A stretch of DNA of 64,000 bases from Candidatus Uhrbacteria bacterium (lineage in GTDB: Bacteria > Patescibacteriota > Patescibacteriia > UBA9934). The notes below the pieces were generated by a model, which made no database searches, was not told where the DNA came from, and saw nothing but the letters and a program-made list of their open reading frames with translations. A program made the translations under genes and the position numbers. Of this stretch, positions 1 through 64,000 are shown one piece after another. Each line of letters starts with the position of its first letter. Within the stretch, counting starts at the first letter, position 1. The stretch is taken from the NCBI GenBank assembly GCA_018664485.1, contig JABJOE010000005.1:15581-79580 (forward strand). Reading direction: 5' to 3'.

Positions 1-40
1 GGGTAAGCGAAACGATTGGGTGGCAAAATACAAGAATATT

Positions 41-116
41 GCCGTTGTAGCTCAGTTGGTAGAGCGCATCCATGGTAAGGATGAGGTCTCGGGTTCAAAT
101 CCCGACAACGGCTCCA
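41..116 (+). tRNA. tRNA-Thr (anticodon GGT)
   Basis: Manual cloverleaf: acceptor GCCGTTG/CAACGGC, D arm GCTC-AGTTGGTA-GAGC, anticodon stem CATCC/GGATG with loop ATGGTAA (U33, GGT, A37), T arm TCGGG-TTCAAAT-CCCGA, CCA encoded. Confidence 0.85.
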
Positions 117-282
117 TAGATTTTTAATACTTGGTCTTTTATCCCGATACTGTGTTGTGACTACGGTCCTCGACGTCGTACAGTGAGTACGACTTACTAC
201 TGTCCTCGTCACGCCTTGTATCAGAATAAAATACCAGCGTCTTAAAAACCGAAATCAGTTACGCAGGAGAAAAACATAAAAT

Positions 283-367
283 GGGTCGGTACCGAAGCGG
301 TCAAACGGGGCAGGCTGTAAACCTGCTGGCTATGCCTTCGCTGGTTCGAGTCCAGCCCGGCCCACCA
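283..367 (+). tRNA. tRNA-Tyr (anticodon GTA), type II with long variable arm
   Basis: Acceptor GGGTCGG/CCGGCCC (one G-U), anticodon stem GCAGG/CCTGC with loop CTGTAAA, long variable arm, T arm GCTGG-TTCGAGT-CCAGC, CCA encoded; 85 nt as is typical for bacterial tRNA-Tyr. Confidence 0.8.
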
Positions 368-660
368 CAAAAATCCTGAACTAGGCTATTTTCAACTCAC
401 GGGTCCCGACAGACTTCCTCAATGTACGTATAAGTACATCTCGTCGTCTACCACCCGTTCATTGAAACTATCACTAGTTCAGGGTTTTTTTTGTTTACTA
501 GATTCTTCTACCTTCCCGCTAAGCTGGACCGCTTGTTCATTGAAGCTATCACAGATTCAGAGTGTTTTTTGTTTAAGATCTTTCAAGATAATAACTTCTA
601 TTCAAGACGTTATTTTTTTATCCCATAGAAACTTGATTTGAGTCGTTTGTTAAGCTATTC

Positions 661-689
661 TTGACAAAAGCGATACTGCGTGGTAATTT
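661..689 (+). promoter_or_regulatory. sigma70-like promoter, TTGACAAAAG extended -35, 17-nt spacer, TAATTT -10
   Basis: TTGACA at 661-666, spacer 17 nt, TAATTT 684-689; same 10-mer TTGACAAAAG recurs at many intergenic sites in the window. Confidence 0.5.
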
Positions 690-843
690 ATTGCGTTCTT
701 TCGGAAGAATTTTGTCTTTAGAACATTTCAGATTGTAAGTCTGTGATGTTTTGGGGATAATCCTCAATGATACTTTCAGGGTTCGTAAATCGAACTACTG
801 ACTCACACGATCATTCTGATCGACACCCACCTACGAGGCCACT

Positions 844-1782
844 ATGGACACTCGCATGATTAACAGTCTGACGTACGACGAAACCAAGTCGCTTGCAGCC
901 TACGACGACGAGAATCCGAATGCGCGGCAGCGCGATCGAAGAGCTCATATCATTAGCATTCGTGCCATGGCACGGAAAGCCCGTAGGAAAAGGGGCTTGA
1001 GGTTACCGGCTGTGCGTCGACTTACTCCTCGACAAGGTCGTGATATGTGGCTCAGCGTTCCGACGCAAGACCATACATCCGATCCAGATCTCTTCGAGCA
1101 TATGGAGGGCAGGGCATACTGTGGACCGCGGATTGCTCACGCAATGAGCTACCAGTACCCAGAATCCGACTTCGACAGAACCAACGGCCTAGTGTCTACT
1201 CGCACACGTTGTGACCACGATGGCGCCGTTCCTGGTCGGCGGATGGCCGATGAGGAGATTGATTATGATAGGCTCTTGCTGGATGCTCAGTCACGTGCTT
1301 GCGTGGCGTTGAACAATGGCGAGTGTGAGTACAACCGGTCTCATGATGTGAGTTTGTATGTCGGCGGTGAGCATGTTCGGGTAACAAGCTGGCGAAGCCG
1401 AGATAACGGCGCACTGAACATCTTTGCATACAGCAAGTGGCTGGATGAGTTGGTGATCGACCGTGTGGCGACTAGAGCAATGGCGGACGATGTATTCGTT
1501 CCGAGGCACGTACTCCTTGCGAGTCATACCAGTTTTCTTGGAGCCACAAATTTCGATACGTGGTGGCTGAGCAGCATGGCAAAAAGGCATGGGTACAAAG
1601 ATCCTGATGGATACGCGGGTCTATATGTTGAAGAGTTAATGCCCGAGGTGATGTACGCACGCCCAGATCCTCGAAATTGGCGAAAGGGCCGTTCGTCCGC
1701 TCGCTTGAAACGAGATGATGAAGTTGAGGGTGACGTGTCTGCGACGCTCACCCAAGAGGCTACCGAGTGTGCTCCTCTGTGA
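844..1782 (+). CDS. hypothetical protein (GC-rich segment, Arg-rich N-terminus)
   Basis: 312-aa ORF in ORF track; markedly higher GC than flanks; no motif recognised; overlapped by several antisense ORFs typical of GC-rich DNA. Confidence 0.45.
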   Translation: MDTRMINSLTYDETKSLAAYDDENPNARQRDRRAHIISIRAMARKARRKRGLRLPAVRRLTPRQGRDMWLSVPTQDHTSDPDLFEHMEGRAYCGPRIAHAMSYQYPESDFDRTNGLVSTRTRCDHDGAVPGRRMADEEIDYDRLLLDAQSRACVALNNGECEYNRSHDVSLYVGGEHVRVTSWRSRDNGALNIFAYSKWLDELVIDRVATRAMADDVFVPRHVLLASHTSFLGATNFDTWWLSSMAKRHGYKDPDGYAGLYVEELMPEVMYARPDPRNWRKGRSSARLKRDDEVEGDVSATLTQEATECAPL

Positions 1783-1892
1783 GCTCGTGAAGCACTACCA
1801 CTCCGCGCGCGTCGTTCCATACTCGGGACGACGCGCTCTGTGCATAGAGCTCGATTATTCGTACTTTGCGCGCAGATTAAGTAAAATAACTG

Positions 1893-1921
1893 TTGACGAA
1901 AGTGACAGCCTGGAGCATACT
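1893..1921 (+). promoter_or_regulatory. promoter TTGACGAAAG-N-CATACT
   Basis: TTGACG 1893-1898, 17-nt spacer, CATACT 1916-1921, ~85 nt upstream of RRM gene. Confidence 0.35.
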
Positions 1922-2008
1922 TTTACTGCTCTCTTGTTAGATGGGAACCTATCGTTGGTTCCTTGTTCAAACCGAGAGAAGTCTTATTCATAGTTCGACA
2001 CTCTTGTT

Positions 2009-2260
2009 ATGAACAACAAGCTATTTGTCGGCAGTTTGCCATGGGCAGTTGATGACCAGTCTTTGAACGACCTCTTCGCTACATACGGAGAAGTTCTCTC
2101 AGCTCGTGTTGTTACTGACCGTGACTCAGGACGTTCACGTGGATTCGGTTTTGTCGAGTTCGCTGATGACGCTTCTGCACAGGCTGCCATTGATGCGATG
2201 GACGGTGCTGACGTCGAAGGACGCAACATCACAGTTTCCGTTGCAAAGCCAAAGGAATAA
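2009..2260 (+). CDS. RRM-type RNA-binding protein (RNP-1 RGFGFVEF, RNP-2 LFVGSL)
   Basis: 83-aa ORF with canonical RNP-2 (LFVGSL) and RNP-1 (RGFGFVEF) motifs of bacterial glycine-poor/RRM RNA-binding proteins. Confidence 0.85.
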   Translation: MNNKLFVGSLPWAVDDQSLNDLFATYGEVLSARVVTDRDSGRSRGFGFVEFADDASAQAAIDAMDGADVEGRNITVSVAKPKE

Positions 2261-2276
2261 ATTTGGTAAACAAAAC

Positions 2277-2299
2277 GAGGCCGCAAGGTCTCTTTTTGT
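2277..2299 (+). terminator. rho-independent terminator GAGGCC-GCAA-GGTCTC + T5
   Basis: 6-bp GC stem with GNRA loop followed by TTTTTGT immediately after RRM gene stop. Confidence 0.7.
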
Positions 2300-2541
2300 A
2301 ATCTAGAATATATTATTGGGCCAGTAATTCACTCCTGCGGTGAATTGCTTAAAACTTCGGCCATGGTATCTTGTTAAGAATTTCCTGGATTGCAGGCGTA
2401 GAGTCCATATTGGCGTTTTGTTTATGGGAGGGAGGGGGTTAGAATGAGGGAATAATAGCTTATTTATAAGTAGTTAACTATTGCCAATAATGGTCAAATC
2501 GGCTACTATCATGTCGCATTGAGTGATGTGTATTATCTTAT

Positions 2542-2632
2542 AGGGGAGTAGCTCAGCTGGTAGTCCAGCCCCTCATGAGAGGCTGGATTCAGTAGAGGTC
2601 TCCACCCAGCCCTTCTAGAAGAGCTGGGTCCA
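2542..2632 (+). pseudogene. truncated 5' copy of tRNA-Trp (acceptor 5' strand, D arm, anticodon stem-loop) with two hairpin insertions; no T arm or 3' acceptor
   Basis: 2542-2563 AGGGGAGTAGCTCAGCTGGTAG matches tRNA-Trp 2901-2922 (21/22); GTAGAGGTCTCCA conserved; insert 1 TCCAGCC-N10-GGCTGGA (2564-2587) in D-loop; insert 2 CCCAGC-N12-GCTGGG (2605-2628) splits anticodon loop with TCCA/TCCAA flanking duplication; nothing downstream can form T arm. Confidence 0.6.
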
Positions 2633-2645
2633 AGACCACGTTTAC

Positions 2646-2894
2646 ATGTTCTATGTCTATTTGTTAAAAAGTGATCGGGGTACAATGTATATAGGGTATA
2701 CATCGGACCTTGTGCGAAGGGTTGCTGAACATAAAAATAGATCAGTATTTTTTACTAAAAGACATAAACGATGGGACCTGGTCTATTACGAGGCTTACCT
2801 CACGAAGGCGGCTGCACAAGATCGGGAAAGAAAGTTGAAACAATATGGATCGGCTTACCATGGCCTGTTAAGGCGAGTAGACGAAAATAGATAG
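2646..2894 (+). CDS. GIY-YIG nuclease family protein (YhbQ/COG2827-like, 82 aa)
   Basis: FYVYLLKS...YIGYTSDLVRRVAEH...LVYYE pattern of stand-alone GIY-YIG domain proteins. Confidence 0.8.
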   Translation: MFYVYLLKSDRGTMYIGYTSDLVRRVAEHKNRSVFFTKRHKRWDLVYYEAYLTKAAAQDRERKLKQYGSAYHGLLRRVDENR

Positions 2895-2900
2895 TATTAT

Positions 2901-2976
2901 AGGGGAGTAGCTCAGTTGGTAGAGTAGAGGTCTCCAAAACCTTTGGTCGCAGGTTCAAGTCCTGTCTCCCCTGCCA
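2901..2976 (+). tRNA. tRNA-Trp (anticodon CCA)
   Basis: Acceptor AGGGGAG/CTCCCCT perfect, D arm GCTC-AGTTGGTA-GAGT, anticodon stem GAGGT/ACCTT loop CTCCAAA (U33, CCA, A37), T arm GCAGG-TTCAAGT-CCTGT, discriminator G, CCA encoded; 76 nt. Confidence 0.8.
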
Positions 2977-2998
2977 CGTCGGTCGCGACCGACGTGGC
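2973..2998. repeat. 26-nt perfect palindrome GCCACGTCGGTCGCGACCGACGTGGC overlapping tRNA-Trp 3' end, flanked by direct repeat CCTGCCACGT
   Basis: Sequence equals its own reverse complement; CCTGCCACGT at 2970-2979 and 2998-3007. Confidence 0.7.
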
Positions 2999-3144
2999 CT
3001 GCCACGTAAAGCACGTAGGTCACACGAAACATCGTTCTTAAACGGTGTGGTATGCCACGCGTTTAGCGTTACGGGTCACAAAGTCGCGCCAACATGACAG
3101 CAAGAGAGCGCCGCAAGGCGTTCTTTTGTTATAATGAGATCATT

Positions 3145-3405
3145 ATGTGGTATTTCTACGTCTTACAATCCCAGAAGGAACCTGATTATTTTTACAAAGG
3201 TTCCACTGGCAATTTAGAGAACAGACTTATAAAACACAATGCTGGTGATGTCATCTCTACGAAGCCGAGGCGGCCCTGGAAGCTTGTTTATTATGAAGCA
3301 TATATTTCTGAAAAGACGGCTCGTCTTCGTGAGAGGTCTGTAAAGAGAAGTGGGTCGATATCCGTGCCATTACTACGTCGTATTAAGGCGAGTCTTGAGG
3401 AATAG
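3145..3405 (+). CDS. GIY-YIG nuclease family protein, second paralog (start taken at MWYFYVLQS)
   Basis: YFYVLQS...YKGSTGNLENRLIKHN...KLVYYEAY; same family as 2646..2894; ORF track ORF 3094..3405 trimmed to internal Met preceding GIY motif. Confidence 0.7.
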   Translation: MWYFYVLQSQKEPDYFYKGSTGNLENRLIKHNAGDVISTKPRRPWKLVYYEAYISEKTARLRERSVKRSGSISVPLLRRIKASLEE

Positions 3406-3422
3406 CAGTTTTTTATTTCACG

Positions 3423-3439
3423 GACAGGACTTGAACCTG
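3423..3439 (-). repeat. inverted 17-nt copy of tRNA-Trp T-arm (CAGGTTCAAGTCCTGTC) without a complete tRNA
   Basis: Reverse complement of 3423-3439 is identical to 2952-2968 of tRNA-Trp; flanks cannot be folded into acceptor/D/anticodon arms. Confidence 0.55.
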
Positions 3440-3510
3440 GGTGTGGTACGAACTTCTCAAGTATCTTGCGTTTTATGGTAAACTTTTATTCTAATTAGAT
3501 ATATGCCCTT

Positions 3511-4266
3511 ATGTTTGGACGAAAAAAGAAGTTACTATCATGTGATGGGTGCGGGTATCCTCTAGAGAGGATGGGGCATGGGGAGAATTGCCCGGTGTTG
3601 CTTCGTGAGGATCCTAACGCTCGAAAACAAACCGTTGATAATTGGATTGATAGTATAAAAAATGGGTATATAGGCCATGTAATACCTAGTGATCGATATG
3701 AGGGCATCATCTCAACAGAAGATATTTTATATAGGGCGGGTGGAAAAATTGAAGTACCATTGGAGGCATTTGAGGAGGCGGCAAGAACAAGTAAGTTGGA
3801 TGACTATATCGCTCAATTGCCTGAAGCGCTAGAAAAGCTGGGTCTTGATGTTGAAGTGTATATGAAGGCCGCAGTTTTAGCTCATCTAGATGTTATTGAA
3901 GAGGGTGAGATTACTGTCATTGTAATGAAAGAGCTGATGAATGCGTATCCAGCAGTGGTTCGGTTTTACGATGAACCGAAAATCCAAAAATACCTAAAAA
4001 ATGACTTGGACTTGGATCTTTTTAAACGGCGTGATCAGCAGCTTACTTCTGAGCATTTAAATAGAATTAGAAATATTTTCGAAACGTTTCCTATAACTTC
4101 AGAGCTACGTGCGGAGGCGGTGAGCGAAGCGATGAATTATCTTAAAGATTTAGGTAGGTATGATGATGGTGAGTATAATGAAGAGAATTGGTTTTTCGCT
4201 AATGTTTCAAAAGAGTCGCTCATGCAGTTGTTAGATGATATTCTAGAGGGTGAGGGCACAGAGTAG
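3511..4266 (+). CDS. hypothetical protein
   Basis: 251-aa ORF, low-GC, N-terminal CxxC-containing region, no recognised family. Confidence 0.5.
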   Translation: MFGRKKKLLSCDGCGYPLERMGHGENCPVLLREDPNARKQTVDNWIDSIKNGYIGHVIPSDRYEGIISTEDILYRAGGKIEVPLEAFEEAARTSKLDDYIAQLPEALEKLGLDVEVYMKAAVLAHLDVIEEGEITVIVMKELMNAYPAVVRFYDEPKIQKYLKNDLDLDLFKRRDQQLTSEHLNRIRNIFETFPITSELRAEAVSEAMNYLKDLGRYDDGEYNEENWFFANVSKESLMQLLDDILEGEGTE

Positions 4267-4305
4267 GATTTGTACGTACGATCCTACTAAAAATGGTTTT
4301 CCGAT

Positions 4306-4337
4306 AATCTTCACGAGGAATCGTGGAGATTTTTTGT
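4306..4337 (+). terminator. rho-independent terminator ATCTTCACG-AGGAAT-CGTGGAGAT + T6 (copy 1 of a 32-nt repeated terminator)
   Basis: 9-bp stem (one G-U) + TTTTTTGTT; near-identical copy at 4897-4928. Confidence 0.7.
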
Positions 4338-4377
4338 TTGTGATTATGCTTTAAATTGTACGTCTTTAGCCCAATAG

Positions 4378-4406
4378 GTTGACAAAAGCCTGTTTTTTTG
4401 CTATAT
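4378..4406 (+). promoter_or_regulatory. promoter TTGACAAAAG-N13-TATATT
   Basis: TTGACA 4378-4383, 17-nt spacer, TATATT 4401-4406; AGGAAA RBS-like before ATG 4445. Confidence 0.55.
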
Positions 4407-4444
4407 TATTTTGTTCTTTCAACCATCAAACCCAAGTAGGAAAC

Positions 4445-4762
4445 ATGGAAACTGTAGCAGTCGTGCATAGTAATGATGTGGGTGTCTTCGTCAGGGATGG
4501 CCTTTACATTTCGAGTGTCGAAGGCCCGCGAGACCAGTCACGCACTGTCACTTTTCCAGATGGTACCCGTACCATGCGTGCTACTACCCATCAGCAAGAA
4601 AATTGTACTCTGTGGGTGACCACAGGTGGTCGGGTGTACTGTCAGGGCTATCGCAGACCCGGCAATCCAACCCGCAGGCTCAGGTCCTACAATCAAGACA
4701 CTCTCCATGATCTGTTCGGTTCCCTCATCCTCCCACGTGATTTCTGGGGGCTCCGTACTTGA
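4445..4762 (+). CDS. hypothetical protein (GC-rich cassette; start at METVAVVH)
   Basis: ORF 4379..4762 trimmed to ATG 4445 downstream of promoter/RBS; by-eye GC clearly above the flanks (not computed); no known motif. Confidence 0.45.
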   Translation: METVAVVHSNDVGVFVRDGLYISSVEGPRDQSRTVTFPDGTRTMRATTHQQENCTLWVTTGGRVYCQGYRRPGNPTRRLRSYNQDTLHDLFGSLILPRDFWGLRT

Positions 4763-4896
4763 TTCGCACTAAGCCGCACCATATAGAGATCGCTTCGGCG
4801 CCTCCTCTCCGGTGCGGTCTTCTATTTGAAATATTTATGGGTAGTGTAAAGTTCGAGCGGTAGTTATAGATTATTCAGATGGCGAGAGCTAAAATC

Positions 4897-4928
4897 ATCT
4901 TCACGAGAAATCGTGGAGATTTTTTGTT
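4897..4928 (+). terminator. rho-independent terminator (copy 2 of repeated terminator)
   Basis: ATCTTCACG-AGAAAT-CGTGGAGAT + TTTTTGTT; one substitution in loop relative to copy 1. Confidence 0.7.
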
Positions 4929-4941
4929 ATACTGCCCAACG

Positions 4942-5632
4942 TATGAAACCTTATCAAGAATACCTAGAAGGGACTGAGGAGATATTGAAAGCTAGTAGAG
5001 CTGAAACAGATAGGTACGAGACTGAGGTGCTTGGACGTAATTTTATAGTTCATCCGAATGTATTCTCGCCAAAGTATTTCAAGGATACGGAGCCGTTTGC
5101 AAAACATCTGCCAATAACAGAAGGACAGACAATGCTTGAGATAGGTCCTGGTACAGGTGCTGTATCTATTACGGCGGTCCATAGGGGCGCAAAGCATGTA
5201 ACAGCAATCGACATCAATTCATCTGCTGTTGCTAACGTGCGAGAGAACATCCAGCTTCACAATATGCAAGACCAGATCGATGTCCGCTTTGGCGATGTAT
5301 ATAGTGCTCTTCAGCCTAATGAAAAGTTCGACGTGATTTTTTGGAATACTCCATTCGGTCTCATCCCAGATAACGCCGAGATTACAGATTTACAGAGGTC
5401 AGTTTATGATCCTGGCTATATGGCTACGGAGCGGTTTATTTTGGACGCAAAGCAGCACCTTAATCCAGGCGGAGTCGTTTATATAGGGTTTAGTTCAACT
5501 TTGGGTAAGTTGGACTTAATTGAGTCCTTTGCGGAAAGGTCAGGCTTTACTTTGAAAAAGATATTTGAAATAGATTCAACGGAGAAGCATCAGGTGAAGT
5601 TTGAGATTTTCAAAGCTGAACTGAGAACATAA
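4942..5632 (+). CDS. class I SAM-dependent methyltransferase (HemK/RsmC-like N-methyltransferase; motif I LEIGPGTG, motif IV NTPF)
   Basis: GxGxG SAM-binding motif and D-V-I-F-W-N-T-P-F (NPPF/NPPY-type) motif; track ORF start 4913 lies inside terminator hairpin so start moved to ATG 4942 (MKPYQEY). Confidence 0.7.
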
Positions 5633-5642
5633 TAATTTAGCT

Positions 5643-6017
5643 ATGAAACTTCAAGGAATAACTGTAAAAGAGATTGAGCTGACACCAGCTATAGAAGAAT
5701 ACGTTCTTAAGCGTGTTGCTAAATTGTCGAAAATTTGTCAAAAAGAGAAATCTGCAACTATACGTGTGGAACTTGGTGAGCGACCCTCGCAGCACAGGGG
5801 TGTTGGAGATAGCTTTTACGCTGAATTGGACGTTACTATCAAGGATCAACATTTTAACGTCAAGAAACATAACCCAAATATATATAGGGCGATCGAGAAG
5901 GCTAGGGTAGATATGCACCAAAAGATAATCAAATGGAAGAAAAAGGATTTGAGCACTCAGCGAAAAAACGGTGCAGAAATTAAGAAATTCCTTAGGTCTG
6001 CTGATTACAATGAATAG
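5643..6017 (+). CDS. hpf: ribosome hibernation promoting factor (HPF/RaiA/YfiA family), copy 1
   Basis: MKLQGITVKEIELTPAIEEYVLKRVAKL... matches short-form HPF N-terminal pattern (I.GKN.E.T.A...YV..K..KL). Confidence 0.6.
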   Translation: MKLQGITVKEIELTPAIEEYVLKRVAKLSKICQKEKSATIRVELGERPSQHRGVGDSFYAELDVTIKDQHFNVKKHNPNIYRAIEKARVDMHQKIIKWKKKDLSTQRKNGAEIKKFLRSADYNE

Positions 6018-6085
6018 ATGAGATCTACTTTGCCGCTCATCGGGTAGCCGGTATACTGTAATCATTAAATAAGTAATCGTATTTT

Positions 6086-6340
6086 ATGAAAGGTTCACCT
6101 TGTAAAGCTTGCGCGATCTGTACGTGGGTTCTTGTAGTGGCTGGAGTTCATCTTGGTCTTATGGGGGTCTTCGAGTGGGATCTGCTCGGGACGGTCGCCG
6201 GAGATTCAGCTTCATTCCTACGCGTTATGTACATCATAATCGGTGTTGCTGCAGTTGGAATTGCTGCAAAGTCCTTGGGAATGTGTAAGAATTGTAAAAT
6301 GGGTTGCGGTGGTGACGCGTGCAAGCACGGAAAGAAGTAG
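6086..6340 (+). CDS. DUF378 (YuzA-like) small membrane protein
   Basis: Two TM helices with LVVAGVHLGLMGVFEWDLLG and IIIGVAAVGIA signature resembling DUF378. Confidence 0.6.
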   Translation: MKGSPCKACAICTWVLVVAGVHLGLMGVFEWDLLGTVAGDSASFLRVMYIIIGVAAVGIAAKSLGMCKNCKMGCGGDACKHGKK

Positions 6341-6365
6341 TTAGATTTCAGAAGTTATAGAAGAT

Positions 6366-6394
6366 CCCGCTTGGAAGAGCGGGGTTTTCTTTTG
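6366..6394 (+). terminator. rho-independent terminator CCCGCT-TGGAAG-AGCGGG + T-run
   Basis: GC hairpin then TTTTCTTTTG after DUF378 gene. Confidence 0.7.
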
Positions 6395-6430
6395 TTAATA
6401 AATAATTAGTTTGTGATACCATGTGTCCAT

Positions 6431-6832
6431 ATGAAAAAGAGTATAGTTTTTATTATTGGAATTTTTGTTGGGGCAGTGTCCGTGTTCCTTTTATTCCAAT
6501 ACATTCAAGTCAATACTCCCTTCATAGTAGGTCCGATTCAATTTACATGTGAATATAGCGGCGGGGTTTTTAAGGGCGATGTTTGCGTCTGTCCAATTGA
6601 AGAACAGTTAGGACAAACGCAAGAGATGATGTACGACGAATCAACTGGGTACTGCCAAACGACATATGGCGGTCCAGGGGGGGATGCAAGTAACGTGCTC
6701 CTTGGTTTTGAATACTTTTTTAGCATCGTTGAATATAATTGTAATGAAAGCGGTGGCATTTCTCATACATATTCAAGGTGTCAGTGCCCAGATGGGTCGG
6801 AGTATGATAAAGATACCGGATATTGTTCCTAG
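6431..6832 (+). CDS. secreted/membrane-anchored Cys-rich hypothetical protein (start at MKKSIVF)
   Basis: N-terminal hydrophobic segment then 12 Cys; no known domain. Confidence 0.5.
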   Translation: MKKSIVFIIGIFVGAVSVFLLFQYIQVNTPFIVGPIQFTCEYSGGVFKGDVCVCPIEEQLGQTQEMMYDESTGYCQTTYGGPGGDASNVLLGFEYFFSIVEYNCNESGGISHTYSRCQCPDGSEYDKDTGYCS

Positions 6833-6856
6833 GATTATATTTTGATCATTGAAAAA

Positions 6857-6886
6857 CCCCGTTCCAAGGAGCGGGGTTTTTCTTTT
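6857..6886 (+). terminator. rho-independent terminator CCCCGTTCC-aa-GGAGCGGGG + T5
   Basis: hairpin plus TTTTTCTTTTG. Confidence 0.7.
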
Positions 6887-6984
6887 GTATTGATTGTTGC
6901 CCTGGTATTAAGAGTTTGATGTATGTAGAGTGAATATATATGAAACGAAGCGTGAATTAACTTATACAAAATAAGGATGGCGAC

Positions 6985-7338
6985 ATGCTGCTTCAGTTGC
7001 GGGATGATAAAGAGGAGATTTGCAATCCGCTTATGTGGAATTTTTTTGGTGGGAAGATTGAGGACGGTGAAAGCGTTTATGACTGTGCAGTACGTGAGTT
7101 GAATGAGGAGCTATGTGTAAGTGTTGATGTTGATCAGTTTGAATTACTGATGACTTCAGGGTTTGAGAGCTCTGGAGAAGTGACTTTATTGAAATTACTT
7201 AAACCGCTGAGCTTGAGAGAAGTTGAATTGAAAGAGGGGTGCGGCTTAGCATTTGTGTCGTCAGCAAGCGCTCTTAAGATGAATATAACGTTAGCAACAC
7301 GGTATTTTATAGAACACATAATTGTGAAAGAACTTTAA
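6985..7338 (+). CDS. NUDIX hydrolase domain protein, N-terminally short (possibly truncated)
   Basis: Nudix box GGKIEDGESVYDCAVRELNEELCV (Gx5Ex7REUxEExGU with C for G); box begins at residue 21, upstream in-frame stop at 6958 prevents extension. Confidence 0.5.
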   Translation: MLLQLRDDKEEICNPLMWNFFGGKIEDGESVYDCAVRELNEELCVSVDVDQFELLMTSGFESSGEVTLLKLLKPLSLREVELKEGCGLAFVSSASALKMNITLATRYFIEHIIVKEL

Positions 7339-7409
7339 AACGAAAACCGCCCATGACAAGCGCCAGGGGCGGTCGTCGGGGGCGGCGAGGGAACTGCGTG
7401 GGGACGGAA

Positions 7410-7670
7410 TCAGGCTCCCAGCTCATCGAGACATTCATCAACGAGGCTCTTGATATCTTTGTCGACATCAGCGAGCTGGCTGAATGGGGCAAGCGCCTTG
7501 CGAACATCTGCCAGTGAGGTGAAGCGGAGGGTCACGAGCGGCCATTTTACCACCACTCCGTGCGTTCCTCTTCCGCCGTCTGTGACACTGACTCGTGCCT
7601 CTATCCGAACATTGGTGGCTACGTATACCCATCCAGTCAATTCTGCATGGGAGGGTTCTTGGTGGGCCAT
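7410..7670 (-). CDS. hypothetical protein (GC-rich island)
   Basis: Track ORF 7410..7739 trimmed to Met (MAHQEP) downstream of minus-strand promoter 7711-7740. Confidence 0.4.
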   Translation of the reverse strand: MAHQEPSHAELTGWVYVATNVRIEARVSVTDGGRGTHGVVVKWPLVTLRFTSLADVRKALAPFSQLADVDKDIKSLVDECLDELGA

Positions 7671-7710
7671 GGGATCTCCGTGGGTGGATTTGCTTACGTG
7701 TTGGTAGGAT

Positions 7711-7740
7711 AATCTATCACAAAAAAGCCCTTTTGTCAAG
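7711..7740 (-). promoter_or_regulatory. promoter TTGACAAAAG-N13-TAGATT (minus strand)
   Basis: complement of 7735-7740 = TTGACA; 17-nt spacer; TAGATT = complement of 7711-7716. Confidence 0.5.
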
Positions 7741-7874
7741 GTATATAGGGTTAATGCGCAATAATAGAGTTATCAAAAACACCACCTTAATAAGGTGGTG
7801 TTTGGCGCTAGAAACACAATGGCGCTGTACAGGGGGAGTTACCCGCTGCACAGCGCCAGAAGCGACCGAGTCGC

Positions 7875-8417
7875 TTACTCGTATACTCGCGTCATGACCA
7901 ATTCCCCTACAATGAGGTGGTCGCCGTAGACCTCATGGTCAAGTACCCAGAGCTCGCCTCTGATCGAGGAGAGGTCCAAGTCGTCGGACGATCCGTCAAA
8001 TCGGAGGTTGAACCGGTGTTTTCCTTTTTGCAAGGTCAAGTCGATCTGTACCTCTACCATCCCGTCGTCTGGGCAGTAGACAGCTCGCTCAATCTCGCGC
8101 AGGCACATCACCGTTTCATCAAGGCCGTACTGAGTACACCCGAGGTCTTCTCCCCGGATCTCTCCCCAGTATTGCACCCAGTCGCCATATGCCCCGGTTT
8201 CGGGACTCGGCTCTGTTGCGTAGCTGAGTTGAAAACCTACACCTTCTTTGGTGCCCTGCCACTGGTCGGTTCTATTGTCTCCAACATTTACCGACGGAAG
8301 ATCGGTTGGCCGTTCTGTACAGTTGTCTGACAATGCCAGCCTATCGGGAGCCTGACAGCCAATGTACAGCCCGGCGGTTAGGGGTACAAGCCCCCTAACC
8401 AACCGGTGGAAATTCAT
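7875..8417 (-). CDS. secreted hypothetical protein (signal peptide, several Cys; GC-rich island)
   Basis: N-terminal hydrophobic leader LVPLTAGLYIGC; no known domain. Confidence 0.5.
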   Translation of the reverse strand: MNFHRLVRGLVPLTAGLYIGCQAPDRLALSDNCTERPTDLPSVNVGDNRTDQWQGTKEGVGFQLSYATEPSPETGAYGDWVQYWGEIRGEDLGCTQYGLDETVMCLREIERAVYCPDDGMVEVQIDLTLQKGKHRFNLRFDGSSDDLDLSSIRGELWVLDHEVYGDHLIVGELVMTRVYE

Positions 8418-8419
8418 CG

Positions 8420-8965
8420 CTACCAGCCACCGCTGCCAGCACCACCTCGGTACGTACCGCTACCCGCGGTACTGCGTTCCGCGACGTCGCAGCTCAACGA
8501 GTAGTTGTCGTAGGTGTAGCCCTCGGGGTCGACTTCTTCTTCCAGGCGGACGCGAATCGTCGCGTCCAGCCTGTCGCCGCTATAGCCGCGGCCAGTACAC
8601 CAGGTTTCGTCTTCATCGTCTGGGTCGCCAGACTCGGGGTACTCATCGAACCAGAGCGCACCGTGCACGGACTCGCTGAAGGTCACGCCATCTGGGACGC
8701 AGATGCCCGCGAACGCGTTGCCGTTGGGCAGGTTCGTGGGGTCATCCGAGTCCTCAAGCCAGTCGAAGAAGATCTCTTCGCCGAGGTTCGTGACGTTCAA
8801 CGTAGAGCTGGTTCCATGGAACAGTACAGGGTCGATGTCCACGACCAAGCGGAGGTGGTACTGACCTTCGCATTGGCGAGGGCTCTTTTCGGTACAATCC
8901 GACATGGTGGTGAGGAGGGCGAAAGAAAGGACAGAGGCGGTACCGTTCATCAGTTTTATCTCCAC
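8420..8965 (-). CDS. secreted hypothetical protein (signal peptide, acidic, Gly/Ser-rich C-terminus; GC-rich island)
   Basis: N-terminal signal-like SVLSFALLTTMSDC; adjacent to 7875..8417 in same orientation. Confidence 0.5.
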   Translation of the reverse strand: MEIKLMNGTASVLSFALLTTMSDCTEKSPRQCEGQYHLRLVVDIDPVLFHGTSSTLNVTNLGEEIFFDWLEDSDDPTNLPNGNAFAGICVPDGVTFSESVHGALWFDEYPESGDPDDEDETWCTGRGYSGDRLDATIRVRLEEEVDPEGYTYDNYSLSCDVAERSTAGSGTYRGGAGSGGW

Positions 8966-9085
8966 TGATGATTTGGATAGTCGGCCGGTATGTCTCCAAT
9001 CCGGAGGCGACTATCAATAACTTAACCACTACTACCTAGGCAAAACGCTTCGGTACACAGGTGGATTAGAACCACAAGCAGTGGG

Positions 9086-9114
9086 AACTTACGCTAATAT
9101 TGGCCTTTTGTCAA
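9086..9114 (-). promoter_or_regulatory. promoter TTGACAAAAG-N13-TAAGTT (minus strand)
   Basis: complement of 9109-9114 = TTGACA, 17-nt spacer. Confidence 0.4.
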
Positions 9115-9259
9115 GGGTACTATGGGTTGCTGCAAGTAAAAGCGCCTCGTGTGTTAAAGGGTTACATTCGTTATAAAGAAAAGGCAGTGATTAGATTCTT
9201 ATTTTTGAAAAACAAGAGCGCACCCGACGAGACGGCAACGCCAGATGGCTCTTGCTGTC

Positions 9260-9640
9260 TCACACAGATGCGCGAGGCGTAAAGATGTATTCGGGTTTTG
9301 GTTCCTCACCGTCTTTACCTTTTTTGCAGATGAGTGAGGCTTGAACATGGAGTTCTTCGCCATCGTCGCGACGAATGAATACGTAGACTGCCTCCTCGTA
9401 GTCGTCGGACGAATGCACTGGCATTTTCGTAGCGTCAGTGATACGGAGTACATCGACCTCTTCGTACTCGCCAGTTTCTTGATTGAAGTAGCGGGCACGG
9501 ACACCTTGGCAGAGCCCATGACGTGCTAAATCCCTTCCTGCTTCCACCACAGGTTCCCACATGGTTATGTAGGGTGGTTTTTCAGGACGCTGCGCCCTTG
9601 GTCTTCTGTCGTTTACGATAGGTGTATTGTGGTCAAGCAT
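9260..9640 (-). CDS. hypothetical protein (GC-rich island)
   Basis: 126-aa ORF; minus-strand TTGACAATAAAG-N-TAGTCT promoter ~40 nt upstream. Confidence 0.45.
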   Translation of the reverse strand: MLDHNTPIVNDRRPRAQRPEKPPYITMWEPVVEAGRDLARHGLCQGVRARYFNQETGEYEEVDVLRITDATKMPVHSSDDYEEAVYVFIRRDDGEELHVQASLICKKGKDGEEPKPEYIFTPRASV

Positions 9641-9750
9641 GCGGCCTCCGGGTTGAAAGATATGCGCGACAGATGAGACTAACGTACAAAGGCTTTATTG
9701 TCAATGCTTGGCCGATAGCCTTTCTAGTTAAATTTCAAGCGCTTAATCTA

Positions 9751-9779
9751 TTGACATTTACCTAATTTTAGTGTAGTTT
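9751..9779 (+). promoter_or_regulatory. promoter TTGACATTTA-N13-TAGTTT; predicted leaderless rlmN mRNA
   Basis: TTGACA 9751-9756, 17-nt spacer, TAGTTT 9774-9779; ATG at 9789 only ~9 nt after -10. Confidence 0.5.
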
Positions 9780-9788
9780 TCTACCGTT

Positions 9789-10829
9789 ATGGCATATATA
9801 AATCGAAAAGAATCCATTACTGCTTTATTCCCGGGTATGCCAAAATATCGGCTTGCCCAGATTGAAGCGGCTCTTTTTGATCCGGCTATTCGGTCATGGA
9901 ATGAAGTAAGCACGCTTCCTGAAAAAATGCGTGCAATATTAAGTGAGAAGGTGCCATTTATATCGGTGTCACTTGGAAAACTTCAGGCAGGTGACGGAGG
10001 CGATACGCATAAGGCCGCTGTGACTGTAGATGGCGATCATAGTATTGAAACTGTCTTGATGAAGAATAAGCGCGGGCAATATACGATTTGTGTTTCCTCA
10101 CAGGTTGGATGTGCAATGAAATGTGGATTTTGTGCGACTGGAAAAATGGGACTTATTCGTAATTTAGACGCTGAGGAGATTATCGATCAGTTCCGATTCT
10201 GGAAGCAATATTTGATGGACAAATTACATCCCGATGCCCGAATCAGTAATATCGTCTACATGGGGATGGGAGAGCCTCTCGCAAACTACCAAAACGTAAA
10301 AGAGAGCTTGAACACAATTTTGCGTCAATCAGATATTGGAAAAACACGCATCACGGTGTCGACGGTTGGGGTGCTTCCTCGGCTTGAGCAGCTGCTTGAA
10401 GATGAGGAGTGGCCGCATGTCAGAATGGCTGTGTCACTTCATAGCGCTGACCGTGCAACACGAAAAGAAATCGTGCCAACTTCATACGATGAATTTCTTC
10501 CAAAGCTCGCTGATTGGTCACGCCGGTACTTGGAGCGGTTTGGTAATCGACGTCATCATCTTACATTTGAGTATGTTTTGCTAAAGGATGTAAATGATAC
10601 TCCGCACCATGCAACGCTCCTTGGAAACTTTGTGAACAGAATTGGAAACGTTCGAGTGAATCTGATCCCATACAACTTTACTGACTGTGGGTTCTCCTGT
10701 TCTACTCCCGAAGCGATCGAAGCTTTCCGTGAAGTGCTAGATAAAAAAGGACTTACATTTACAACACGCAAAACTCAAGGTGAAGACATCGCGGCGGCTT
10801 GCGGTCAGCTAATCCAGAAAAACAAATAG
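9789..10829 (+). CDS. rlmN: 23S rRNA (adenine2503-C2)-methyltransferase RlmN (radical SAM)
   Basis: CAMKCGFCATG radical-SAM CxxxCxxC, GMGEPL, and C-terminal Cys (CGFSCSTP) typical of RlmN/Cfr family. Confidence 0.85.
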   Translation: MAYINRKESITALFPGMPKYRLAQIEAALFDPAIRSWNEVSTLPEKMRAILSEKVPFISVSLGKLQAGDGGDTHKAAVTVDGDHSIETVLMKNKRGQYTICVSSQVGCAMKCGFCATGKMGLIRNLDAEEIIDQFRFWKQYLMDKLHPDARISNIVYMGMGEPLANYQNVKESLNTILRQSDIGKTRITVSTVGVLPRLEQLLEDEEWPHVRMAVSLHSADRATRKEIVPTSYDEFLPKLADWSRRYLERFGNRRHHLTFEYVLLKDVNDTPHHATLLGNFVNRIGNVRVNLIPYNFTDCGFSCSTPEAIEAFREVLDKKGLTFTTRKTQGEDIAAACGQLIQKNK

Positions 10830-10830
10830 T

Positions 10831-11043
10831 ATGGAAGTTGTAGATAGTAATGGGAAGACCTTAAATGATGGTGACTCTGTTCAGCTTATTAAGGATCTTC
10901 GTGTGAAGGGAACGAACACAAACTTGAAAGTTGGAACCGTAATGAAGAAGATTCGTCTTACCGATAATGTTGAGGAAGTAGAGGGTAAGATCGACGGAAC
11001 TAAGATGGTTCTAAAGACTTGTTTTATCAAAAAACGAAAGTAA
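10831..11043 (+). CDS. PhnA C-terminal domain protein (YjdC-like, 70 aa)
   Basis: NGKTLNDGDSVQLIKDLRVKG...KVGTVMKKIRL...KIDG..MVLKT.FIKK closely follows E. coli PhnA C-terminal domain. Confidence 0.7.
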   Translation: MEVVDSNGKTLNDGDSVQLIKDLRVKGTNTNLKVGTVMKKIRLTDNVEEVEGKIDGTKMVLKTCFIKKRK

Positions 11044-11065
11044 ATTAGGGTAGGGGGATTTTAAT

Positions 11066-12322
11066 ATGAAGGAAGAAGAGTACGACGTAATCGTTATTGG
11101 AGGCGGCCCTGCGGGTATGATGGCTGCCGGACGCGCCGGAGAGCTAGGCGCTAAAGTTGTTTTAATTGAGAAGAATGAACGACTTGGAAAGAAGCTGAGC
11201 ATTACTGGTGGTCGACGTTGTAATATCACAAATGCTGAGCCAGACGACAAGATATTTCTAGCCAATTTTCCAGAATCTAAGCAGTTTTTATTTTCACCGT
11301 TTTCTAAGTTTAATGTTGAGAGTACTTTTGAGTTCTTTGAAGGTCGTGGGCTGCCACTTATGGTTGAGGATCGTAAGCGGGCTTTTCCTAAATCAGAAAA
11401 TGCAGAGGATGTATGTGGCGTACTTGAAGATTACGTAGCGGAGAGTGGGAATGTGACCGTTGTGTTGGATACGGCAGTGAAATCTTTTGTTGTGGAGAGT
11501 GAGAAGTTGAGGGGGGTGAGAACATCGGTAGGAACATTTAAGGCGACGAAGATAATCTTAGCAACCGGTGGTATGGCGGCACCTGAAACCGGATCAACTG
11601 GAGAAGGGCTTTCGATGCTTGCGAATATTGGACATACTGTAAAAGATCCGGATCCAAATTTGGCACCACTTCGCACATCATCAAAGTGGGTTCACAAACT
11701 TTCTGGAACAACGGTAAATGATATGACATTGCGGTTTACGCAGAGCGGAAAATCTCAGCATAAAGTTCGCGGTCGACTGTTGTTTACGCACTTTGGAATA
11801 TCTGGACCGATTGTCATAAACTCAGCACATAAAGTTAAAGAGTTGTTAAAGGGAGGGCCTCTGACGGCATCGGTAGATCTATTTCCCGATTATGACATCG
11901 GTAGCTTGAATACATTTTTTATCGAGCTCTTTGAAACGAACAAAAAGAAATTACTCAAGACAGTACTTAAAGATCTACTTCAAAAAAGACTCAGTGAAGC
12001 TATCTTGAAATTCCCAGGACTGAACATTGGAGATACTCCAGCTCACGCCATCACGAAGGATCAGAGAAAGCTGTTGGTTCACGCTCTTAAAGACATGGAC
12101 TTCCCAATTACTGGAACTATGGGATTTGAGTGGTCTATCGTTGCCGACGGTGGAGCTGACCTGTCCGAAGTAGATTTTAAGAGTATGACATCTCGAATTT
12201 ATCCAAATCTATATTTAGTTGGAGATACATTGGACATCAATAGACCATCAGGCGGATTTTCATTACAACTTTGCTGGACCACTGGTTGGATTGCAGGTTC
12301 ACACGCAGCGAGTCAGTCCTGA
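11066..12322 (+). CDS. HI0933/YhiN/BaiN-family FAD-dependent flavoprotein
   Basis: N-terminal DVIVIGGGPAGMMAA dinucleotide fold and TGGRRCNITN signature of HI0933 family. Confidence 0.8.
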   Translation: MKEEEYDVIVIGGGPAGMMAAGRAGELGAKVVLIEKNERLGKKLSITGGRRCNITNAEPDDKIFLANFPESKQFLFSPFSKFNVESTFEFFEGRGLPLMVEDRKRAFPKSENAEDVCGVLEDYVAESGNVTVVLDTAVKSFVVESEKLRGVRTSVGTFKATKIILATGGMAAPETGSTGEGLSMLANIGHTVKDPDPNLAPLRTSSKWVHKLSGTTVNDMTLRFTQSGKSQHKVRGRLLFTHFGISGPIVINSAHKVKELLKGGPLTASVDLFPDYDIGSLNTFFIELFETNKKKLLKTVLKDLLQKRLSEAILKFPGLNIGDTPAHAITKDQRKLLVHALKDMDFPITGTMGFEWSIVADGGADLSEVDFKSMTSRIYPNLYLVGDTLDINRPSGGFSLQLCWTTGWIAGSHAASQS

Positions 12323-12369
12323 ACAATTGCTATAGACGCTCCAGGTGGCCTTGTGTAGGATGAATTGGT

Positions 12370-13482
12370 ATGAATGCAAAAGATCGAATCAGCTCATTAC
12401 TTGAGCAAACAGGAATCGAAGTAAACGGCCCTAATCCATGGGATCCACAGGTTCATGACGAACGTTTCTATAAACGTGTCTTGGCACAGGGCTCAATGGG
12501 GCTCGGAGAGTCTTATATGGACGGCTGGTGGGACTGTGATGCGATTGACGAAATGATCAATCGTATATTGCGGGCAAACCTTCGTGAAAAGCTCGGTTGG
12601 AATGTTCCGATCATGCTCGAAGCGGCACGCGCACATCTGACGAATAAGCAGAAAGGGCGAAAGTCTTTTAAGGTCGGTGAACAACATTATGACGCTGGAA
12701 ACGATTTGTATAAGGCGATGCTCGATGATCGCATGGTCTACACCGGTGCGTATTTCAAAGATACAGACGATCTAAATCAAGCCCAGGAGAACAAGTTAGA
12801 TCTCGTTTGCCGAAAGCTTGGTTTGAAGAAAGGTGATAAAGTTTTAGATATAGGATGTGGTTGGGCTAGCTTTGCTAAATTCGCTGCCGAGAAATACGGG
12901 GCAAATGTAGTTGGTGTTACGGTTTCAAAAGAGCAGGTGGCACTTGGTAATAAATTGTGTGAAGGATTGCCGGTTGAAATCAGGCTGCAAGATTACCGTG
13001 ATGTAAATGAGAAGTTTGATCACGTTATGTCGCTTGGAATGGTTGAGCATGTTGGTGCAAAAAATCTTCGCGAGTATTTCAAGACTGCACATCGCGTGTT
13101 GAAAGATGATGGACTTTTCGTTCTGCAGTCGATTGGTTCGCTTACGTCTGCGCAAACTAACGATCCATGGCTTGAGAAGTATATCTTCCCAAATTCAATG
13201 CTTCCATCTGTAAAGCAGTTTGCGGTTGCATCGGAAGGACTGTTTGTGATGGAGGATTGGCAGAATATGGGTAAACATTATGAGCACACGTTGCTTGCAT
13301 GGCATAAGAATTTTAACGAGCATTGGCACGAGTTTAAAGATCAGTACGATGATCGATTCTTCCGAATGTGGAATTATTACTTGTTGATCTGTGCTGGACT
13401 GTTTAGAGCACGTAAGGGCCAGCTTTGGCAGATTGTGTATTCCAAGAATGGTGTTAAGAACGGATACGAGGCGCCACGGTAG
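12370..13482 (+). CDS. cfa: cyclopropane-fatty-acyl-phospholipid synthase
   Basis: HYDAGNDLY, VLDIGCGWASF SAM motif, C-terminal YEHTLLAWHKNF pattern of Cfa/mycolic acid cyclopropane synthases. Confidence 0.85.
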   Translation: MNAKDRISSLLEQTGIEVNGPNPWDPQVHDERFYKRVLAQGSMGLGESYMDGWWDCDAIDEMINRILRANLREKLGWNVPIMLEAARAHLTNKQKGRKSFKVGEQHYDAGNDLYKAMLDDRMVYTGAYFKDTDDLNQAQENKLDLVCRKLGLKKGDKVLDIGCGWASFAKFAAEKYGANVVGVTVSKEQVALGNKLCEGLPVEIRLQDYRDVNEKFDHVMSLGMVEHVGAKNLREYFKTAHRVLKDDGLFVLQSIGSLTSAQTNDPWLEKYIFPNSMLPSVKQFAVASEGLFVMEDWQNMGKHYEHTLLAWHKNFNEHWHEFKDQYDDRFFRMWNYYLLICAGLFRARKGQLWQIVYSKNGVKNGYEAPR

Positions 13483-13524
13483 AAGTTCTATAGATAACGA
13501 AAATAGTCGCAAAGCCCTCAAGTA

Positions 13525-14979
13525 ATGACTTGTGGGTTTTGTGTTAGAATGCAGCAGTATATGAAAAGATCATCATTTAAAAGAAAAACATCAGGAGCTA
13601 ATAGCGGGCTGAAAAAGAAGTGGCCCAAGAAGATCCCGGTAAAGGGTGTCACAAAGAAGAAAGTTTCTGCTGCTAAGAAAGATACTTCTTTGGATAACAT
13701 TGATATAACGCCAGAGTTCGAAAAGGCGTTCGATGCAATGGAAAAAACGAATGATCATCTCTTTTTAACTGGTCGTGCGGGTACTGGAAAATCCACGCTC
13801 CTAAAATATTTCCGATCAAAGACAAAAAAGAAGCATGTTGTGTTAGCACCCACCGGTGTTGCTGCGTTAAATGTAAAAGGACAGACTATCCATTCTTTCT
13901 TTGGATTTCATCCACGGATTGAGCCGAGTCGTGTGCACAGAGCTGACGCTGAGACGTTAGGGTTCTTTAAAAACATCGAAACTATAATCATCGATGAGAT
14001 TTCGATGGTTCGTGCCGATTTGTTGGATTGTGTCGATAAGGCTTTAAGACTGAACCGTGGGCGTCCTAATGAGGCTTTCGGTGGAGTGCAGATGATTTTT
14101 ATCGGCGACCTATTCCAGTTGCCACCAGTTGTAACACGCGAAGATCAGTACCGATTTGAGACTGAATATGCTTCACCGTATTTCTTTTCGTCATACGCGA
14201 TCATCGGTACGCAGATTCGCATCATCGAATTGCAACACGTACATAGGCAGAAAGAAAAAGCTTTTGTCGACCTGTTAAACGGAGTTCGTCGTGGAACTGT
14301 TGCAAATACCGATATAGAAAAATGGAACAAACGACATGATCCGTTTTTTGATCCGACTGATGAATCTGAATACGTTGTACATCTCACAACTACAAATAAG
14401 ATGGCGAAACAGCGAAATGATTTGGAGCTCAATAAGTTGGGAAGTAAAGAGTGGACTCTCAAAGCTGGGTCGATGGGGAATCTGGGCACTCGAAAGATGC
14501 CGTCAGAACCTACTATCAAAATAAAACAGGGTGCTCGCATTATGCTTACGACGAATGACCCGGCAAAGCGTTGGGTTAACGGAAGTTTGGGAGTTGTAAA
14601 GCGAGTGAAGGCTAGCGGCTTGAGTAAGCTACCGATCCTTGAGGTAGAACTTGAAGATGGTAAAAATGTTGAAGTAACTCAGCACAAGTGGGAGATATTC
14701 GAGTACGAGATGGCTGACGGTGATTTTAACGAGGGTGTCGTTGGGTCATATTCGCAGTATCCGATCGTGCTTGCATGGGCTGTAACGATTCACAAGGCGC
14801 AGGGTAAGACATTCGACAGCGTTTTGATCGATATTGGTTGGGGTGCATTTGCACATGGTCAGATGTATGTTGCACTGAGCCGTTGTACTGAGCTCCGGGG
14901 AATCACACTTCTAAAACCATTTAAGGTAAAGGATGTCATCGTGGACAGAGCAGTGCTGGATTTCATGGATGCGTATTAA
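13525..14979 (+). CDS. PIF1/RecD-like ATP-dependent DNA helicase with Lys-rich N-terminal extension (start uncertain: 13525/13558/13567)
   Basis: Walker A LTGRAGTGKSTLL, motif II IIIDEISMV, C-terminal AWAVTIHKAQGKTFD (SF1B Pif1 signature). Confidence 0.8.
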   Translation: MTCGFCVRMQQYMKRSSFKRKTSGANSGLKKKWPKKIPVKGVTKKKVSAAKKDTSLDNIDITPEFEKAFDAMEKTNDHLFLTGRAGTGKSTLLKYFRSKTKKKHVVLAPTGVAALNVKGQTIHSFFGFHPRIEPSRVHRADAETLGFFKNIETIIIDEISMVRADLLDCVDKALRLNRGRPNEAFGGVQMIFIGDLFQLPPVVTREDQYRFETEYASPYFFSSYAIIGTQIRIIELQHVHRQKEKAFVDLLNGVRRGTVANTDIEKWNKRHDPFFDPTDESEYVVHLTTTNKMAKQRNDLELNKLGSKEWTLKAGSMGNLGTRKMPSEPTIKIKQGARIMLTTNDPAKRWVNGSLGVVKRVKASGLSKLPILEVELEDGKNVEVTQHKWEIFEYEMADGDFNEGVVGSYSQYPIVLAWAVTIHKAQGKTFDSVLIDIGWGAFAHGQMYVALSRCTELRGITLLKPFKVKDVIVDRAVLDFMDAY

Positions 14980-15019
14980 TGAGCTAAGCTGCCGACATAT
15001 AAAATAACGATTACTTATT

Positions 15020-15334
15020 ATGATCATTACAACTGGAGAATCTGTTCCTGGAAAAGAAATCAAAGAAATTCTAGGTATATCTCGTGGGAGCACTGTGCGA
15101 GCGCGAAATATCGGCATGGATGTTTTTGCAGGACTTAAAAATATTGTAGGGGGAGAGATTAAAGAATATACAAAGCTACAGGCCGACTCACGAGAAGAGG
15201 CAATGCAACGGATGCAGCAGGACGCTGAAGGCCTTGGCGCTGATGCTGTTATCAACGTTCGCATGCATACATCGATGATCATGGCTGGAGCATCTGAAAT
15301 TCTAGTTTACGGAACGGCTGTAAAGTTGGGATAG
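15020..15334 (+). CDS. ybjQ: YbjQ/UPF0145 family protein
   Basis: Full-length similarity pattern to UPF0145 (MIITT...GKEI.E.LG.V.G..V.AR.....F.A...I.GGE...Y...........A...M...A...GA.AV..VR). Confidence 0.8.
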   Translation: MIITTGESVPGKEIKEILGISRGSTVRARNIGMDVFAGLKNIVGGEIKEYTKLQADSREEAMQRMQQDAEGLGADAVINVRMHTSMIMAGASEILVYGTAVKLG

Positions 15335-15337
15335 TCT

Positions 15338-15466
15338 ATGGGGCATATGATTTTTTTCGGAATTTGGGTGCTATTTGAGCTTACTTGTCTTGGAATTATC
15401 GTATATTTGATTGTAAAGAGGGTAGAGGAGAAGCAAAAAGAAAATTTCAAGAAACGCGACAATTAA
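15338..15466 (+). CDS. possible 42-aa single-TM small protein (not in ORF track, <60 aa)
   Basis: ATG 15338, MGHMIFFGIWVLFELTCLGIIVYLIVKRVEEKQKENFKKRDN; hydrophobic helix + basic tail; weak RBS. Confidence 0.25.
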   Translation: MGHMIFFGIWVLFELTCLGIIVYLIVKRVEEKQKENFKKRDN

Positions 15467-15506
15467 TAGCTAAATGAAGCCGTCGGCAGTACCGATGGTT
15501 TTGTTA

Positions 15507-15535
15507 TTGACGAAAAGGTGAATTTTAGCTACAAT
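15507..15535 (+). promoter_or_regulatory. promoter TTGACGAAAAGG-N-TACAAT for typA
   Basis: TTGACG 15507-15512, 17-nt spacer, TACAAT 15530-15535. Confidence 0.5.
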
Positions 15536-15567
15536 CCGCGCGTTATTCAAGATTTTTAACGTTACGC

Positions 15568-17370
15568 ATGGATTTTCGAAATATTGCCATTATCGCTCAC
15601 GTTGACCACGGAAAGACAACATTGGTTGATGCCATGCTTAAACAGTCTGGTGCTTTTTCTGATCGTGATGTCATTGAGGAACGAGTGATGGATTCAAACG
15701 ACCAGGAGAAAGAGCGTGGAATTACTATCTACGCAAAAAATACATCGATTCAAATCGGTGAGGTAAAAGTAAACGTTGTTGATACTCCAGGCCACGCAGA
15801 CTTCGGTTCTGAGGTTGAGCGAGTGTTGCGAATGGTTGATTCTGTTTTGTTGCTAGTTGACGCGTATGAAGGTCCGATGCCGCAGACAAAGTTCGTTCTG
15901 CGGAAAGCGTTAGAGCTAGGTCTAAAACCGATCGTTGTAATTAACAAGATCGATAAGCCGTCAGCTCGACCAGACGCTGTGCTCGACATGGTATTCGATC
16001 TCTTTACAGAGCTCGGAGCAAACGAAGAGCAGTTGGATTTCAAATATATTTACACAAACGCAAAGGACGGATTCGCTATCACGGATCCAAAAGATGAAGG
16101 TAAGGACTTGAAGCCATTGTTTGAACTAATTTTGGACGCTGTTCCTGCAGCTGTAAATGACGCATCGCTCCCATCACGTTTCCAGCCAGTCAATCTTACG
16201 TATGATAAGTTCGTTGGACGAATGGCTACTGGACGAGTGCTTGAGGGAACGATGAAGGTTGGGATGCCGGTTACAGTTATCAAACTTGACGGATCACGGG
16301 AGAAAGGAAAGTTGAGTAAGATTTTGACTAGTAATGGTTTGGCAAAGGTAGAAGTTAATGAAGCGTTTGCCGGAGACATCGTGTCTATCGCTGGAATTGC
16401 CGAAATTAACGTTGGTGAAACGGTTGCGGAAGATGTAAAGGCAGAGGCGTTGCCAGCAATCCAGATCGATCGACCAACACTTACAATGGAATTTTTGGTG
16501 AACAACTCACCGTTTGCAGGACAGGATGGAAAGTACGTTACGTCACGACAGATTCGTGAACGGCTTGAACGAGAACTTGAAACGAACGTTGGGCTTGAAG
16601 TACATTTCCCAGATAGTGCTGAGGTATTCCAGGTTAGTGGACGTGGAGAGATGCATCTTGCGGTTCTAATTGAGACTATGCGACGTGAAGGGTTTGAGCT
16701 TCAGGTTTCACAGCCACGTGCCATCATTACTGAAGTAGATGGTGTGAAGAATGAGCCTTACGAGTCTGTAGTTATCGACGTTCCGGATGATTCAGCAGGT
16801 GCTGTGATCGAAGCTCTTGGAAAGCGTAAGGGTGAGATGACAACGATGGCTAGTGAGAATGGTTCTACACGACTGGAGTACTTAATCCCTACACGTGGAC
16901 TGCTCGGATATCGAACTGATTTCATGACGTCTACAAAGGGAGAAGGAACACTTTCACATATTTTCTCACACAATGGTCCGTATAAGGGTGACATTGAGCG
17001 CCGCACTACGGGTTCAATGATTTCTGGATTTAACGGAAAAACACTAGCGTTCTCCTTGAACAACTTGCAGCAGCGCGGAGCATTGTTCATCGGTCCGCAG
17101 GTTGATGTTTACGAAGGAATGGTGATTGGTTCAAGTGCTAAGGACACGATGGTTGTAAACCCGATTAAAGGAAAGCAGCTTACAAACATGCGTTCCAGTG
17201 GAGCTGATGACGCAATCAACCTTACTCCTCCACTTGATATGAACTTGGAGCGAGCACTTGAGTATATCGATTCTGATGAGTATGTAGAGATTACTCCTGA
17301 TAACATTCGTATCCGAAAACGACATTTGACTGAGTCTGCCAGAAAGAAGAACGGTTCAAAGAATAAATAA
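15568..17370 (+). CDS. typA: translational GTPase TypA/BipA
   Basis: [16 protein letters not shown]1, DTPGHADF G3, NKID G4, BipA C-terminal domain; 600 aa. Confidence 0.95.
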
Positions 17371-17460
17371 AAGTAAAGCCGCTCGAAAGGGCGGTTTTAT
17401 GATTTCTAGGCACAGGGCGCGCGCGGGTGTATTATTGTTGTATCTTGATAAGATTATTTT

Positions 17461-18141
17461 ATGGGACTTTTTTCAAAACCGTCTACACCGCCAAAAGACA
17501 ACTCAGCATTTTCTCATCTTAATGCTGGGAGTATCGGAACTGGAAAGAATTTTAGGGAAGGGTCATATTCAAAGGCGCGCGGTGGTTTGAAGGGGCAGTT
17601 GAACAAAATGCGGCGTGCTGGGATGCATAGCTCTACTGCAAACATCTCCAAGAAGAACATGGAGCAGATGCACGACATTGTCGCTAAGCGTTTAAAGAAT
17701 AAGGTTGCGGGCGGCAAGATTAACTATCGTGATAAGCGGGCAATGAAGTCCGAGGCGTATAAGTTGATGAAAGATCCGAATAGTAAGTTTTCAAAAGAAG
17801 ATTTGAAAGATTTTAAAAAGGTTGTAGATAAACTTGGTCAGGGTGATGTCAGAAAAAGAGCTCCACAGGCTGAACTACCACAGAAACAGGCGCCGGCTGC
17901 GGCACAAGCGGCTCCGCGTGCAGCGCTTCAAAAACCGTCAGGTTTAGCAAGCCAAGCAAATATGTCGGCTCCGATGGCCAAGGGGGCGGCACCCGCATTT
18001 GCGGCAATGGGTTCCACGGGAGTAAAGGGATTGAAAAAGATTAAATACGAATCTGTACTTCCAGAAAAACCGGCAAAGATTGAAGAGAATCATTTACATG
18101 TTCCAGAAGCTTCAGAGGCGATTGATATAATGATCGACTAG
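17461..18141 (+). CDS. hypothetical Lys/Ala-rich low-complexity protein
   Basis: 226-aa ORF, basic, PQKQAPAAAQAAP repeats, no known domain. Confidence 0.45.
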   Translation: MGLFSKPSTPPKDNSAFSHLNAGSIGTGKNFREGSYSKARGGLKGQLNKMRRAGMHSSTANISKKNMEQMHDIVAKRLKNKVAGGKINYRDKRAMKSEAYKLMKDPNSKFSKEDLKDFKKVVDKLGQGDVRKRAPQAELPQKQAPAAAQAAPRAALQKPSGLASQANMSAPMAKGAAPAFAAMGSTGVKGLKKIKYESVLPEKPAKIEENHLHVPEASEAIDIMID

Positions 18142-18539
18142 CTGCATTTTTTACATGTACCAAAATAAGTTGTTTGGTGATGTGTGATTTTTGAAAATGA
18201 AGTTTTTGTAAGGATGGATCCGTATTCTTGTCGGTTGCAGTCGATGTCTTCAATAAGTCCGCAAGATTCGCACACAAGATGATGATGATGTGGGCGATCT
18301 GCAATTTCGTAGTCATTGTGGCCATGTCCGAGATCGTGGCCATGAACGATTCCAGATTGAACGAAGTCGTCGATCATTCGGTAGATGGTTGTTGGGTTAG
18401 TGCCCGGAACTGATGACCCAATACTCTGTATTCCAACAGGGTGTTTTTGTTTGTGGAGATACGAAAGAACAGCAACGCGCGCTGGAGTTGCGCGCAAATT
18501 ATGCGTACGGAGAAGAATTTTTATTTCGTTTTGACTCAT
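18138..18539 (-). CDS. Fur-family metalloregulator (Fur/Zur/PerR)
   Basis: N-terminal winged-helix LR.T..R..VL, HHHH...C..CG and C-terminal CxxC. Confidence 0.85.
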   Translation of the reverse strand: MSQNEIKILLRTHNLRATPARVAVLSYLHKQKHPVGIQSIGSSVPGTNPTTIYRMIDDFVQSGIVHGHDLGHGHNDYEIADRPHHHHLVCESCGLIEDIDCNRQEYGSILTKTSFSKITHHQTTYFGTCKKCS

Positions 18540-18890
18540 TTAATCTGAGTATAGCACGGGTTATGTAAGATGACTTCTTTGTTATAAGTTAGGAATTGCG
18601 CAAAACCTGGCTAAGTGATGTTTATGATTTATTGACGTTATTACTGAGGGTTGTGGATTAATTTGATTGTATACCAAGAGTGTCATCCTATGTAGCATAA
18701 ACGGCTGATATTAGCGTAATTTCTGTATATTGTTTATGCGGACTATTCAGTATCGGTTTGACTGATCCAATCTGCTATGTATTTATTTACACACAGGGCT
18801 TTGCCGCATTTGATGGAAAATGCTAAGATTTCCTAGTAATTCTAAACAAAACGTTATTTTAAATAACGTTCTACCGTAACCATTTATTAT

Positions 18891-19181
18891 ATGGACGAGG
18901 CAAAACGACTTACAAAGTCTCAGTTGATGACTGCTATGTCAGAGACTTGGGGAGTATCAAAGAAGGAAGCTATTGAGCAGTACGACCAGTTGGTTGAATT
19001 GATCTACAGCGAAATCCGACGTGCTGGTGAGATCATGCTTCCTGGAATGGGAAAGATGGCTAAGAAGCACCGAAAGGCTCGTATGGGACGAAACCCAGCG
19101 ACTGGTGAGACTATCCAGATCAAGGCAAAGACAGTTTTGAAGTTTAGCGTGAATAAGGCTGCAAAGGACGCTCTTCTATAG
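18891..19181 (+). CDS. hup: HU family DNA-binding protein
   Basis: GRNPATGETIQIKAKTVLKF arm motif, 96 aa. Confidence 0.9.
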   Translation: MDEAKRLTKSQLMTAMSETWGVSKKEAIEQYDQLVELIYSEIRRAGEIMLPGMGKMAKKHRKARMGRNPATGETIQIKAKTVLKFSVNKAAKDALL

Positions 19182-19352
19182 GATTTAGCACGCAACGGAC
19201 AGCTACGTTGTTGTCGGTATCGCTATTTCGTCACCGTACAGAAGGTACGGCTTCTCAATAGCTCAGCCGCCGCCTAGTATCTGGCTCATTGTGAGTAAAG
19301 TCTCCACAATACGAGAAAAGTAGCAAAGACCTCCGGAAGGGGGTCTTTTGCG

Positions 19353-19381
19353 TTGACAAAAGGGTGTTTTTGTGGTAGTAT
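19353..19381 (+). promoter_or_regulatory. promoter TTGACAAAAG-N13-TAGTAT
   Basis: TTGACA 19353-19358, 17-nt spacer, TAGTAT 19376-19381; preceded by hairpin GACCTCC-GGAA-GGGGGTC + TTTT (19329-19349) that may terminate hup. Confidence 0.5.
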
Positions 19382-19428
19382 TTTCCGTCCGATCACTAGC
19401 GTCTTTGCTATATCGACAAAGGAGGCTC

Positions 19429-19881
19429 ATGCCTACTGACGACCTGAAGCCCGGTGGCTGTGACCCAGCCTCGCCTGAGATGCAGGCGGACACGGGGCCC
19501 GTTGTGCCCGTGAAGCTCACGGAGGATGGAGAGCTATCTCCCGTTATCTTCACCAACCACAGTCCTCGTGTGAAGTGCACTGGAGTAGAGCCTGACGGAG
19601 ACTGCGAGGTCATTGACGGCGAAGCCGCCAAGGATCACGAAGTCTGGGATCTGGTTGCTGATGGGACCTGGAGCCCGAATCCTGTCGACCCAAATATCTG
19701 GGATTCGGATGCTACCGACACACCCGGAGGCGAGCCTGCAGTTGAGCAGCTTCGCCGACATGTCGGTACTGAATTTCACCAGATCCCGGAAGTTCCCGCA
19801 GCACCGACGCTCTACGCAGTTACAGACATCGATCACAACGATCCAGACGACCTCATTCAAGAGACTCTTGATCGGCGCTGA
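19429..19881 (+). CDS. acidic hypothetical protein (GC-rich island; strong AAGGAGG RBS)
   Basis: Track ORF 19372 trimmed to Met 19429 preceded by AAAGGAGG; Asp/Pro-rich, no known domain. Confidence 0.5.
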   Translation: MPTDDLKPGGCDPASPEMQADTGPVVPVKLTEDGELSPVIFTNHSPRVKCTGVEPDGDCEVIDGEAAKDHEVWDLVADGTWSPNPVDPNIWDSDATDTPGGEPAVEQLRRHVGTEFHQIPEVPAAPTLYAVTDIDHNDPDDLIQETLDRR

Positions 19882-19989
19882 GCGACCCACCGACCACCCC
19901 GTCGTAGACCCTTGTGCGCATAGCGTATGAGGGTCTTCCGCATTTAGGCTATACCCGTCAGTATTGTTAGGTTTAGCCTCTGTGGTAAT

Positions 19990-21192
19990 ATGCGAACGAT
20001 GAAATTGATCAAAAACCTTTTTACCCTCTTTATCCTGGCGTGCTTAACGTTTGTCGCTTATCAGGCGTGGAGCGAGCGATCGGGAGCTAAGGCAATCGAA
20101 GTCGAATCTGTAGACGACCTGATCGGTGCTATACTCGACATTCGAGCAGAGCAAACGATTGAGGTCGGTGATATAGACTTTGGAGATGATACGCAGCTTA
20201 ATGTGCTGCTTTTAGGTTTGGATGAGCGAAAGGAGGAGACAGAACTTGAGGATGCGCATTGCGATGCGATTCACATGTTTACACTCGACATTAAATATTG
20301 GACGATAATGATCACATCGGTTCCACGTGGTACAGGTGTTTACATCCCTGGAGGTCCATATGCTGAGACGGATTACTATCTAGCAAATGCATGTGCGTTT
20401 GCAGGACTGGATTATGGAGTGGAGCAGATCGAGCAGATCATCGGTGTAAAAGCTGACTACGTCGCGACTGTTGGGTTCTCACAGACATACGGAATTCTAC
20501 GTTTGCTAAATCTTCCAACGAGCGAGAGCTTACAATGGTTACGTCATCGTCAGAGCTATCAGATTGGAGAGCCTCAGCGGGTCGCGAACCAGGCGACATT
20601 TATAAAAGATATTATTGTAAGTCACATTAGTACATTTGAGAGTGATATTACTTTGCCGCTGCAGTACGTATTGTATTCGTTCGTTGATACCGATATGTCG
20701 TTTGCGGTTGCTCACACGTTACTTGAGGGATTTATAAATTCATCAATTGATGAGCGGCCTGATGATATCCAGACTCAATTGCGACCATATTATCCGACTC
20801 AGGAGCTGCATTTTGATTTGGAGAATTATGACGAGCAACTAGCCTCTATCGTTGAATATCTTCGACCTTATTTATCTGATGAAGACTTGTCCGAAATTCC
20901 ACTTGAACAGATCCAAACATATCTAGTCGACTTTATATTCGAGCAGATTGAGCTAGAGGACGATCTGACGGACATTCTAGACAAACAGCTTTGGTTGCAG
21001 GTTGATAGTGATTCGCAACGGGAGGAAGTTCATTACTCGGTGATTGAGCAGTATGCACGCCAAGCGCTCAGTGATGGAGATCAAAATACGGCTGTGAAGA
21101 TTGTGACAGATTATATTTTAGAAAAAGAGCTGTTGGAAATTGGTGATTGGGAAGATAGAGGGCGTGAATTATTGTCGGAGGTTTTGAAATAG
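19990..21192 (+). CDS. LytR-CpsA-Psr (LCP) family protein with C-terminal acidic extension
   Basis: N-terminal TM, NVLLLGLDER...HCDAIHMFTLD...ITSVPRGTGVYIPG LCP core. Confidence 0.75.
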   Translation: MRTMKLIKNLFTLFILACLTFVAYQAWSERSGAKAIEVESVDDLIGAILDIRAEQTIEVGDIDFGDDTQLNVLLLGLDERKEETELEDAHCDAIHMFTLDIKYWTIMITSVPRGTGVYIPGGPYAETDYYLANACAFAGLDYGVEQIEQIIGVKADYVATVGFSQTYGILRLLNLPTSESLQWLRHRQSYQIGEPQRVANQATFIKDIIVSHISTFESDITLPLQYVLYSFVDTDMSFAVAHTLLEGFINSSIDERPDDIQTQLRPYYPTQELHFDLENYDEQLASIVEYLRPYLSDEDLSEIPLEQIQTYLVDFIFEQIELEDDLTDILDKQLWLQVDSDSQREEVHYSVIEQYARQALSDGDQNTAVKIVTDYILEKELLEIGDWEDRGRELLSEVLK

Positions 21193-21194
21193 CG

Positions 21195-21220
21195 ATACGC
21201 AACCGGGTTGCGTATTTTTG
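21195..21220 (+). terminator. terminator: 21-nt perfect palindrome ATACGCAACCGGGTTGCGTAT + T5
   Basis: identical palindrome recurs at 42645-42665. Confidence 0.7.
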
Positions 21221-21271
21221 TTGTGATCAGGCTATGTTTTGTAGTTTTTAGGCGTGGTATACTTCTGTCAT

Positions 21272-22135
21272 ATGAAAGTTTTAAAGGCAAATGGAAAGTG
21301 GGTTGAATTTGATGAGAGTAAAGCTCGCACAAGTATTTTGCGTACCGGTGTAGACGACGCAGAAGCTAGTTCTGTTTTAAAGGTTCTTAAGTCCCGCATG
21401 AAGAGTGGGATGTCGACCAAAGAGGTGTATGCCATTATTCATCAGGAATTAAAAAAGGTAAGCGTTTGTTTCTCTTGCCGCTACAGTCTTCGTGATGCAT
21501 TACAAAAATTGGGGCCAGCAGGATACAAGTTTGAAAAGTATGTTGCATCGATTTTGCGAGCTCATAAATACGACGCTTACGTTCCGGATCAGGATTTGGA
21601 AGGTTCCTGCGTTGATCATGAAGTGGATGTTATTGCAGAAAAAGATGGGAGAAAGATTTTTATTGAAGCAAAATTCCGTAACAACAATCGTAACTACGTG
21701 AATTTAAAAGACACGATGGCTACGTGGTCACGGTTCTTGGATCTCGTCGATGGGGCCGCTGTCGGTAAATGTGTGCACTTTGACGAGTGTTGGATCGTTA
21801 CAAATGCGCGTTTCTCAGATCGTGCTCGCACATTTGGAGTCTGCAAGGGTATCCACATGATAGGTTGGAGCTTTCCACCAGAAAGGTCATTTCAGAAAAT
21901 GGTTGATATTGTATCTCTGTACCCTGTAACCGTTCTAGATTCGATAACACAAAAAGAGCTCGAGGCTCTTTCTCATCAGAGACTGATGCTTTGTAAGGAG
22001 GTTGTAGAAGTTGATTCAGTGGACTTGGCACAAAGGTTAGACGTATCTAATAGTCGTGCCACGGAGTTGATAGGTCAATGTGTTACCGTCATTGAAGGCG
22101 GTAGTAAAAGTAAGAAAAAAAGAACCGGCCGTTAA
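21272..22135 (+). CDS. ATP-cone domain fused to PD-(D/E)xK (Mrr/restriction-endonuclease-like) nuclease domain
   Basis: N-terminal ATP-cone-like MKVLKANGKWVEFDESKARTSILRTG; central DHEVDVIAEK...IFIEAKFR D-(x)n-E-x-K motif. Confidence 0.55.
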   Translation: MKVLKANGKWVEFDESKARTSILRTGVDDAEASSVLKVLKSRMKSGMSTKEVYAIIHQELKKVSVCFSCRYSLRDALQKLGPAGYKFEKYVASILRAHKYDAYVPDQDLEGSCVDHEVDVIAEKDGRKIFIEAKFRNNNRNYVNLKDTMATWSRFLDLVDGAAVGKCVHFDECWIVTNARFSDRARTFGVCKGIHMIGWSFPPERSFQKMVDIVSLYPVTVLDSITQKELEALSHQRLMLCKEVVEVDSVDLAQRLDVSNSRATELIGQCVTVIEGGSKSKKKRTGR

Positions 22136-22149
22136 GGCCGATTTTTTTA
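22125..22149. terminator. bidirectional terminator CGGCC-GTTAA-GGCCG flanked by A7/T7
   Basis: sits between convergent 21272..22135 (+) and rpmB (-). Confidence 0.7.
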
Positions 22150-22374
22150 CTTCATTTCTCGTAGGTCGTATTTCTTTCCTTTGCTCAACCACTTTGCTAG
22201 CGTTCGTAGACCTCGAGTTGAGATTCGTACTCGCTCCATTTTACCGGTTGCGGGGTTAAGAAGATTACGCCATTGCAGATTTGGCATCTGGCGGCGTTTT
22301 GTTTTTGTTTTGGAATGGCTGACGTTATTACCCGTCAACGGCTTTTTTCCTGTAAATTTGCAGACCTTTGCCAT
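22147..22374 (-). CDS. rpmB: 50S ribosomal protein L28
   Basis: MAKVCKFTGKKPLTGNNVSHSKTKTKRRQMPNLQ... L28 signature; track ORF trimmed to MAKVC. Confidence 0.85.
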   Translation of the reverse strand: MAKVCKFTGKKPLTGNNVSHSKTKTKRRQMPNLQWRNLLNPATGKMERVRISTRGLRTLAKWLSKGKKYDLREMK

Positions 22375-22448
22375 ATGAAAATCACTAAATAACGGTGGAA
22401 GTGTAGTGAAAATCGCGAAAAATGTCAAGGTGATAGGGGGGTAACCCC

Positions 22449-23837
22449 TTAAATAACAAGGGGAAGTGGATGGATTGTATTGGGTCGTCCTAATAGAATA
22501 TCGGCAATTCTATAGGTTCCATGCGTAGGAGCCTCTACAAAACCATGCCAGGCCATTCGAGCGAGAGCACCGCTTTCTACCCAGTCAAACAGCCATTCAT
22601 TTGCAAAACGGGGGTCGAGCTGGTCAACGCCACCACCAATTTGCATTAGCCACTGTCTGTTGAAGTCTTCCTGAGATCCTACGGGTGGAGCCATGATAAT
22701 CGGAATCCCAAGGCCTGTGTAGAACGAAATTTCTGACGGTTTAGTCCAGATGATGTCTACTTCGCGTACTAGTTTTTCGAATGCTTTAAAATAAGCTTCT
22801 CGAGAAGGTTCAAGCATTATTTTTACCTGACCTTTCTTAAGCGCTGCGCCAAGTCCCATTTTCTGCAACTCATTTGTGAAGTAGTCGGCAACTTCCTGTC
22901 TGGAACCTGCAACTAGAGTTATAACTATTTTGTTTTGGCGTATTTCTTTTTTTAGACTTTTAACTGCAGCTATTCCAATTTCTCGTTGAGCGCCTGCACC
23001 ACCAACCATAAAAGCGAGTGAGATCGCGCGGGACCTTTTCTTTTTAACTATTGAGCAATAGCTTTTACCAAGATGTGACGAAAGCATTTTTTGTGAGTGA
23101 TCCATAAAGACGCCGTTTGGATCTAAGTGACATATGCGTCTTGCAAGATCTTTTTTGATCGTTGTTGAGTCAGGGCCGCCGATTGCGCTCATTGGGAGCG
23201 GGAATCCTGTAAGTTCTATTCGTTCTTCGGGAACACCGTATAGTTTTAGGCGTTCTTTTACGCGACCGCTTGGTGCGAGGTATTTAATGCGGCTACGCTT
23301 TGGATGCATTGGTGCCCATGTGCGGCTGATGTCTGAATCAGTTGCTAAAACATAAATATCTTCTGGGTAACCATATTCTTCAGCTGCAAAAGCTGGTGTC
23401 ATAAATGTACACAGAAGTGGCTTCGGATTTTTTGATAATTCAGAGACAAGATGACGCATGAAGTTGCGTTTGTGTATCAATGCGTAGAATTGCATGAGTT
23501 GTAGACTTGGTCGTGATAGGTCACGGCGAGGATAGAATGAAGGAATCCGTTGCATCTCATCCATCACATGAAAAACTGCCTGGCCTATGACAGGAACTTT
23601 TTTGAATCTTGAAATTCGTTCGTAGATTTTACGACCACTTTCCCAAAGCTTTCGGTCGGATTCTGGAATGCCGTCGTAATCGTTTGCAATTACGATCTGT
23701 TTTTTTACTGAAAAATCGCGCATCGAAAAAGCAGGTCGCTCATGACCATATCCCATGTTTACAGCAACGATATATGCTAAATCAGAAAACTGTTTTTTTA
23801 GTTCTACTGACGATGATTTCGAAGAGCGTGATGTCAT
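22449..23837 (-). CDS. GT-B fold glycosyltransferase (MGDG-synthase/UgtP/MurG-like, family 28-like)
   Basis: N-terminal GYGHERPA motif reminiscent of MGDG synthase N-domain (NYGNGH), C-terminal GT28-like half; assignment by pattern only. Confidence 0.4.
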   Translation of the reverse strand: MTSRSSKSSSVELKKQFSDLAYIVAVNMGYGHERPAFSMRDFSVKKQIVIANDYDGIPESDRKLWESGRKIYERISRFKKVPVIGQAVFHVMDEMQRIPSFYPRRDLSRPSLQLMQFYALIHKRNFMRHLVSELSKNPKPLLCTFMTPAFAAEEYGYPEDIYVLATDSDISRTWAPMHPKRSRIKYLAPSGRVKERLKLYGVPEERIELTGFPLPMSAIGGPDSTTIKKDLARRICHLDPNGVFMDHSQKMLSSHLGKSYCSIVKKKRSRAISLAFMVGGAGAQREIGIAAVKSLKKEIRQNKIVITLVAGSRQEVADYFTNELQKMGLGAALKKGQVKIMLEPSREAYFKAFEKLVREVDIIWTKPSEISFYTGLGIPIIMAPPVGSQEDFNRQWLMQIGGGVDQLDPRFANEWLFDWVESGALARMAWHGFVEAPTHGTYRIADILLGRPNTIHPLPLVI

Positions 23838-23871
23838 ATCCCCCTGTTTAATAGCTGCATTATATCAGGTC

Positions 23872-23901
23872 TTGACAAAACGTGCATATATTGATTATAT
23901 G
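23872..23901 (+). promoter_or_regulatory. promoter TTGACAAAAC-N-TTATAT
   Basis: TTGACA 23872-23877, 17-nt spacer, TTATAT 23895-23900. Confidence 0.45.
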
Positions 23902-23986
23902 AGAGGCCGTTTAGTGGATTTTTGCAATGCTGCGGAGACCCATCTGAGCCATTAGGCTTAACGGATAGTTCCTTAAACTCCGTTCC

Positions 23987-25000
23987 ATGCGGAGAAAACA
24001 GTCCCGCGTGGACAGTGAGGTTGCTATGAGCTCAAGTGATGGCTCTGAATCTGGTGACAGAGGATCGTGGGTGCCGAAGAGCAAAGGACGCGGCCTGACG
24101 GTCGTTCAGGCAGTCGACGATGCTGGCGATGGGCAGAGCTTTGAACAGCTCAGTCAAGAGATGGGTGATGACGACGATAGTCAGCATCCCGATTCAGGAA
24201 GTGATCCTGCTTCCTGGGCGGATTACGAGCCCAAGTCGCGGTGGAGCACGAAAGCCATCTTCTTCGCTGGCGCGATGTTCCCGATTTTGATCGCGTTGAT
24301 CTGTGCCACCGCCTACTTCGGGCACGGAGAGTACAAGGCCTGGGAGGCAAGGCAGCCGCCAGATCTCTTCGGCCTCAAAAGCCCCGATGCAATCGCCGGT
24401 GACAGCATCGGTTATTCTCAGGTCGTCACCTACGACAACCCTGATGGTAGCGTCGAGTGGACTGATGATCCTGCAGAGGCTCTCGTACCCACCGTGACGC
24501 GCGAAGTCATCGTGGTCCGTGGATCTGAGTTGGTCATCTGCAGTCAAGAGTTGGACGACAATCCCAGCGCTGACGACTGCAAGACCATCCACATGGGCTG
24601 GCATTGGCTCCATACCCTGAAGGATCAGGAAGCCTGGCCTGCGGTCAATCAGTCGGATCTCGCAATCTGCGACGCCGGCAAGTTGATCGGATGGTCAATG
24701 GGTGGTGCTACTGACGGTCTCGCGACAGTCATGACGATCGGTACGGACGGTGTAGCAACGACCGTGATCACTCAAGTGAAGGGTGGCGCATACTATTGTG
24801 TGATGCCGATCGCTGGGAATGACAAGTCTCATCGGTTGGTTGCCCGTTGGTACCCGCCACTTGAGGATCGTCCGACGCCCGAGAAGGTCGTTGGCAAGGA
24901 CGGATCTTCCGTCGATGCTCCTCTCGCATTCACAGAGCACGTGTACGCCGAGGAGTTCGTCCTCAAGATCTATCGTGGCGTGCAGAAGACTGACAAGTGA
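23987..25000 (+). CDS. hypothetical single-TM protein, acidic N-terminus (GC-rich island)
   Basis: TM AIFFAGAMFPILIALICATAYF; no known domain; GC much higher than flanks. Confidence 0.5.
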   Translation: MRRKQSRVDSEVAMSSSDGSESGDRGSWVPKSKGRGLTVVQAVDDAGDGQSFEQLSQEMGDDDDSQHPDSGSDPASWADYEPKSRWSTKAIFFAGAMFPILIALICATAYFGHGEYKAWEARQPPDLFGLKSPDAIAGDSIGYSQVVTYDNPDGSVEWTDDPAEALVPTVTREVIVVRGSELVICSQELDDNPSADDCKTIHMGWHWLHTLKDQEAWPAVNQSDLAICDAGKLIGWSMGGATDGLATVMTIGTDGVATTVITQVKGGAYYCVMPIAGNDKSHRLVARWYPPLEDRPTPEKVVGKDGSSVDAPLAFTEHVYAEEFVLKIYRGVQKTDK

Positions 25001-25179
25001 ACGTCTCCCGTGATAGGGGCCCAATGAGCATATGCTCCGGGTCCCTATCTGTGCGTTTGGATAGTTTTCAAGTAAATATTCGTACTTTTGTTGCTTGAGC
25101 ACAGGCTCAGACTGAACGCTTTACGATATAGACAGTGACATGAGTTCAAAAAAGAATGATGTGATAAGATGTCCTCGCT

Positions 25180-27285
25180 ATGCGAGATTTTGTTTTATCC
25201 CCACAGAGTTCATCCAAGTTAGAGATTGATTATGAGAACGATCTCAATGATCAGCAGTTGGATGTTGTAAAAAATGGAGAAGGAAGAACGCTGGTTTTAG
25301 CCGGTGCCGGTTCTGGAAAAACGCGAACGATTACGTATCGTGTGGCCTGGATGTTAGAGCATGGCGTTGCACCTGAGAATATTCTTCTTTTAACGTTTAC
25401 CAACAAAGCGGCAAAGGAAATGATTAGTCGTTTGAGTGGATTATTGGGTCCTCGAGCACAGGGTGTTTGGGCTGGCACATTTCACTCGGTAGCAAACCGA
25501 TTGTTGCGTCGTTATGCCGACAAGCTTGGCTACGATTCACGATTTTCAATATTGGACCAAGATGATGCTCGCGAACTAGTTCGTTTATGTATCAAAGATC
25601 TGAAGATCGATACAAAAAACCGACGCTTTCCGTCACCGTCTGTTGTGCGTGGAATTATTTCATATCAACAAAACAAACAGGATTCTATAGCTGATGTTTT
25701 AGAAGACAGATACAATAAATTTTCTCCATTGCGTGGTGAGATAGATTCTGTTGCGGATTTATACAGGACATTGAAGATGACTCAGAATGTAATGGATTTC
25801 GATGATCTTCTTTTGAATTTCCGAAAACTTTTATCACAGGATGAAGAAGTTGGTAAGCAGTTGTCGTCGATGTTCCAATATGTTCTTGTAGATGAGTTTC
25901 AAGATACAAATAAAGTTCAATCACAAATTGTCGACTTGATTAGCCAGACACATAAGAATTTATTAGTTGTTGGTGATGATGCTCAGAGTATTTATTCTTT
26001 CCGAGCCGCAGAGATTGAAAACATTCTCGCATTTCCAAAACGTTACCCTGGCGCTAAAACTTTTCGTCTTACAAAAAATTATCGGTCCACGCCAGAGATT
26101 TTGGAAGTTGCAAACCAGGTTATTGCAAGGAACACGAATCAGTTTAAAAAAGAATTAGAAGCAGTTGGGCGGTCTGGTGCGCGTCCGTCACTTGTGCCAG
26201 CTGCAAACACCGGGCAGGAAGCTCAATTTATTGCCGATCAAGTTCTCCAGTTACGTGATCAGGGTGTTGAGTTGCGGGAGATGGCTGTTTTATTCCGCGC
26301 ATCGTTTCATTCGCAAGCTTTGGAGTTTGAGTTGATGAAGCGTGACATTCCGTATGAGTATCGGGGTGGTTTGAAGTTTTTTGAACGTGCGCATATTAAA
26401 GATGCTGTTGCGCATTTGCGGTTGATGAATAATGTTCGCGACATCATGGCTTGGATGCGTGCATTGCGTTTGCATCCTGGTATCGGCTTGGTAACGGCGC
26501 AGAAGATTGCGACATCTGCATCTGCTTGTCAGAATATTGAAGATGTATTGATGTTGCCTTTAAAGACTGGGAAACGCGCTGCTGCTGGTTGGCAAGGTTT
26601 CTTGCGGGTATTGCGTGAAATGTTAGAAGCTGGTGGGACGCCGTCTGAATTTATCCGAGGATTTGCCGGTAGTGAAGATTATCAGGATTATCTAGAGAAT
26701 GAATATCCAAACGCTTCAGAACGTAAAGAAGACTTGGAACAATTTGCAACATTCGCTGAGCAGACGGATGACATTGGTGAGTTTTTGGATTACGTTTCGC
26801 TTACCGCAGAGTATGGTGCAGAGCGGGGTGGAAAAGAAAAGGTCAATGAAGAACGAATGGTTCTTTCAACCGTTCACCAGTCAAAGGGGTTGGAGTGGGA
26901 TGCGGTGTTCGTTATGCATTTAAATGAAGGGTCGTTCCCGCATGGCCGCGCATTTTCAGAGAAAGGTGGTGTGCAAGAAGAGCGTAGGCTGTTTTATGTT
27001 GCTGCAACGCGAGCGCGTAAACATTTGTTTTTGACGTATCCACTTACCGCCGGTTACGACACGCTCGAGATGAAGCAGCCGTCTACATTTTTGGGAGAGA
27101 TTTCAAGTCATGCAACGGAAGAAGTTCGACTTCAGCGGTCAGGTTATCGTAGGCAACCTATGCGCCGTCCGACATCTTCATTTAGCGCATACGATGATGG
27201 GCCGACTATTGTATTAGATAAAGATGGGGAACGTGTATCAAAACCGTCACCAAGTTCTTTTTTGCGCGGAGTTGACGAGTTGTAG
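25180..27285 (+). CDS. uvrD: UvrD/PcrA/Rep-family ATP-dependent DNA helicase
   Basis: LAGAGSGKTRTITYRVAWML Walker A, VDEFQDTN motif II, VVGDDAQSIYSFRAA, QSKGLEWD, YVAATRAR. Confidence 0.9.
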   Translation: MRDFVLSPQSSSKLEIDYENDLNDQQLDVVKNGEGRTLVLAGAGSGKTRTITYRVAWMLEHGVAPENILLLTFTNKAAKEMISRLSGLLGPRAQGVWAGTFHSVANRLLRRYADKLGYDSRFSILDQDDARELVRLCIKDLKIDTKNRRFPSPSVVRGIISYQQNKQDSIADVLEDRYNKFSPLRGEIDSVADLYRTLKMTQNVMDFDDLLLNFRKLLSQDEEVGKQLSSMFQYVLVDEFQDTNKVQSQIVDLISQTHKNLLVVGDDAQSIYSFRAAEIENILAFPKRYPGAKTFRLTKNYRSTPEILEVANQVIARNTNQFKKELEAVGRSGARPSLVPAANTGQEAQFIADQVLQLRDQGVELREMAVLFRASFHSQALEFELMKRDIPYEYRGGLKFFERAHIKDAVAHLRLMNNVRDIMAWMRALRLHPGIGLVTAQKIATSASACQNIEDVLMLPLKTGKRAAAGWQGFLRVLREMLEAGGTPSEFIRGFAGSEDYQDYLENEYPNASERKEDLEQFATFAEQTDDIGEFLDYVSLTAEYGAERGGKEKVNEERMVLSTVHQSKGLEWDAVFVMHLNEGSFPHGRAFSEKGGVQEERRLFYVAATRARKHLFLTYPLTAGYDTLEMKQPSTFLGEISSHATEEVRLQRSGYRRQPMRRPTSSFSAYDDGPTIVLDKDGERVSKPSPSSFLRGVDEL

Positions 27286-27400
27286 TGAGGTTTACTCTTT
27301 GGTTACAGGTTTTAAGTATTAGGTTTTAGTGCAAATACCCAGGTTCTAGTACCTGGCACTATAAAAAAGAAGCAGTCTGCATATTATACGATTACAATTA

Positions 27401-27434
27401 GTAAACATTTGTGGCGATCGCCACAAATGTTTAC
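27401..27434. promoter_or_regulatory. 34-bp perfect palindrome GTAAACATTTGTGGCGATCGCCACAAATGTTTAC (candidate operator) 40 bp upstream of 27476 gene
   Basis: exact reverse-complement symmetry around GATC; no T-run so not a terminator. Confidence 0.5.
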
Positions 27435-27475
27435 TAAGGATGCTATTAAAAGATTCGGGTAGATGATATAAATTT

Positions 27476-28057
27476 ATGAAATATATAAAAAACAGATCAA
27501 ATTTTTCAAAACCAAAACCATCAAAAAAACCGCGAGTGGTTTTATTTGTTGGAATTATTTTAGTAGTTGTAGTTTTTGTTTTTATTTTTTCCGGTGGTGA
27601 TGATGAAGTTGCGCAAGATTTAGTTGTACAAGATGAAAATGTCGCAGAAGAAGTTGAAGATGAGGTTGCGCGTGAAGTAGAAATTGTCGATGCTGCATTG
27701 TGGACGCAAGAAGTTGTACTCGTTGACGTTGAGGGAGCTTCCGGATCTGGTATTGCTCGTCGAGGTGTTTCGGGCGACTTGTTTACTCATGTTGTTGTCG
27801 CAACATTGCCCGCAATTGAAACAGAGTTTTATTTTTATGAAGGATGGTTGGTAAAACCTGGTGTAGTCGAATTCTTCTCAACTGGCGAGATGTTCGCGCG
27901 CGAAGATGGTAAGTGGGGATTGGTATGGGAGGTGAATGTTGACTCGGCTTCCGATGATTTATTTGACTACAGTAAAGTCGTTATAACTCGCGAGCCAAGA
28001 GACGATGACGAAGCGCCGTCACCAGATCATGTTATAGAGGGACAGTTTTCAGAATAG
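27476..28057 (+). CDS. membrane-anchored protein with anti-sigma-K (RskA) C-terminal-like domain
   Basis: N-terminal TM, C-terminal FYFYEGWLVKPG...VVITREP...APSPDHVIEG resembles RskA extracytoplasmic domain pattern. Confidence 0.45.
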   Translation: MKYIKNRSNFSKPKPSKKPRVVLFVGIILVVVVFVFIFSGGDDEVAQDLVVQDENVAEEVEDEVAREVEIVDAALWTQEVVLVDVEGASGSGIARRGVSGDLFTHVVVATLPAIETEFYFYEGWLVKPGVVEFFSTGEMFAREDGKWGLVWEVNVDSASDDLFDYSKVVITREPRDDDEAPSPDHVIEGQFSE

Positions 28058-28239
28058 TTAACCTGTAGAAAATTTCTGACTAGGCGGTAAGATAATTTAA
28101 ATCGTCAGAGACTTAGTAACTTAATGACTTAACGACTAAATCGGTGTTAGCCCTAGCTGTCAGTGGGAAGTTAAGGGCTAGTGGATCTCAGTATAAACGC
28201 CTTGACGTAGGGCGGGATAGCGTTACAATTATGCCTATT

Positions 28240-29523
28240 ATGAATATTTGTGTAATTGGAACAGGATACGTTGGACTGGTTGGCGGGGCGTGTTTGGCCG
28301 ATCGTGGTCATAAAGTCACATGCGTTGATATAGATACTGACAAGATAGCTCGCCTCTTGAAGGGTGAGTTGCCTATTTTTGAGCCAGGACTAGACGAAAT
28401 TGTTGCAAGAAACATGAAAGAAGGTCGGTTAATATGTACTACTTCATATAAGGAGGGCGCAAAGGATGCAGAAATCTTCTTTATTACAGTGGGAACTCCT
28501 CCAAAAGAAAACGGGGAAGCGGATCTTCAGTATGTGTATAAGGTGGCTGAGCAGATTGGTCAGCATATGAATGGATACGCCGTGGTTGTTGGAAAGAGTA
28601 CAGTTCCCGTTGGAACGAATCGGCGCGTAAAGGAGATCATTGCAGAGCAGTACAGCGGAGAGTTTGATATCGCCAGCAATCCAGAATTTTTAAGAGAGGG
28701 GTCGGCAGTTGATGATTTTATGAATCCGGACAGAATTGTTGTTGGAGTTGAAGCGGATCGTGCAAAAAAAGAAATGGAAAAAGTTTATGAAAGTTTTGAA
28801 TGTCCAAAGTTATTTCTAGACATAGAATCTGCCGAGATGGTGAAGTATGCATCCAATGCATTTTTAGCGACAAAGATTTCGTTTATTAACGAGATTGCAA
28901 ATGTGTGTGAGCAAGTTGGTGCGTCAGTTGATAATGTTGCGAAAGGTATGGGACTCGACGCGCGCATTGGTCCGCATTTTCTTCAAGCGGGAATTGGATA
29001 CGGTGGTTCGTGTTTTCCAAAGGATGTTCGCGCACTTGCGCAAACTGCGGGGACTAACGGATATGATTTTAAATTACTACGGAGTGTAATTGATGTAAAT
29101 CAACATCAGCAGTTGCATTTCTTGGAACGCATGCGCAAGCAGCTTGGTGGGTTCGCTTCAAAAACCATTGGAGTTTGGGGGCTGGCATTTAAACCTAATA
29201 CAGATGATATCCGCGAATCTGTAGCGCTTGAGATGATAGAGCAAATTATTAAAGAAGGTGGTTTGGTTCAGGCTTATGACCCAAGGGCGATAGAAAATGT
29301 GAAAAAAGAAGCTCCTCAAGTGACCTGTGTTGATTCGGCGCAGTGTGCAGCTCACGGTGCAGACGCTCTTTTGATTGCAACGCAATGGGATGAGTTCAAT
29401 ATTGTTGATTTATCGCAAGTAAAAGCGAATATGCGAGGGGATATTATTTTTGATGGGCGAAATATGCTCGATCCAGATTTTGTGCGTAAGCAAGGTTTTA
29501 TATATTTCAGTATTGGAAGATAG
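28240..29523 (+). CDS. ugd: UDP-glucose 6-dehydrogenase (UDP-glucose/GDP-mannose dehydrogenase family)
   Basis: MNICVIGTGYVGLVGGACLA NAD fold, GGSCFPKDV catalytic Cys; start set at 28240 (track ORF begins upstream at 28144). Confidence 0.9.
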   Translation: MNICVIGTGYVGLVGGACLADRGHKVTCVDIDTDKIARLLKGELPIFEPGLDEIVARNMKEGRLICTTSYKEGAKDAEIFFITVGTPPKENGEADLQYVYKVAEQIGQHMNGYAVVVGKSTVPVGTNRRVKEIIAEQYSGEFDIASNPEFLREGSAVDDFMNPDRIVVGVEADRAKKEMEKVYESFECPKLFLDIESAEMVKYASNAFLATKISFINEIANVCEQVGASVDNVAKGMGLDARIGPHFLQAGIGYGGSCFPKDVRALAQTAGTNGYDFKLLRSVIDVNQHQQLHFLERMRKQLGGFASKTIGVWGLAFKPNTDDIRESVALEMIEQIIKEGGLVQAYDPRAIENVKKEAPQVTCVDSAQCAAHGADALLIATQWDEFNIVDLSQVKANMRGDIIFDGRNMLDPDFVRKQGFIYFSIGR

Positions 29524-29870
29524 AGATTTTTTTGTTTATTTTGCGTAGTTGTGTGGATAAAAAGTATAGAAGAGCATCGATTTGATATACAATGTAGGCC
29601 ATAAGGGTAGTACGTATTGTTATGTTTATTTTCAATATGTCTATCTATTTACCTACCTATTTGTTTATGTACCGAGTGATACTAACGAAGTCACAAGTTA
29701 CCTCAGTTCTCATTAATTATCAGTCCAGAGCAATCTTGTATAAAACGAAACGTTTTTAAACTCATGATAGGACGACACTAAAGGTACACACACGGTAGAG
29801 GTAAAATACTTTGTAAAATTAATAAGCATGTCTGCGCCACTCGCTGGCAACGGCAGCAGTTCAAAAAAAT

Positions 29871-32800
29871 ATGACTCATAAATTAAAACAAAATTTCTTC
29901 CGTATTCTACCGATTTGGGTAGCGGGATGTTTGATTCTTTCAACGGCACTTATGTTCTGGGGAGGAATTAGTACACAAGACGCGAGTGCCGCAGCCCTCG
30001 GATCACCAAATGTAGAGCCTGCAACATTGGTTGCTGGTGCGACTGGAACAGCAACAATCACATTTACGACAACGACGACTATTCCAGCTGACGGAAAAAT
30101 TAAAGTTACCTTCCCGTCTGGATTTGACGTTACAGGTGCTACTGCTGGAGCGTGTCCTTCTATGGACGGTAACTTCGCTACCGCGATTGACGGTCAAGAG
30201 GTTACTCTTACTCGATCAACTGGAAACCCTGAAACGGCAAATGTAGAGTCGTGTACTATCGATGGAATTGTTAACCCACTCTATGCTGGGTCGACAGGAG
30301 TATACGGAATCGAAACTACTAACGGATCAGATGTGCAGGCTGATGTTGACGCGGCAGTTTCCGCTGACACTATCGTCGCAACTGATGCTGCTGCGACTAT
30401 CGTAGTTGCTGCTCCAACAGTTGGTGCTGCTGGCGACGTAACTGTTACATTGACACCGAACCTTGCAACGGACGCAGATGATACGCTAGACATTACTTTC
30501 CCTGCTTTCATGAATGTATCAAGCGTAGCCTCTGCGGTTACTGGTACTTTGGAAAACGGTGGAGAGATTACTTGTGCAGATGCTGGATCACAGGTCGTTA
30601 CCTGTACAGTTATCTCAGGAACTCCGCTCACAGCGAGTTCTACGATCATCATGACTGGAATTACTTCCTATTATGTAGGATCAACCGACGTGACTCTTCT
30701 GGAAATTGAAGACGAAGGAGTCGCTGCAAACGATATTGCAACAGATACGTCTGTCGCTATGACGGACATCACGGCCGCAGATGCTGCAGCGAGCGTGGCT
30801 CTCGGAGCTGCAACTGTTGGTGCTACTGGCGATGTTACCCTTACATTGACTTCAACTGTTCAGTTGGACGCAGATGACACAATTGACGTTACTTTCCCCG
30901 CGTACATGAATGTATCAAGTGTAGCCTCTGCGGTTACTGGTACATTTGAGAACGGAGGTGAGATTACTTGTGCAGACGCTGGATCACAGGTTGTTACCTG
31001 TACTGTTATCTCAGGAGCTCCACTACTATCAAGTGGAACAATCGTTATGACAGGAATCACTTCCTACTATGTGGGAACTACAGATATTACCTCTCTGGAA
31101 ATTGAAGACGAAGGATCTGCTTCAAACGACATTGCAACAGATACTTCCACAGCTCTTACAGACATTACTGCAGCCGATGCTGCTGCGACTATCGTAGTTG
31201 CCACTCCAACAGTTGGTGGAGTAGGTACAGTAACGGTTACCTTGACTCCAACTGTTCAGTTGGATGCAGATGACACATTGGACATTACTTTCCCTGCTTT
31301 CATCGATGTATCAAGCGTAGCCTCTGCGGTTACCGGTACTTTGGAGAACGGTGGTGAGATTACTTGTGCAGATGCTGGATCACAGGTTGTGACTTGTACA
31401 GTTATCTCAGGATCTCCACTATTATCGAGTGGAACGATCATCATGACTGGAATTTCATCTCTATATATAGGGTCAACGGACGTCACAGTGTTGGAGATTG
31501 AAGATGAAGGAGCTTCCGCAAACGATATTGCGACAGATACTTCCACAGCTCTTACAGACATTACTGCAGCCGATGCTGCTGCGACTATCGTAGTTGCTGC
31601 TCCAACAGTTGGTGGAGTTGGTGACGTAACTGTTACATTGACAACGACTGTTGCGACGGATGCAGACGACACATTGGACATTACTTTCCCAGCTTTCATG
31701 GACATATCAAGCGTAGCCTCTGCGGTTACCGGTACTTTGGAGAACGGAGGTGAGATTACTTGTGTAGATGCTGGATCACAGGTTGTTACTTGTACAGTTA
31801 TCTCAGGATCTCCACTATTATCGAGTGGAACGATCATCATGACAGGAATCACTTCCGACTATGCAGGATCAACTAATGTTACAACTTTTGCAGTTGAAGA
31901 TGAAGGTGTCGGTGCAAACGATATTGCTGCAGACAGTGATGTAGCTTTGACAGATATTACGGCAGCAGACGCTGCTGCAAGTATCGTTGTTGCTACTCCA
32001 ACAGTTGGTGGAGTAGGTACAGTGACTGTTACTTTGACCACTACTGTTGCTACAGACGCGGACGACACATTGGACATTGCTTTCCCAGCTTTCATGGACA
32101 TATCAAGCGTAGCCTCTGCGGTTACTGGTACATTTGAGAACTCTGGAGAGATTACTTGTGCAGATGCTGGATCACAGGTCGTTACCTGTACAGTTATCTC
32201 AGGATCTCCACTACTTACAAGTTCTACGATCATCATGACAGGAATCACTTCCGACTATGTAGGATCAACTAATGTTACAGCTTTCGCAGTTGAAGATGAA
32301 GGTGTCGGTGCAAATGACATTGCTGCAGACAGTGATGTAGCTTTGACAGATATTACTGCAGCAGACGCTGCTGCGACCGTAGTCGTTGCAACTCCAACCG
32401 TTGGTGGTGTAGGTACCGTAACCGTTACCTTGACTACAACTGTTGCATTGGACGCGGATGATACGATCGACATCACATTCCCTAACCAAATGGACGTTGG
32501 AGCAGTTGCATCAGCTGTTACTGGTACTTTGGAGAATGGAGGTGAGATTACTTGTGCAGATTCCGCTCAGGTTGTGACTTGTACTGTTATCTCAGGATCT
32601 CCACTACTAACAAGTGCCACGATCATCATGACGGGAATTACTTCTTACAATGCTGGGTCAACAGACATTACTACCTTCGAAATTGAGGACGAAGGGGTGG
32701 CTGCAAATGACATTGCAACTGATAGTGCTGTAGCATTGACAGACATCACTGCGGCGGCATTGACATCAACAAACGTGCAGCCATCAACGACGATCGTTGG

Positions 32801-33995
32801 TCAAACACAAACAAATACAATTAGTTTTACAACAGTGTCAACTATTGTTGCTACTGGAAAGATTGTTATAACGTATCCGGCAGGATTCGACGTATCTGGA
32901 GCAGTTTCTGGAACATGTAGTTCAATGGATGGTTCATTCGCTACGGCGGTTGCAAGTCAGGTTGTGACAATCACTAGAAGCGGAGGTGGGTCGCAGACGG
33001 GTGCTGCTGAAACATGTACAGTTGCCGGAATCGTTAACCCAACAGTGGCTGGATCGGCAGGTACGTATACGATTACAACGACTACAGCGAGTGACGTTGA
33101 GCTTGATACTGATGCGGCCGTAGCGGCGGACACTTTCCAGGCTGCTTCATCCGGAGGAGGCGGAGGAGGTGGAGGATCTTCATCAAGTAGTTCAGATGAC
33201 GACGAAGATGAAGACGAGGATGCTGTAGAGGTAGAAGAAGGCGATGACTCTACAACGTCTTACGAGGTTGGAACTCCAACAGCATTGAGCGTCGGAGACG
33301 CTGAGCATACAGTTACTGTTATCGAAGCAACAGAAGATGAATGTACTCTAACGGTTGAGTCTGACCCAGTTACAGTCACTGTGCAGACTGGTGAGTCAGA
33401 AGACATCGACACAGATGGAGACGGAATCGATGATCTACGAGTTACATATGACGGATTAGACGACGAAGGAGACGCTGAGCTTACATTCACAGAGCTAGAA
33501 GTTTCTCTGGAGTGCGAGATGCCAAGCGGTGACGACATTACAACCGTAGAAGCTGGAGACTTCATTAAGAGCGATAGTTTCTCAGCAGTTTACTATGTGA
33601 CATCTGACTGTGGACGACGAGTCTTCATGGACGAAAAGACTTACTTCACATGGCAGGATGATTACGACAATCTAGTAGAAGTAACAGATGAAACACTTTC
33701 TGAACTTTCACTTGATGGAGTAATGCTTCCAAAGGCAGGTACTGTTCTTGTAAAGATTCAGTCTGATCCGAAGGTTTATGCCCTAGGAGCTGGATCAACT
33801 TACAGCCCTGACTTGCAGTGGGTAAGTGACGAAGATGTTGCAATTGATCTCTTCGGAGATGATTGGGCAGACTACGTGATCGACATTGAGCCAACATTCT
33901 TCAACAAGTTTGGAGTAGGTGACGACATCGAAAGTGCAGAAGACTTCGATGCAGACATCGACGATATGAAGAAACGAGTTGACCTCGCAAGCTAG
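29871..33995 (+). CDS. giant (1374 aa) Thr/Ala/Val-rich cell-surface repeat protein with N-terminal signal/TM, six ~132-aa tandem repeats, poly-Gly/Ser/Asp/Glu linker and acidic C-terminal domain
   Basis: Repeat unit A(A/T)PTVG..G.VTVTLT....DADDTLDITFPAFM.VSSVASAVTGTLENGGEITCADAGSQVVTCTVISG x6; related N- and C-proximal domains. Confidence 0.8.
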   Translation: MTHKLKQNFFRILPIWVAGCLILSTALMFWGGISTQDASAAALGSPNVEPATLVAGATGTATITFTTTTTIPADGKIKVTFPSGFDVTGATAGACPSMDGNFATAIDGQEVTLTRSTGNPETANVESCTIDGIVNPLYAGSTGVYGIETTNGSDVQADVDAAVSADTIVATDAAATIVVAAPTVGAAGDVTVTLTPNLATDADDTLDITFPAFMNVSSVASAVTGTLENGGEITCADAGSQVVTCTVISGTPLTASSTIIMTGITSYYVGSTDVTLLEIEDEGVAANDIATDTSVAMTDITAADAAASVALGAATVGATGDVTLTLTSTVQLDADDTIDVTFPAYMNVSSVASAVTGTFENGGEITCADAGSQVVTCTVISGAPLLSSGTIVMTGITSYYVGTTDITSLEIEDEGSASNDIATDTSTALTDITAADAAATIVVATPTVGGVGTVTVTLTPTVQLDADDTLDITFPAFIDVSSVASAVTGTLENGGEITCADAGSQVVTCTVISGSPLLSSGTIIMTGISSLYIGSTDVTVLEIEDEGASANDIATDTSTALTDITAADAAATIVVAAPTVGGVGDVTVTLTTTVATDADDTLDITFPAFMDISSVASAVTGTLENGGEITCVDAGSQVVTCTVISGSPLLSSGTIIMTGITSDYAGSTNVTTFAVEDEGVGANDIAADSDVALTDITAADAAASIVVATPTVGGVGTVTVTLTTTVATDADDTLDIAFPAFMDISSVASAVTGTFENSGEITCADAGSQVVTCTVISGSPLLTSSTIIMTGITSDYVGSTNVTAFAVEDEGVGANDIAADSDVALTDITAADAAATVVVATPTVGGVGTVTVTLTTTVALDADDTIDITFPNQMDVGAVASAVTGTLENGGEITCADSAQVVTCTVISGSPLLTSATIIMTGITSYNAGSTDITTFEIEDEGVAANDIATDSAVALTDITAAALTSTNVQPSTTIVGQTQTNTISFTTVSTIVATGKIVITYPAGFDVSGAVSGTCSSMDGSFATAVASQVVTITRSGGGSQTGAAETCTVAGIVNPTVAGSAGTYTITTTTASDVELDTDAAVAADTFQAASSGGGGGGGGSSSSSSDDDEDEDEDAVEVEEGDDSTTSYEVGTPTALSVGDAEHTVTVIEATEDECTLTVESDPVTVTVQTGESEDIDTDGDGIDDLRVTYDGLDDEGDAELTFTELEVSLECEMPSGDDITTVEAGDFIKSDSFSAVYYVTSDCGRRVFMDEKTYFTWQDDYDNLVEVTDETLSELSLDGVMLPKAGTVLVKIQSDPKVYALGAGSTYSPDLQWVSDEDVAIDLFGDDWADYVIDIEPTFFNKFGVGDDIESAEDFDADIDDMKKRVDLAS
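30381..32757 (+). repeat. six tandem ~396-bp coding repeats inside the giant surface protein gene
   Basis: near-identical nucleotide blocks (e.g. gcctctgcggttac[ct]ggtac repeated each ~396 bp). Confidence 0.8.
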
Positions 33996-34005
33996 AATAT
34001 AAAAA

Positions 34006-34038
34006 TCACCTCCGGCGAAAGCTGGGGGTGTTTTTGTT
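34006..34038 (+). terminator. rho-independent terminator CACCTCCGGC-GAAA-GCTGGGGGTG + T5
   Basis: 10-bp stem, GNRA loop, TTTTTGTTTG. Confidence 0.75.
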
Positions 34039-34074
34039 TGCGAAATAGTTTAATTCTCGTGCTATACTGTTTGC

Positions 34075-35199
34075 ATGTTTGAACTGAAAAATACAACAGG
34101 GCGTGCTCGTAGTGGAGTGGTTCGTACCGCACATGGCAGCATGCAGACACCGTTTTTCATGCCTATAGCGACAAAGGGGGCTGTGAAGACTTTGGCGGCG
34201 TCTGAGGTGCAAGATTTGGGTGCACAAATTATTCTATCCAACACATATCATCTTTTATTGCGACCTGGGTCAGATGGTATGAAGAAGTTGGGTGGCCTAC
34301 ATAAGCTGATGCATTGGGATGGGCCGATTTTGACCGACAGTGGTGGCTACCAGGTATTCAGTCTTTCAAAGCTCAACAAAACAACTGAAGACGGTGTTTC
34401 GTTTCAGTCGCATATTGATGGCACAAAAATAACCCTCACACCCGAGGGTTCTATGGCTATGCAGTCGGTAATTGGGGCTGACATTATTATGCAGTTCGAT
34501 GACGTTGCAGCCGGAGACTCCACGCGCAAGCGTTATAAAGAGGCGATGGAGCTTTCACTACGTTGGGCACAGCGATGTAAAGATAGTTACGATGAAAAGC
34601 AGCAGTTGTTTGCAATTGTTCAGGGTGGTACTCACGAAGACCTACGTGAAGAATCAGCGAAAGGACTAATCAAAATTGGTTTTGACGGATATGCAATTGG
34701 TGGACTTTCCGTTGGAGAAAGTCGAGATGATGCTTTTCGTATTGCGAAGAGAGTTTGTGAAATCCTGCCAGCTGACAAACCTCGCTACTTCATGGGTGGT
34801 GGTATGCCCGAGGAGATTGTCTACTACGTAAGTATTGGTGTGGATATGTTTGACTGCGTGTTACCAACGCGCAATGCAAGACATGGAACATTATTTTTGT
34901 GGAAGCAGGATCCGAAAGAGGCGGTACGTGAAGCGTTGATGTTAGCGCAAGATGGAGCTGCAGACACTCGTATTGCAGAGGCTCTTTACCAAAAAATTCA
35001 GATAACACGATCAACTTTCGAGTTTGATCAGTCCCCAATTGATAAGCTTAACGATACGGTTTCGACTTCATCTACATACACCAAAGCGTATCTCAGACAT
35101 CTTCTTAAAACTGACGAGATGCTTGGGTACAGACTTGCCACACAACAAAACCTTGGTTTTTATTTCCGACTAATGAAAGAGCTGCGATCTCTGTTATAA
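34075..35199 (+). CDS. tgt: tRNA-guanine transglycosylase (queuine tRNA-ribosyltransferase) lacking the C-terminal zinc-binding Cys cluster
   Basis: Full-length Tgt similarity (GRARSGVVRTAHGSMQTPFFMPIATKGAVKTL, QGGT, GYAIGGLSVGE); where CxCxxC...H normally sits the sequence reads STSSTYTKAYLRHL. Confidence 0.85.
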   Translation: MFELKNTTGRARSGVVRTAHGSMQTPFFMPIATKGAVKTLAASEVQDLGAQIILSNTYHLLLRPGSDGMKKLGGLHKLMHWDGPILTDSGGYQVFSLSKLNKTTEDGVSFQSHIDGTKITLTPEGSMAMQSVIGADIIMQFDDVAAGDSTRKRYKEAMELSLRWAQRCKDSYDEKQQLFAIVQGGTHEDLREESAKGLIKIGFDGYAIGGLSVGESRDDAFRIAKRVCEILPADKPRYFMGGGMPEEIVYYVSIGVDMFDCVLPTRNARHGTLFLWKQDPKEAVREALMLAQDGAADTRIAEALYQKIQITRSTFEFDQSPIDKLNDTVSTSSTYTKAYLRHLLKTDEMLGYRLATQQNLGFYFRLMKELRSLL

Positions 35200-35206
35200 T
35201 AGATTC

Positions 35207-35578
35207 ATGTCTACCTTTGTTTTAGGTCTACGATATTTTTTCATTGATTTAGTTGGCGGTGTTATTCGCTGGCCTGTTTGGTGGTATACCAAGGGGCTGG
35301 CTTTTATGGTGCAAATGGCTATCGGTACTTTGAGTGGGTACTCGCGAACGCTTGCTATTCGAGTGTGGGTGAAGAATATCTTTGTGCCGATGTTTGGAAT
35401 GTATGATTGGCAGAGTAGGATCATTAGTTTCTTCATGCGTGTTGCGCAAATTATCGGACGTTCCATCGCAATGTTGGTTATGTTTATTTTGGCAATCGTA
35501 GCGCTTGCATTATATGTTGTAATTTTGCCAATTACGGTTGGGCTGGTTGTTTATAATTTTACCGGTGCGTTAATTTAG
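35207..35578 (+). CDS. hypothetical multi-TM membrane protein
   Basis: 123-aa hydrophobic ORF. Confidence 0.5.
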   Translation: MSTFVLGLRYFFIDLVGGVIRWPVWWYTKGLAFMVQMAIGTLSGYSRTLAIRVWVKNIFVPMFGMYDWQSRIISFFMRVAQIIGRSIAMLVMFILAIVALALYVVILPITVGLVVYNFTGALI

Positions 35579-35599
35579 GGTGCGCCAAATATTTCTTAA

Positions 35600-38284
35600 A
35601 TGTCTAACTTGATAGGACAACTCGACGCAATACCTCCACAGAATGCTTCGGTTATTGAACCGGAGTCTCAGGATGGATACGCGGGGCTTGTGATAGAAGG
35701 GAAGTTTTGGCATTGGGATGAACCGATGTCTGAACCTGCCATTGCACTTCGTAAAATTCGCGATAAGGTTCAAAAGGCTATCAATGTTGCTGTAGCGGCG
35801 TTGGCTCTGGGGGCTGTGGCTTTGTTTGCGCTGATCCTCACATTTACAGAAGATAAAGCAGAAGCTATCACTCTTGAATATTGGGTTTCGCCTAATTTTG
35901 CATCGTTTGCGGTGTGGTCGGTTTTACTTTGTGTTCTTTTCCTTTTTTACCGTGTACAAGACAAGAAGTTGCGCGTGAAAACTATTCCAGAGCACAAAAA
36001 AGGGCCGGTATCGGAAGTACAGATGATTCCATCACTAGATGGCGTTGGTAAGAAGGAGAATATCGCAAACGTATTAACGGCAGACGCACGTGTATCGTTA
36101 GAAGAGGCGTATCAGCTTGCAAGGCAAAGTGGTCAAGCAGAGGTCGAAGCTATCCATATTTACTTAGGTTTACTTTCGAGCCCACCGGTGAGTCTGCTCT
36201 TTATGCGTCTGGGTGTGACGTTTGAGCAAATGAAAGGTGCATTGCGCCGTCGTTTAGCAACATTGCCAAAGGGTGATGCGAATTTCGGTTTGCCAGCACA
36301 TACTGTGGTCACAGAGGCTTTGCGTAATGCAGTTGAGCACGAGCGACCTCAGCTAAGTGCGATTGAACTATTTATTGAGTCATATAATGCTGATGAGTTT
36401 TTGCAGGAACTGATGTTCTCACTCGAGGTAGAAAAGCAGGAGTTGGAGAACGCTGTTATGTGGATTCGTATTAACGAGCAGTTGCAAGAGCGATACAAAG
36501 CATTCCGAGAAGCTGCGTCTTTCAAGCCGTCAAAGAACATGAACCGTTCTTATACCGCTGTAGCTACTCCGTTTTTAGATAAAGTTTCAAAAGATCTAAC
36601 TCGATCTGCCGTAATGGGTCGTTTGCCGATGTTGATTGGACGTGACCGGGAGATAACTGGAATCATGCGCGCAATTGAGGGTGGAAATAAGAGCGTTGTG
36701 CTTGTCGGGCCCCACGGTGTTGGAAAAGATGCCGTTGTTGCCGGAATTGCACAGCTGATGGTTGAGGAAAAAGTTCCAAAGATTCTGCAAGATAAGCGAT
36801 TAGTCAGTTTGTCGATCCCGCACATTGTAAGCGCGCAGGGTGGTGCAGGTGCTGAGGAGCGATTGCTATTTGCATTGCAAGAAATTGGCCGATCAGGAAA
36901 TATCGTTACAGTAATTGAAAACATCGATCAGATTGTTGGTTCGTCAGGTGGTGTGGATCTTTCATCTGTTCTGTCTTCGGAATTGGAGAAGGGTTATACA
37001 TTCGTTATTGGAACGTCGACTCCTCAAGGGTATACAGGTCTGATTGAGAAATCTATTTTAGGACAGCGTTTGGAAAAGATTATTATTGATGAACCTGAAC
37101 GCAATGATGCGATCATGGTTTTGGAGTCCAAGATTGGCGGCGTTGAGAATAAAAATAAAGTTGTTTTCACATATCCGTCAGTCGCGGCGTTGATTGATCT
37201 TTCAACTCGCTACATGCATGAGAGCTATTTGCCGGAGAAAGCGATTACTTTAGCGCAGGAGGTTGCAAACTCAGTTGCGAGGCGTGGAAAGGAATGGGCT
37301 CGTGTGATGCCGGAAGATGTAGCAGCTATTATTTCTGAAAAAACAAAGATTCCTATCACGCAGGTTGGGAAAGAAGAGGGTCAGAAGCTTTTGAACTTGG
37401 AAGACCGGATGCATGAGCGGATTATCGGTCAGGATGAGGCTGTGAAGGCCGTAGCGTCAGCCCTACGACGTGCGCGTGTTGAATTGCGCTCGAAGGATCG
37501 TCCTATTGCAAACTTCCTATTCCTTGGACCTACTGGTGTGGGTAAGACGGAGCTCGCAAAGACGACTGCGGAAGTGTATTTCGGGTCAGACACGAATATG
37601 CTTCGCTTTGATATGTCTGAGTACCAAGACAAGACGTCAATTGCCAGATTGATTGGTGCCGCAGGTGAGAGTGGACTTCTAACAGAAGCTGTTAGGCAGA
37701 ATCCGTTTGCTCTCCTATTGCTCGATGAGTTGGAAAAAGCTCATCCAGACATTCTAAACTTGTTCTTGCAGGTTATGGATGATGGTCGATTGACAGATGG
37801 CTCAGGGCGTACGATTGATTTTACAAATGTAATTTTGATTTCTACGTCTAATGCTGGAACACAATACATTCAAGATGCTGTGACGGAAGGTGTTGATGTA
37901 GTTGAGATGCGTGAGCATTTGATGAATAACGAATTGAAAAAGGTATATCGTCCTGAGTTCCTCAACCGTTTTGATGGTGTGATGGTCTTCAAGCCGTTGT
38001 CACAAGAAGATGTGGTTGCTATCGCATACTTGATGATCGATAAAGTTGGTAAGCGTTTGGAGGCTAAGGGAATTTCATTCCGTGCTTCAGATGAGGCGGT
38101 GCACGAGCTTGCTGTGAAGGGTTATGATCCTAAATTTGGTGCGCGTCCTTTGCGTCGTGTAATTCAAGACACGGTTGATAATTCTATTGCTGAGTTCTTG
38201 CTTCAAGGAAAGGTTGGTCGCCGCGATACTCTTGTACTCGCACCCGGTGGTGAGATTCAGGTTGAAAAAGCCGCCGAACTTTAG
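35600..38284 (+). CDS. membrane-anchored ClpC/ClpB-like AAA+ ATPase with degenerate D1 (GPHGVGKD, VIENID) and intact D2
   Basis: Two N-terminal TM helices, Clp_N-like repeat, D1 Walker A K-D instead of K-T/S and Walker B E-N instead of D-E; D2 LFLGPTGVGKTELAKT, LLLLDELEKAH, sensor-2 GARPLRR. Confidence 0.75.
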   Translation: MSNLIGQLDAIPPQNASVIEPESQDGYAGLVIEGKFWHWDEPMSEPAIALRKIRDKVQKAINVAVAALALGAVALFALILTFTEDKAEAITLEYWVSPNFASFAVWSVLLCVLFLFYRVQDKKLRVKTIPEHKKGPVSEVQMIPSLDGVGKKENIANVLTADARVSLEEAYQLARQSGQAEVEAIHIYLGLLSSPPVSLLFMRLGVTFEQMKGALRRRLATLPKGDANFGLPAHTVVTEALRNAVEHERPQLSAIELFIESYNADEFLQELMFSLEVEKQELENAVMWIRINEQLQERYKAFREAASFKPSKNMNRSYTAVATPFLDKVSKDLTRSAVMGRLPMLIGRDREITGIMRAIEGGNKSVVLVGPHGVGKDAVVAGIAQLMVEEKVPKILQDKRLVSLSIPHIVSAQGGAGAEERLLFALQEIGRSGNIVTVIENIDQIVGSSGGVDLSSVLSSELEKGYTFVIGTSTPQGYTGLIEKSILGQRLEKIIIDEPERNDAIMVLESKIGGVENKNKVVFTYPSVAALIDLSTRYMHESYLPEKAITLAQEVANSVARRGKEWARVMPEDVAAIISEKTKIPITQVGKEEGQKLLNLEDRMHERIIGQDEAVKAVASALRRARVELRSKDRPIANFLFLGPTGVGKTELAKTTAEVYFGSDTNMLRFDMSEYQDKTSIARLIGAAGESGLLTEAVRQNPFALLLLDELEKAHPDILNLFLQVMDDGRLTDGSGRTIDFTNVILISTSNAGTQYIQDAVTEGVDVVEMREHLMNNELKKVYRPEFLNRFDGVMVFKPLSQEDVVAIAYLMIDKVGKRLEAKGISFRASDEAVHELAVKGYDPKFGARPLRRVIQDTVDNSIAEFLLQGKVGRRDTLVLAPGGEIQVEKAAEL

Positions 38285-38360
38285 ATTTTACGAGATGCGC
38301 AGAACCCGCTTACCTCGAGGGGCAAGCGGGTTTCGGTTATCCGGATGTCGGCGCCGGATA

Positions 38361-38984
38361 TTAGGGTCTCGGTACTCTCATCGGAGAGGGCACCGGAATA
38401 TTAGATGTGACGAGGCAGAACTTTATATGGTCTGCGGCGCTCATGAGGATCATCATGTACAGGTCATGCCATGGATGATTGCGGTCCAAGATCAGAGCAG
38501 GAAAGAGCTTGTACAGATCCATGTCAGCATCTTTCCCGTGCTCAACGGTGTGAGCTATGATTACGGGTTTTACTGTCGGGTTGAAGGTGTCGACGTGTAT
38601 TAACCGCATGAGCATGTCGATGAGCTTCTTGTGTACGCTCTTCAGCCTTCCCCCGAGTGTACCAATCAAGGCTCTGAGCGTGTCCTGATCTCCACCTCGG
38701 GCAACGGTGAGTCCTGACTCGTCGATACTGAGGGTGTATTCTCCGGGCTTGAGTTTCGCATGTGGCAGAAGCGAATCTCTTGTAAAGTCGTGTAGGAACA
38801 TACTCTCCTCGCTGCACCCAGGAGCATTCATTTTCAGTTCTGCGGACTCATCGTCGCTGATTGTCACGGTGAGCGTGAGCACTACATGCTTCTCACTAGC
38901 TAGACCGTAGGCACGGCGCTCATTGTCATCCATGTACCGAAGGATACTCATCGGCAGATCTACGAAGGGGAAGAGGTTGGGCAT
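38361..38984 (-). CDS. hypothetical protein, paralog of 39181..39924 (GC-rich island)
   Basis: shares KPGEYTL/TPGTYTL and NHPWHDL/KDPWHEL blocks with neighbour. Confidence 0.5.
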   Translation of the reverse strand: MPNLFPFVDLPMSILRYMDDNERRAYGLASEKHVVLTLTVTISDDESAELKMNAPGCSEESMFLHDFTRDSLLPHAKLKPGEYTLSIDESGLTVARGGDQDTLRALIGTLGGRLKSVHKKLIDMLMRLIHVDTFNPTVKPVIIAHTVEHGKDADMDLYKLFPALILDRNHPWHDLYMMILMSAADHIKFCLVTSNIPVPSPMRVPRP

Positions 38985-39084
38985 GATTTCTCCAGATGGA
39001 TTGTGGAAAGGACGAACGTAAATTAACGTACAGAGCAGTTATTATCAAAGCTTAGCGGATAAAATAGATTTTTAAAATAGCGAA

Positions 39085-39111
39085 CCCCCTGAACGCAAGA
39101 CGTTCAGGGGG
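39085..39111 (-). terminator. terminator CCCCCTGAACG-CAAGA-CGTTCAGGGGG (perfect 11-bp stem) with T-rich tail on minus strand
   Basis: downstream of 39181..39924 on minus strand. Confidence 0.65.
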
Positions 39112-39180
39112 CGAGGCTGTGTTGACTCTACATTCGTAGAGTTGGCTACGTGCCAGCTCTTCTGAGCTCAGAGATCTAGG

Positions 39181-39924
39181 TCACTCGGTCGGTGTAAGCT
39201 CATCGCGGATCGCCGCGATGCGCGCGTCCATCGAAGCGAGGGTGCTGCCGATGACGGTGTCGCGGTGGGTGCTCAAAGCCTGTTGAGCCGCAGCGGTCAT
39301 GAGGGCCTTCTCCAACTCGTGCCAGGGATCTTTGTGGCTGCTCACCGTGTAGATGGCCAGTGGGCCCGACGAGCTCGGTACATCTCCCGAAATTCGGATG
39401 TCCAGGCCCATGTCGCGACTCGAGAGCTCGCGGATCATGTCAATCGCGATTCGACAGGGGCAAGCGGCATTGGGCTCTGGGATGGAGATGTCGGTACCGG
39501 AGGTCGCCATGCGGAGCACATGCTTCGCCAGGAGAACAATCATTGCCTCCTCGACGGATTCCCAGTGGATCATGGCGCCGAGCATGCCCTCGAGGTCGGT
39601 GAGGGGGGCATGGAGATCACGACGGACCGCTTGAAAGAGGCGCTCGGCCGTACGATCATCGGGACCCGACCTCTCGGTGCTCTCAAAGGTCTGGAATTGT
39701 AGGGTGTATGTTCCGGGTGTCAGGTCCTCCAGGTCGTTGATACTTCCCACAAGGGTTTCACGCCACATGTCACCGAGTCTGCCGGTGGGGTTGGGGCTCA
39801 TGGTGAGGGACGGGTCACCCTCGCCGATCTCGACGGCAAGCGTCATGACGGGCTCTTCGGGGTTGGTGAATCCGATATCTACAGTGAGTGGTCCGGGGGT
39901 AAGGGCAGCAAGAATGTGCTTCAC
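39181..39924 (-). CDS. hypothetical protein, paralog of 38361..38984 (GC-rich island)
   Basis: 247-aa ORF; promoter TTGACAAAAA ~45 nt upstream. Confidence 0.5.
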   Translation of the reverse strand: MKHILAALTPGPLTVDIGFTNPEEPVMTLAVEIGEGDPSLTMSPNPTGRLGDMWRETLVGSINDLEDLTPGTYTLQFQTFESTERSGPDDRTAERLFQAVRRDLHAPLTDLEGMLGAMIHWESVEEAMIVLLAKHVLRMATSGTDISIPEPNAACPCRIAIDMIRELSSRDMGLDIRISGDVPSSSGPLAIYTVSSHKDPWHELEKALMTAAAQQALSTHRDTVIGSTLASMDARIAAIRDELTPTE

Positions 39925-39968
39925 GGTGATCCAGGGTGTTTGTTGTTATGTTCGCGAGGAACGACGAA

Positions 39969-39997
39969 ATCCTATAGTAAAATAAGGTTTTTGTCAA
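39969..39997 (-). promoter_or_regulatory. promoter TTGACAAAAA-N13-TAGGAT (minus strand)
   Basis: complement of 39992-39997 = TTGACA; 17-nt spacer; TAGGAT = complement of 39969-39974. Confidence 0.5.
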
Positions 39998-40028
39998 TAC
40001 TCTTCAGCTGGGCTAAACTGTATCTATT

Positions 40029-41054
40029 ATGGCTATCTGGTGGATCTATCCAATTATCGCAAGTTTTCTCTTATCTCTTCTACTGAGCGACGTTGGTCGT
40101 AGTTTTGGGCGAAGGTTAGGTTTTTTGGATCGACCTGCAAAACCCCGCAAGCAACATAAGGGAGGGATTTCAACATTAGGTGGCGTCGCTGTCTTCATAG
40201 CTTTTTCAATTGTCGTCCTTGCTGTGCTATTGATGACCGATCATTTTACATTAGGTGAGATATCTCATAACCATTTCATTGGATTTCTCATCGGAGGTTT
40301 TGTGTTGATTGTCGGCGGTTTAGTTGATGACAGATATGATCTTGCACCGAAGTATTCCATTTTGTTTCCAGTAGCCGCGGCGCTCTTAGCTGCAGGTTTT
40401 GGTATAGGAGTGTCTAAGATTACAAATCCTCTCGGTGGTTTTTTTGAGATTAGTGAATTGTTATCATTTATTGTTACCTTTTTATGGTTACTTGGTGTGA
40501 TGTATACAACTAAGCTCCTCGACGGCCTAGACGGTCTTGCAGGAGGCGTGAGTGCCATTGGAATGCTTATTGTAGCTTCGCTTGCTCTGAGCGTTGCGTT
40601 CTATCAGCCTGACGTTGCATTGCTCGCACTTATCGGCTGCGCGGCACTAGTAGGATTTCTTGTATGGAATACTCATCCGGCTTCATTATTCCTGGGTGAA
40701 GGGGGAAGCACACTGGTTGGATACATGCTCGCAGTTATGGCTGTGATAGCAGGGTCTAAGATAGCGACAACATTACTAGTCGTTGCAATCCCACTTTTTG
40801 ATATTATATTCGTTGTTTGGGATCGAAAGATGGCGGGCCACTCGGTAACAAAAGGAGATCGTCGTCATCTGCATCAACGTCTTCGTGATAGCGGTTGGTC
40901 AATTCAGAAAGTAGTTTGGTTTTATTATATTGTCGCTTTAGCTTTCGGGCTTACTACGCTTATCTTTGAAAGTTGGCAGAAGTTAGTTGCTCTCGTGGTG
41001 TTGTTCGCGATAACTTTCATTGTCATCCGTGCCGTTTCAATTAAGAAAGTATGA
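40029..41054 (+). CDS. polyprenyl-phosphate N-acetylhexosamine-1-phosphate transferase (WecA/TagO/MraY family, GT4)
   Basis: LVDDRYDL (DDxxD), FLGEGGSTLVGYML, 10-11 TM helices. Confidence 0.8.
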   Translation: MAIWWIYPIIASFLLSLLLSDVGRSFGRRLGFLDRPAKPRKQHKGGISTLGGVAVFIAFSIVVLAVLLMTDHFTLGEISHNHFIGFLIGGFVLIVGGLVDDRYDLAPKYSILFPVAAALLAAGFGIGVSKITNPLGGFFEISELLSFIVTFLWLLGVMYTTKLLDGLDGLAGGVSAIGMLIVASLALSVAFYQPDVALLALIGCAALVGFLVWNTHPASLFLGEGGSTLVGYMLAVMAVIAGSKIATTLLVVAIPLFDIIFVVWDRKMAGHSVTKGDRRHLHQRLRDSGWSIQKVVWFYYIVALAFGLTTLIFESWQKLVALVVLFAITFIVIRAVSIKKV

Positions 41055-41563
41055 CTCGCCCAATCGATTCTGTTTTAGCTCTCGGTGACCTCATAGTAAA
41101 TTTCATTGTGCTAGCTGCCTATTATGTGGGAGTGATTTTTGGATCAGTTGCTTCGATTGCTCCGAGTATCGTTGCAGATGACTTTAACTTTGATACTATT
41201 GCGGTTAAGGATGCCTCGCTCAATGTATGGATCGCAAAAAGTGATACAGAGCAGAGAAACGGACTTTCTTTTTTTGAAATGCATCAGTTGGAATCTCGAA
41301 ACATTGATGGAATGCTATTTGTATACGAAGATAGTTCTGTAGCAAATTTTTGGATGCGCGGGATGCAATTTGATTTAGATTTTGTTTGGATTAAAAGTGG
41401 GGAAGTCGTAAAGATTGATGAGAATATTTTATCTCCCGCAAATAACAATGGTGATACGATGACAATTTCGTCGGATCCGTATGAGGTAGGTGCTGTTTTA
41501 GAGTTGCCAGCAGGGCAGGTAGATACTTTAGATATCAAAGTCGGAGATAGCGTTGAATTTTAA
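41051..41563 (+). CDS. DUF192 (COG1430) domain protein
   Basis: WIAKSDTEQRNGL...GMLFVY...FWMRGMQFDLDFVWI...VLELPAG pattern. Confidence 0.7.
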   Translation: MTRPIDSVLALGDLIVNFIVLAAYYVGVIFGSVASIAPSIVADDFNFDTIAVKDASLNVWIAKSDTEQRNGLSFFEMHQLESRNIDGMLFVYEDSSVANFWMRGMQFDLDFVWIKSGEVVKIDENILSPANNNGDTMTISSDPYEVGAVLELPAGQVDTLDIKVGDSVEF

Positions 41564-41620
41564 TAGATGCACGAAAACCCCAGGCACGAATACCATGGGG
41601 CCGAGACGGAGGGCTTCATT

Positions 41621-42022
41621 CTACAGGTATGAGCCTGAGAGTATGCCGAGAAAATAGAATGCGATCATACTGAGAAGTATCGCGCCAAGTACATGGCCAT
41701 GGAGATACATTCTCATGAATTTTCCAAACTGATTATTCCTGAGCCGATGGAAGTGCGTTTGCCAGTCGCTGTTGTAGCGATGGAATTCGTAGACATCGTC
41801 CGAGATCTTGAGTTGGCTCGTAGGGTCTTGATCCGGGAATTCAAGCATATAGTGGTTGAAGAGTTCACAAAATTCCTCACTCTCGTATGCTGAGTCGAGA
41901 ATGTACCAGGTGAGCATTCTCCTAAGCACCCACTCTCGATACGTGGTAAGTGGGTGGAGGGCTACGTTTGCGATGGTCATCAAGATGCCACGATGCTCTT
42001 CGGCGCCATTACCGGGATTCAT
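41621..42022 (-). CDS. hypothetical protein with C-terminal TM
   Basis: 133-aa ORF, no recognised motif. Confidence 0.4.
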   Translation of the reverse strand: MNPGNGAEEHRGILMTIANVALHPLTTYREWVLRRMLTWYILDSAYESEEFCELFNHYMLEFPDQDPTSQLKISDDVYEFHRYNSDWQTHFHRLRNNQFGKFMRMYLHGHVLGAILLSMIAFYFLGILSGSYL

Positions 42023-42240
42023 AATCTACCAACTTATGGGAACGTGGTGAATGTACAGATTGCGGACGAGGTGTCCGACGCAGAAGTTTGCCATTTCTTA
42101 GTGTTATTGTCAATATATAGGGCTATTGCTTGACGAGAAGGGGGTTATTTGCTATTCTTTTGCCGTTAAATAAGGAACGCCTGCTAAGGTTATAAATCGT
42201 CATAGACGTGCCAATTGCAGCGATAATCCCACACTTGCGT

Positions 42241-42549
42241 ATGTTTGCAGTAATCAAAACTGGAGGAAAGCAGTATCTTGTAGAGGAAGGGCAAGAGTTG
42301 CGAATTGAGAAGCTAGAGTTGGAAGATGGTGCAAAGGTTGAGTTCGATGCCTTGCTCGTATCTGATGACGAAGGAAAAGATACTAAAGTTGGTGCGCCAA
42401 CTACTGGTATAAAGGTAGTAGCTTCTGTTGTTGAAACTCGAAAGGATAAGAAGGTTTCAGTGATCAAGTACAAGCCGAAGACTCGTTACCGACGTAACGT
42501 TGGTCACCGTCAGATCCTGACAAAGATCAAAATTGAGAAGATCGGATAG
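42241..42549 (+). CDS. rplU: 50S ribosomal protein L21
   Basis: MFAVIKTGGKQYLVEEGQELRIEKL L21 N-terminal signature; track ORF trimmed to MFAVIK. Confidence 0.9.
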   Translation: MFAVIKTGGKQYLVEEGQELRIEKLELEDGAKVEFDALLVSDDEGKDTKVGAPTTGIKVVASVVETRKDKKVSVIKYKPKTRYRRNVGHRQILTKIKIEKIG

Positions 42550-42555
42550 AAAAAA

Positions 42556-42578
42556 GAGGCCTTCGGGTCTCTTTTTGA
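42556..42578 (+). terminator. terminator GAGGCC-TTCG-GGTCTC + T5
   Basis: same stem as terminator at 2277; tetraloop UUCG. Confidence 0.75.
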
Positions 42579-42644
42579 TTATCCGATCTTTGGTGTCGGG
42601 GTGGAGGGTATTATATTTTAATTTTCATACATTAGGCGCTAAAA

Positions 42645-42665
42645 ATACGCAACCGGGTTGCGTAT
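42645..42665. repeat. second copy of 21-nt palindrome ATACGCAACCGGGTTGCGTAT (A5 upstream, so terminator-like on minus strand)
   Basis: identical to 21195-21215. Confidence 0.6.
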
Positions 42666-42762
42666 AGTAAAGGTGGGTAGTATTGACCGTTTGGTCATTT
42701 TTTGATAAAACGCGCTAGCACTTAGGAGGTGGCATATTAACAGAGTAAACGATCGGACGACC

Positions 42763-43650
42763 GTGAAGGTCCTTCGATATCTCATCGCTTCAATCTTGAC
42801 CGGTTTGGTCATAACAACTTGCGGAGTACTCATCCTCGGATCGGTTTGGAAAGCCTGGTACGTCTATCTGGTTCTTTTTCTCCTGCCCGGCATGCCGAAT
42901 CCGGCGAATCTCATGGCTTGGCCATGGAGCGCTGGAATCACGCATTCGATGCGGTGGCTGTTGAAGATCAATCTCGTGGTCAAGAACCATACGGATCTCC
43001 CACGCGGACGACCAGTAGTCCTGATCTGCAATCATCCGCCAGCGGCGTTCTTCCCGATCCTCGTGTGGGCGTCGATGACGAACCTTCGCTTGCTCCCGGT
43101 AGTTGTGAGCAAGGCGAGTAATCTGTGGAACGCGCTTCTGGCGATAGTGATTTTTCCGTCACTCGTGATGAAGGCTCTGATGGTGACGACGCGTGGCAAT
43201 GGGTGGGGTGCGTGGCTTGTCGAGAAACTCTCGCGGCTGATGGTGACTCGCTGGTCTATGCTGATTATCTTTGCCGACGCTCATCGTCCTGAGTCGAAAA
43301 AGGCTCTTGCCGACTACGAGCGCATGGTGGAGGTTGTGCCCAGTATTCAGTATCAAGATAGACTCGGCGCGTATCACTATGCGGGTGTGTATTCTGCACT
43401 GAAGGCACTTGGGCTCAATGCTTCGGTAGTCGCGGCTACAATGTCGTTCCCTCGTGGAGCTACTGGTTGGAAAGCTCCGTGGCGTGTGTACGGTGAAACG
43501 ATCGCCATTCGTATACGCGACGTGACACACATCTTTCAGTCAGCGATGCTTGAGGAGGTGGGTGAGGGTGGGCGACCTACAAAGTTCATCGAAGCTATCA
43601 ATGATCTCGCATGTGATGAGGACTCTTGGATCATCACTCGAAATCGCTAG
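42763..43650 (+). CDS. hypothetical membrane protein, weak acyltransferase-like (NHPP block but no HX4D) (GC-rich island)
   Basis: N-terminal TM helices, CNHPPAAFFP reminiscent of PlsC motif I without the Asp; uncertain. Confidence 0.3.
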   Translation: MKVLRYLIASILTGLVITTCGVLILGSVWKAWYVYLVLFLLPGMPNPANLMAWPWSAGITHSMRWLLKINLVVKNHTDLPRGRPVVLICNHPPAAFFPILVWASMTNLRLLPVVVSKASNLWNALLAIVIFPSLVMKALMVTTRGNGWGAWLVEKLSRLMVTRWSMLIIFADAHRPESKKALADYERMVEVVPSIQYQDRLGAYHYAGVYSALKALGLNASVVAATMSFPRGATGWKAPWRVYGETIAIRIRDVTHIFQSAMLEEVGEGGRPTKFIEAINDLACDEDSWIITRNR

Positions 43651-43719
43651 AGTGCCATATGTCGGCAAAACGACTTACGACCGCCCATCTCCGGGCGGTC
43701 GTTGTGCATCTGCGTGGAT

Positions 43720-44367
43720 TTATTTGCTGTAAAGCCTTTCAAATATTTTGCTTGCTGGCGTATTTACTAAATCAGCTGCCGTTTCTTTTGTTAGCTCTTT
43801 GTAGCGTTTTATTATTTTAAAACCAAGGCTGTATCCAGTCCACTTTTTTATACCAAGATCGTCTGATCCATAAAACCATGCAGCATGATTGTAATCTTGA
43901 TGAAACTCTTTTTTTGCCATTTTTTCTGTTGTGACAAGTTCTTCAGTGGTTAGATTTGTTGCCCAGGGCTCAGCTTCGCCACCCGTTACTTCAAGTTGAA
44001 AATGGTCGGCGAGACCTTCTGTGACCAATGCTTCAAATAACGTTTCACCGTATCCGGGGCTCTGCCATCTCAAACAGTGGTGACCTTCATGAAGAATTGT
44101 TTTCCGAATTCCTTCTGAAAGGGCGTGTTCTAATTTGTCTGAATTAACATCCAGGTAAAGGTAGATTGTATTCTCGCTCGAGCTATATCCTCCGGATCCA
44201 ACTTCTGGAATAACACTCGGTGGATTGTTTTCAACGATTACATCAATATTATCAATTGTAAGGTGTTCATTGAATAAAATGAATGCATTATCAATTTCTG
44301 ATTTTATACGATCTAAGTATTTATCGAAGTGCCCAGCACTGTTGAGTATATGGGTTTTTATTGCCAT
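43720..44367 (-). CDS. putative zinc metallopeptidase (HExxH: LHEGHH), DUF2268-like
   Basis: single HEGHH motif, ~215 aa. Confidence 0.45.
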   Translation of the reverse strand: MAIKTHILNSAGHFDKYLDRIKSEIDNAFILFNEHLTIDNIDVIVENNPPSVIPEVGSGGYSSSENTIYLYLDVNSDKLEHALSEGIRKTILHEGHHCLRWQSPGYGETLFEALVTEGLADHFQLEVTGGEAEPWATNLTTEELVTTEKMAKKEFHQDYNHAAWFYGSDDLGIKKWTGYSLGFKIIKRYKELTKETAADLVNTPASKIFERLYSK

Positions 44368-44383
44368 AATTTCAGTTTATTAC

Positions 44384-44983
44384 TTACACATCCCTCCGCC
44401 CTGTAAGGGCATCACTCAACGTTACTTCATCTGCATATTCTAAATCGGCTCCGAGTGGGAGTCCACGGGCAAGGCGGGTTACTCGTCGCTCTGCTGACTT
44501 TAACTGGCGGGAGAGATACATCATTGTTGTCTCTCCATGAACATCCGGTGAAAAGGCTAGGATTAGTTCTTTAATCGCTGGCTCATCGCGTAAACGATCA
44601 AGTAGTTTATCAAAATTGAGTGTCTCAGGCGTTTGTCCTTCAATAGGGTTCAACGTACCACCAAGTACAAAGTAGCGGCCTTTGAAAGCTCCAGTCGCTT
44701 CAATGGTAGAAATGTCACGAGACTCTGATACAACGCATAACATCGTATCTGTTCGTGATTTGTCGCGGCATAGGGTGCATGTAGGTTCTTCTGAATATGC
44801 AAAACATCGCCCGCATCGACTAATCTGTGCTAGACCCAAAACAGCCTGCGCCAACTGTTCCCGTTGATGCGATGACATACGCAGCAAGGCAAAGGTATAG
44901 CGAAGGGCTGTCTTTGGTCCGACGCCCGGAAAAGAAGTGAGTGCGGCGACGGCACGGTGAATTGGTGCTGGAAACTTTCTCAC
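44384..44983 (-). CDS. recR: recombination protein RecR
   Basis: HhH (SFPGVGPKTALR), C4 zinc finger CGRCFAYSEEPTCTLC, Toprim. Confidence 0.95.
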   Translation of the reverse strand: MRKFPAPIHRAVAALTSFPGVGPKTALRYTFALLRMSSHQREQLAQAVLGLAQISRCGRCFAYSEEPTCTLCRDKSRTDTMLCVVSESRDISTIEATGAFKGRYFVLGGTLNPIEGQTPETLNFDKLLDRLRDEPAIKELILAFSPDVHGETTMMYLSRQLKSAERRVTRLARGLPLGADLEYADEVTLSDALTGRRDV

Positions 44984-45018
44984 GGAACTATAACGTTATT
45001 GTAATTTGGTTCTTATTC

Positions 45019-45312
45019 CTACCCCATCATGTCTTTAAAAGCATCGAGGCCTCCCATGTCTTTCATCTTTGCCGCCATTTCACGCTGAAGCTTCTTACTT
45101 GCATCGTTGAGAGCATCTTTCACGGCGCTGGCGATCTTTTCATTACTCATCTCACCTTCGATCTTTACACCTTGGCACTGCTGGTTTCCGTCAATTGTCA
45201 CCATGACATCTCCGCCAGCTGCCTTACCAACAACCATAACTTCGGCAAGAGCCGCTTGCATGATTTTGGCCTGAGAGCGCATGTCTTTGATTTGTTTGAT
45301 TTTGTTAAACAT
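45019..45312 (-). CDS. ybaB: nucleoid-associated protein YbaB/EbfC
   Basis: MGGLDAFKDMMG reversed context: N-term MFNKIKQIKDMRSQAKIMQ..., typical YbaB 97 aa. Confidence 0.9.
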   Translation of the reverse strand: MFNKIKQIKDMRSQAKIMQAALAEVMVVGKAAGGDVMVTIDGNQQCQGVKIEGEMSNEKIASAVKDALNDASKKLQREMAAKMKDMGGLDAFKDMMG

Positions 45313-45338
45313 ATGGAAGTCGTTAAGTTTTTAAGTCG

Positions 45339-45719
45339 CTAAGTCTTTGAGGCTGAAATTCGTTTGATATGTATATTTATACCAGCAGCCAAGCCCTCAT
45401 ACCGTGATGTTAATTGGGCGTAGTGGGAAGTATCTAGAAAATTAAGATCTTTTGCAAGCTCTAATTGTGATAATAGCTCTTGTATCGAGCCTCGAGAGAA
45501 GATGAAGAAGCGGATTCGTTCTTTTGTTGATTGGCGTCCCATACCTTCTGCAATGTTGGACCCTACCGATACTGATGCACGACGCATTTGAGATATCAAG
45601 CCAAAACGTTCAACTTGTGGAAAATCGGATGTTACTTGATATGTCTTGATGCACAGCTTGTGCGCTTCTTGCCAAGTGCGTAAATCGCGGAATGAACGGA
45701 TTGTCATGTTATCTGACAC
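45339..45719 (-). CDS. four-helix-bundle protein (TIGR02436; 23S rRNA intervening-sequence protein family)
   Basis: FRDLRTWQEAHKL...FP..ERFGLISQMRRASVSVGSNIAEG...ELLSQL signature. Confidence 0.8.
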   Translation of the reverse strand: MSDNMTIRSFRDLRTWQEAHKLCIKTYQVTSDFPQVERFGLISQMRRASVSVGSNIAEGMGRQSTKERIRFFIFSRGSIQELLSQLELAKDLNFLDTSHYAQLTSRYEGLAAGINIHIKRISASKT

Positions 45720-45761
45720 TTAACGACTTAACTACTCAATTACTAAGCGACTTTTGTAATT

Positions 45762-47228
45762 TTATCCTTTCGGTGGGATTCCAGGAGGCAATCCTACATT
45801 CGGGTTTGGACCTTTAGACGGAGCACCAACTGGAACTGGGTTTGGAGCAGGCGCACTGTGATTCTCCATATTTTTGAAACTTGCACGAGTCTTATCGAAA
45901 AACAAGCGAACAATCCCGGTTGGACCGTTACGATGTTTAGCGATATGAAGCTCAGCAAGGTTCTTTTCTTCAGGCGTTAACTCATCTGGCTGATAGTTTC
46001 TGTCTGCCGCCTTACGATACAGGAAAAGCACAACATCCGCATCCTGCTCAATTGACCCAGACTCACGAAGATGAGATAGCTTAGGAATTGCCGGTTTAAT
46101 GGACTCAACAGCACGAGAGAGCTGTGCAAGCGCCAGTACTGGTACTTCGAGCTCACGACCGATCTGTTTAAGGCCTCGAGAGATCTCAGCAACTTCGTTT
46201 ACACGGTTTTCACTATTTCGTGAGCGACCTTCCATGAGCTGTAGATAATCGATAACAATTAGCGACAGTCCATGCTCTGCTTTAAGTCGTCGAGCCTTAG
46301 CGCGAAGCGACATGATGTTTGCAACCGGAGTGTCGTCAATGTAAATAGGAGCCTCTGAGAGTGATGCCAGAGCCTCTCCAATGCGAGGGAAATCATCATC
46401 ACGATCTGAAAGACGACCAGTACGGAGTTTCCAAAGGTCAACGTTAGCCTCGGCACATATCAAACGATCCACAAGCTGCTCCTTTGCCATCTCGAGCGAG
46501 AAGAAACCGACTGGAGCATTCTGTCTAACTGAAACATTTCGAATAATATCAAGGGCCAAACTAGTTTTTCCAACGGAAGGACGCGCAGCGAGAATAATAA
46601 GGTCTGCTTTTTGGAAGCCGGCGAGTAGATTGTCGAGTCCTTTGAATCCAGTTGCAATTCCACGAAGCTTTCCGCGTTCACGGTGAAGCTCGTCAATACG
46701 ATCAAACGCTCCGGTCAAAACTGAGCGGATGGCAACGAACGTTTTCTGAATGAAACCTGACGACACATCAAAAAGTTTCTGCTCTGCGCTGTCGATGACC
46801 AAGTCAATGTCTTCATTTTCGTCGTATCCGAGTTCTGTAATTTCACTCGCAGCTTTCAACAGTTTTCGAAGTGTAGATTTTTTCTGAATGATTTGCGCGT
46901 AGTTTTTAATGTTTGCAGAAGTGGTTACGGTGTTTGCCAATTCCACAAGTTGCGCCCGTCCACCAACTCGAACAAGTTGCTTCTTTTCTTCAAGTCGGTT
47001 ACCTACAGTTAGAAGATCAATCGGCTGATGACGCTCAAAGAGGTCCAGCATGATATCAAAAACGATGCGATGAGATTCCTTGTAGAAATCTTCAGCATGC
47101 ACAACGTCGAGCACTTTCATCAACGATTCTTGATCAACAAGAATAGCGCCAAGGAGCGACTCTTCCGCTTCAAGATTGTGTGGGGGGATTTTTACAGCCA
47201 TAAATATATCTATCTTTGTCTGTGACAT
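45762..47228 (-). CDS. dnaB: replicative DNA helicase DnaB with Pro-rich C-terminal tail
   Basis: PHNLEAEESLLGAIL N-domain, Walker A ILAARPSVGKTSLAL, IVIDYLQLM, RecA-like core; extra ~35 aa PAPNPVPVGAPSKGPNPNVGLPPGIPPKG. Confidence 0.95.
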   Translation of the reverse strand: MSQTKIDIFMAVKIPPHNLEAEESLLGAILVDQESLMKVLDVVHAEDFYKESHRIVFDIMLDLFERHQPIDLLTVGNRLEEKKQLVRVGGRAQLVELANTVTTSANIKNYAQIIQKKSTLRKLLKAASEITELGYDENEDIDLVIDSAEQKLFDVSSGFIQKTFVAIRSVLTGAFDRIDELHRERGKLRGIATGFKGLDNLLAGFQKADLIILAARPSVGKTSLALDIIRNVSVRQNAPVGFFSLEMAKEQLVDRLICAEANVDLWKLRTGRLSDRDDDFPRIGEALASLSEAPIYIDDTPVANIMSLRAKARRLKAEHGLSLIVIDYLQLMEGRSRNSENRVNEVAEISRGLKQIGRELEVPVLALAQLSRAVESIKPAIPKLSHLRESGSIEQDADVVLFLYRKAADRNYQPDELTPEEKNLAELHIAKHRNGPTGIVRLFFDKTRASFKNMENHSAPAPNPVPVGAPSKGPNPNVGLPPGIPPKG

Positions 47229-47307
47229 CTTGACTCAAAAGGTCGTTGCCGGCAAGTGTGTAGACTGGGGATCAACGGTGGACGTTCGTGTTATACTTCT
47301 TGCATAT

Positions 47308-48444
47308 ATGAGGAAACGTACGCAAGCATTCGTCAGAAGCACCCAGGCATTGATCGGATCCGTTATAGGGGTCGGAATTTTTGGTATTCCTTATGTTTTT
47401 GCTCAAGCCGGGGTAGGGATCGGTTTGATTTACTTGATTGTGCTAGGTGGTGTGAACTTGCTGATGCTCCTTGCATACGTAGATATTGTAGTAAACACAA
47501 ACGGTCATCATCGATTAGTCGGAAATGTAAAGGAATATCTGGGAGATCATTGGGGGTGGTTGATGACGATAGCGCTCTTTTTCAGCTCATGGGGAGCGAT
47601 GGTTGCGTACATTATCTTGGGTGGGGAGTTCCTTCATTCGATTATCTATCCATTAACTGGAGGTACAGTTTTCCAGTTTCAAATTTTGTTTGCTGTAGTT
47701 TTTGGCTTTTTGTTGATCGGTGGCTTGAGTATGATTTCCCGCTTGGAAGTCGTATTTGTGTTCGCACTGCTCATCATGTTGGTACTCATTATGGTAGGCG
47801 CTTTGCCGCATGCTGATGTTTCCAATTTGTTGGAGTGGAATACAGAGAGTGCATTCTTGCCGTTTGGAATTGTTCTGTTCGCGTTTGGAGGGTTGGCAGT
47901 GCTACCTGAAATGAAAGACATACTTGGAAAGAATAAAAGTTTACTTAGACCATCTGTTGTTCTTGGGTTTGCGACGATCGCTCTTATGTATGCACTCTTT
48001 GCAACGATAGTAGTGTCTGTTACAGGTGCCGCTACAACACAGGAGGCAATTCTAGGTTTGGGAGAGGTGATTGGTGATTGGGCTGTCACACTTGGTTCAT
48101 TAATTGGGTTTGTAGCTGTAGGAACAAGCTTCTTGATTTTGGGTGTTCAGATCATGAATAGTTTTATGTATGACTATAAACGTCGATACATGCTGTCATG
48201 GGCTTTTGCCGGTGGTGTGCCGGTCGTCGTGTTCTTGCTGGGTGCACGGGACTTTATTGATGTTATCGGATTTACCGGTGGAGTGCTCGCGTCACTCGTT
48301 GGGCTGATTACGATCCGAATGTATTTAAAAGCGAAAGTTCATGCATGCACCCCAAAACGTTGTTTGGCTATTCCTAGCTGGGCAATGTATTTGGCGAGTT
48401 TGATTTTGTTTGCCGGGATGATCGCTACGATCGTCGGGCTTTAG
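47308..48444 (+). CDS. amino acid transporter (Trp/Tyr permease / AAAP-like), 11 TM
   Basis: GSVIGVGIFGIPYVFAQAG N-terminal motif of aromatic amino acid permease family; start at ATG 47308. Confidence 0.65.
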   Translation: MRKRTQAFVRSTQALIGSVIGVGIFGIPYVFAQAGVGIGLIYLIVLGGVNLLMLLAYVDIVVNTNGHHRLVGNVKEYLGDHWGWLMTIALFFSSWGAMVAYIILGGEFLHSIIYPLTGGTVFQFQILFAVVFGFLLIGGLSMISRLEVVFVFALLIMLVLIMVGALPHADVSNLLEWNTESAFLPFGIVLFAFGGLAVLPEMKDILGKNKSLLRPSVVLGFATIALMYALFATIVVSVTGAATTQEAILGLGEVIGDWAVTLGSLIGFVAVGTSFLILGVQIMNSFMYDYKRRYMLSWAFAGGVPVVVFLLGARDFIDVIGFTGGVLASLVGLITIRMYLKAKVHACTPKRCLAIPSWAMYLASLILFAGMIATIVGL

Positions 48445-48534
48445 AGGATGATTTTAATGGCTGAATATAAATATACTACGCTTACTATTTTGGCCTGAAA
48501 TAAGGCTTTTTTTGTTTATTCTAGTCACTTGCTA

Positions 48535-48563
48535 TTGACAAAAGTGCTAATATAGGCTATAGT
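48535..48563 (+). promoter_or_regulatory. strong promoter TTGACAAAAG-N13-TATAGT driving a GC-rich non-coding unit
   Basis: TTGACA 48535-48540, 17-nt spacer, TATAGT 48558-48563. Confidence 0.6.
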
Positions 48564-48569
48564 CTTTTT

Positions 48570-49143
48570 ATCAGAATCAGAAAAGAGACATAAACTTCTA
48601 GGACACTGGTTGCGAATCAATACATGGTTCTCGAGCATCGTTCTAGAAGAAGGAGTCTGGCAACATATAAGGTTTGCCACCTATACACCCCAACTGTGGC
48701 TGTGCCAGATGGAGCACACGCTAAACCTGCTGACCTGTTTAAGCTGTCCGCTGTACGACCCCGAGGTCGTCGACTGTAAGATACGATCCCTTCGGGATTC
48801 GTAAGTAGGATGCGCCCCTTGGGAGCGCAAAAGCAGAGTAAGCTCGCTAGTCAATATTGATAAGTATCCGGGTGAGCGGAGTTATCATGGACTGGTAGAT
48901 GCACCCTGAAGAAGGGTTTCTCACCACACGCGGGCCACTTGCCCAATCTGTTGACGAATACGACGAAAATTAGCCTTGGCGATGGCTCTGTTCTTAAGTG
49001 AGCGGGGTCATCGCCCCACGTCTCCTTGTGGGGACGTTCACGTAGTATGCGGCGCCTTCTCATTTGGGGGCGTCGCGTTTATTTTTGTACGGTAATATGT
49101 AGCTACGATCATCGGGCTTTAAAAATCGCGAGTAAACAAAAAA
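48570..49143 (+). ncRNA. candidate ~580-nt structured non-coding RNA (class unidentified)
   Basis: GC-rich segment with multiple GC hairpins (e.g. GATCCC-TTC-GGGATT, CCCCAC-N8-GTGGGG), bounded by consensus promoter and bidirectional terminator; longest ORFs only 64/70 aa with implausible sequence despite high GC. Confidence 0.3.
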
Positions 49144-49166
49144 AAGTCATTTCTGACTTCTTTTTT
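49144..49166. terminator. bidirectional terminator AAGTCA-TTTC-TGACTT flanked by A8 and T6
   Basis: between + ncRNA candidate and convergent folD (-). Confidence 0.55.
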
Positions 49167-49174
49167 ATATAAAA

Positions 49175-50011
49175 CTATATTTTGTTTTTCTGCATTCCGT
49201 ATGCCCGCACAACGTTCATGAGTAGGTACGCCACTGTAAGCGGCCCAACTCCTCCGGGAACAGGTGTGACAAACGCTGCTTTCTCGCGCGCAGGTCGATC
49301 GACGTCACCAACAGTTTTATCACCAACTTTATTTGTTCCAACGTCAATTATGATTGCACCGTCTTTGATCATGTCTTTCTTTATAAACCCAGCACGACCA
49401 ACAGCGATGACTATGATATCAGACACGCGTGTCTTTGCTGCAAGTGCGCCAGACTCAGGCGAGAAAAACTGTGCGTCAATATCTTGTTCTGCAAGTAATG
49501 CCATTAGCGGTTCGACAAACACTTCGTTGTTTGCAATGACAGTTGCCGTCTTCTGCTTAAGCGGCTGGTTACTTGCTTGAATCAATCGCATGATACTGAG
49601 AGCCACAGGAGGGAAGAGTGACGGTTCACCTTGCGAACGAAGCTCACGGTTGTGTGGGTGGAAGCCGTCTATATCTTTTGTAGGGTCAATTGCTGCGATC
49701 ACTGCATCTTCATCTTGCGTTGGAAGCGGAAGCTGTACAAGGATTCCGTGTATGTCATCTCGCACGTTGAGCGCTTCCACAATCGCGACAAGCTCCTTAG
49801 TACTCGTACCAGCAGGAGGCGTAATTTTTTCAAAGTAAATCCCAGCTTCTTTTGAAGCTTCTTCTTTGAGCCGAACATATAGGTGCGACGCTGCATCATC
49901 TCCTACCAAAATAGCTGCCATCCCAGGCGGGTGGTCGAGTTTTGCTATTCGCTTTTTCGCCTTCTCACGAATAGACGCTGCAAGTTGTTTTCCTTTGAGC
50001 AATTCAGCCAT
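49175..50011 (-). CDS. folD: bifunctional methylenetetrahydrofolate dehydrogenase/cyclohydrolase FolD
   Basis: ILVGDDAASHLYVRLK, GILVQLPLP, GRAGFIKKDMIKDGAIIIDVG. Confidence 0.95.
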   Translation of the reverse strand: MAELLKGKQLAASIREKAKKRIAKLDHPPGMAAILVGDDAASHLYVRLKEEASKEAGIYFEKITPPAGTSTKELVAIVEALNVRDDIHGILVQLPLPTQDEDAVIAAIDPTKDIDGFHPHNRELRSQGEPSLFPPVALSIMRLIQASNQPLKQKTATVIANNEVFVEPLMALLAEQDIDAQFFSPESGALAAKTRVSDIIVIAVGRAGFIKKDMIKDGAIIIDVGTNKVGDKTVGDVDRPAREKAAFVTPVPGGVGPLTVAYLLMNVVRAYGMQKNKI

Positions 50012-50031
50012 ATCGCGGGAAGAATAGCCGT

Positions 50032-51309
50032 TTATTGCTGTGTTGTCAATGGAAACTGGTCCGCGAGCTCTTCTACTTCGCGTCGTATTGAAGTTAGTTC
50101 ATCTGGTTTATCTTTGTTTGTGATAGCGCGATCAATCCAGCCTGCAATGAGTTTCATGTCATCTTCTTTCATACCGCGAGTCGTAAGTGCCGGTGTTCCC
50201 ATACGTACTCCTGATGGATCAAAAGGTCTACGTGGATCATGTGGAACTGTATTTTTGTTTACAGTAATACCAACGGCACCTAGCGCATCTTCTGCCTGCT
50301 TACCTGTCACTTCTTTATTTGTAAGATCCAGAAGTAGTAGATGAGTTTTAGTTCCTCCGGTTACAAGATCAAAACCTTTTTCAAGTAAATGATCTGCAAG
50401 TACTCCGGCATTTTTCACAACTTGCTGTGCGTAAGTTTTAAACTCTGGCTGCATCGCTTCCTTTAGTGCTACGGCGATAGCGGCTGTTTGGTGATTGTGT
50501 GGACCACCCTGAAGACCAGGGATAATTGCCCGATCAATAAGGGTTGGAATATTCTCGGCGGTTCTCTCTACCTTTTTAAGAGGAGTTGATGGATTTCCGT
50601 TTGCAAGAATCATCGCACCACGAGGCCCGCGAAGAGTTTTATGTGTAGTAGTTGTAACGACGTCAGCGATTCCAACTGGGTTTGGATGCTCTCCACCTGC
50701 AACTAGCCCCGCAACGTGGCTCATGTCTGCAAGTAAGAACGCTCCAACTTCGTCGGCAATCTCTCGGTACGCGGCCCAATCATATTGCTGTGCATATGCA
50801 GATCCACCGGTAACAATAAGCTTTGGACGATGTTCAAGAGCTAGCTCACGCATTTGATCCAAGTCGATAAAACCATCTTTACGACATCCGTACTGAACAC
50901 TGTTGTAGTAGGTTCCAGAAAAGTTTACTTTCAAACCATGCGTCATGTGACCTCCATGGAAAAGTTTCAGTCCCATCATTGTGTCTCCCGGCTCAAGAAG
51001 TGCGAAGTACACGGCGATGTTTGCAGGGCATCCTGAATGAGGTTGGACGTTAGCGTGACTTGCACCGAAAAGTTTCTTTGCGCGATCGCGCGCAATATTC
51101 TCAACAGCATCAACGTTGTCGCATCCGCCGTAGTAGCGCATTCCCGGATATCCTTCTGAGTACTTGTCTGTAAGCCGGCTTCCAAGAGCTTCAAGTACTG
51201 CCTGTGAAGTATGGTTTTCAGACGGGATCATTTCCAGTCCTTCTTTTTGTCGTGCTACTTCTTTGGCTACGAGGTCTGCGATTTCTGGATCGTATGATTG
51301 TAATGACAT
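50032..51309 (-). CDS. glyA: serine hydroxymethyltransferase
   Basis: LEMIPSENHTS, PLP site VTTTTHKTLRGPRG. Confidence 0.95.
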   Translation of the reverse strand: MSLQSYDPEIADLVAKEVARQKEGLEMIPSENHTSQAVLEALGSRLTDKYSEGYPGMRYYGGCDNVDAVENIARDRAKKLFGASHANVQPHSGCPANIAVYFALLEPGDTMMGLKLFHGGHMTHGLKVNFSGTYYNSVQYGCRKDGFIDLDQMRELALEHRPKLIVTGGSAYAQQYDWAAYREIADEVGAFLLADMSHVAGLVAGGEHPNPVGIADVVTTTTHKTLRGPRGAMILANGNPSTPLKKVERTAENIPTLIDRAIIPGLQGGPHNHQTAAIAVALKEAMQPEFKTYAQQVVKNAGVLADHLLEKGFDLVTGGTKTHLLLLDLTNKEVTGKQAEDALGAVGITVNKNTVPHDPRRPFDPSGVRMGTPALTTRGMKEDDMKLIAGWIDRAITNKDKPDELTSIRREVEELADQFPLTTQQ

Positions 51310-51494
51310 AAATTTTTGCTAAAAATGAAAAACAGAGAGCTCATCCTCAGTCCTTGCGAACGAAAAATGAAAAGTTCCAGTTCCCGCTAATTTGTTGGAT
51401 CTCTTAGCATACGAATATAGTAGCGCATTACCTCCGATTCAAACAGTGTATAAATAATGACCGATCTGTTAAAAAATGGTACATTTTCGTCAAT

Positions 51495-52817
51495 ATGATG
51501 CAATCAAAGAACGTACATATCGTGGGAATTGGGGGTATTGGAACCTCTGCTGTGGCAAAGTTGTTTTTGTCGCGTGGGGCGTCTGTTTCAGGGTCCGATA
51601 TGCATGAAAGCGAGCTGATCACTGACCTTCGTGGCCGCGGCGTTGATGTTCTCATAGGGCATTACCCGGCAAATATTCCAGAGGGTTGTGATTTAGTTGT
51701 GTACACTCGTGCTGTCGTTGAGGCGAACGTTGAGCGGCAGGCGGCCGTAGAGCGCGGAATCAAACAACTATCGTACCCAGAATTTCTCGGAATACTCGCT
51801 AAAGATTACAAAACGATTGCGGTGAGCGGAACGAACGGTAAAAGTACAACAACGGCGATGATTGCAGCGACGTTGATCGAAGCTGGTTATGATCCGACTG
51901 TCATCGTTGGAACAAAAGTTCCGGGTTGGTCTGATGGTAACTTACGAGTTGGGAAGGGTGAGTGGTTGGTGCTCGAGGCATGTGAGTACATGGCGAGCAT
52001 GCTCGAAATTCATCCGAACACGGCGGTCATTACAAATATTCAAGAAGATCATTTAGACTTTTATAAAGACATCGATCATATTCGTGAGACTTTTCAGAAG
52101 TGGATTGATTGCCGCGAAACTTGTGCGCAGGTTGTGATAAACCGTGATGATGCTGAGTCTCAAAAGTTAAAGTCAAAGTATGTTTCTTCATTCGGAGTTG
52201 ATGGGCGGAAAGTAGGTGATAAAAAACAGACCTTCGATGTAGTTGGCGTTGAGGTTGAGCTTGCGATTCCGGGTGAGTTCAATGCACAGAATGCTGCTGC
52301 CGCTTTGACGGCCGCGCATATCGTTGGGGTGCCAGACGAAGCTGCAGTGAAAGCGCTCGGGGAATTCAAAGGAACGTGGCGTCGATTTGAACATGTTGGA
52401 ATGTGGAAAGAGGCGGATATATTTTCTGACTATGCTCATCATCCGTCAGGTGTAGCTGGATCTATTGAGGCGTTTCGCGAGTTCTATCCTGATCGAAGAC
52501 TGATCGTAGTATTCCAACCTCATCAGCATTCTCGTACTCATGAAATGTTTGATAAATTTGTTGAGTCATTTGATGGGGCTGATATTTTGGTACTGTCTGA
52601 GATTTACGAAGTTACCGGCCGAACAGAAGAAAAGTTTGAATCTTCAAAGGATTTGGCTGACCAGGTGCGTAACCGTGGGCGCAACGGTAAGGTTTTGTAT
52701 GCAAAAGATTTGGGAGAGGCGGAAGATCATCTCCGTTACGCTGTGCAGAAAGATGACGTAATAGTTTGCATGGGAGCAGGTTCGATTGATTCAATAGCTC
52801 GTAAGATCGCAGAATAG
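51495..52817 (+). CDS. murC: UDP-N-acetylmuramate--L-alanine ligase MurC
   Basis: VHIVGIGGIGTSAVA, GTNGKSTTTAMIA P-loop, Mur ligase middle/C domains. Confidence 0.9.
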   Translation: MMQSKNVHIVGIGGIGTSAVAKLFLSRGASVSGSDMHESELITDLRGRGVDVLIGHYPANIPEGCDLVVYTRAVVEANVERQAAVERGIKQLSYPEFLGILAKDYKTIAVSGTNGKSTTTAMIAATLIEAGYDPTVIVGTKVPGWSDGNLRVGKGEWLVLEACEYMASMLEIHPNTAVITNIQEDHLDFYKDIDHIRETFQKWIDCRETCAQVVINRDDAESQKLKSKYVSSFGVDGRKVGDKKQTFDVVGVEVELAIPGEFNAQNAAAALTAAHIVGVPDEAAVKALGEFKGTWRRFEHVGMWKEADIFSDYAHHPSGVAGSIEAFREFYPDRRLIVVFQPHQHSRTHEMFDKFVESFDGADILVLSEIYEVTGRTEEKFESSKDLADQVRNRGRNGKVLYAKDLGEAEDHLRYAVQKDDVIVCMGAGSIDSIARKIAE

Positions 52818-52818
52818 T

Positions 52819-53202
52819 ATGAAAAGGAATCGAGGATGGGAACTTCTCTATAAGAGTGAACGTTACGGAATGTGGTTTGCTTTTTTCGCTACTGGTGCTC
52901 TTATATTCAGCACTATGTTTGTATACAGCGAAGTACTTGTTAATATTTTGCCTGATTGGTTCCATGAACCATTTATGAGGGATAAACGGGGGAATGATGT
53001 TGATCTGATTTCTATCATTGCTTTGTTAGTAGTTATCCCTGCTTATATTTCGGTTCAAAAGATCAGAGACAAGAAAGTAGAGGGAAAAAACAAAAGTGGA
53101 AAAACCATTGACGGTGATGGCTACACGATTGCTGCATTAAGTTTATCAGCCCTGTATCTATTCATTTATTTAATCTGGTACGTTATAGAACTCTATGGAT
53201 AG
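52819..53202 (+). CDS. hypothetical 3-TM membrane protein inserted between murC and downstream gene
   Basis: start overlaps murC stop (TAGTATG); flanked by duplicated murC 3' end. Confidence 0.5.
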   Translation: MKRNRGWELLYKSERYGMWFAFFATGALIFSTMFVYSEVLVNILPDWFHEPFMRDKRGNDVDLISIIALLVVIPAYISVQKIRDKKVEGKNKSGKTIDGDGYTIAALSLSALYLFIYLIWYVIELYG

Positions 53203-53311
53203 TATTGGCAAACAATTAAAAACGAACTTTCGAGCTCGACTACTTGAAGGCGATATTATTGTTTGTATGTGTGCTGGATCAATTGATTCACTAGCACGAA
53301 AGTTAGTATGA
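53195..53311 (+). pseudogene. relic duplicate of murC 3' end (encodes MDSIGKQLKTNFRARLLEGDIIVCMCAGSIDSLARKLV, cf. MurC ...LRYAVQKDDVIVCMGAGSIDSIARKIAE)
   Basis: ~65-nt imperfect direct repeat of 52750-52822 including the stop/start junction TAGTATGAAAA. Confidence 0.6.
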
Positions 53312-54336
53312 AAAATCCAGAGAGTGAAAAAGCTGGAATGTGTAGTCATGGTAACTTTTCGGATAGCTGTGTTAAGTGTCGAGAAGTGATTATAGAAAAG
53401 CATGATCAGTTGGATAATGAGGGTGTTTACGTAATTCACGGTCAAGAATCTGGCGCTGTAGCATTCGGTTCTATCCATACAAATAACCCTGAAAGCATCA
53501 CTATCGCAAAGCTTAAAGACTCATTAAATGAATATGAGCAGTCTGTAGAGCGTGCTGAGATTTCGTTGATGGTTGAAGGGATGCACGGGCAGGAAGGTCA
53601 GCTAGACGTTGAAAAGCTTATGGAGGGAGTGTCAACGCTTGGAGAATCCGTTAAGCGGCATGGCGAATCTGGCGTTTTATTCTGGTACGCAAAACAGGCG
53701 CTAGATAAAGGTGAGACTGTCAAAATTACATCTCCAGAAAGACCTGAAGATGATATCGTAACCGTGTTACATAAAGAGGGTTTTGCCGCTGAGGATATTG
53801 CTACGTATCTTTCGCTTCGTGCGCTTACAAGTAGCGTGGGGAGAGGGGTTAAAAGAGATGAACCAATGGCTTTGTTAAAACAGAAATTTGCTCGTGAGGC
53901 TTATCATATTGATCAACTGACTGGAGCTGGATGGATTGAGGATGTGCGTACGGAGGCGGAGCTTAAGGAGATGGTTGATAAAGATCCAGGTGCTCTTAGC
54001 GCTTATGTAGAGTTGGTGGGTGCCCAGTTTTTAAGCAGGTTAAATGCGCGGGTGATGGAATTGGGGTCTAAAATGGGTATTTCTACGACTGTTGAATCTC
54101 TTTTTTCGGGAGATTTGCAAAACGTTTCCATTGATGATGTAAATGAATTGTCTGATCCGTTAGATTTTTCTGGGCGTGATACGCCGGTAAATAAAGTTTC
54201 TGGTCGATGGAATGCGTTGCGTGACGAATATCTATTATCTTCGATACAGGAATCTATTGCGCAAGGAGAGAAGCCATTTGTAGTTTTTGGAGCCTCACAT
54301 GTAATTGTTCTTGAAGATTCGCTAAAGGGATTATGA
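53308..54336 (+). CDS. hypothetical protein (between murC and murB)
   Basis: 342-aa ORF, N-terminal CxxC...CxxC, no known domain. Confidence 0.5.
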   Translation: MKNPESEKAGMCSHGNFSDSCVKCREVIIEKHDQLDNEGVYVIHGQESGAVAFGSIHTNNPESITIAKLKDSLNEYEQSVERAEISLMVEGMHGQEGQLDVEKLMEGVSTLGESVKRHGESGVLFWYAKQALDKGETVKITSPERPEDDIVTVLHKEGFAAEDIATYLSLRALTSSVGRGVKRDEPMALLKQKFAREAYHIDQLTGAGWIEDVRTEAELKEMVDKDPGALSAYVELVGAQFLSRLNARVMELGSKMGISTTVESLFSGDLQNVSIDDVNELSDPLDFSGRDTPVNKVSGRWNALRDEYLLSSIQESIAQGEKPFVVFGASHVIVLEDSLKGL

Positions 54337-55286
54337 ATAAACTAAAAGAAATTTTTGGTGATAGGTTCTTGACCGATGAGCCGCTTGCGAAACATTTGAA
54401 TTTCAGGATCGGTGGACCTACAAAATATTTCGTTGAAGTAAAAACGATTGAAGAATTGCAACACGCACTTGCGGCCGCAAAGGAAAACAGCGTTGAGACG
54501 TTTGTGTTGGGAGGAGGGTCAAATACCCTTGCGAGCGATGCTGGGTTCGATGGTTTGGTTATTAAACTCGCCTTGCGTGCTCATCAGATTGACGGCACAA
54601 CGGTTGTTGCCGAAGCCGGGATGATATCAGCGGCTTTGGCGCGTGTAACTGCTTCTGCGGGTCTTTCGGGATTTGCTTGGGCTATCTCACTTCCAGGAAC
54701 TATCGGTGGAGCTGTCCGTGGTAACGCCGGATGTTTTGGGGGCGAGATGAAAGACACAGTAGTGAAGGTAGAAGTATTGCGAAATGGAAAAATAGTTGAA
54801 CTCTATGCTGCTGACTTAGAGTTTGGTTATAGGGATTCTAAAGTGAAACATAACGACGATATTGTTTTGCGCGTTTGGCTTGAGCTCGCGCAAGGAGATT
54901 CAGAGGTGTTGTTGCAGCAATTAAAAGATACGGTTGAGGCTCGTAAGGAAACTCAGCCGTTACATGCTGGATCAGCAGGATGCATTTTTAAAAACTTTGA
55001 GTTTAGCGACGTCTCTGAAATTGAAAAGCTAGTGAGTGCTACGGATGTTCCAGAGCCGATGATTACAGGTAAACGTATTTCTGCTGGTTGGATTATCGAT
55101 CAGGCCGATTTGAAGGGTACTCGAATTGGAGACTCTGCAATCAGCGACGAGCACGGTAATTTTCTCATCAACCATGGAAAAGCAACGGCAGATGAGATCG
55201 TACAACTCATTGCTCTCGTGAAAACACGTGTGCGCACTCAGTTTGGTATTCAGCTGCAAGAAGAGGTTCAGTATTTAGGATTTTAG
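54333..55286 (+). CDS. murB: UDP-N-acetylenolpyruvoylglucosamine reductase MurB
   Basis: FAD-binding LNFRIGGPTKYFVEV, VLGGGSNTL, C-terminal GSAGCIFKNF. Confidence 0.9.
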   Translation: MNKLKEIFGDRFLTDEPLAKHLNFRIGGPTKYFVEVKTIEELQHALAAAKENSVETFVLGGGSNTLASDAGFDGLVIKLALRAHQIDGTTVVAEAGMISAALARVTASAGLSGFAWAISLPGTIGGAVRGNAGCFGGEMKDTVVKVEVLRNGKIVELYAADLEFGYRDSKVKHNDDIVLRVWLELAQGDSEVLLQQLKDTVEARKETQPLHAGSAGCIFKNFEFSDVSEIEKLVSATDVPEPMITGKRISAGWIIDQADLKGTRIGDSAISDEHGNFLINHGKATADEIVQLIALVKTRVRTQFGIQLQEEVQYLGF

Positions 55287-55336
55287 CAATCGGCTAAACA
55301 TGATAAACTATAGGTAGAAACTAACCATTTTTACCT

Positions 55337-55642
55337 ATGCGCCTTACAGAAATCAAGGGACTTAACATGGACCTTACTGATGCGATAAAGGATCATGTAG
55401 AAAAACGTTTGGAAGGTTTAGAGCGGTTGTGCGAGGATCTTCAGCCATGCGATGTTGCCGCTGTAGTTGGAAAGACTACAAAGGGTCAGCAGAAGGGGTT
55501 GATCTTTAAAGCGGAATTTAATCTCAATATTCCGGGTACATTATTGCGCGTTGAGACGGTTAAGGAAGATTTGTATGAAGCGATTGACGTTGCTTTGAAA
55601 GATTTAAAACGACAGCTGGTTGCGTATAAAGAGAAGCGTTAA
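55337..55642 (+). CDS. hpf: ribosome hibernation promoting factor (HPF/RaiA family), copy 2
   Basis: MDLTDAIKDHVEKRLEGLERL... beta-alpha-beta-beta-beta-alpha HPF pattern; paralog of 5643..6017. Confidence 0.6.
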   Translation: MRLTEIKGLNMDLTDAIKDHVEKRLEGLERLCEDLQPCDVAAVVGKTTKGQQKGLIFKAEFNLNIPGTLLRVETVKEDLYEAIDVALKDLKRQLVAYKEKR

Positions 55643-55678
55643 TGTTAGTAGGTTTTGCTATAAGAATTTAAATGCAAT

Positions 55679-55706
55679 GAATCCCGAACTAGGTTCGGGA
55701 TTCTTT
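55679..55706. terminator. terminator: perfect 11-bp hairpin GAATCCCGAAC-TAG-GTTCGGGATTC + TTTC
   Basis: between hpf copy 2 (+) and convergent small gene 55728..55874 (-). Confidence 0.65.
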
Positions 55707-55727
55707 CGTGCAAGACGAGGAGTTGTC

Positions 55728-55874
55728 TTACTCGTAGGTGTTTGCGGCCATTGCCTCGGTGATCACTGTCGCGACCACGTCGGCGCTCCCCAGGTTGTGA
55801 GTGTTGGCCTTCGCCATCAGAATGGCGATGACTACAATCAGGGCCACGATGACGTGGTGTGGGCGGATTTCCAT
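55728..55874 (-). CDS. small (48 aa) single-TM protein
   Basis: minus-strand ATG 55874 preceded by GGAGGT RBS and (CAA)10 leader; MEIRPHHVIVALIVVIAILMAKANTHNLGSADVVATVITEAMAANTYE; not in ORF track (<60 aa). Confidence 0.45.
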   Translation of the reverse strand: MEIRPHHVIVALIVVIAILMAKANTHNLGSADVVATVITEAMAANTYE

Positions 55875-55888
55875 TTTCCGTTACCTCC

Positions 55889-55922
<34 letters not shown>

Positions 55923-55926
55923 GGGG

Positions 55927-56103
55927 TCAGTCGATGTAGATGATCTCGCACGTGTCAGGTGGGGTCACCTTGCAGGTGGCTTCCGACCCTTTCTCGGCGA
56001 TGATCACAAGATTGCTTACTTCTCGCTCAGCAACATATCCGTGTACGAACATGCGACCGAAGAATGCGGCGAGCACCATTGCTGCAACCGTAAGGTGGCG
56101 CAT
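55927..56103 (-). CDS. small (58 aa) signal/TM peptide (MRHLTVAAMVLAAFFG...)
   Basis: GGAG RBS 5 nt upstream of ATG 56103; R1 repeat 35 nt upstream. Confidence 0.45.
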   Translation of the reverse strand: MRHLTVAAMVLAAFFGRMFVHGYVAEREVSNLVIIAEKGSEATCKVTPPDTCEIIYID

Positions 56104-56137
56104 TAAGTCTCCGGGGAATCGATGCATGTTGCATCTA

Positions 56138-56185
56138 GGTTCACGAAATGCAGGAACGTGTCGTGCACTTTGTGAACCCTTGGAG
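56138..56185. repeat. R1 repeat copy a (48 nt, internal inverted repeat GGTTCAC...GTGAACC)
   Basis: identical to 56958-57005. Confidence 0.85.
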
Positions 56186-56214
56186 GCTATCGGCGGTATA
56201 TCTTCAAATCTTTT

Positions 56215-56256
56215 GCCTCAGAGATCACGACGTAGTCATGGTCTCAATTGGCGGCC
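56215..56256. repeat. R2 repeat copy a (42 nt hairpin element GCCTCAGAGATCACGAC-GTAG-TCATGGTCTC-AATTGGCGGCC)
   Basis: four copies with compensatory substitutions in the stem. Confidence 0.8.
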
Positions 56257-56298
56257 ACAGAAAGATTCCTGGGCCTAGGGGAGATGACGGTTGCCATC

Positions 56299-56505
56299 TC
56301 AGAAGATGAAGTAGTGCCGGTTGGTGATGTCTTCACCGTTTTCTGCGATGTCGGGGGTGGGCAGGGCCTCGATCGAGTCGAGTGCCTCGACCAGAGCAGG
56401 GCTCAAGTCGGGGGACATCACAGCCTTGAGGGCAGCGTTGTCGTCGGTGGTGGTTGAGGTTCCGGTGCTCAGAGCGAGCAGAACGGCAAGGATGGTGTTG
56501 GACAT
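56299..56505 (-). CDS. small (68 aa) secreted acidic peptide (MSNTILAVLLALSTG...)
   Basis: signal-peptide-like N-terminus; track ORF trimmed to internal Met. Confidence 0.4.
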   Translation of the reverse strand: MSNTILAVLLALSTGTSTTTDDNAALKAVMSPDLSPALVEALDSIEALPTPDIAENGEDITNRHYFIF

Positions 56506-56584
56506 ATTGTCCTCCGTTGTGGGGTGGGTGGGTGTCACCAAGCATGTAATGACACTTACTCAACTCACAACTTTTATTTGCATC

Positions 56585-56626
56585 GCCTTGGAGGTCACCA
56601 GCTAGTGATGATCTCAGTTGGCGGCC
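56585..56626. repeat. R2 repeat copy b (diverged)
   Basis: GCCTTGGAGGTCACCAG-CTAG-TGATGATCTC-AGTTGGCGGCC. Confidence 0.7.
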
Positions 56627-56681
56627 TAGAGAGATGATTCTAGGACCACGGTTGAAGAGTGAAGGAAGGTTGGTTGGTAGT

Positions 56682-56927
56682 TCAGGCAGGTGTTCCTTGG
56701 TACATCGTCCCGAAGGCCAGGAGGAGCAAGAACATCTTGGCCAGAACCATCATGCTGCCGCCCCAGATTGCGGTCGCTCCACGATCGTAGTGGGGCATAC
56801 GACGCATCCGAATCATCAGGATGGCGGCGATGGTCAGCGATGCGGCGAAGCCGACGCTGGAAGTAGTGATGCCTGCATCGGTGCAGAGCATGGCGAGAAA
56901 TTCAGCTTTGAGTTGGGTCGGGGTCAT
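56682..56927 (-). CDS. small (81 aa) two-TM membrane protein (MTPTQLKAEFLAML...)
   Basis: GGAG RBS 6 nt upstream of ATG 56927; R1 copy b 30 nt upstream. Confidence 0.45.
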   Translation of the reverse strand: MTPTQLKAEFLAMLCTDAGITTSSVGFAASLTIAAILMIRMRRMPHYDRGATAIWGGSMMVLAKMFLLLLAFGTMYQGTPA

Positions 56928-56957
56928 GGTGGCTCCAGTGTGATGCATATGCATCGA

Positions 56958-57005
56958 GGGTTCACGAAATGCAGGAACGTGTCGTGCACTTTGTGAACCC
57001 TTGGA
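56958..57005. repeat. R1 repeat copy b
   Basis: 48/48 identical to copy a. Confidence 0.85.
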
Positions 57006-57020
57006 GCTCGTATTACGTAT

Positions 57021-57064
57021 TGCCTCAGAGATCACCACAAGCATGTGATGGTCTCAATTGGCTG
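57021..57064. repeat. R2 repeat copy c
   Basis: GCCTCAGAGATCACCAC-AAGCA-TGTGATGGTCTC-AATTGGCTGG; G-C to C-G covariation at stem position 9. Confidence 0.75.
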
Positions 57065-57101
57065 GTAGTTGGACAAGAAATGTCCGCGTACCAAGTGCTG
57101 T

Positions 57102-57281
57102 TTAGCCTGTGATCATCATGAGGAAGAACAGACCGCCGAGCATCGTGCCCCCGATCAGGAAAAGTACCGTGATTAGTGCTTTCGCTAAATCTTCGTCCTT
57201 TCGTGTTTTTTCTTCTTGTGATCTGATTCTGATCTCGTTGGCTCGTTTCTGCTCATAACTTGGCTGGCGTCGTTTTCTCAT
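57102..57281 (-). CDS. small (59 aa) tail-anchored membrane protein (basic N-terminus, C-terminal TM)
   Basis: MRKRRQPSYEQKRANEIRIRSQEEKTRKDEDLAKALITVLFLIGGTMLGGLFFLMMITG; not in ORF track (<60 aa). Confidence 0.4.
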   Translation of the reverse strand: MRKRRQPSYEQKRANEIRIRSQEEKTRKDEDLAKALITVLFLIGGTMLGGLFFLMMITG

Positions 57282-57327
57282 TGCTTCTACCTATTCGGGT
57301 TACTGCCCGATATGTGGAGGCGTATTT

Positions 57328-57369
57328 GCCTCAGAGATCACGACATAGTCATGGCCTCAATTGGCAGCC
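57328..57369. repeat. R2 repeat copy d
   Basis: GCCTCAGAGATCACGAC-ATAG-TCATGGCCTC-AATTGGCAGCC. Confidence 0.75.
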
Positions 57370-57424
57370 GCGGAACAGTGAAGTTCCGCGGCAGTCAGCT
57401 ACGTAGTAACGCAGGTGATGGGCC

Positions 57425-57628
57425 TCAGAGGGAGGCGAGGACATCAGGATTGATGTCGTTGGTCCGGGGCGTGATGCCCATGACCGGGATGGTCGCGCCG
57501 CCGTTGGGCTGGAGCGAGTCCATGGTGTCGCTGAGCTTCACCATGGACTCGTGCATTTCGTAGCACGGAATGGCGAACCCGCCGATGGTGAGTGCGAAAG
57601 CGAGGCCGAGGTGAATGATTCGAGTCAT
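57425..57628 (-). CDS. small (67 aa) secreted/lipoprotein-like peptide (MTRIIHLGLAFALTIGGFAIPC...)
   Basis: GGAGA RBS 6 nt upstream of ATG 57628; track ORF trimmed. Confidence 0.45.
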   Translation of the reverse strand: MTRIIHLGLAFALTIGGFAIPCYEMHESMVKLSDTMDSLQPNGGATIPVMGITPRTNDINPDVLASL

Positions 57629-57677
57629 GATGGATCTCCGAGTTGTAGTGCACTGAGTTGTGCTTGATCCTGACCTA

Positions 57678-57706
57678 ATAGTAGCACGTTTTAGCACTTT
57701 TGTCAA
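57678..57706 (-). promoter_or_regulatory. promoter TTGACAAAAG-N13-TACTAT (minus strand) heading the small-peptide array
   Basis: complement of 57701-57706 = TTGACA; 17-nt spacer; TACTAT = complement of 57678-57683. Confidence 0.5.
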
Positions 57707-57968
57707 GTTACTCTGGACAGAAAAGAGAGAGAAAACCTTATAAAACAAGCATAAAACAGTCTTTTTGTTTTGTATCTTTGAACTAAAATTCAATAACTTT
57801 TTAGCCTAATAAAGACAAAGTTGTACGCCTTGTCATTTTCGACATTTTCAGGCACAATAGCGACGTTATACCCAACGGAATGGCCTTTAACATGTACTTT
57901 CTAAAAGTGCCTTAAGGTCTACGGGATAAAAACTCATATACAGATTTTGGATAACTCTATTTAAAGTT

Positions 57969-60776
<2,808 letters not shown>

Positions 60777-60777
60777 T

Positions 60778-61119
60778 GTGAAAGATCTTGCGCCAGATAT
60801 TTACCGTCAAAGATTAGTAGTCGAAGGCTATCCGAAGAATCCGATTACTGCGGAGCAGATTAAGGACTATCTGTCGAAGCTTTCGGGTGAGCTTAAAATG
60901 GTGACACTTTTGGAGCCGATTGCTCATTTATCACCTAAGTTCGGATGGGCTGGTTGGATTCACTGGGAGACGTCTGGTGCACATTTTTATGCATGGGATA
61001 GGCCACGTGTATTTTTTAGTGTAGATATTTATACTTGCCTAAAGTTTTCAAACGAGGACGCGGTAAGATTTACAAAAGAATATTTTGATGCGACTGAAGT
61101 AGTTTGGAAAGAAGTGTAA
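60778..61119 (+). CDS. S-adenosylmethionine decarboxylase-like (SpeH/class 1b AdoMetDC family) protein, GTG start assumed
   Basis: SPKFGWAGWIHWETSGAHFYAWDRPRVFFSVDIYTC parallels [23 protein letters not shown]...VDVFTC of bacterial AdoMetDC; track ORF 60529..61119 overlaps secA so start moved to GTG 60778. Confidence 0.45.
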   Translation: MKDLAPDIYRQRLVVEGYPKNPITAEQIKDYLSKLSGELKMVTLLEPIAHLSPKFGWAGWIHWETSGAHFYAWDRPRVFFSVDIYTCLKFSNEDAVRFTKEYFDATEVVWKEV

Positions 61120-61172
61120 TTTTGTATAAATACAGAACTCCGGCCGTGGCAATGCCAAGACCGGAGTAAGAG

Positions 61173-61291
61173 AGGGGATGAAGGGTGTCGAACCCCCGAC
61201 CTACCGTTAGCGTTTGCGTGTTGGCGCAAACGAGGCCTACCAGGACCGTAGGTCCGGGCCACGGTCGCTCTCCCAACTGAGCTACATCCCC
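61173..61291 (-). tRNA. oversized (119 nt) tRNA-like gene: canonical acceptor (GGGGATG/CATCCCC), D arm and T arm but ~68-nt anticodon/variable region with extra 8-bp hairpin (possible intron-containing or atypical tRNA)
   Basis: minus strand GGGGATG-TA-GCTC-AGTTGGGA-GAGC-G-ACCGT...ACGGT-AGGTC-GGGGG-TTCGACA-CCCTT-CATCCCC-T; no U33-containing 7-nt anticodon loop can be placed without removing ~45 nt; no CCA encoded. Confidence 0.45.
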
Positions 61292-61324
61292 TAAGGTCGC
61301 TACAGTAAAGGAAACTACTGATAT

Positions 61325-61918
61325 ATGTCAATTGATGTGAAAATAATCGACTGGACAACTGTACTTGCTGACTGGAAAGATTCCGAAGAAGAAATTTGGC
61401 GATCTCATTACACTGAGCGTGGATATGACAGTTGGTGGCAATGGCGTAAGACTTATAGCGCCGAATTTGATTTACCGGCACGCAGATGGACGGAGGAGAT
61501 AGTTGAAGATCCTCATGACGTAATTCCTGCCATAAAAATCGGTGGGTATCGTGGTTGGAAGATATATCGACCGGCAGGACTTGAGATTGCAACGTTCGCT
61601 GACATTGCACGCCATATTGTGGCAGGTGAGTTGTCTATACTCGGTGAGCTACGTATTGATGTGCGTACAAATGAAAAGGTTAAAAACCGTGCAGGAAATT
61701 TGCATGATACAACGTTACTCGTATTGCGTTCCGGAGACTTCACAGTGCTACTAGACGGTACGCATCGTGCTGCGGCAATCGCCGTTGAAGCTATTGACGA
61801 TATAAAATCTTCTTTAAAAGTCACTTTACGAGTTTGCCATTTTGATGACAGCGAGAGGTCATTGCTTGAGAAGTTTGCAAAAGATCGAAGATACGTAGTT
61901 AAAAAGAAAAATGACTAA
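61325..61918 (+). CDS. hypothetical protein with possible ParB/sulfiredoxin-like DGTHR motif
   Basis: TVLLDGTHRAAAIAVEA resembles ParB N-terminal DGxHR; otherwise unassigned. Confidence 0.35.
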   Translation: MSIDVKIIDWTTVLADWKDSEEEIWRSHYTERGYDSWWQWRKTYSAEFDLPARRWTEEIVEDPHDVIPAIKIGGYRGWKIYRPAGLEIATFADIARHIVAGELSILGELRIDVRTNEKVKNRAGNLHDTTLLVLRSGDFTVLLDGTHRAAAIAVEAIDDIKSSLKVTLRVCHFDDSERSLLEKFAKDRRYVVKKKND

Positions 61919-62552
61919 CAAGATTCCTGTTTTGTATTCTTTCCGCCGATGCCCGTATGCGATGCGTGCTCGTTTAGCTATCGCATCGAGCGGAAATAAA
62001 GTCGAGCTGCGAGAAGTTGTTCTTCGAGATAAGCCAGAGTCTATGTTGCAGTGTTCACCAAAGGGAACTGTGCCGGTCCTTGTCTTACCTGACGGATCAG
62101 TAATTGAGGAAAGCTTGGATATTATGCTGTGGGCGCTACGTCAAAGCGATCCGGATCAACTATTACTGGGAGGATCTGCCCCCTGTGGACAACTTTTTAT
62201 CGATCAGAACGATGGGGAATTCAAGGCAAATTTAGATAAGTATAAATACGCTCAGCGTCATCCGGAACCGGCTGAGTTTTACAGGGCAGAGGGCGCGAAG
62301 TTTTTAAAAGATTTAGACGATCGACTTTCCGATACTCCATATCTTTGCGGTGACAGACCGATGTTTACCGACTACGCAATTTTTCCATTCGTTCGCCAGT
62401 TCGCACATGTCGATCGAGATTGGTTCGATAATACTGATTACAAAAACCTCCAGACTTGGCTGAAGGGTTTGTTGGATGATAATTTGTTTGAAACGATCAT
62501 GGTGAAACATGGTCAGTGGCGTGAAGGTGACGCGCCTATACTTTTTCCTTAA
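61911..62552 (+). CDS. glutathione S-transferase family protein
   Basis: N-terminal thioredoxin-like PVLYSFRRCPYAMRARLAI..., VPVLV.PDG, C-terminal GST alpha-helical domain. Confidence 0.65.
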   Translation: MTNKIPVLYSFRRCPYAMRARLAIASSGNKVELREVVLRDKPESMLQCSPKGTVPVLVLPDGSVIEESLDIMLWALRQSDPDQLLLGGSAPCGQLFIDQNDGEFKANLDKYKYAQRHPEPAEFYRAEGAKFLKDLDDRLSDTPYLCGDRPMFTDYAIFPFVRQFAHVDRDWFDNTDYKNLQTWLKGLLDDNLFETIMVKHGQWREGDAPILFP

Positions 62553-63522
62553 TTGATTTCTTCCGCAATTTGATCTGCTCTTCTACGGGCAGGTTTTTAA
62601 TATCCAGGCAACGCTGTGAACAACAATCGTCTAATTTCTCACCACAGTCTTCGCATTGCACTATCAATTCATGGCAAGCATCGTTTGCACAATCTTTCGT
62701 AGTATTCGATGGCGCTTTACACGTGTAGCATGATCCTAAAATGTCATTGGTAATCACTTCCGGCTTACGACCATCAAACACGAAGTTTGCACCTTTGTAC
62801 TTTGATTTTAGTCCTTCTCGATCAATCTGATGTTTGTAGTCGATAATCCCTCCATGCAACTGATTCACATCTTTGAAACCATGATGCTTCAAATACGCTG
62901 AAGTTTTTTCACAACGAATTCCACCAGTACAGTATAGAAGAACCTTTTCATCTTCTTTACCCTGGAGTGTGTCGAGTACTTCCGGTAGCTCATCTTTAAA
63001 GGTTTGTGCTCTTGGGAGAATGGCTCCGTCAAAATGTCCGATGTCAGACTCGTATGCATTCCGCATGTCGACAACTACAGCTCCACCGTCAATCGCTTCA
63101 TTAAATGCAGAGGCGGTAAGATGCTCACCAACGTTTTCAACATCGTATGAATCTTTTGGAAGACCATCTGCCAGAATATACTTACGTGCTTTGATGGCTA
63201 ACTTCCAAAATGAAATCCCATCTTCACTCACTCCAATTTTAAATGGTACGCCGGTAAACTCCGGAATACTATCGACATGCGCTCGGAATGCTTCAAGATT
63301 ATGATTTGGTACATTGAGCTGCGCGTTTATTCCTTCTTGTGATACGTAGATTCGTCCAAGTACACCAAGCTCCGTCCATTCAATCCATAGCTTATCTCGC
63401 AAGCTATCGACGTTATCTAGTCGTACGTAACGGTAGAATGAGATCGATGTTCTTGAAAAGTCCTCGGCTTCAACTAGCGCGAGGGCGTCCTTCTTATTAA
63501 GTTTGTTGGCCAATTTCTTCAT
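62536..63522 (-). CDS. trhO: rhodanese-domain tRNA uridine(34) hydroxylase TrhO (YceA/UPF0176) with C-terminal Cys-rich tail
   Basis: LLYCTGGIRCEKTSAYL rhodanese active-site loop; UPF0176 N-domain; ATG 63522 chosen (track start 63552 is a non-ATG codon). Confidence 0.75.
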   Translation of the reverse strand: MKKLANKLNKKDALALVEAEDFSRTSISFYRYVRLDNVDSLRDKLWIEWTELGVLGRIYVSQEGINAQLNVPNHNLEAFRAHVDSIPEFTGVPFKIGVSEDGISFWKLAIKARKYILADGLPKDSYDVENVGEHLTASAFNEAIDGGAVVVDMRNAYESDIGHFDGAILPRAQTFKDELPEVLDTLQGKEDEKVLLYCTGGIRCEKTSAYLKHHGFKDVNQLHGGIIDYKHQIDREGLKSKYKGANFVFDGRKPEVITNDILGSCYTCKAPSNTTKDCANDACHELIVQCEDCGEKLDDCCSQRCLDIKNLPVEEQIKLRKKSIKEKV

Positions 63523-63570
63523 AATGGGTAGAATAATACGTATAAATATCAAAAAGTCAATGATACGAAT

Positions 63571-64000
63571 ATGAAGTCTGTTTTATTTGATTTTGATGGC
63601 GTGATTGTTGATTCTTTTGAGTTGTCCTATCGATGTGTAGGAATAGTTAATCCGAATCCGCCAACCAAGGAAGAATATAGGCGTTACTTTGATGGAAATA
63701 TTTTTAAATCAACAGAAGTAAATCGGCAAAAAAAGAAGTTTGAAGTCAGTGAAGATGATCCATTTAATGTAGAGTATGTTCTTGGTTTGTTGGAGCTTGA
63801 TCCAGTGGATGGAATGAGTGAGGTGCTTAGAACGCTGAATGTAGATTATCGTTCGGCTATTATCTCATCCTCTATCAATAATCCAATCAAAAAATATTTA
63901 AATAAGTTTCAACTTGATGGAATTTTCGAAGAGATATACGGCGCTGAGTTTTCTTTAAGTAAAGAGGTGAAAATTAAAGTAGCACTTGAAAAGTTTCAGA
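63571..64000 (+). CDS. HAD-superfamily hydrolase (partial, runs off window end)
   Basis: motif I LFDFDGVIVDS. Confidence 0.7.
   Translation, partial: MKSVLFDFDGVIVDSFELSYRCVGIVNPNPPTKEEYRRYFDGNIFKSTEVNRQKKKFEVSEDDPFNVEYVLGLLELDPVDGMSEVLRTLNVDYRSAIISSSINNPIKKYLNKFQLDGIFEEIYGAEFSLSKEVKIKVALEKFQ

Follow-up and report, generated by a model that had tools for sequence, protein, structure and literature searches.

An inserted 657-bp non-coding segment at the permease-folD junction of a Candidatus Uhrbacteria lineage, a candidate orphan RNA gene

Why should a bacterium of the CPR (Patescibacteria) keep a 0.73-kb stretch of non-coding DNA, furnished with a strong promoter and a terminator of its own, between two convergent genes? 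Such a spacer is unusual in these organisms because their genomes, of about 1 Mb, are densely coding, and to our knowledge very few ncRNAs have been described in the radiation apart from the universal ones. The stretch lies in a 64,000-nt segment (hereafter the window) of a metagenome-assembled genome of Candidatus Uhrbacteria, where the genes for an amino-acid permease (NCBI MBT4856906.1) and FolD (MBT4856907.1) face each other across 730 nt. Both belong to one 986-kb contig, and their consecutive accession numbers imply that NCBI annotates no protein between them; the neighbours of the locus are DnaB, permease, FolD and GlyA. An initial annotation, made from the letters of the window, had described here a GC-rich unit of ~580 nt, full of GC hairpins and bounded by a promoter and a terminator, as a candidate structured ncRNA. 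The features that emerged from our analysis are as follows, in window coordinates.

47308-48444, plus strand: amino-acid permease gene, the 5' flank of the insert
48424-48443, plus strand: direct repeat copy 1, GCTACGATCGTCGGGCTTTA, comprising the last permease codons (the permease stop ends at 48444)
48445-49101, plus strand: inserted segment of 657 bp between the repeat copies, missing from every relative examined
48492-48514, plus strand: weak terminator-like hairpin (5-bp stem, 3 GC pairs) with a T run (T7)
48535-48563, plus strand: sigma-70-type promoter, TTGACA-17 nt-TATAGT, 11/12 consensus positions
48570-49088, plus strand: predicted non-coding transcript of ~520 nt, both ends placed from the promoter and the terminator
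48595-48649, plus strand: 5' stem-loop of 10+3+6 bp, pairing probability ~1.0
48978-49037, plus strand: two tandem 3' hairpins, 16 bp with 4 G-U pairs, then 8 bp
49047-49078, with T tract to 49088, plus strand: intrinsic terminator of the unit, 13 pairs, GC-rich, followed by TTATTTTTGT
49102-49121, plus strand: direct repeat copy 2, GCTACGATCATCGGGCTTTA followed by A, comprising orphan last codons of the permease and a TAA stop
49137-49166, minus strand: folD terminator, an A/T-flanked hairpin
49175-50011, minus strand: folD, convergent to the permease gene, with glyA behind it

The promoter named in the initial annotation withstood closer inspection. It matches the sigma-70 consensus at 11 of 12 positions on the plus strand and has the extended form TTGACAAAAG-N13-TAnnnT, where TTGACAAAAG is the extended -35 motif of this organism. 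The exact TTGACAAAAG motif occurs seven times in the window, each time with a -10-like TAnnnT hexamer 17 nt downstream. Sites scoring at least 11/12 number two in all 64 kb, which is about the shuffle expectation for the entire window; because there are only two, it is unlikely to be by chance that one of them lies within the 730-nt spacer, correctly oriented and at the appropriate end.

The opposite boundary had to be moved. The unit had been thought to end at a bidirectional A/T-flanked hairpin at 49144-49166, but this hairpin is more stable on the minus strand (-11.4 kcal/mol, z -3.5, with U8 behind it) than on the plus strand (-6.3 kcal/mol, z -2.0) and is the terminator of folD. On the plus strand the unit stops at a much stronger intrinsic terminator at 49047-49088 (-24.6 kcal/mol, z -5.5), which had been overlooked, and the predicted RNA is therefore ~520 nt long and not ~580 nt; the bracketing of the unit by a promoter and a terminator stood. 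The hairpin at 48492-48514, just 3' of the permease stop codon and weak when taken alone (-7 kcal/mol, z -1.4), now acts as the permease terminator.

With its promoter and its intrinsic terminator on one strand, the unit is arranged like a generic stand-alone ncRNA gene, which should also lack coding potential; the coding potential of the segment was examined by several routes. No ORF exceeds 70 aa (82 codons from stop to stop) between the end of the permease gene at 48444 and that of folD at 49175, as annotated initially. The accompanying argument, that long ORFs should be expected here by chance and are depleted, was wrong: in dinucleotide-shuffled spacers the longest open run measures 80.5±18.8 codons, and the real spacer has 82. 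The GC-richness on which it leaned is mild as well, with 50.7% GC in the unit and a window mean of 45.5%, yet the unit is well above ordinary intergenic DNA (34-37%).

Statistics of the segment nonetheless agree with the original view that it is non-coding. GC content per codon position is flat in every frame (0.48-0.54), whereas host genes show 0.6/0.38/0.4 and the genes of the GC-rich islands in the window reach a GC3 of 0.72-0.84. Codon log-odds are negative in six of six frames, and local period-3 power ranges from 0.24 to 1.18 across the unit (0.74 in shuffled sequence), compared with 1.3-5.9 in most windows of real genes of both composition types. The absence of periodicity even locally also argues against a recently decayed gene. 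The ten longest six-frame fragments, all of at least 40 aa, had no match in Pfam, and a joined query of all twelve six-frame fragments of at least 30 aa matched none of 5.8 billion proteins at E<=10, in a word search that once missed its query's own cluster representative and whose negatives are thus not absolute. By all available tests, the insert is non-coding. A small-protein gene or type I toxin was rejected, as no ORF has a ribosome-binding site, codon periodicity or homologues; by inspection, the sole short ORF of hydrophobic character (48976-49095) lacks a Shine-Dalgarno sequence and reaches its stop codon only past the U-tract of the terminator.

One coding reading required separate treatment. 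If TGA were read as sense, or if the gene carried two nonsense mutations, a minus-strand frame of 173 codons (49078-48560), downstream of folD, would cover the whole unit, a length attained in 1.15% of shuffles. Corrected for the three alternative codes tested, this figure becomes p ~0.03. The frame scores -0.33 log-odds per codon, as bad as an out-of-frame reading, with G at codon position 1 at 0.26 vs 0.38 in real genes; it has no period-3 signal, and neither of its halves has homologues. Its ATG lies in the plus-strand terminator hairpin, and TGA is a stop codon in this host, whose long ORFs are intact under table 11. We rejected this frame on its codon statistics, lack of periodicity and lack of homologues, and consider such a gene very improbable.

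How a non-coding segment came to lie here is clarified by the permease-folD junctions of related genomes (loci numbered with the prefix L), which compare as follows.

L081, closest by permease (85% identity): permease-folD spacer of 1 nt
L083, L084, L085 and L086 (FolD 61-64% identity): spacers of 24, 51, 28 and -4 nt
L067/L068 (82% protein identity): spacer of 220 nt
L007 (FolD 86%): spacer of 774 nt with a GC-rich 132-135-aa ORF
L069-L074 (FolD 79%): spacer of 566 nt with a GC-rich 132-135-aa ORF

The junction is empty or nearly so in five relatives, from an overlap to at most 51 nt, and three further related lineages carry either the 220-nt spacer or an unrelated 132-135-aa gene. Judged from these spacers, the tight permease-folD junction is the ancestral state. 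No lineage closer than ~85% identity is on record, and the protein clusters contain none at 90-99%. Since sister lineages carry unrelated cargo at this very position, the junction is a recurrent landing site. The cargo protein of 132-135 aa (L007 5055-5453, minus strand; L069 5240-5647, plus strand; 75% mutual identity) is hydrophobic in an N-terminal segment, falls into no Pfam family and is encoded by DNA whose GC content exceeds that of the genome by ~10 points; no direct repeats surround its ORF, and homology between this ORF and the insert was sought and dismissed. An apparent remnant of the terminator of this cargo is visible in the 220-nt spacer of L067.

The insert itself is framed by a direct repeat that, like the insertion as such, had escaped the initial annotation. 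Its two copies, with the consensus GCTACGATC[G/A]TCGGGCTTTA, lie 678 nt apart from start to start and agree at 19 of 20 positions (they differ at 1/20, or at 2/21 when the stop codon is counted). When the 1-kb region was dinucleotide-shuffled 300 times, the best repeats had a mean length of 11.8 nt and none was longer than 16 nt. Copy 1 is the end of the permease gene; copy 2 is in frame with its TAA, and 52 nt separate it from the folD stop codon. As a gap of at most 52 nt is usual for permease and folD in the relatives, we read copy 2 as the ancestral permease-folD junction. In the insertion, the final 20 nt of the permease gene were either duplicated or brought along as a separate copy. A degenerate third copy of the permease end within the insert proved not significant.

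All same-species contigs carry an identical insert, except that a single homopolymer outside the RNA varies in length, and none of them shows an empty-site allele. The 19/20 repeat (16 nt or less in shuffles), the empty junctions of relatives, the other cargo found there and the fixation of the insert in its species together establish that a 657-bp segment was inserted at an ancestrally tight convergent junction in one Candidatus Uhrbacteria lineage.

Att-like direct repeats at the 3' end of a target gene, combined with empty sites in relatives, are what an integrative element leaves. The insert could accordingly be a small non-autonomous mobile or integrative element, mobilised in trans, and its RNA would then be part of the biology of the element itself, for example as a recombination guide or regulator. 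The significant 20-nt repeat at a gene 3' end, with that gene end reconstituted, is the classic signature of site-specific integration, and it resembles the elements that integrate at gene 3' ends, including cis-mobilisable ones: the 3' end of the target ORF forms an imperfect 20-nt repeat, the gene is completed again on one side, an orphan copy stands on the other, and relatives have empty sites. Unlike such elements, the insert measures only 657 bp, has no integrase and was seen neither in a second copy nor in an excised form. No recombinase, transposase or integrase gene lies within or beside it (no ORF in the insert exceeds 70 aa), no terminal inverted repeats mark its ends, where two terminators contribute a generic T-run/A-run as the sole flanking inverted repeat, and neither the 64-kb window nor any of 27 related loci contains a second copy. 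The lack of an empty-site allele among same-species contigs also speaks against mobility, as do the insignificant alignments of the RNA with the repeat core (sense p 0.10-0.26, antisense p >0.97).

We consider an element of this kind unlikely. A MITE or insertion sequence was rejected on the missing terminal inverted repeats, the absence of another copy and a duplication of 20 nt where 2-15 bp would be expected, and an IS110 bridge-RNA-like element because alignments between repeat and RNA stay within the shuffle expectation and no IS110-type gene is present. Moreover, unlike the att site of an integrative element, the repeat could equally stem from illegitimate recombination: homology-facilitated recombination of this type with a related donor would give the same picture as site-specific integration.

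What the segment might encode was approached through its predicted RNA. The whole unit (523 nt) folds with z -4.7 to -5.0 on the plus strand, compared with about -0.8 (-0.76) on the minus strand. Among 48 control windows of the same length (mean z -0.83, sd 1.73, minimum -4.74) the unit, which scored -4.7 in this calibration, is extreme but not unique; the one control that equals it (z -4.74) does so because it contains the region of an intron-bearing tRNA gene at 61173-61291. The excess resides at the two ends. The 5' stem-loop at 48595-48649 reaches -23.9 kcal/mol (z -4.85), and the tandem hairpins at 48978-49037 reach -41.5 kcal/mol (z -7.0) and are strand-specific because of their G-U pairs; the terminator hairpin contributes as well. 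In contrast, the central 326 nt (48650-48975) fold like shuffled sequence (z -0.83), and the best central sub-domain (48722-48884), with z -3.0 on the plus strand, still scores -2.3 on the minus strand. A 150-nt sliding profile agrees in placing excess structure in the 5' hairpin and the 3' hairpins only.

Structure above background across the whole molecule, as in a conserved structured RNA, is thus not observed. What emerges is a predicted RNA whose ends are strongly structured and strand-specific and whose middle is ordinary, and not a globally folded large RNA. The description of the stretch as full of GC hairpins fits its ends (z -4.85 and -7.0) and not its centre at 48650-48975; by the same token, the candidate structured ncRNA keeps its strand-asymmetric fold and structured ends but is no large RNA structured throughout, given a centre at z -0.83. 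A GC-enriched non-coding sequence in a long spacer is the signature by which the OLE, ROOL, GOLLD, HEARO and raiA classes were discovered, and the predicted RNA of ~0.5 kb shares it, being non-coding, GC-enriched and placed in a long spacer. Those RNAs are structured throughout and widely conserved, whereas the predicted RNA is structured at its ends only.

Searches for relatives of the RNA returned nothing of substance. Rfam held no relevant family, either at the gathering score over the whole window or at E<=10 over 48400-49250 on both strands, in line with the earlier failure to recognise RNase P, tmRNA or SRP RNA by eye; the best permissive match, 31 nt of NsiR1, was partial and reached 23.6 bits (E 0.034), where the gathering score is 39. 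Bacterial RNase P RNA (RNaseP_bact_a/b) matched neither at the gathering score nor at E<=10. A tmRNA, permuted forms included, was rejected because ARAGORN found none in the window and no Rfam tmRNA model matched; OLE, ROOL, GOLLD, HEARO, raiA, group I/II introns, 6S and SRP were rejected for want of a covariance-model match at E<=10, and a tRNA scan gave nothing in the insert region. CsrB-like GGA enrichment was not found either (9 GGA counted by eye, ~9 expected).

Comparisons beyond known families led to the same result. A distant-mode blastn against phages and plasmids gave only chance matches of ~30 nt or less, nhmmer of the unit against all fetched loci found same-species copies only, and a covariance model built on the central domain with the best support (48724-48884) matched nothing in the window and 27 related loci. 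Exact probes of 18-38 nt, in five scans of viral contigs and one of a metagenome, yielded chance matches only; no same-species contig came up with the 18-base probe used on the metagenome, and since the source species may be missing from that collection, its negative is weak. Four loci raised by the probes (L075, L076, L080 and L082) were discarded as RNA homologues, their matches being chance ones inside coding regions. Literature on CPR ncRNA classes offered nothing applicable. The unit belongs to no described RNA family. Because it is a lineage-specific insertion, its relatives have no homologous spacer from which covariation could be read, and because the same-species copies are identical, they contain nothing on which to count it.

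Taking these results together, our preferred but tentative explanation, to which we give somewhat less than an even chance, is that the insert is a horizontally acquired, independently transcribed orphan ncRNA gene, whose product would be a stable RNA of ~520 nt acting in trans. Three observations argue for it: the 11/12 promoter with the organism-specific motif is paired with a strong terminator on the same strand; the fold has z -5.0 on the plus strand vs -0.76 on the minus strand, with helices rich in G-U pairs; and GC content, at 50.7%, is well above the 34-37% of ordinary intergenic DNA. Against it count the lack of any homologue in the searches, the unstructured centre (z -0.83) and the one control among 48 that equals the z of the whole unit. 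In such a gene, a host-type strong sigma-70 promoter would start the RNA near 48570. An A-rich leader would come first, followed by the stable 5' stem-loop, then by a middle of ~330 nt, GC-balanced and predicted to be not unusually structured, and finally by three strong hairpins, the last of them the presumed intrinsic terminator near 49088. The end hairpins may stabilise the transcript, and the open centre could be available for contacts in trans with proteins or nucleic acids.

Acquired stand-alone ncRNA units are, as a kind of thing, already known. Typical bacterial sRNAs measure 50-300 nt, and the morons of prophages are independent promoter-to-terminator units between resident genes. From general knowledge rather than homology, the insert resembles island-encoded sRNA or ncRNA genes and morons in standing alone with its own sigma-70 promoter and intrinsic terminator, and in lying between two conserved core genes in one lineage with an atypical composition. 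It differs from typical sRNAs in the ~520 nt of its predicted RNA, and from island sRNAs and morons in having no surrounding island or prophage.

Nearly as likely as an ncRNA gene is an inert remnant of foreign DNA, perhaps transcribed but without a function of its own. A larger integrated element may have left the insert behind as a scar or in miniature form, or homology-facilitated illegitimate recombination may have captured it as a fragment; its hairpins would then derive from terminators or UTR elements of genes since lost. Such an origin fits an orphan confined to one lineage, with no structure above chance in its central 326 nt and no integrase or other mobility gene in or adjoining it, at a site that is a recurrent insertion point with unrelated cargo in sister lineages; the window also holds several other atypical GC-rich islands with the same type of promoter. 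It fits less well with a near-perfect host-type promoter and a strong terminator that bracket the segment exactly and on one strand, and with the lack of coding periodicity even locally, which argues against a recently decayed gene. GC content, too, is still 51% against 34-37% in spacers, though the repeat copies have already diverged at one position in 20. In addition, streamlined CPR genomes are expected to purge junk DNA, and from a genome of ~1 Mb an inert segment would probably have been lost.

The unit is thus real but less remarkable than first described, and we regard it as a reasonable, unproven ncRNA candidate and not as a discovery. Should it prove to be transcribed and functional, this lineage would have gained an accessory RNA of its own by insertion, and the permease-folD junction would stand out as a place where accessory cargo lands repeatedly in Uhrbacteria; if inert, the unit would be no more than a scar of horizontal transfer.

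A bolder extension of the ncRNA gene, which we consider improbable, would make the unit the first-seen RNA-only accessory cassette of CPR: a mobile promoter-ncRNA-terminator module that lands at gene 3' ends and duplicates ~20 nt there. Its RNA would serve the host, for example in defence or regulation, or the mobility of the module itself. Given the GC-rich cassettes with TTGACAAAAG promoters that encode small proteins, the unit would be the non-coding counterpart of a broader cassette system.

The seven TTGACAAAAG-N13-TAnnnT sites lie at 661, 4379, 7739 (minus strand), 9114 (minus), 19353, 48535 and 57706 (minus), and a one-mismatch variant, TTGACAAAAA, at 39997 (minus). This extended promoter appears only in regions of atypical and mostly GC-rich composition, ahead of hypothetical ORFs without Pfam families, such as 844-1782, 7410-7670, 8420-8965, 19372-19881 and 39181-39924; two of these units have in common a 5'-UTR motif, GGAGATCC, directly before the ATG. 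This promoter may be the hallmark of a class of accessory cassettes and not of housekeeping genes.

The GC-rich island at 55700-57720 (minus strand) looks like an array of foreign gene cassettes. Sixteen bases of its promoter, TTGACAAAAGTGCTAA (57706-57691), are identical to the promoter of the insert. It comprises several small ORFs of secreted or membrane type, two of which have GC3 values of 0.72 and 0.84 (host ~0.4) and no Pfam match above threshold. An element of ~51 nt recurs between the ORFs at 56212, 56582, 57020 and 57325, with a weaker copy at 55751; a perfect 48-nt repeat occupies 56138-56185 and 56959-57006, and a (CAA)n run lies near 55890-55925. The island has no Rfam match.

Two further genes of the window deserve mention. 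Between dnaB and ybaB, at 45339-45719 (minus strand), lies a gene of the 23S_rRNA_IVP family (PF05635), a fold also used by the Avd proteins of DGRs; no reverse transcriptase was called among its immediate neighbours, and the gene is missing at this position in L067 and L069. The tRNA gene at 61173-61291 (minus strand) was missed by ARAGORN and by the gathering-mode Rfam scan and recovered by permissive cmscan (45.7 bits, E 5.6e-9). A 53-nt insertion, made up of the anticodon loop and an intron-like insert, separates its anticodon-stem strands, and a short insert of this kind is unusual in a bacterial tRNA.

Follow-up and report, generated by a model that had tools for sequence, protein, structure and literature searches.

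In Escherichia coli, the element e14 is flanked by icd on one side and by icdC, a C-terminal pseudogene of icd, on the other, and most of the differences between icd and icdC are silent or conservative (PMC13626634). In type VI secretion system (T6SS) arrays of V. cholerae, homology-facilitated illegitimate recombination displaces and shifts 3' ends, and in orphan modules of T6SS effector-immunity and Rhs/CdiA systems a conserved upstream anchor remains while the resident 3' end and the gene behind it are pushed downstream and kept (PMC5361080). Integration of recircularised DNA by a single crossover has been found experimentally to produce duplications of 109-950 bp (PMC3240628). Here, we describe a locus in a member of the Uhrbacteria, contained in a 64-kb stretch of DNA that was analyzed as a whole (the window), where two genes and a second copy of the murC 3' end lie between murC and murB, within glyA(-)-murC-murB-hpf (Table 1). 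We interpret this arrangement as the probable scar of a gene insertion, since murC is followed directly by murB in relatives that have neither gene.

The locus shares part of its anatomy with each of these systems. As at the icd 3' end occupied by e14 or phage 21, the insert is entered from an intact housekeeping gene on one side and bordered on the other by a short C-terminal pseudogene, a displaced 3' fragment of that gene, and the changes that separate the two copies are largely silent or conservative. As in the T6SS and Rhs/CdiA modules, the upstream anchor is conserved and a 3' end with its downstream gene appears to have been pushed downstream and retained. As in a Campbell-type single crossover, a short homologous stretch is directly duplicated on both sides of the insert. 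The differences are equally evident. Whereas e14 is an excisable 15-kb element with its own integrase, the insert here is about 0.5 kb long and holds one membrane ORFan and no recombinase; the two murC copies are also far more diverged (72-73% identity) than those of the e14 case, and the relic spans only about 20-32 codons. The T6SS and Rhs/CdiA modules comprise immunity genes and polymorphic toxins, on which diversifying selection acts, in contrast to the anchor here, a cell-wall ligase, and to the displaced module, a GumN/TraB-like gene in which no toxin or immunity logic is evident. Unlike the homology used in a Campbell-type crossover, the homologous stretch here (about 65-75 nt at about 73% identity, of which 11 nt are perfect) is far below what RecA normally uses.

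Table 1. Features at and around the murC-murB junction of the window
Feature	Coordinates	Strand	Basis
murC (UDP-N-acetylmuramate--L-alanine ligase), intact, 440 aa	51495..52817	+	three Mur ligase Pfam domains, all above threshold
Repeat copy 1: functional murC tail (DDVIVCMGAGSIDSIARKIAE*), stop TAG, one spacer base, next-gene ATGAAAA	52750..52825	+	
127-aa ORFan gene, small protein with three hydrophobic helices	52819..53202	+	ORF, hydropathy
44-nt stretch from the 127-aa stop to the onset of clear murC-tail homology	53203..53246	+	
Repeat copy 2: murC 3'-end relic (GDIIVCMCAGSIDSLARKLV*), TGA overlapping next-gene ATG (GTATGA)	53247..53314	+	
38-aa open frame enclosing the relic	53195..53311	+	ORF
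342-aa gene, unannotated family, apparently distantly related to the TraB/PrgY/GumN and erythromycin-esterase superfamily	53308..54336	+	
murB, 317 aa, ATGA overlap with the 342-aa gene	54333..55286	+	

The repeat lies where the original prediction had placed it, with the murC tail, its stop and the next start recurring about 500 bp downstream, and is slightly larger than claimed. Its ungapped core (52750-52805 versus 53247-53302) comprises 56 nt at 73% identity and is followed in both copies by the exact 11-mer TAGTATGAAAA (52815-52825 and 53304-53314), the longest exact identity between them. This 11-mer occurs only twice in the window, once per copy, and spans functional stop and start codons; selection could account for its identity. 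Copy 1 has 8 extra nt, placed before the 11-mer, and this indel results in TAG-T-ATG in copy 1 (stop at 52815-52817, a single T, then the ATG of the 127-aa gene) versus the overlapping GTATGA of copy 2 (TGA at 53309-53311, ATG of the 342-aa gene at 53308).

Similarity between the copies is significant at the nucleotide level: their local alignment scores 42, compared to 17.9 +/- 2.3 (maximum 28) in 500 shuffles, about 10 sd higher, and their gapped alignment scores 74.4, compared to 30.1 +/- 5.4. The relic ORF with its MurC-like tail was also found as predicted. A 442-position profile made from 119 MurC homologs matches its translation (53213-53308) over the final positions, 410-441 (E about 1e-8), and matched nothing besides the relic in all six frames of 52810-53330. 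The region is present at 100% identity in at least 11 contigs, one of them with a single gap elsewhere, that were assembled independently, from different samples and by different assemblers, and is therefore not an assembly artefact. Chance similarity or misassembly, for which nothing but the shortness of the repeat speaks, is effectively refuted by the alignment scores, the profile match and these contigs. Because all contigs with the locus are clonal (100% identical), they give no estimate of within-population polymorphism or dN/dS.

Relatives with MurC identities of 49-76% were compared, the nearest at 76%; identity to Uhrbacteria MurC proteins is 61-76%. The original prediction had asked whether murC is followed directly by the gene at 53308 in relatives, and murB was found there instead. 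MurC abuts murB directly in L025 (75% MurC identity, GTGTGA overlap), L013 (70%, GTATGA overlap) and L014 (49%). Neither the 127-aa nor the 342-aa gene occurs at the murC-murB junction in the relatives recovered, and a second murC tail is present in none of those examined. The murB of the window, predicted to lie further downstream, does so, and its N terminus (MNKLKEIFGDRF) is orthologous to MurB heads in relatives. The ancestral arrangement is murC adjoining murB. Since relatives run murC straight into murB or carry different inserts, both the 127-aa and the 342-aa genes are lineage-specific insertions; the 342-aa gene is not the ancestral neighbor of murC. The predicted scar of an insertion, or of a displacement of the murC terminus, inside a mur cluster is supported by this synteny. 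In the databases, whose coverage of this clade is thin, no genome was found to encode the 127-aa protein or to have a gene of the 342-aa family behind murC, and neither a donor lineage nor an intermediate arrangement was found with the nearest relative at 76% MurC identity.

The same junction has been struck independently by other insertions in sister lineages. In L026 and L027, a 93-aa GIY-YIG gene lies there between the inverted repeats CCATCCTGAG...CTCAGGATGG, L028 has a perfect palindrome with 20-nt arms, and L038 has an unrelated 224-aa ORFan. These inserts share their target, the murC/murB stop-start overlap, with the locus described here, but they do not duplicate the murC tail, and their cargo has no relation to the 127-aa or the 342-aa gene. 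Repeated targeting of the junction is one of the features expected if the insert were a degraded integrative element of the e14/phage-21 type, one that brought a surrogate murC 3' end, integrated site-specifically at the end of murC and was later reduced to the 127-aa gene as its integrase and most other cargo were lost. The icd-e14-icdC anatomy, in which an intact gene leads into the insert and a C-terminal pseudogene closes it, and the 11-nt identical core in both copies would also fit such an element. We nevertheless consider this origin very unlikely: no recombinase (integrase or transposase) was detected in or beside the insert and no terminal inverted repeats bound it, the insert is only about 0.5 kb long, and its cargo matches nothing from phages, plasmids or viruses. 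A transposon or insertion sequence was rejected for lack of terminal inverted repeats and a transposase, and because of the repeat length of about 65-75 nt; known target-site duplications are far shorter.

Over 18 aligned codons (54 nt) of the two tails, the differences at codon positions 1, 2 and 3 number 3, 1 and 11, and 14 of the 18 residues are identical. Copy 1 and copy 2 are equally close to 56 MurC homologs (mean identity 11.79/18 and 11.80/18). The commonest ending in the MurC family is '...LARKLV*', and the relic contains a single family-atypical residue, a Cys at an otherwise invariant position where 57 of 57 homologs have Gly. These differences are those expected of two functional murC tails, from lineages that may be about as far apart as different species.

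One explanation of the repeat is a segmental duplication of the murC-tail/start junction in place, by slippage, unequal crossing-over or fill-in at a long staggered break, with the 127-aa sequence inserted or arising between the copies and the downstream copy decaying. Direct repeats about 0.5 kb apart that share an exact 11-mer, and the failure to find a donor, are consistent with this origin. So is a marginal likeness by which the repeat may reach 11-18 codons into both downstream genes (KSERYGM versus ESEKAGM; P about 0.011 in protein shuffles), as a junction-spanning target duplication predicts; this extension (AGAGTGAA...GGAATGTG) is not significant at the nucleotide level. However, when an in situ duplication with a neutral relic was simulated, the probability of at most 4 differences at positions 1 and 2, given 11 at position 3, was 0.004, and that of at most 4 amino acid differences was below 0.001, compared to a corresponding figure of 0.41 when purifying selection (omega 0.1) was applied to the two copies alike. 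Under a simple binomial, the probability ranges over 0.009-0.059 with the share assumed for first and second positions, and is 0.023 at our estimate of it. Neutral duplication in place is thus rejected because the differences concentrate at third positions and the relic keeps the family consensus. In addition, copy 2 is no nearer to copy 1 (72% nucleotide identity) than to the tails of other species (78% to L026, 74% to L025), and the interposed 372 nt have no similarity to the body of the 342-aa gene. We regard an in situ duplication as unlikely overall. A tandem duplication that included the 5' part of the 342-aa gene with the murC tail was also rejected. It is unsupported because the interposed 372 nt are unlike the 342-aa gene body: the 127-aa protein is not similar to the 342-aa protein, their alignment scoring below the mean of the shuffles, and no nucleotide similarity was found beyond the repeat junction.

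Alternatively, the relic could be what remains of a second complete murC, paralog or xenolog, that long persisted alongside the first and was then deleted save for its last 32 codons or fewer. This would explain why both tails diverged as if under purifying selection, and also the native-looking GTATGA junction with the 342-aa gene. However, no other murC-derived sequence lies between the copies in any frame, the relatives examined have no second murC tail, and two murC genes would be unparsimonious in a streamlined genome of roughly 1 Mb. We judge this history to be rather improbable. A chimeric or xenologous murC was considered and dropped: sliding-window MurC identity revealed no breakpoint and gene-by-gene identity rankings were concordant, although the resolution of both is poor at this divergence (about 75% identity) and the comparison is uninformative.

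We consider it probable that the locus is a recombination scar, left by heterologous DNA spliced in at the junction of murC and its downstream gene. The repeat, the xenolog-like, third-position-biased divergence of the tails and the nearly intact family consensus of the relic are observed directly. The codon-position argument, drawn from 54 nt of alignment, points to a heterologous origin for one of the two homologous copies. The original prediction had offered either an insertion or a displacement of the murC terminus; displacement by heterologous DNA is favored because the tails diverge like separate functional lineages, and the view of the copies as a recent pair duplicated in place is not upheld by that divergence.

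In the proposed sequence of events, one murC 3' end and its adjacent gene would have arrived from a different Uhrbacteria lineage, the heterologous 3' end being either brought in or displaced by the foreign DNA. The joining would have relied at one side on the short homology that the murC tail and junction provide, and at the other on an illegitimate joint at about 53213-53247. The same product would result from any of three routes, namely homology-facilitated illegitimate recombination, a single crossover of the Campbell type by a recircularised fragment, or the action of an integrase in trans, and we can only infer which was taken. In the resulting structure, murC is intact and ends in one of the tails; behind it come the 127-aa membrane ORFan, the other tail truncated to 32 codons or fewer, and the 342-aa gene, to which the truncated tail is still fused through its native GTATGA stop-start overlap. 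The resident tail could be copy 2, together with the 342-aa gene, or copy 1. A junction of the copy-1 tail with the 342-aa head (...GCTCGTAAGATCGCAGAATAGTATGAAAAATCCAGAGAGTG), if present, would represent an empty site or excision product and would mark the 127-aa segment as discrete and copy 1 as resident; one of the copy-2 tail with the 127-aa head (...GCACGAAAGTTAGTATGAAAAGGAATCGAGG), if present, would represent a donor or circular form. Several points count against a recombination scar: no donor was found, the tail comparison covers 54 nt, there is no breakpoint in murC and no integrase, the exact identity is 11 nt, microhomology at the left repeat boundary (52750, 53247) is AAG only, and third-position GC content (GC3) is unremarkable. 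An exact identity of 11 nt is too short for an efficient RecA-dependent crossover. At an illegitimate joint of the homology-facilitated kind, 3-10 bp of microhomology are expected.

The gene between the copies agrees with the predicted 127-aa protein with three transmembrane segments that begins at the murC stop-start junction: it starts 1 nt past the stop, and hydropathy indicates hydrophobic segments at about residues 17-44, 62-80 and 103-125. An AlphaFold model of low confidence (pLDDT 66.9) consists of three long helices. No homologs were found in a word-index search of 5.8 billion proteins, in Pfam, PHROGs or NCBIfam, by tblastn against phages or plasmids, in viral contigs or at the fetched loci. 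The gene has a GC content of 0.37 and a GC3 of 0.35; the GC3 of the inserted genes (0.35) is within the range of neighboring genes, and a foreign origin judged by composition was dropped on this ground.

The ATG of the 38-aa frame overlaps the stop of the 127-aa gene (ATGGATAG) and its TGA overlaps the 342-aa start; one public assembly calls this frame as a gene. The frame may act as a translational bridge between these genes: murC, the 127-aa gene, the 38-aa relic, the 342-aa gene and murB are predicted to be co-translated through stop-start junctions of +1/-8/-4/-4, and the open relic frame would be the bridge within this series. Nucleotide homology to the murC tail begins at 53247 and the MurC profile alignment extends weakly back to 53213, which places the presumed illegitimate joint within this interval and no finer. 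RNA folding around the relic gave z = -2.5. A weak hairpin is present at 53227-53250, and such hairpins are not enriched over shuffles; searches for RNA families, tRNAs, promoters and terminators returned none above chance.

The 342-aa protein belongs to a family of which an exhaustive HMMER search recovered 120 relatives (best 43% identity, E = 4.5e-79, residues 28-342), encoded in unrelated genomic contexts. Invariant residues are G54, H57, E90, G119, E120, R305, D306, G328 and H331. The protein scores 16.6 bits against PF01963, below the Pfam gathering threshold of 26.8, and 19 of 26 family members have sub-threshold matches to it. Its AlphaFold model (pLDDT 89.7, residues 1-17 disordered) matches EreC and BcR135 best among PDB folds, both weakly. 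Together with these fold matches, the two invariant GxxH motifs and the invariant Glu and Arg suggest a distant superfamily kinship only. The C terminus (VVFGASHVIVLEDSLKGL) was considered as a third copy of the MurC tail and rejected, as KKPFxxFGASH is a conserved motif of the protein's own family. The head of the protein, MKNPESE, shares 5 of 7 residues and 15 of 21 nt with the MurB head of L013, MTNPEAE, but a different head (MNKLKEIFGDRF and similar) is common to the MurB of the window and those of other relatives. This likeness may be due to chance.

A more speculative possibility, which we think quite improbable, is that the murC-murB stop-start overlap is a dedicated gene-capture site, where small integrase-less cassettes with their own murC tail and junction insert and stack. 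If so, the cassette here would be the 127-aa gene and a tail, about 0.5 kb in all, in an array resembling those of integrons or orphan modules. Each cassette would inherit translational coupling from the conserved junction, and the 38-aa relic frame, still open, would be kept as a relay that hands ribosomes leaving the 127-aa gene on to the 342-aa gene.

The locus reveals no new mechanism or system, and is best described as an ordinary, tidy gene-acquisition scar of a known kind. As a recombination scar, it would be a footprint, dated and at the level of sequence, of recombination that took place between diverged lineages of an uncultivated bacterium with a small genome (CPR), in which ORFan genes were threaded into an essential cell-wall operon with translational coupling unbroken. 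Viewed alongside the insertions that sister lineages acquired independently, the locus marks the murC-murB junction as a recurrent site of gene acquisition in Uhrbacteria.

A second copy of the murC end lies about 0.5 kb downstream of the first, as the original prediction proposed: 56 ungapped nucleotides at 52750-52805 match 53247-53302 at 73% identity, and an exact 11-mer, TAGTATGAAAA, follows the core at 52815-52825 and 53304-53314 and has no third occurrence within the 64-kb window. The alignment of the functional tail (copy 1) with the relic (copy 2) scores 42, compared to 17.9 +/- 2.3 for shuffles, or 74.4 compared to 30.1 +/- 5.4 with affine gaps. Copy 1 carries 8 additional nucleotides ahead of the 11-mer, so the 11-mer is read differently in the two copies. 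Copy 1 ends murC with TAG, one base ahead of the ATG of the 127-aa gene, and in copy 2 the stop TGA overlaps the ATG of the 342-aa gene (GTATGA). A profile of 119 MurC homologs upheld the proposed MurC-tail resemblance of the relic, whose translation aligns with the final 32 positions of the profile (E about 1e-8); the profile had no other match between the copies in any frame. The repeat arrangement is not an artefact. The window derives from a 986-kb JGI contig whose proteins are named Candidatus Uhrbacteria by NCBI, and the order murC, 127-aa gene, relic, 342-aa gene was found at 100% nucleotide identity in at least 10 other contigs, drawn from assemblies of ENA, JGI and Logan and representing different samples and different assemblers. 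The population is clonal and offers no polymorphism.

Features of the murC-murB region in the window and of the gene at the same junction in a related locus
Feature	Coordinates	Strand	Remarks
murC	51495-52817	+	440 aa, all three Mur ligase domains
127-aa ORF	52819-53202	+	
38-aa ORF (frame holding the relic)	53195-53311	+	
342-aa ORF	53308-54336	+	
murB	54333-55286	+	
hpf	55337-55642	+	
glyA, folD	upstream of murC	-	
GIY-YIG gene in related locus L026 (also L027)	4836-5215		inverted repeats CCATCCTGAGCGAAGCCGAAGGATC ... GATCCTTCG...CTCAGGATGG; exactly at murC/murB overlap

Identity of the window's MurC to its closest homologs runs from 76% down to 61%. In the related locus L025 (MurC 75%), the gene order is DnaB, permease, folD, glyA, murC, murB, hpf, a 68-aa gene, secA, and the murC and murB frames overlap as GTGTGA; murB also directly follows murC in L013 (MurC 70%) and L014 (49%). 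In these relatives, murB occupies the position after murC that the gene at 53308 might have been expected to hold, and none of the fetched relatives has the 127-aa or the 342-aa gene. The N-terminus of the window's MurB, MNKLKEIFGDRF, has orthologous counterparts in L025 and L028. The murC-murB adjacency in relatives and the absence of both genes there indicate, at the level of gene order, that the approximately 1.5 kb between murC and murB is an insertion in the window's lineage. The earlier reading of an insertion or displacement scar was essentially right, with the refinements that the gene after the relic is inserted as well and that the tails are heterologous instead of a simple duplicate.

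Over 18 in-register codons, the two tails have 3, 1 and 11 differences at positions 1, 2 and 3, and 14 of 18 residues are identical. Copy 1 and the L025 tail, which are true orthologs, show the same pattern (3, 2 and 13). The Gly of MGAG is invariant among 57 MurC homologs, with Cys in the relic only; otherwise the relic (GDIIVCM-AGSIDSLARKLV, then stop) is a textbook tail of a family that most commonly ends in LARKLV, and it shares 16 of 18 residues with the homolog P0015. Copy 2 is 78% identical in nucleotides to the L026 tail, 74% to the L025 tail and 72% to copy 1, and the tails of homologs share on average as many residues with copy 1 (11.79/18) as with copy 2 (11.80/18). A decaying in-situ duplicate is disfavoured over these 54 nt: when such a duplication was simulated with copy 1 functional and copy 2 neutral until 11 third-position differences had arisen, 0.4% of runs had 4 or fewer differences at positions 1 and 2 and <0.1% had 4 or fewer amino-acid differences, compared to 41% with purifying selection on both copies (omega 0.1). 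A simple binomial gave 0.009-0.059, depending on the assumed first- and second-position share, and 0.023 at our own estimate. The ortholog-like third-position bias and the simulations suggest that the tails grew apart while each still served as a functional murC end, which favors xenologs or long-coexisting paralogs. Inactivation of one tail would be recent compared with their divergence, a reading that, like the previous one, rests on 54 nt.

The murC-murB junction has been struck independently in other lineages. A 93-aa GIY-YIG gene with inverted repeats at its ends lies there in L026 and L027, inserted exactly after the LV codons and lengthening MurC by HSSPS. The closest relative, L028 (MurC 76%), carries between murC and murB a perfect palindrome with 20-nt arms, GTTACCCAGTAAACGCATTT...AAATGCGTTTACTGGGTAAC (1560-1620), whose left arm comprises the codons for the last MurC residues and the murC stop. 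L038 (Uhrbacteria CG_4_9, MurC 61%) has an unrelated 224-aa ORFan (5333-6007) between murC and murB and an unrelated 378-aa ORFan (6960-8096) between murB and hpf, and L031 and L032 are without murB between murC and hpf. L026 also has a second GIY-YIG gene 3 kb downstream of the first, and gene calling splits its murB into two ORFs (171 and 147 aa). GlyA of the window is 82-86% identical to that of L025, L026 and L013. It is only 55-57% identical in L030, L031 and L032, where MurC is 68-71% identical, suggesting that glyA, or its linkage to murC, has a different history in that clade.

Elsewhere in the window, the hpf-secA spacer (55650-57960) spans about 2.3 kb; in L025 it measures about 350 nt and holds a single 68-aa gene. 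Its GC content is 0.52-0.57, compared to 0.455 over the window as a whole. Palindromic repeats lie in it: 56138-56185 and 56959-57006 are copies of a perfect 48-mer, and 56212-56262 is about 90% identical to 57325-57375. The ORFs of the spacer are all overlapping and without a Pfam match, and the spacer may represent either another insertion specific to this lineage or a cluster of repeat elements. A 396-nt (132-codon) unit in six tandem copies of 62-92% identity (30378-32755) presumably corresponds to a domain repeated within a large protein, and paired similar terminator-like sequences (hairpin plus T-run), 78-590 nt apart, occur at 450-575, 4304-4928 and 6361-6885.

The expected small membrane-protein gene between the copies is there: its 127-aa product has three hydrophobic segments, modeled by AlphaFold as three long helices at low confidence. 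No relative was detected in any protein, domain-family, phage, plasmid or viral set searched or in the fetched loci. A 127-codon open frame would arise by chance with a probability of roughly 1e-4 (a hand estimate from stop-codon frequency at 37% GC), which, with the exact coupling to murC, argues that this ORF is a real gene, or recently was one. The 342-aa protein was seemingly an orphan by word-index search; exhaustive HMMER search recovered 120 relatives (best 43% identity, E = 4.5e-79, aligned from residue 28), whose genomic contexts are unrelated. G54/H57, E90, G119/E120, R305/D306 and G328/H331 are invariant in the family, and AlphaFold gives a pLDDT of 89.7 with the first 17 residues disordered. 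TraB/PrgY/GumN matches occur in 19 of 26 family members, and the best solved-structure matches, erythromycin esterase EreC and BcR135, are both weak. Because the TraB/PrgY/GumN matches all fall below the Pfam threshold, we can only infer that the protein is a distant member of the erythromycin-esterase/TIKI/TraB/GumN-like hydrolase superfamily. FGASH at its C-terminus was rejected as a third MurC tail, the motif being a trait of its own family. Its head, MKNPESE (53308-53328), resembles the L013 MurB start, MTNPEAE (2504-2524), at 15 of 21 nt, and the MurB heads of other relatives and of the window differ from both; the likeness may reflect chance, A-rich start-region bias, or a trace of a captured ancestral murB head.

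The five chained ORFs meet at stop-start junctions of +1 (TAG-T-ATG), -8 (ATGGATAG), -4 (GTATGA) and -4 (TTATGA), and the region has no excess of promoter-like or terminator-like sites over shuffles. The relic frame is still open and might pass ribosomes on from the 127-aa gene to the 342-aa gene.

The product, murC with one tail, a gene, and a truncated second tail natively fused to the next gene, could be yielded by three known processes. One is homology-facilitated illegitimate recombination, which has been put forward to explain orphan immunity genes and the displaced 3' ends of effectors in V. cholerae T6SS arrays, as well as Rhs orphan modules (PMC5361080). Another is a Campbell-type single crossover of a recircularised fragment, which in experiments duplicated homologous stretches of 109-950 bp (PMC3240628). 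The third is insertion by an integrase of DNA bearing a surrogate 3' end, the similar layout of icd-e14-icdC being an example (PMC13626634); a recombinase-borne source of the insert is opposed by the finding of no integrase and no terminal inverted repeats at the locus. Perfect identity between the copies extends over just 11 nt, which speaks against RecA-type exchange. With the exchange placed at the shared 11-mer, the native parts would be copy 1 and the 342-aa gene, and the 127-aa gene would have come with copy 2, to which it would have been ATGA-coupled in the donor. With the exchange at the repeat's left edge, the incoming DNA would be copy 1 and the 127-aa gene, and copy 2 and the 342-aa gene would be a displaced resident module. 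The composition of the inserted genes is uninformative on origin, and no murC breakpoint or phylogenetic discordance is detectable at the available divergence of relatives. The locus cleanly exemplifies a known type of recombination scar, here in an unusual host, a CPR bacterium, and at an unusual place, inside the murC-murB overlap.

Follow-up and report, generated by a model that had tools for sequence, protein, structure and literature searches.

A gene of tRNA descent, in which a predicted folded insert of 53 nt takes the place of the anticodon loop, was recognised on the minus strand at positions 61173-61291 of the 64,000-nt stretch of DNA that was analysed here and is referred to as the window. 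The gene is real, unusual and under-annotated, its derivation from a tRNA is firmly supported, and it probably cannot read codons. We tentatively favour a non-decoding tRNA-like RNA with a structured module at its anticodon end, and a disabled tRNA gene is nearly as likely. The host, a marine bacterium, belongs to the candidate phyla radiation; the source of the neighbouring protein is recorded at NCBI as Candidatus Uhrbacteria bacterium, and the identical gene also occurs on a 986-kb JGI contig. The parts of the gene and the features that bear on it are as follows.

41-116, 283-367 and 2901-2976, plus strand: ordinary tRNA genes Thr-GGU, Tyr-GUA and Trp-CCA, with the 3' CCA encoded in all
60778-61119, plus strand: 113-aa AdoMet_dc-like gene, which adjoins the RNA gene
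61125..61167, minus strand: terminator-like hairpin ACUCCGGUCUUGGCA-U-UGCCACGGCCGGAGU, then UUCUGUAUUU (inverted repeat I1, manual assignment)
61173..61291, minus strand: tRNA-like gene of 119 nt, from G1 to discriminator U73 (Rfam RF00005 and ARAGORN intron mode)
61173..61180, minus strand: 3' strand of the acceptor stem, CAUCCCC, and discriminator U; the next bases are CUC, not CCA (sequence reading)
61181..61197, minus strand: T arm GGGGG-UUCGACA-CCCUU with two G-U pairs (covariance-model match)
61198..61202, minus strand: variable loop AGGUC, whose C48 is able to pair with G15 (covariance-model match)
61203..61207, minus strand: 3' strand of the anticodon stem (P1), ACGGU (covariance-model match)
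61208..61260, minus strand: insert of 53 nt that replaces the 7-nt anticodon loop (covariance-model alignment)
61211..61232, minus strand: P4 hairpin CGUUUGCG-CCAACA-CGCAAACG with 8 Watson-Crick pairs (fold prediction)
61234..61260, minus strand: P2-P3 arm GGCC / C / GGACC-UAC-GGUCC / UGGUA / GGCC (MFE and centroid structure of stem plus insert)
61261..61265, minus strand: 5' strand of the anticodon stem (P1), ACCGU (covariance-model match and fold)
61267..61282, minus strand: D arm GCUC-AGUUGGGA-GAGC, in which A14, G15, G18, G19 and A21 are present (covariance-model match)
61285..61291, minus strand: 5' strand of the acceptor stem, GGGGAUG, pairing 7/7 with 61174-61180 (covariance-model match)
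61302..61307, minus strand: putative -10-like hexamer TACTGT, 3/6 with A2 and T6 present (manual assignment)
61326..61331, minus strand: -35-like hexamer TTGACA, 6/6, overlapping the start codon of the divergent 197-aa gene (manual reading)
61325-61918, plus strand: 197-aa orphan gene, which has no Pfam or PDB sequence match

Against the Rfam tRNA model (RF00005) the gene scores 45.7 bits over model positions 1-71, the gathering score being 29, and this match is more than chance (E 1.6e-8 for a local search space of 701 nt with relaxed filters). Together with the intron-mode call of ARAGORN, it accounts for the firm support of the tRNA-derived nature of the gene. All 7 pairs of the acceptor stem GGGGAUG/CAUCCCC are of the Watson-Crick type, and U8 and G26 are present when the sequence is read in this frame. 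The perfect 7-bp acceptor stem, the D arm and the T arm that were pointed out in the initial annotation, which a model had made from the letters, were recovered from the minus strand as well as through the Rfam model, and the anticodon stem ACCGT/ACGGT that it proposed is present as P1, where the covariance model places it. The spacing between the D stem and the T stem, given there as ~68 nt instead of ~22, measures 69 nt versus 23 nt in a class I tRNA. The whole-window Rfam scan at default filters missed the gene and ARAGORN in standard mode made no call at 61173-61291; moreover, neither that mode nor the Rfam tRNA model placed a standard-length tRNA here in another register.

The departures from an ordinary tRNA concern decoding and aminoacylation. 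The gene has no anticodon loop of 7 nt in which U33 and a purine 37 are present, the two strands of the anticodon stem being 53 nt apart, and since GG directly follows the 5' strand of that stem in the sequence, no single excision restores U33. The intron mode of ARAGORN proposes tRNA-Gly(CCC) and places an intron of 46 nt at 37/38 or 38/39, and the spliced loops that it offers, GGCCCGG or GGCCCGA, are both without U33. It had been claimed at the outset that no U33 loop can be placed without an excision of ~45 nt; the absence of a canonical loop holds, whereas the rescue by excision does not, as the loop is still without U33 after some 46 nt have been taken out. CCA is encoded by all three ordinary tRNA genes of the window and not by the tRNA-like gene, which ends in U-CUC. 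In E. coli, the identity set of tRNA-Gly consists of U73, G1:C72, C2:G71, G3:C70 and C35/C36 in a normal loop; here U73, G1:C72 and G3:C70 are present, position 2 is occupied by G2:C71, and the CCC triplet is predicted to be partly paired. The discriminator U73 is also found in the tRNA-Thr of the window, and the closest bodies in the fetched set, which is biased by the search pattern, are those of tRNA-Ala. Alanine identity itself was rejected, the gene having G3:C70 and U73 rather than G3:U70 and A73. The ARAGORN isotype Gly(CCC) was likewise discarded as evidence, being arbitrary, since SeC and Ser were both assigned to members of a single family. Because the isotype varies in this way within a family, tRNA-Thr also bears U73 and the body is tRNA-Ala-like, the glycine label is weak, and the gene is without a clear aminoacylation identity.

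Signals of its own appear to flank the gene. Upstream, the two hexamers of the putative promoter are separated by an 18-nt spacer, and the -10-like hexamer ends 10 nt before G1; downstream, a 53-nt trailer that includes the terminator-like hairpin folds at -22.5 kcal/mol. A scan for consensus promoters and terminators listed neither signal, the promoter being left out because its -10 hexamer matches at only 3/6.

In the reading of a non-decoding RNA, transcription would run from the gene's own promoter to its own terminator, and the tRNA body would provide a stable fold and lead the transcript to 5' processing by RNase P and to 3' trimming. The elements that produce the tRNA L-shape are all kept, namely the 7-bp acceptor stem, the D arm with G18/G19, the UUCGA T loop, the G15:C48 pair and the 5-bp anticodon stem. 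The enlarged anticodon end would be unable to enter the ribosomal decoding site, and the variable module, in which the P2-P3 arm may be stacked on the anticodon stem with P4 standing as a separate 8-bp hairpin, would be the working end, if the RNA acts at all. This reading is preferred because the loop, U33, an encoded CCA and a clear charging identity are absent, yet the tRNA fold is intact and accompanied by putative signals of its own in a compact genome; because no known mechanism of removal fits the insert; and because other module-bearing tRNA-shaped genes, with modules of 45-60 nt and no canonical loop, give precedent for it. Among the candidates that the initial annotation had put forward, the non-canonical tRNA fits best, in the form of a probably non-decoding tRNA-like RNA.

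P1 and the insert are predicted to fold together into a three-way junction of -26.7 kcal/mol with a z-score of -2.29, and 5 of 200 shuffled sequences fold as well. This fold, better than that of shuffled sequence, and the G+C-rich composition of the insert in a region of the genome that lies mostly at 41-50% G+C speak for the non-decoding RNA. The 5' GGCC of P2 corresponds to positions 32-35 and takes in two C's of the nominal CCC anticodon. When the cloverleaf frame is enforced, the pair probabilities are 0.84 for P4, 0.70 for P3 and 0.25-0.36 for P2, and three conformers lie within 0.4 kcal/mol of one another, one of them including the 7-bp hairpin ACCGUGG/CUACGGU, so that the predicted structure of the insert is not unique and P4 and P3 are its only robust elements in these models. 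The mutually exclusive hairpins noticed earlier are thereby borne out as real alternatives, and the 8-bp hairpin around CCAACA was found as described, in one copy in the window. Covariation offers no support for the P2-P3 arm.

The same insert carries much of the case for a disabled tRNA gene, a possible though doubtful account that is nearly as likely as the non-decoding RNA. It would suppose that a dispensable tRNA gene underwent a recent insertion or palindromic duplication in the anticodon loop, together with a few point changes, and that the gene so left is perhaps transcribed and processed but has no function, its survival being due only to the recency of the event. The stems of the insert are all perfect Watson-Crick palindromes, which is what a recent event at the DNA level would leave, selection not being needed. 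A segment of the insert is complementary at 12 of 14 positions to the gene's own 3' anticodon-stem/variable-loop/T-stem segment (inverted repeat I2), as would fit a self-templated inverted duplication. The missing CCA and the lack of an alanine or any other clear aminoacylation identity also speak for a disabled gene, and so does codon usage, in that GGG makes up a minority of the glycine codons in the ORFs counted (84 of 688); a tRNA-Gly with the anticodon UCC could read GGG codons. On the other hand, all stem pairs and the conserved tertiary positions are intact while the functional features differ, a pattern that neutral decay would not yield. The putative promoter and terminator are kept, and the gene fills nearly the whole intergenic gap in a genome of ~1 Mb. 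Nor is the insert a repeated mobile element: a second copy was found neither in the 64-kb window (hairpin with up to 3 mismatches; short-word BLAST) nor among all fetched loci, apart from identical copies of the whole gene, and insertion of a REP- or MITE-like element was rejected on the ground that the window holds no further copy.

Comparative searches bear on both of these readings, and they lend no support to the non-decoding RNA, against which the non-unique fold and the palindromic stems of the insert also speak. A copy of the gene with 100% identity is present on ten other contigs, nine of which were reached via the neighbouring protein and one by the metagenome scan; where these contigs overlap the window, along 1.4-4.1 kb, they match it at 99.9-100% identity. 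The available copies are clonal and hold no information on function versus accident; since every copy is identical, a non-decoding RNA and a disabled gene are not separable by them. Apart from the species itself, the flanking proteins have their nearest homologues at 61% (197-aa protein) and 73% (AdoMet_dc-like protein) identity, and no AdoMet_dc-like homologue above 73% identity was found outside the same species. In the loci around the 197-aa homologues (50-61% identity) no tRNA or tRNA-like gene stands at the syntenic site, where the gap holds a 46-aa ORF, and no tRNA adjoins the AdoMet_dc-like gene in the contexts of two of its homologues. Relatives differ in gene content in the stretch from secA to the 197-aa gene. 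That the gene is a singleton, absent from this variable syntenic region in relatives, is a further point in favour of a disabled gene. The variability of the secA-to-197-aa stretch also gives indirect support to the insertion hotspot suggested in the initial annotation; the insert is not a repeated element.

Sequence collections were scanned with a pattern made from the D arm and the T arm. Among species-representative genomes, one per species, there were 43 matches (the tRNA-like gene itself not being among them), viral contigs gave 62, and metagenomes gave at least 119 stretches, the identical copy L163 being the only one of this gene among the matches listed. A related insert occurred in none of the species-representative, viral and listed metagenome matches, and no motif is shared with the other module families described below. 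Many of the 62 viral-contig matches come from one sample (3300045988). In a BLAST search against phages, only the 5' 26-28 nt found matches, which were to tRNA-Ala-like genes.

The tRNA-like gene sits between the 113-aa AdoMet_dc-like gene, which lies downstream of secA, and the divergent 197-aa orphan gene, beyond which follow a GST gene and a rhodanese-type gene of the UPF0176 family. The GST neighbour had been correctly identified from the letters, as Pfam agrees, while the ParB motif assigned to the other neighbour was not upheld: the 197-aa protein has no sequence match in Pfam or PDB, its AlphaFold model (pLDDT 90) gives sulfiredoxin, ParB and Noc as the best structural matches, all with E>0.1, and this likeness is weak and not significant. 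Its family comprises six protein clusters with an invariant DG-x-HR motif, and the five besides that of its own species are 50-61% identical. Functional coupling of the RNA to the 197-aa gene was rejected, for relatives keep that gene without the RNA. The 113-aa AdoMet_dc-like protein shares ~70% identity with homologues that are assigned by name to Saccharibacteria and Actinomycetota (including Nanopelagicales), and relatives with a 197-aa homologue have no AdoMet_dc-like gene at the corresponding position; the gene may have been acquired horizontally into the variable region downstream of secA. No partner protein for the insert module is evident nearby. Elsewhere in the window, 2.3 kb at 55600-57950 have 52-57% G+C compared with mostly 41-50% in the flanking genes, and hold only short overlapping ORFs on both strands, a (GTT)11 run at 55890-55923 and dispersed repeats, of which a 51-nt unit occurs three times (56212, 56582 and 57325) and a 48-nt hairpin unit twice with 100% identity (56138 and 56959); no Rfam family matches this stretch at E<=1.

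That the gene is an intron-containing tRNA, read by ARAGORN as Gly(CCC) with a 46-nt intron, is an unlikely explanation, in which splicing would follow a route that is neither that of group I nor that of bulge-helix-bulge introns and would leave the loop GGCCCGG or GGCCCGA. Besides the ARAGORN call itself, it draws on the predicted pairing of positions 32-35 with the insert in P2, which resembles the anticodon-intron helix of other pre-tRNAs, and on U73 and G1-G3:C70-C72, which are compatible with glycine identity. A further point in its favour comes from the tRNA-Ala genes of the fetched loci L125 and L144, whose hairpin inserts of 27-28 nt leave a CUUGCAG loop when removed; by analogy, short introns other than group I may exist outside archaea. 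Against it, the spliced loop would be without the near-universal U33, the isotype call is arbitrary, tRNA-Thr also has U73, and the body is tRNA-Ala-like, as judged from a biased comparison set. A scan that was exhaustive over all splice-site pairs found no bulge-helix-bulge intron (two 3-nt bulges and a 4-bp helix) with a 5' site at 32-38 and a 3' site at 80-86. A group I intron was excluded as well, the insert having 46-53 nt compared with a core of ~200 nt or more, and Intron_gpI giving no match at E<=10. The small self-cleaving ribozymes (hammerhead, twister, pistol, hatchet and HDV-like) likewise have no Rfam match at E<=10; the other Rfam matches at that threshold are the snoRNAs sn3071 and sn2317 and the bacterial sRNA IsrM, with E 0.74-8 and far below their gathering thresholds. 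We know of no bacterial enzyme that would excise such an insert, and the 25 window ORFs scanned against Pfam include no candidate splicing enzyme, be it the splicing endonuclease EndA or the RtcB ligase, and no Ro60/TROVE protein. A literature search found no report of short tRNA introns in bacteria of the candidate phyla radiation. The intron candidate of the initial annotation is therefore weakened by the absence of a bulge-helix-bulge, group I or ribozyme match, of a canonical spliced loop and of EndA or RtcB in the 25 ORFs, and retains the intron-mode call on its side.

It is somewhat more improbable still that a splicing route undescribed in bacteria, neither group I nor bulge-helix-bulge, takes out the 46-nt insert and leaves a working tRNA, or else that the RNA is aminoacylated at its intact acceptor end and used outside the ribosome, its bulky anticodon end barring it from translation.

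Very improbable, finally, is a tRNA in which ACCGUGG/CUACGGU forms an anticodon stem of 7 bp, CCCGGAC is the 7-nt loop (anticodon CGG) and P4 lies in a variable region of 47 nt, for although this conformer is isoenergetic with the other two (-50.8 vs -50.7 and -51.1 kcal/mol) and the locus L101 shows that a canonical anticodon arm and a ~52-nt variable region occur together elsewhere, the covariance model prefers an insertion in the loop, the ensemble probability of the hairpin is 0.08-0.13, the 7-bp stem, C33 and 47-nt variable region are all non-canonical, and proline identity elements are absent.

The pattern scans retrieved further tRNA-shaped genes, and those with modules of 45-60 nt and no canonical loop give the precedent for the preferred reading, a non-decoding RNA with a structured module. 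Module-bearing genes of this shape are common in phage-like tRNA arrays and in some bacteria. Their positions in the fetched loci (L numbers) are listed here by type.

L109:2694-2817, L133:3205-3328, L134:293-416 and L017:7744-7867: tRNA-Ala-like genes embedded in 23S rRNA genes
L060:1276-1397, L060:1624-1749, L131:4632-4749, L100:5382-5482 and L085:2231-2351: genes with a UCAUG...GUGA module, with further contigs L067, L071, L092, L098, L112, L130, L135, L140 and others
L077:140-252, L114:2336-2448, L026:1953-2061, L039:71-192 and L050:680-785: genes with the CCGAAGGU motif
L125:3107-3206, L144 ~2146-2229 (reverse-complement strand), L122:376-488 and L175:8123-8228: hairpin-interrupted tRNA-Ala(UGC) genes

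In Parcubacteria, a tRNA-Ala-like gene with G3:U70, A73 and an encoded CCA lies inside a 23S rRNA gene, and its anticodon loop is interrupted by a hairpin insert of 59 nt. Within the LSU gene it is found at ~1.3 kb, in an intervening sequence with flanks that are able to pair, and the differences among its variants keep the hairpin paired. A second type, represented by 17 distinct tRNA-shaped genes among the matches listed, has, between the two strands of the anticodon stem, a hairpin (in many of them with UCAUG...GUGA) followed by a conserved (A)ACAGCAA or ACUGCAA motif. The members examined occur in tRNA arrays on metagenome or viral contigs, tRNA is the sole Rfam family matched by the five members scanned at E<=0.1, and these genes may constitute an undescribed RNA family. 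In a third type, of ordinary topology, the anticodon-end module contains CCGAAGGU...GGUUAUC-like motifs, which we take to resemble vertebrate Y RNA. YrlA gave weak matches (36-37.5 bits, less than its gathering score) in L077, where the match overlaps the gene, and in L026, where it is ~700 nt distant from the gene. Both L077 and L114 are large tRNA arrays, and the genes of this third type may be non-permuted relatives of YrlA. The fourth type consists of tRNA-Ala(UGC) genes with G3:U70 that are interrupted by hairpins of 27-40 nt including an inverted copy of the anticodon loop. The hairpins of L125 and L144 differ by compensatory changes, and their removal restores a canonical loop in both; the contexts of these two are phage-like (HNH, PTH2), and L175 adjoins an IS110 transposase.

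Two additional tRNA-shaped genes came to light in the same scans. One, from the gut, reads ACCCAAG...GAGACCAAAUAGUCCGUCGCAUGC, followed by an A-run of 6-10 and then UCCAGGGUCUUCAAAAGCUGGUUGAAAGAC, with CCA encoded; it is very common, occurring at L022:4043-4153 (Segatella copri) and on ~60 human-gut metagenome or viral contigs among the matches listed (L061, L068 and L078, for example), and the length of its A-run differs between contigs. The other, L101:1741-1861, combines an alanine-type acceptor (G3:U70) with the anticodon UUU (lysine) and the variable region mentioned above, and scores 57.4 bits on the tRNA model.

As the default tRNA and Rfam scans missed the gene of the window while the pattern scan yielded dozens in bacteria and phages, module-bearing tRNA-shaped genes are under-annotated in a systematic manner. 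If the RNA of the window is produced and persists, a non-coding RNA of tRNA shape and ordinary topology, with a structured module in the place of the anticodon, would exist in a bacterium of minimal genome, and the few natural tRNA mimics that include tmRNA and the YrlA-type Y RNAs would gain a further case. If it is spliced, a bacterial tRNA-intron pathway that nobody has described would be implied. Undescribed splicing or use outside the ribosome, if true, would be the first such system in bacteria of the candidate phyla radiation, and the hairpin-interrupted tRNA-Ala genes would be further examples. A merely broken gene would be an ordinary curiosity.

Among the known systems, canonical bacterial class I tRNA (RF00005) shares with the gene the acceptor, D and T arms, the 5-bp anticodon stem, the 5-nt variable loop and the conserved tertiary nucleotides, but has a 7-nt loop with U33, where the gene has 53 nt, no U33 and no encoded CCA. 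Group I introns interrupt the anticodon loops of cyanobacterial tRNA-Leu and Azoarcus tRNA-Ile and comprise 200 nt or more with a P1-P9 core; the likeness is that of a bacterial tRNA gene interrupted in its anticodon loop, whereas the insert here has only 46-53 nt and lacks a group I match. The bulge-helix-bulge introns of archaea and eukaryotes are likewise situated in the anticodon loop, with the nominal anticodon paired to the insert, yet the present gene differs in its bacterial host, in a spliced loop that would be non-canonical, and in the absence of a bulge-helix-bulge at positions that would restore a tRNA. In the tRNA genes of Lak megaphages, short 'enigmatic' introns came to notice because these genes exceeded the length that bacterial tRNA predictors accept (Devoto et al. 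2019, PMC6784885), and the gene of the window resembles them as a tRNA gene with a short insert outside archaea and eukaryotes. Those genes are phage-borne and their tRNA type and anticodon can be assigned, in contrast with the chromosomal gene described here, which has no canonical loop. With the other module-bearing tRNA-shaped genes, most of which belong to phage-like tRNA arrays or are embedded in 23S rRNA genes, the gene has in common the D and T arms and a structured module of 45-60 nt, while sequence and motifs are unrelated.

YrlA (Rfam RF02553) mimics tRNA and is recognised by tRNA-processing enzymes; it is permuted, with the T arm first, a closed acceptor-like loop and then the D arm, and both ends of the RNA lie in the Ro60-binding stem (Chen et al. 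2014, PMC4201824). Identity with YrlA or another Y RNA was rejected for the gene of the window, since there is no match at E<=10, the topology is not permuted and no TROVE protein occurs among the 25 window ORFs scanned. Unlike YrlA, the gene is of ordinary topology and has neither a GNCGAA motif nor a Ro60/TROVE gene among those ORFs; like YrlA, a non-decoding RNA, it keeps D, T and acceptor elements and carries a different module at the anticodon end, and it would be non-decoding as well. By this comparison, the tRNA-like RNA would work most like the YrlA-type Y RNAs, without being a member of their family.
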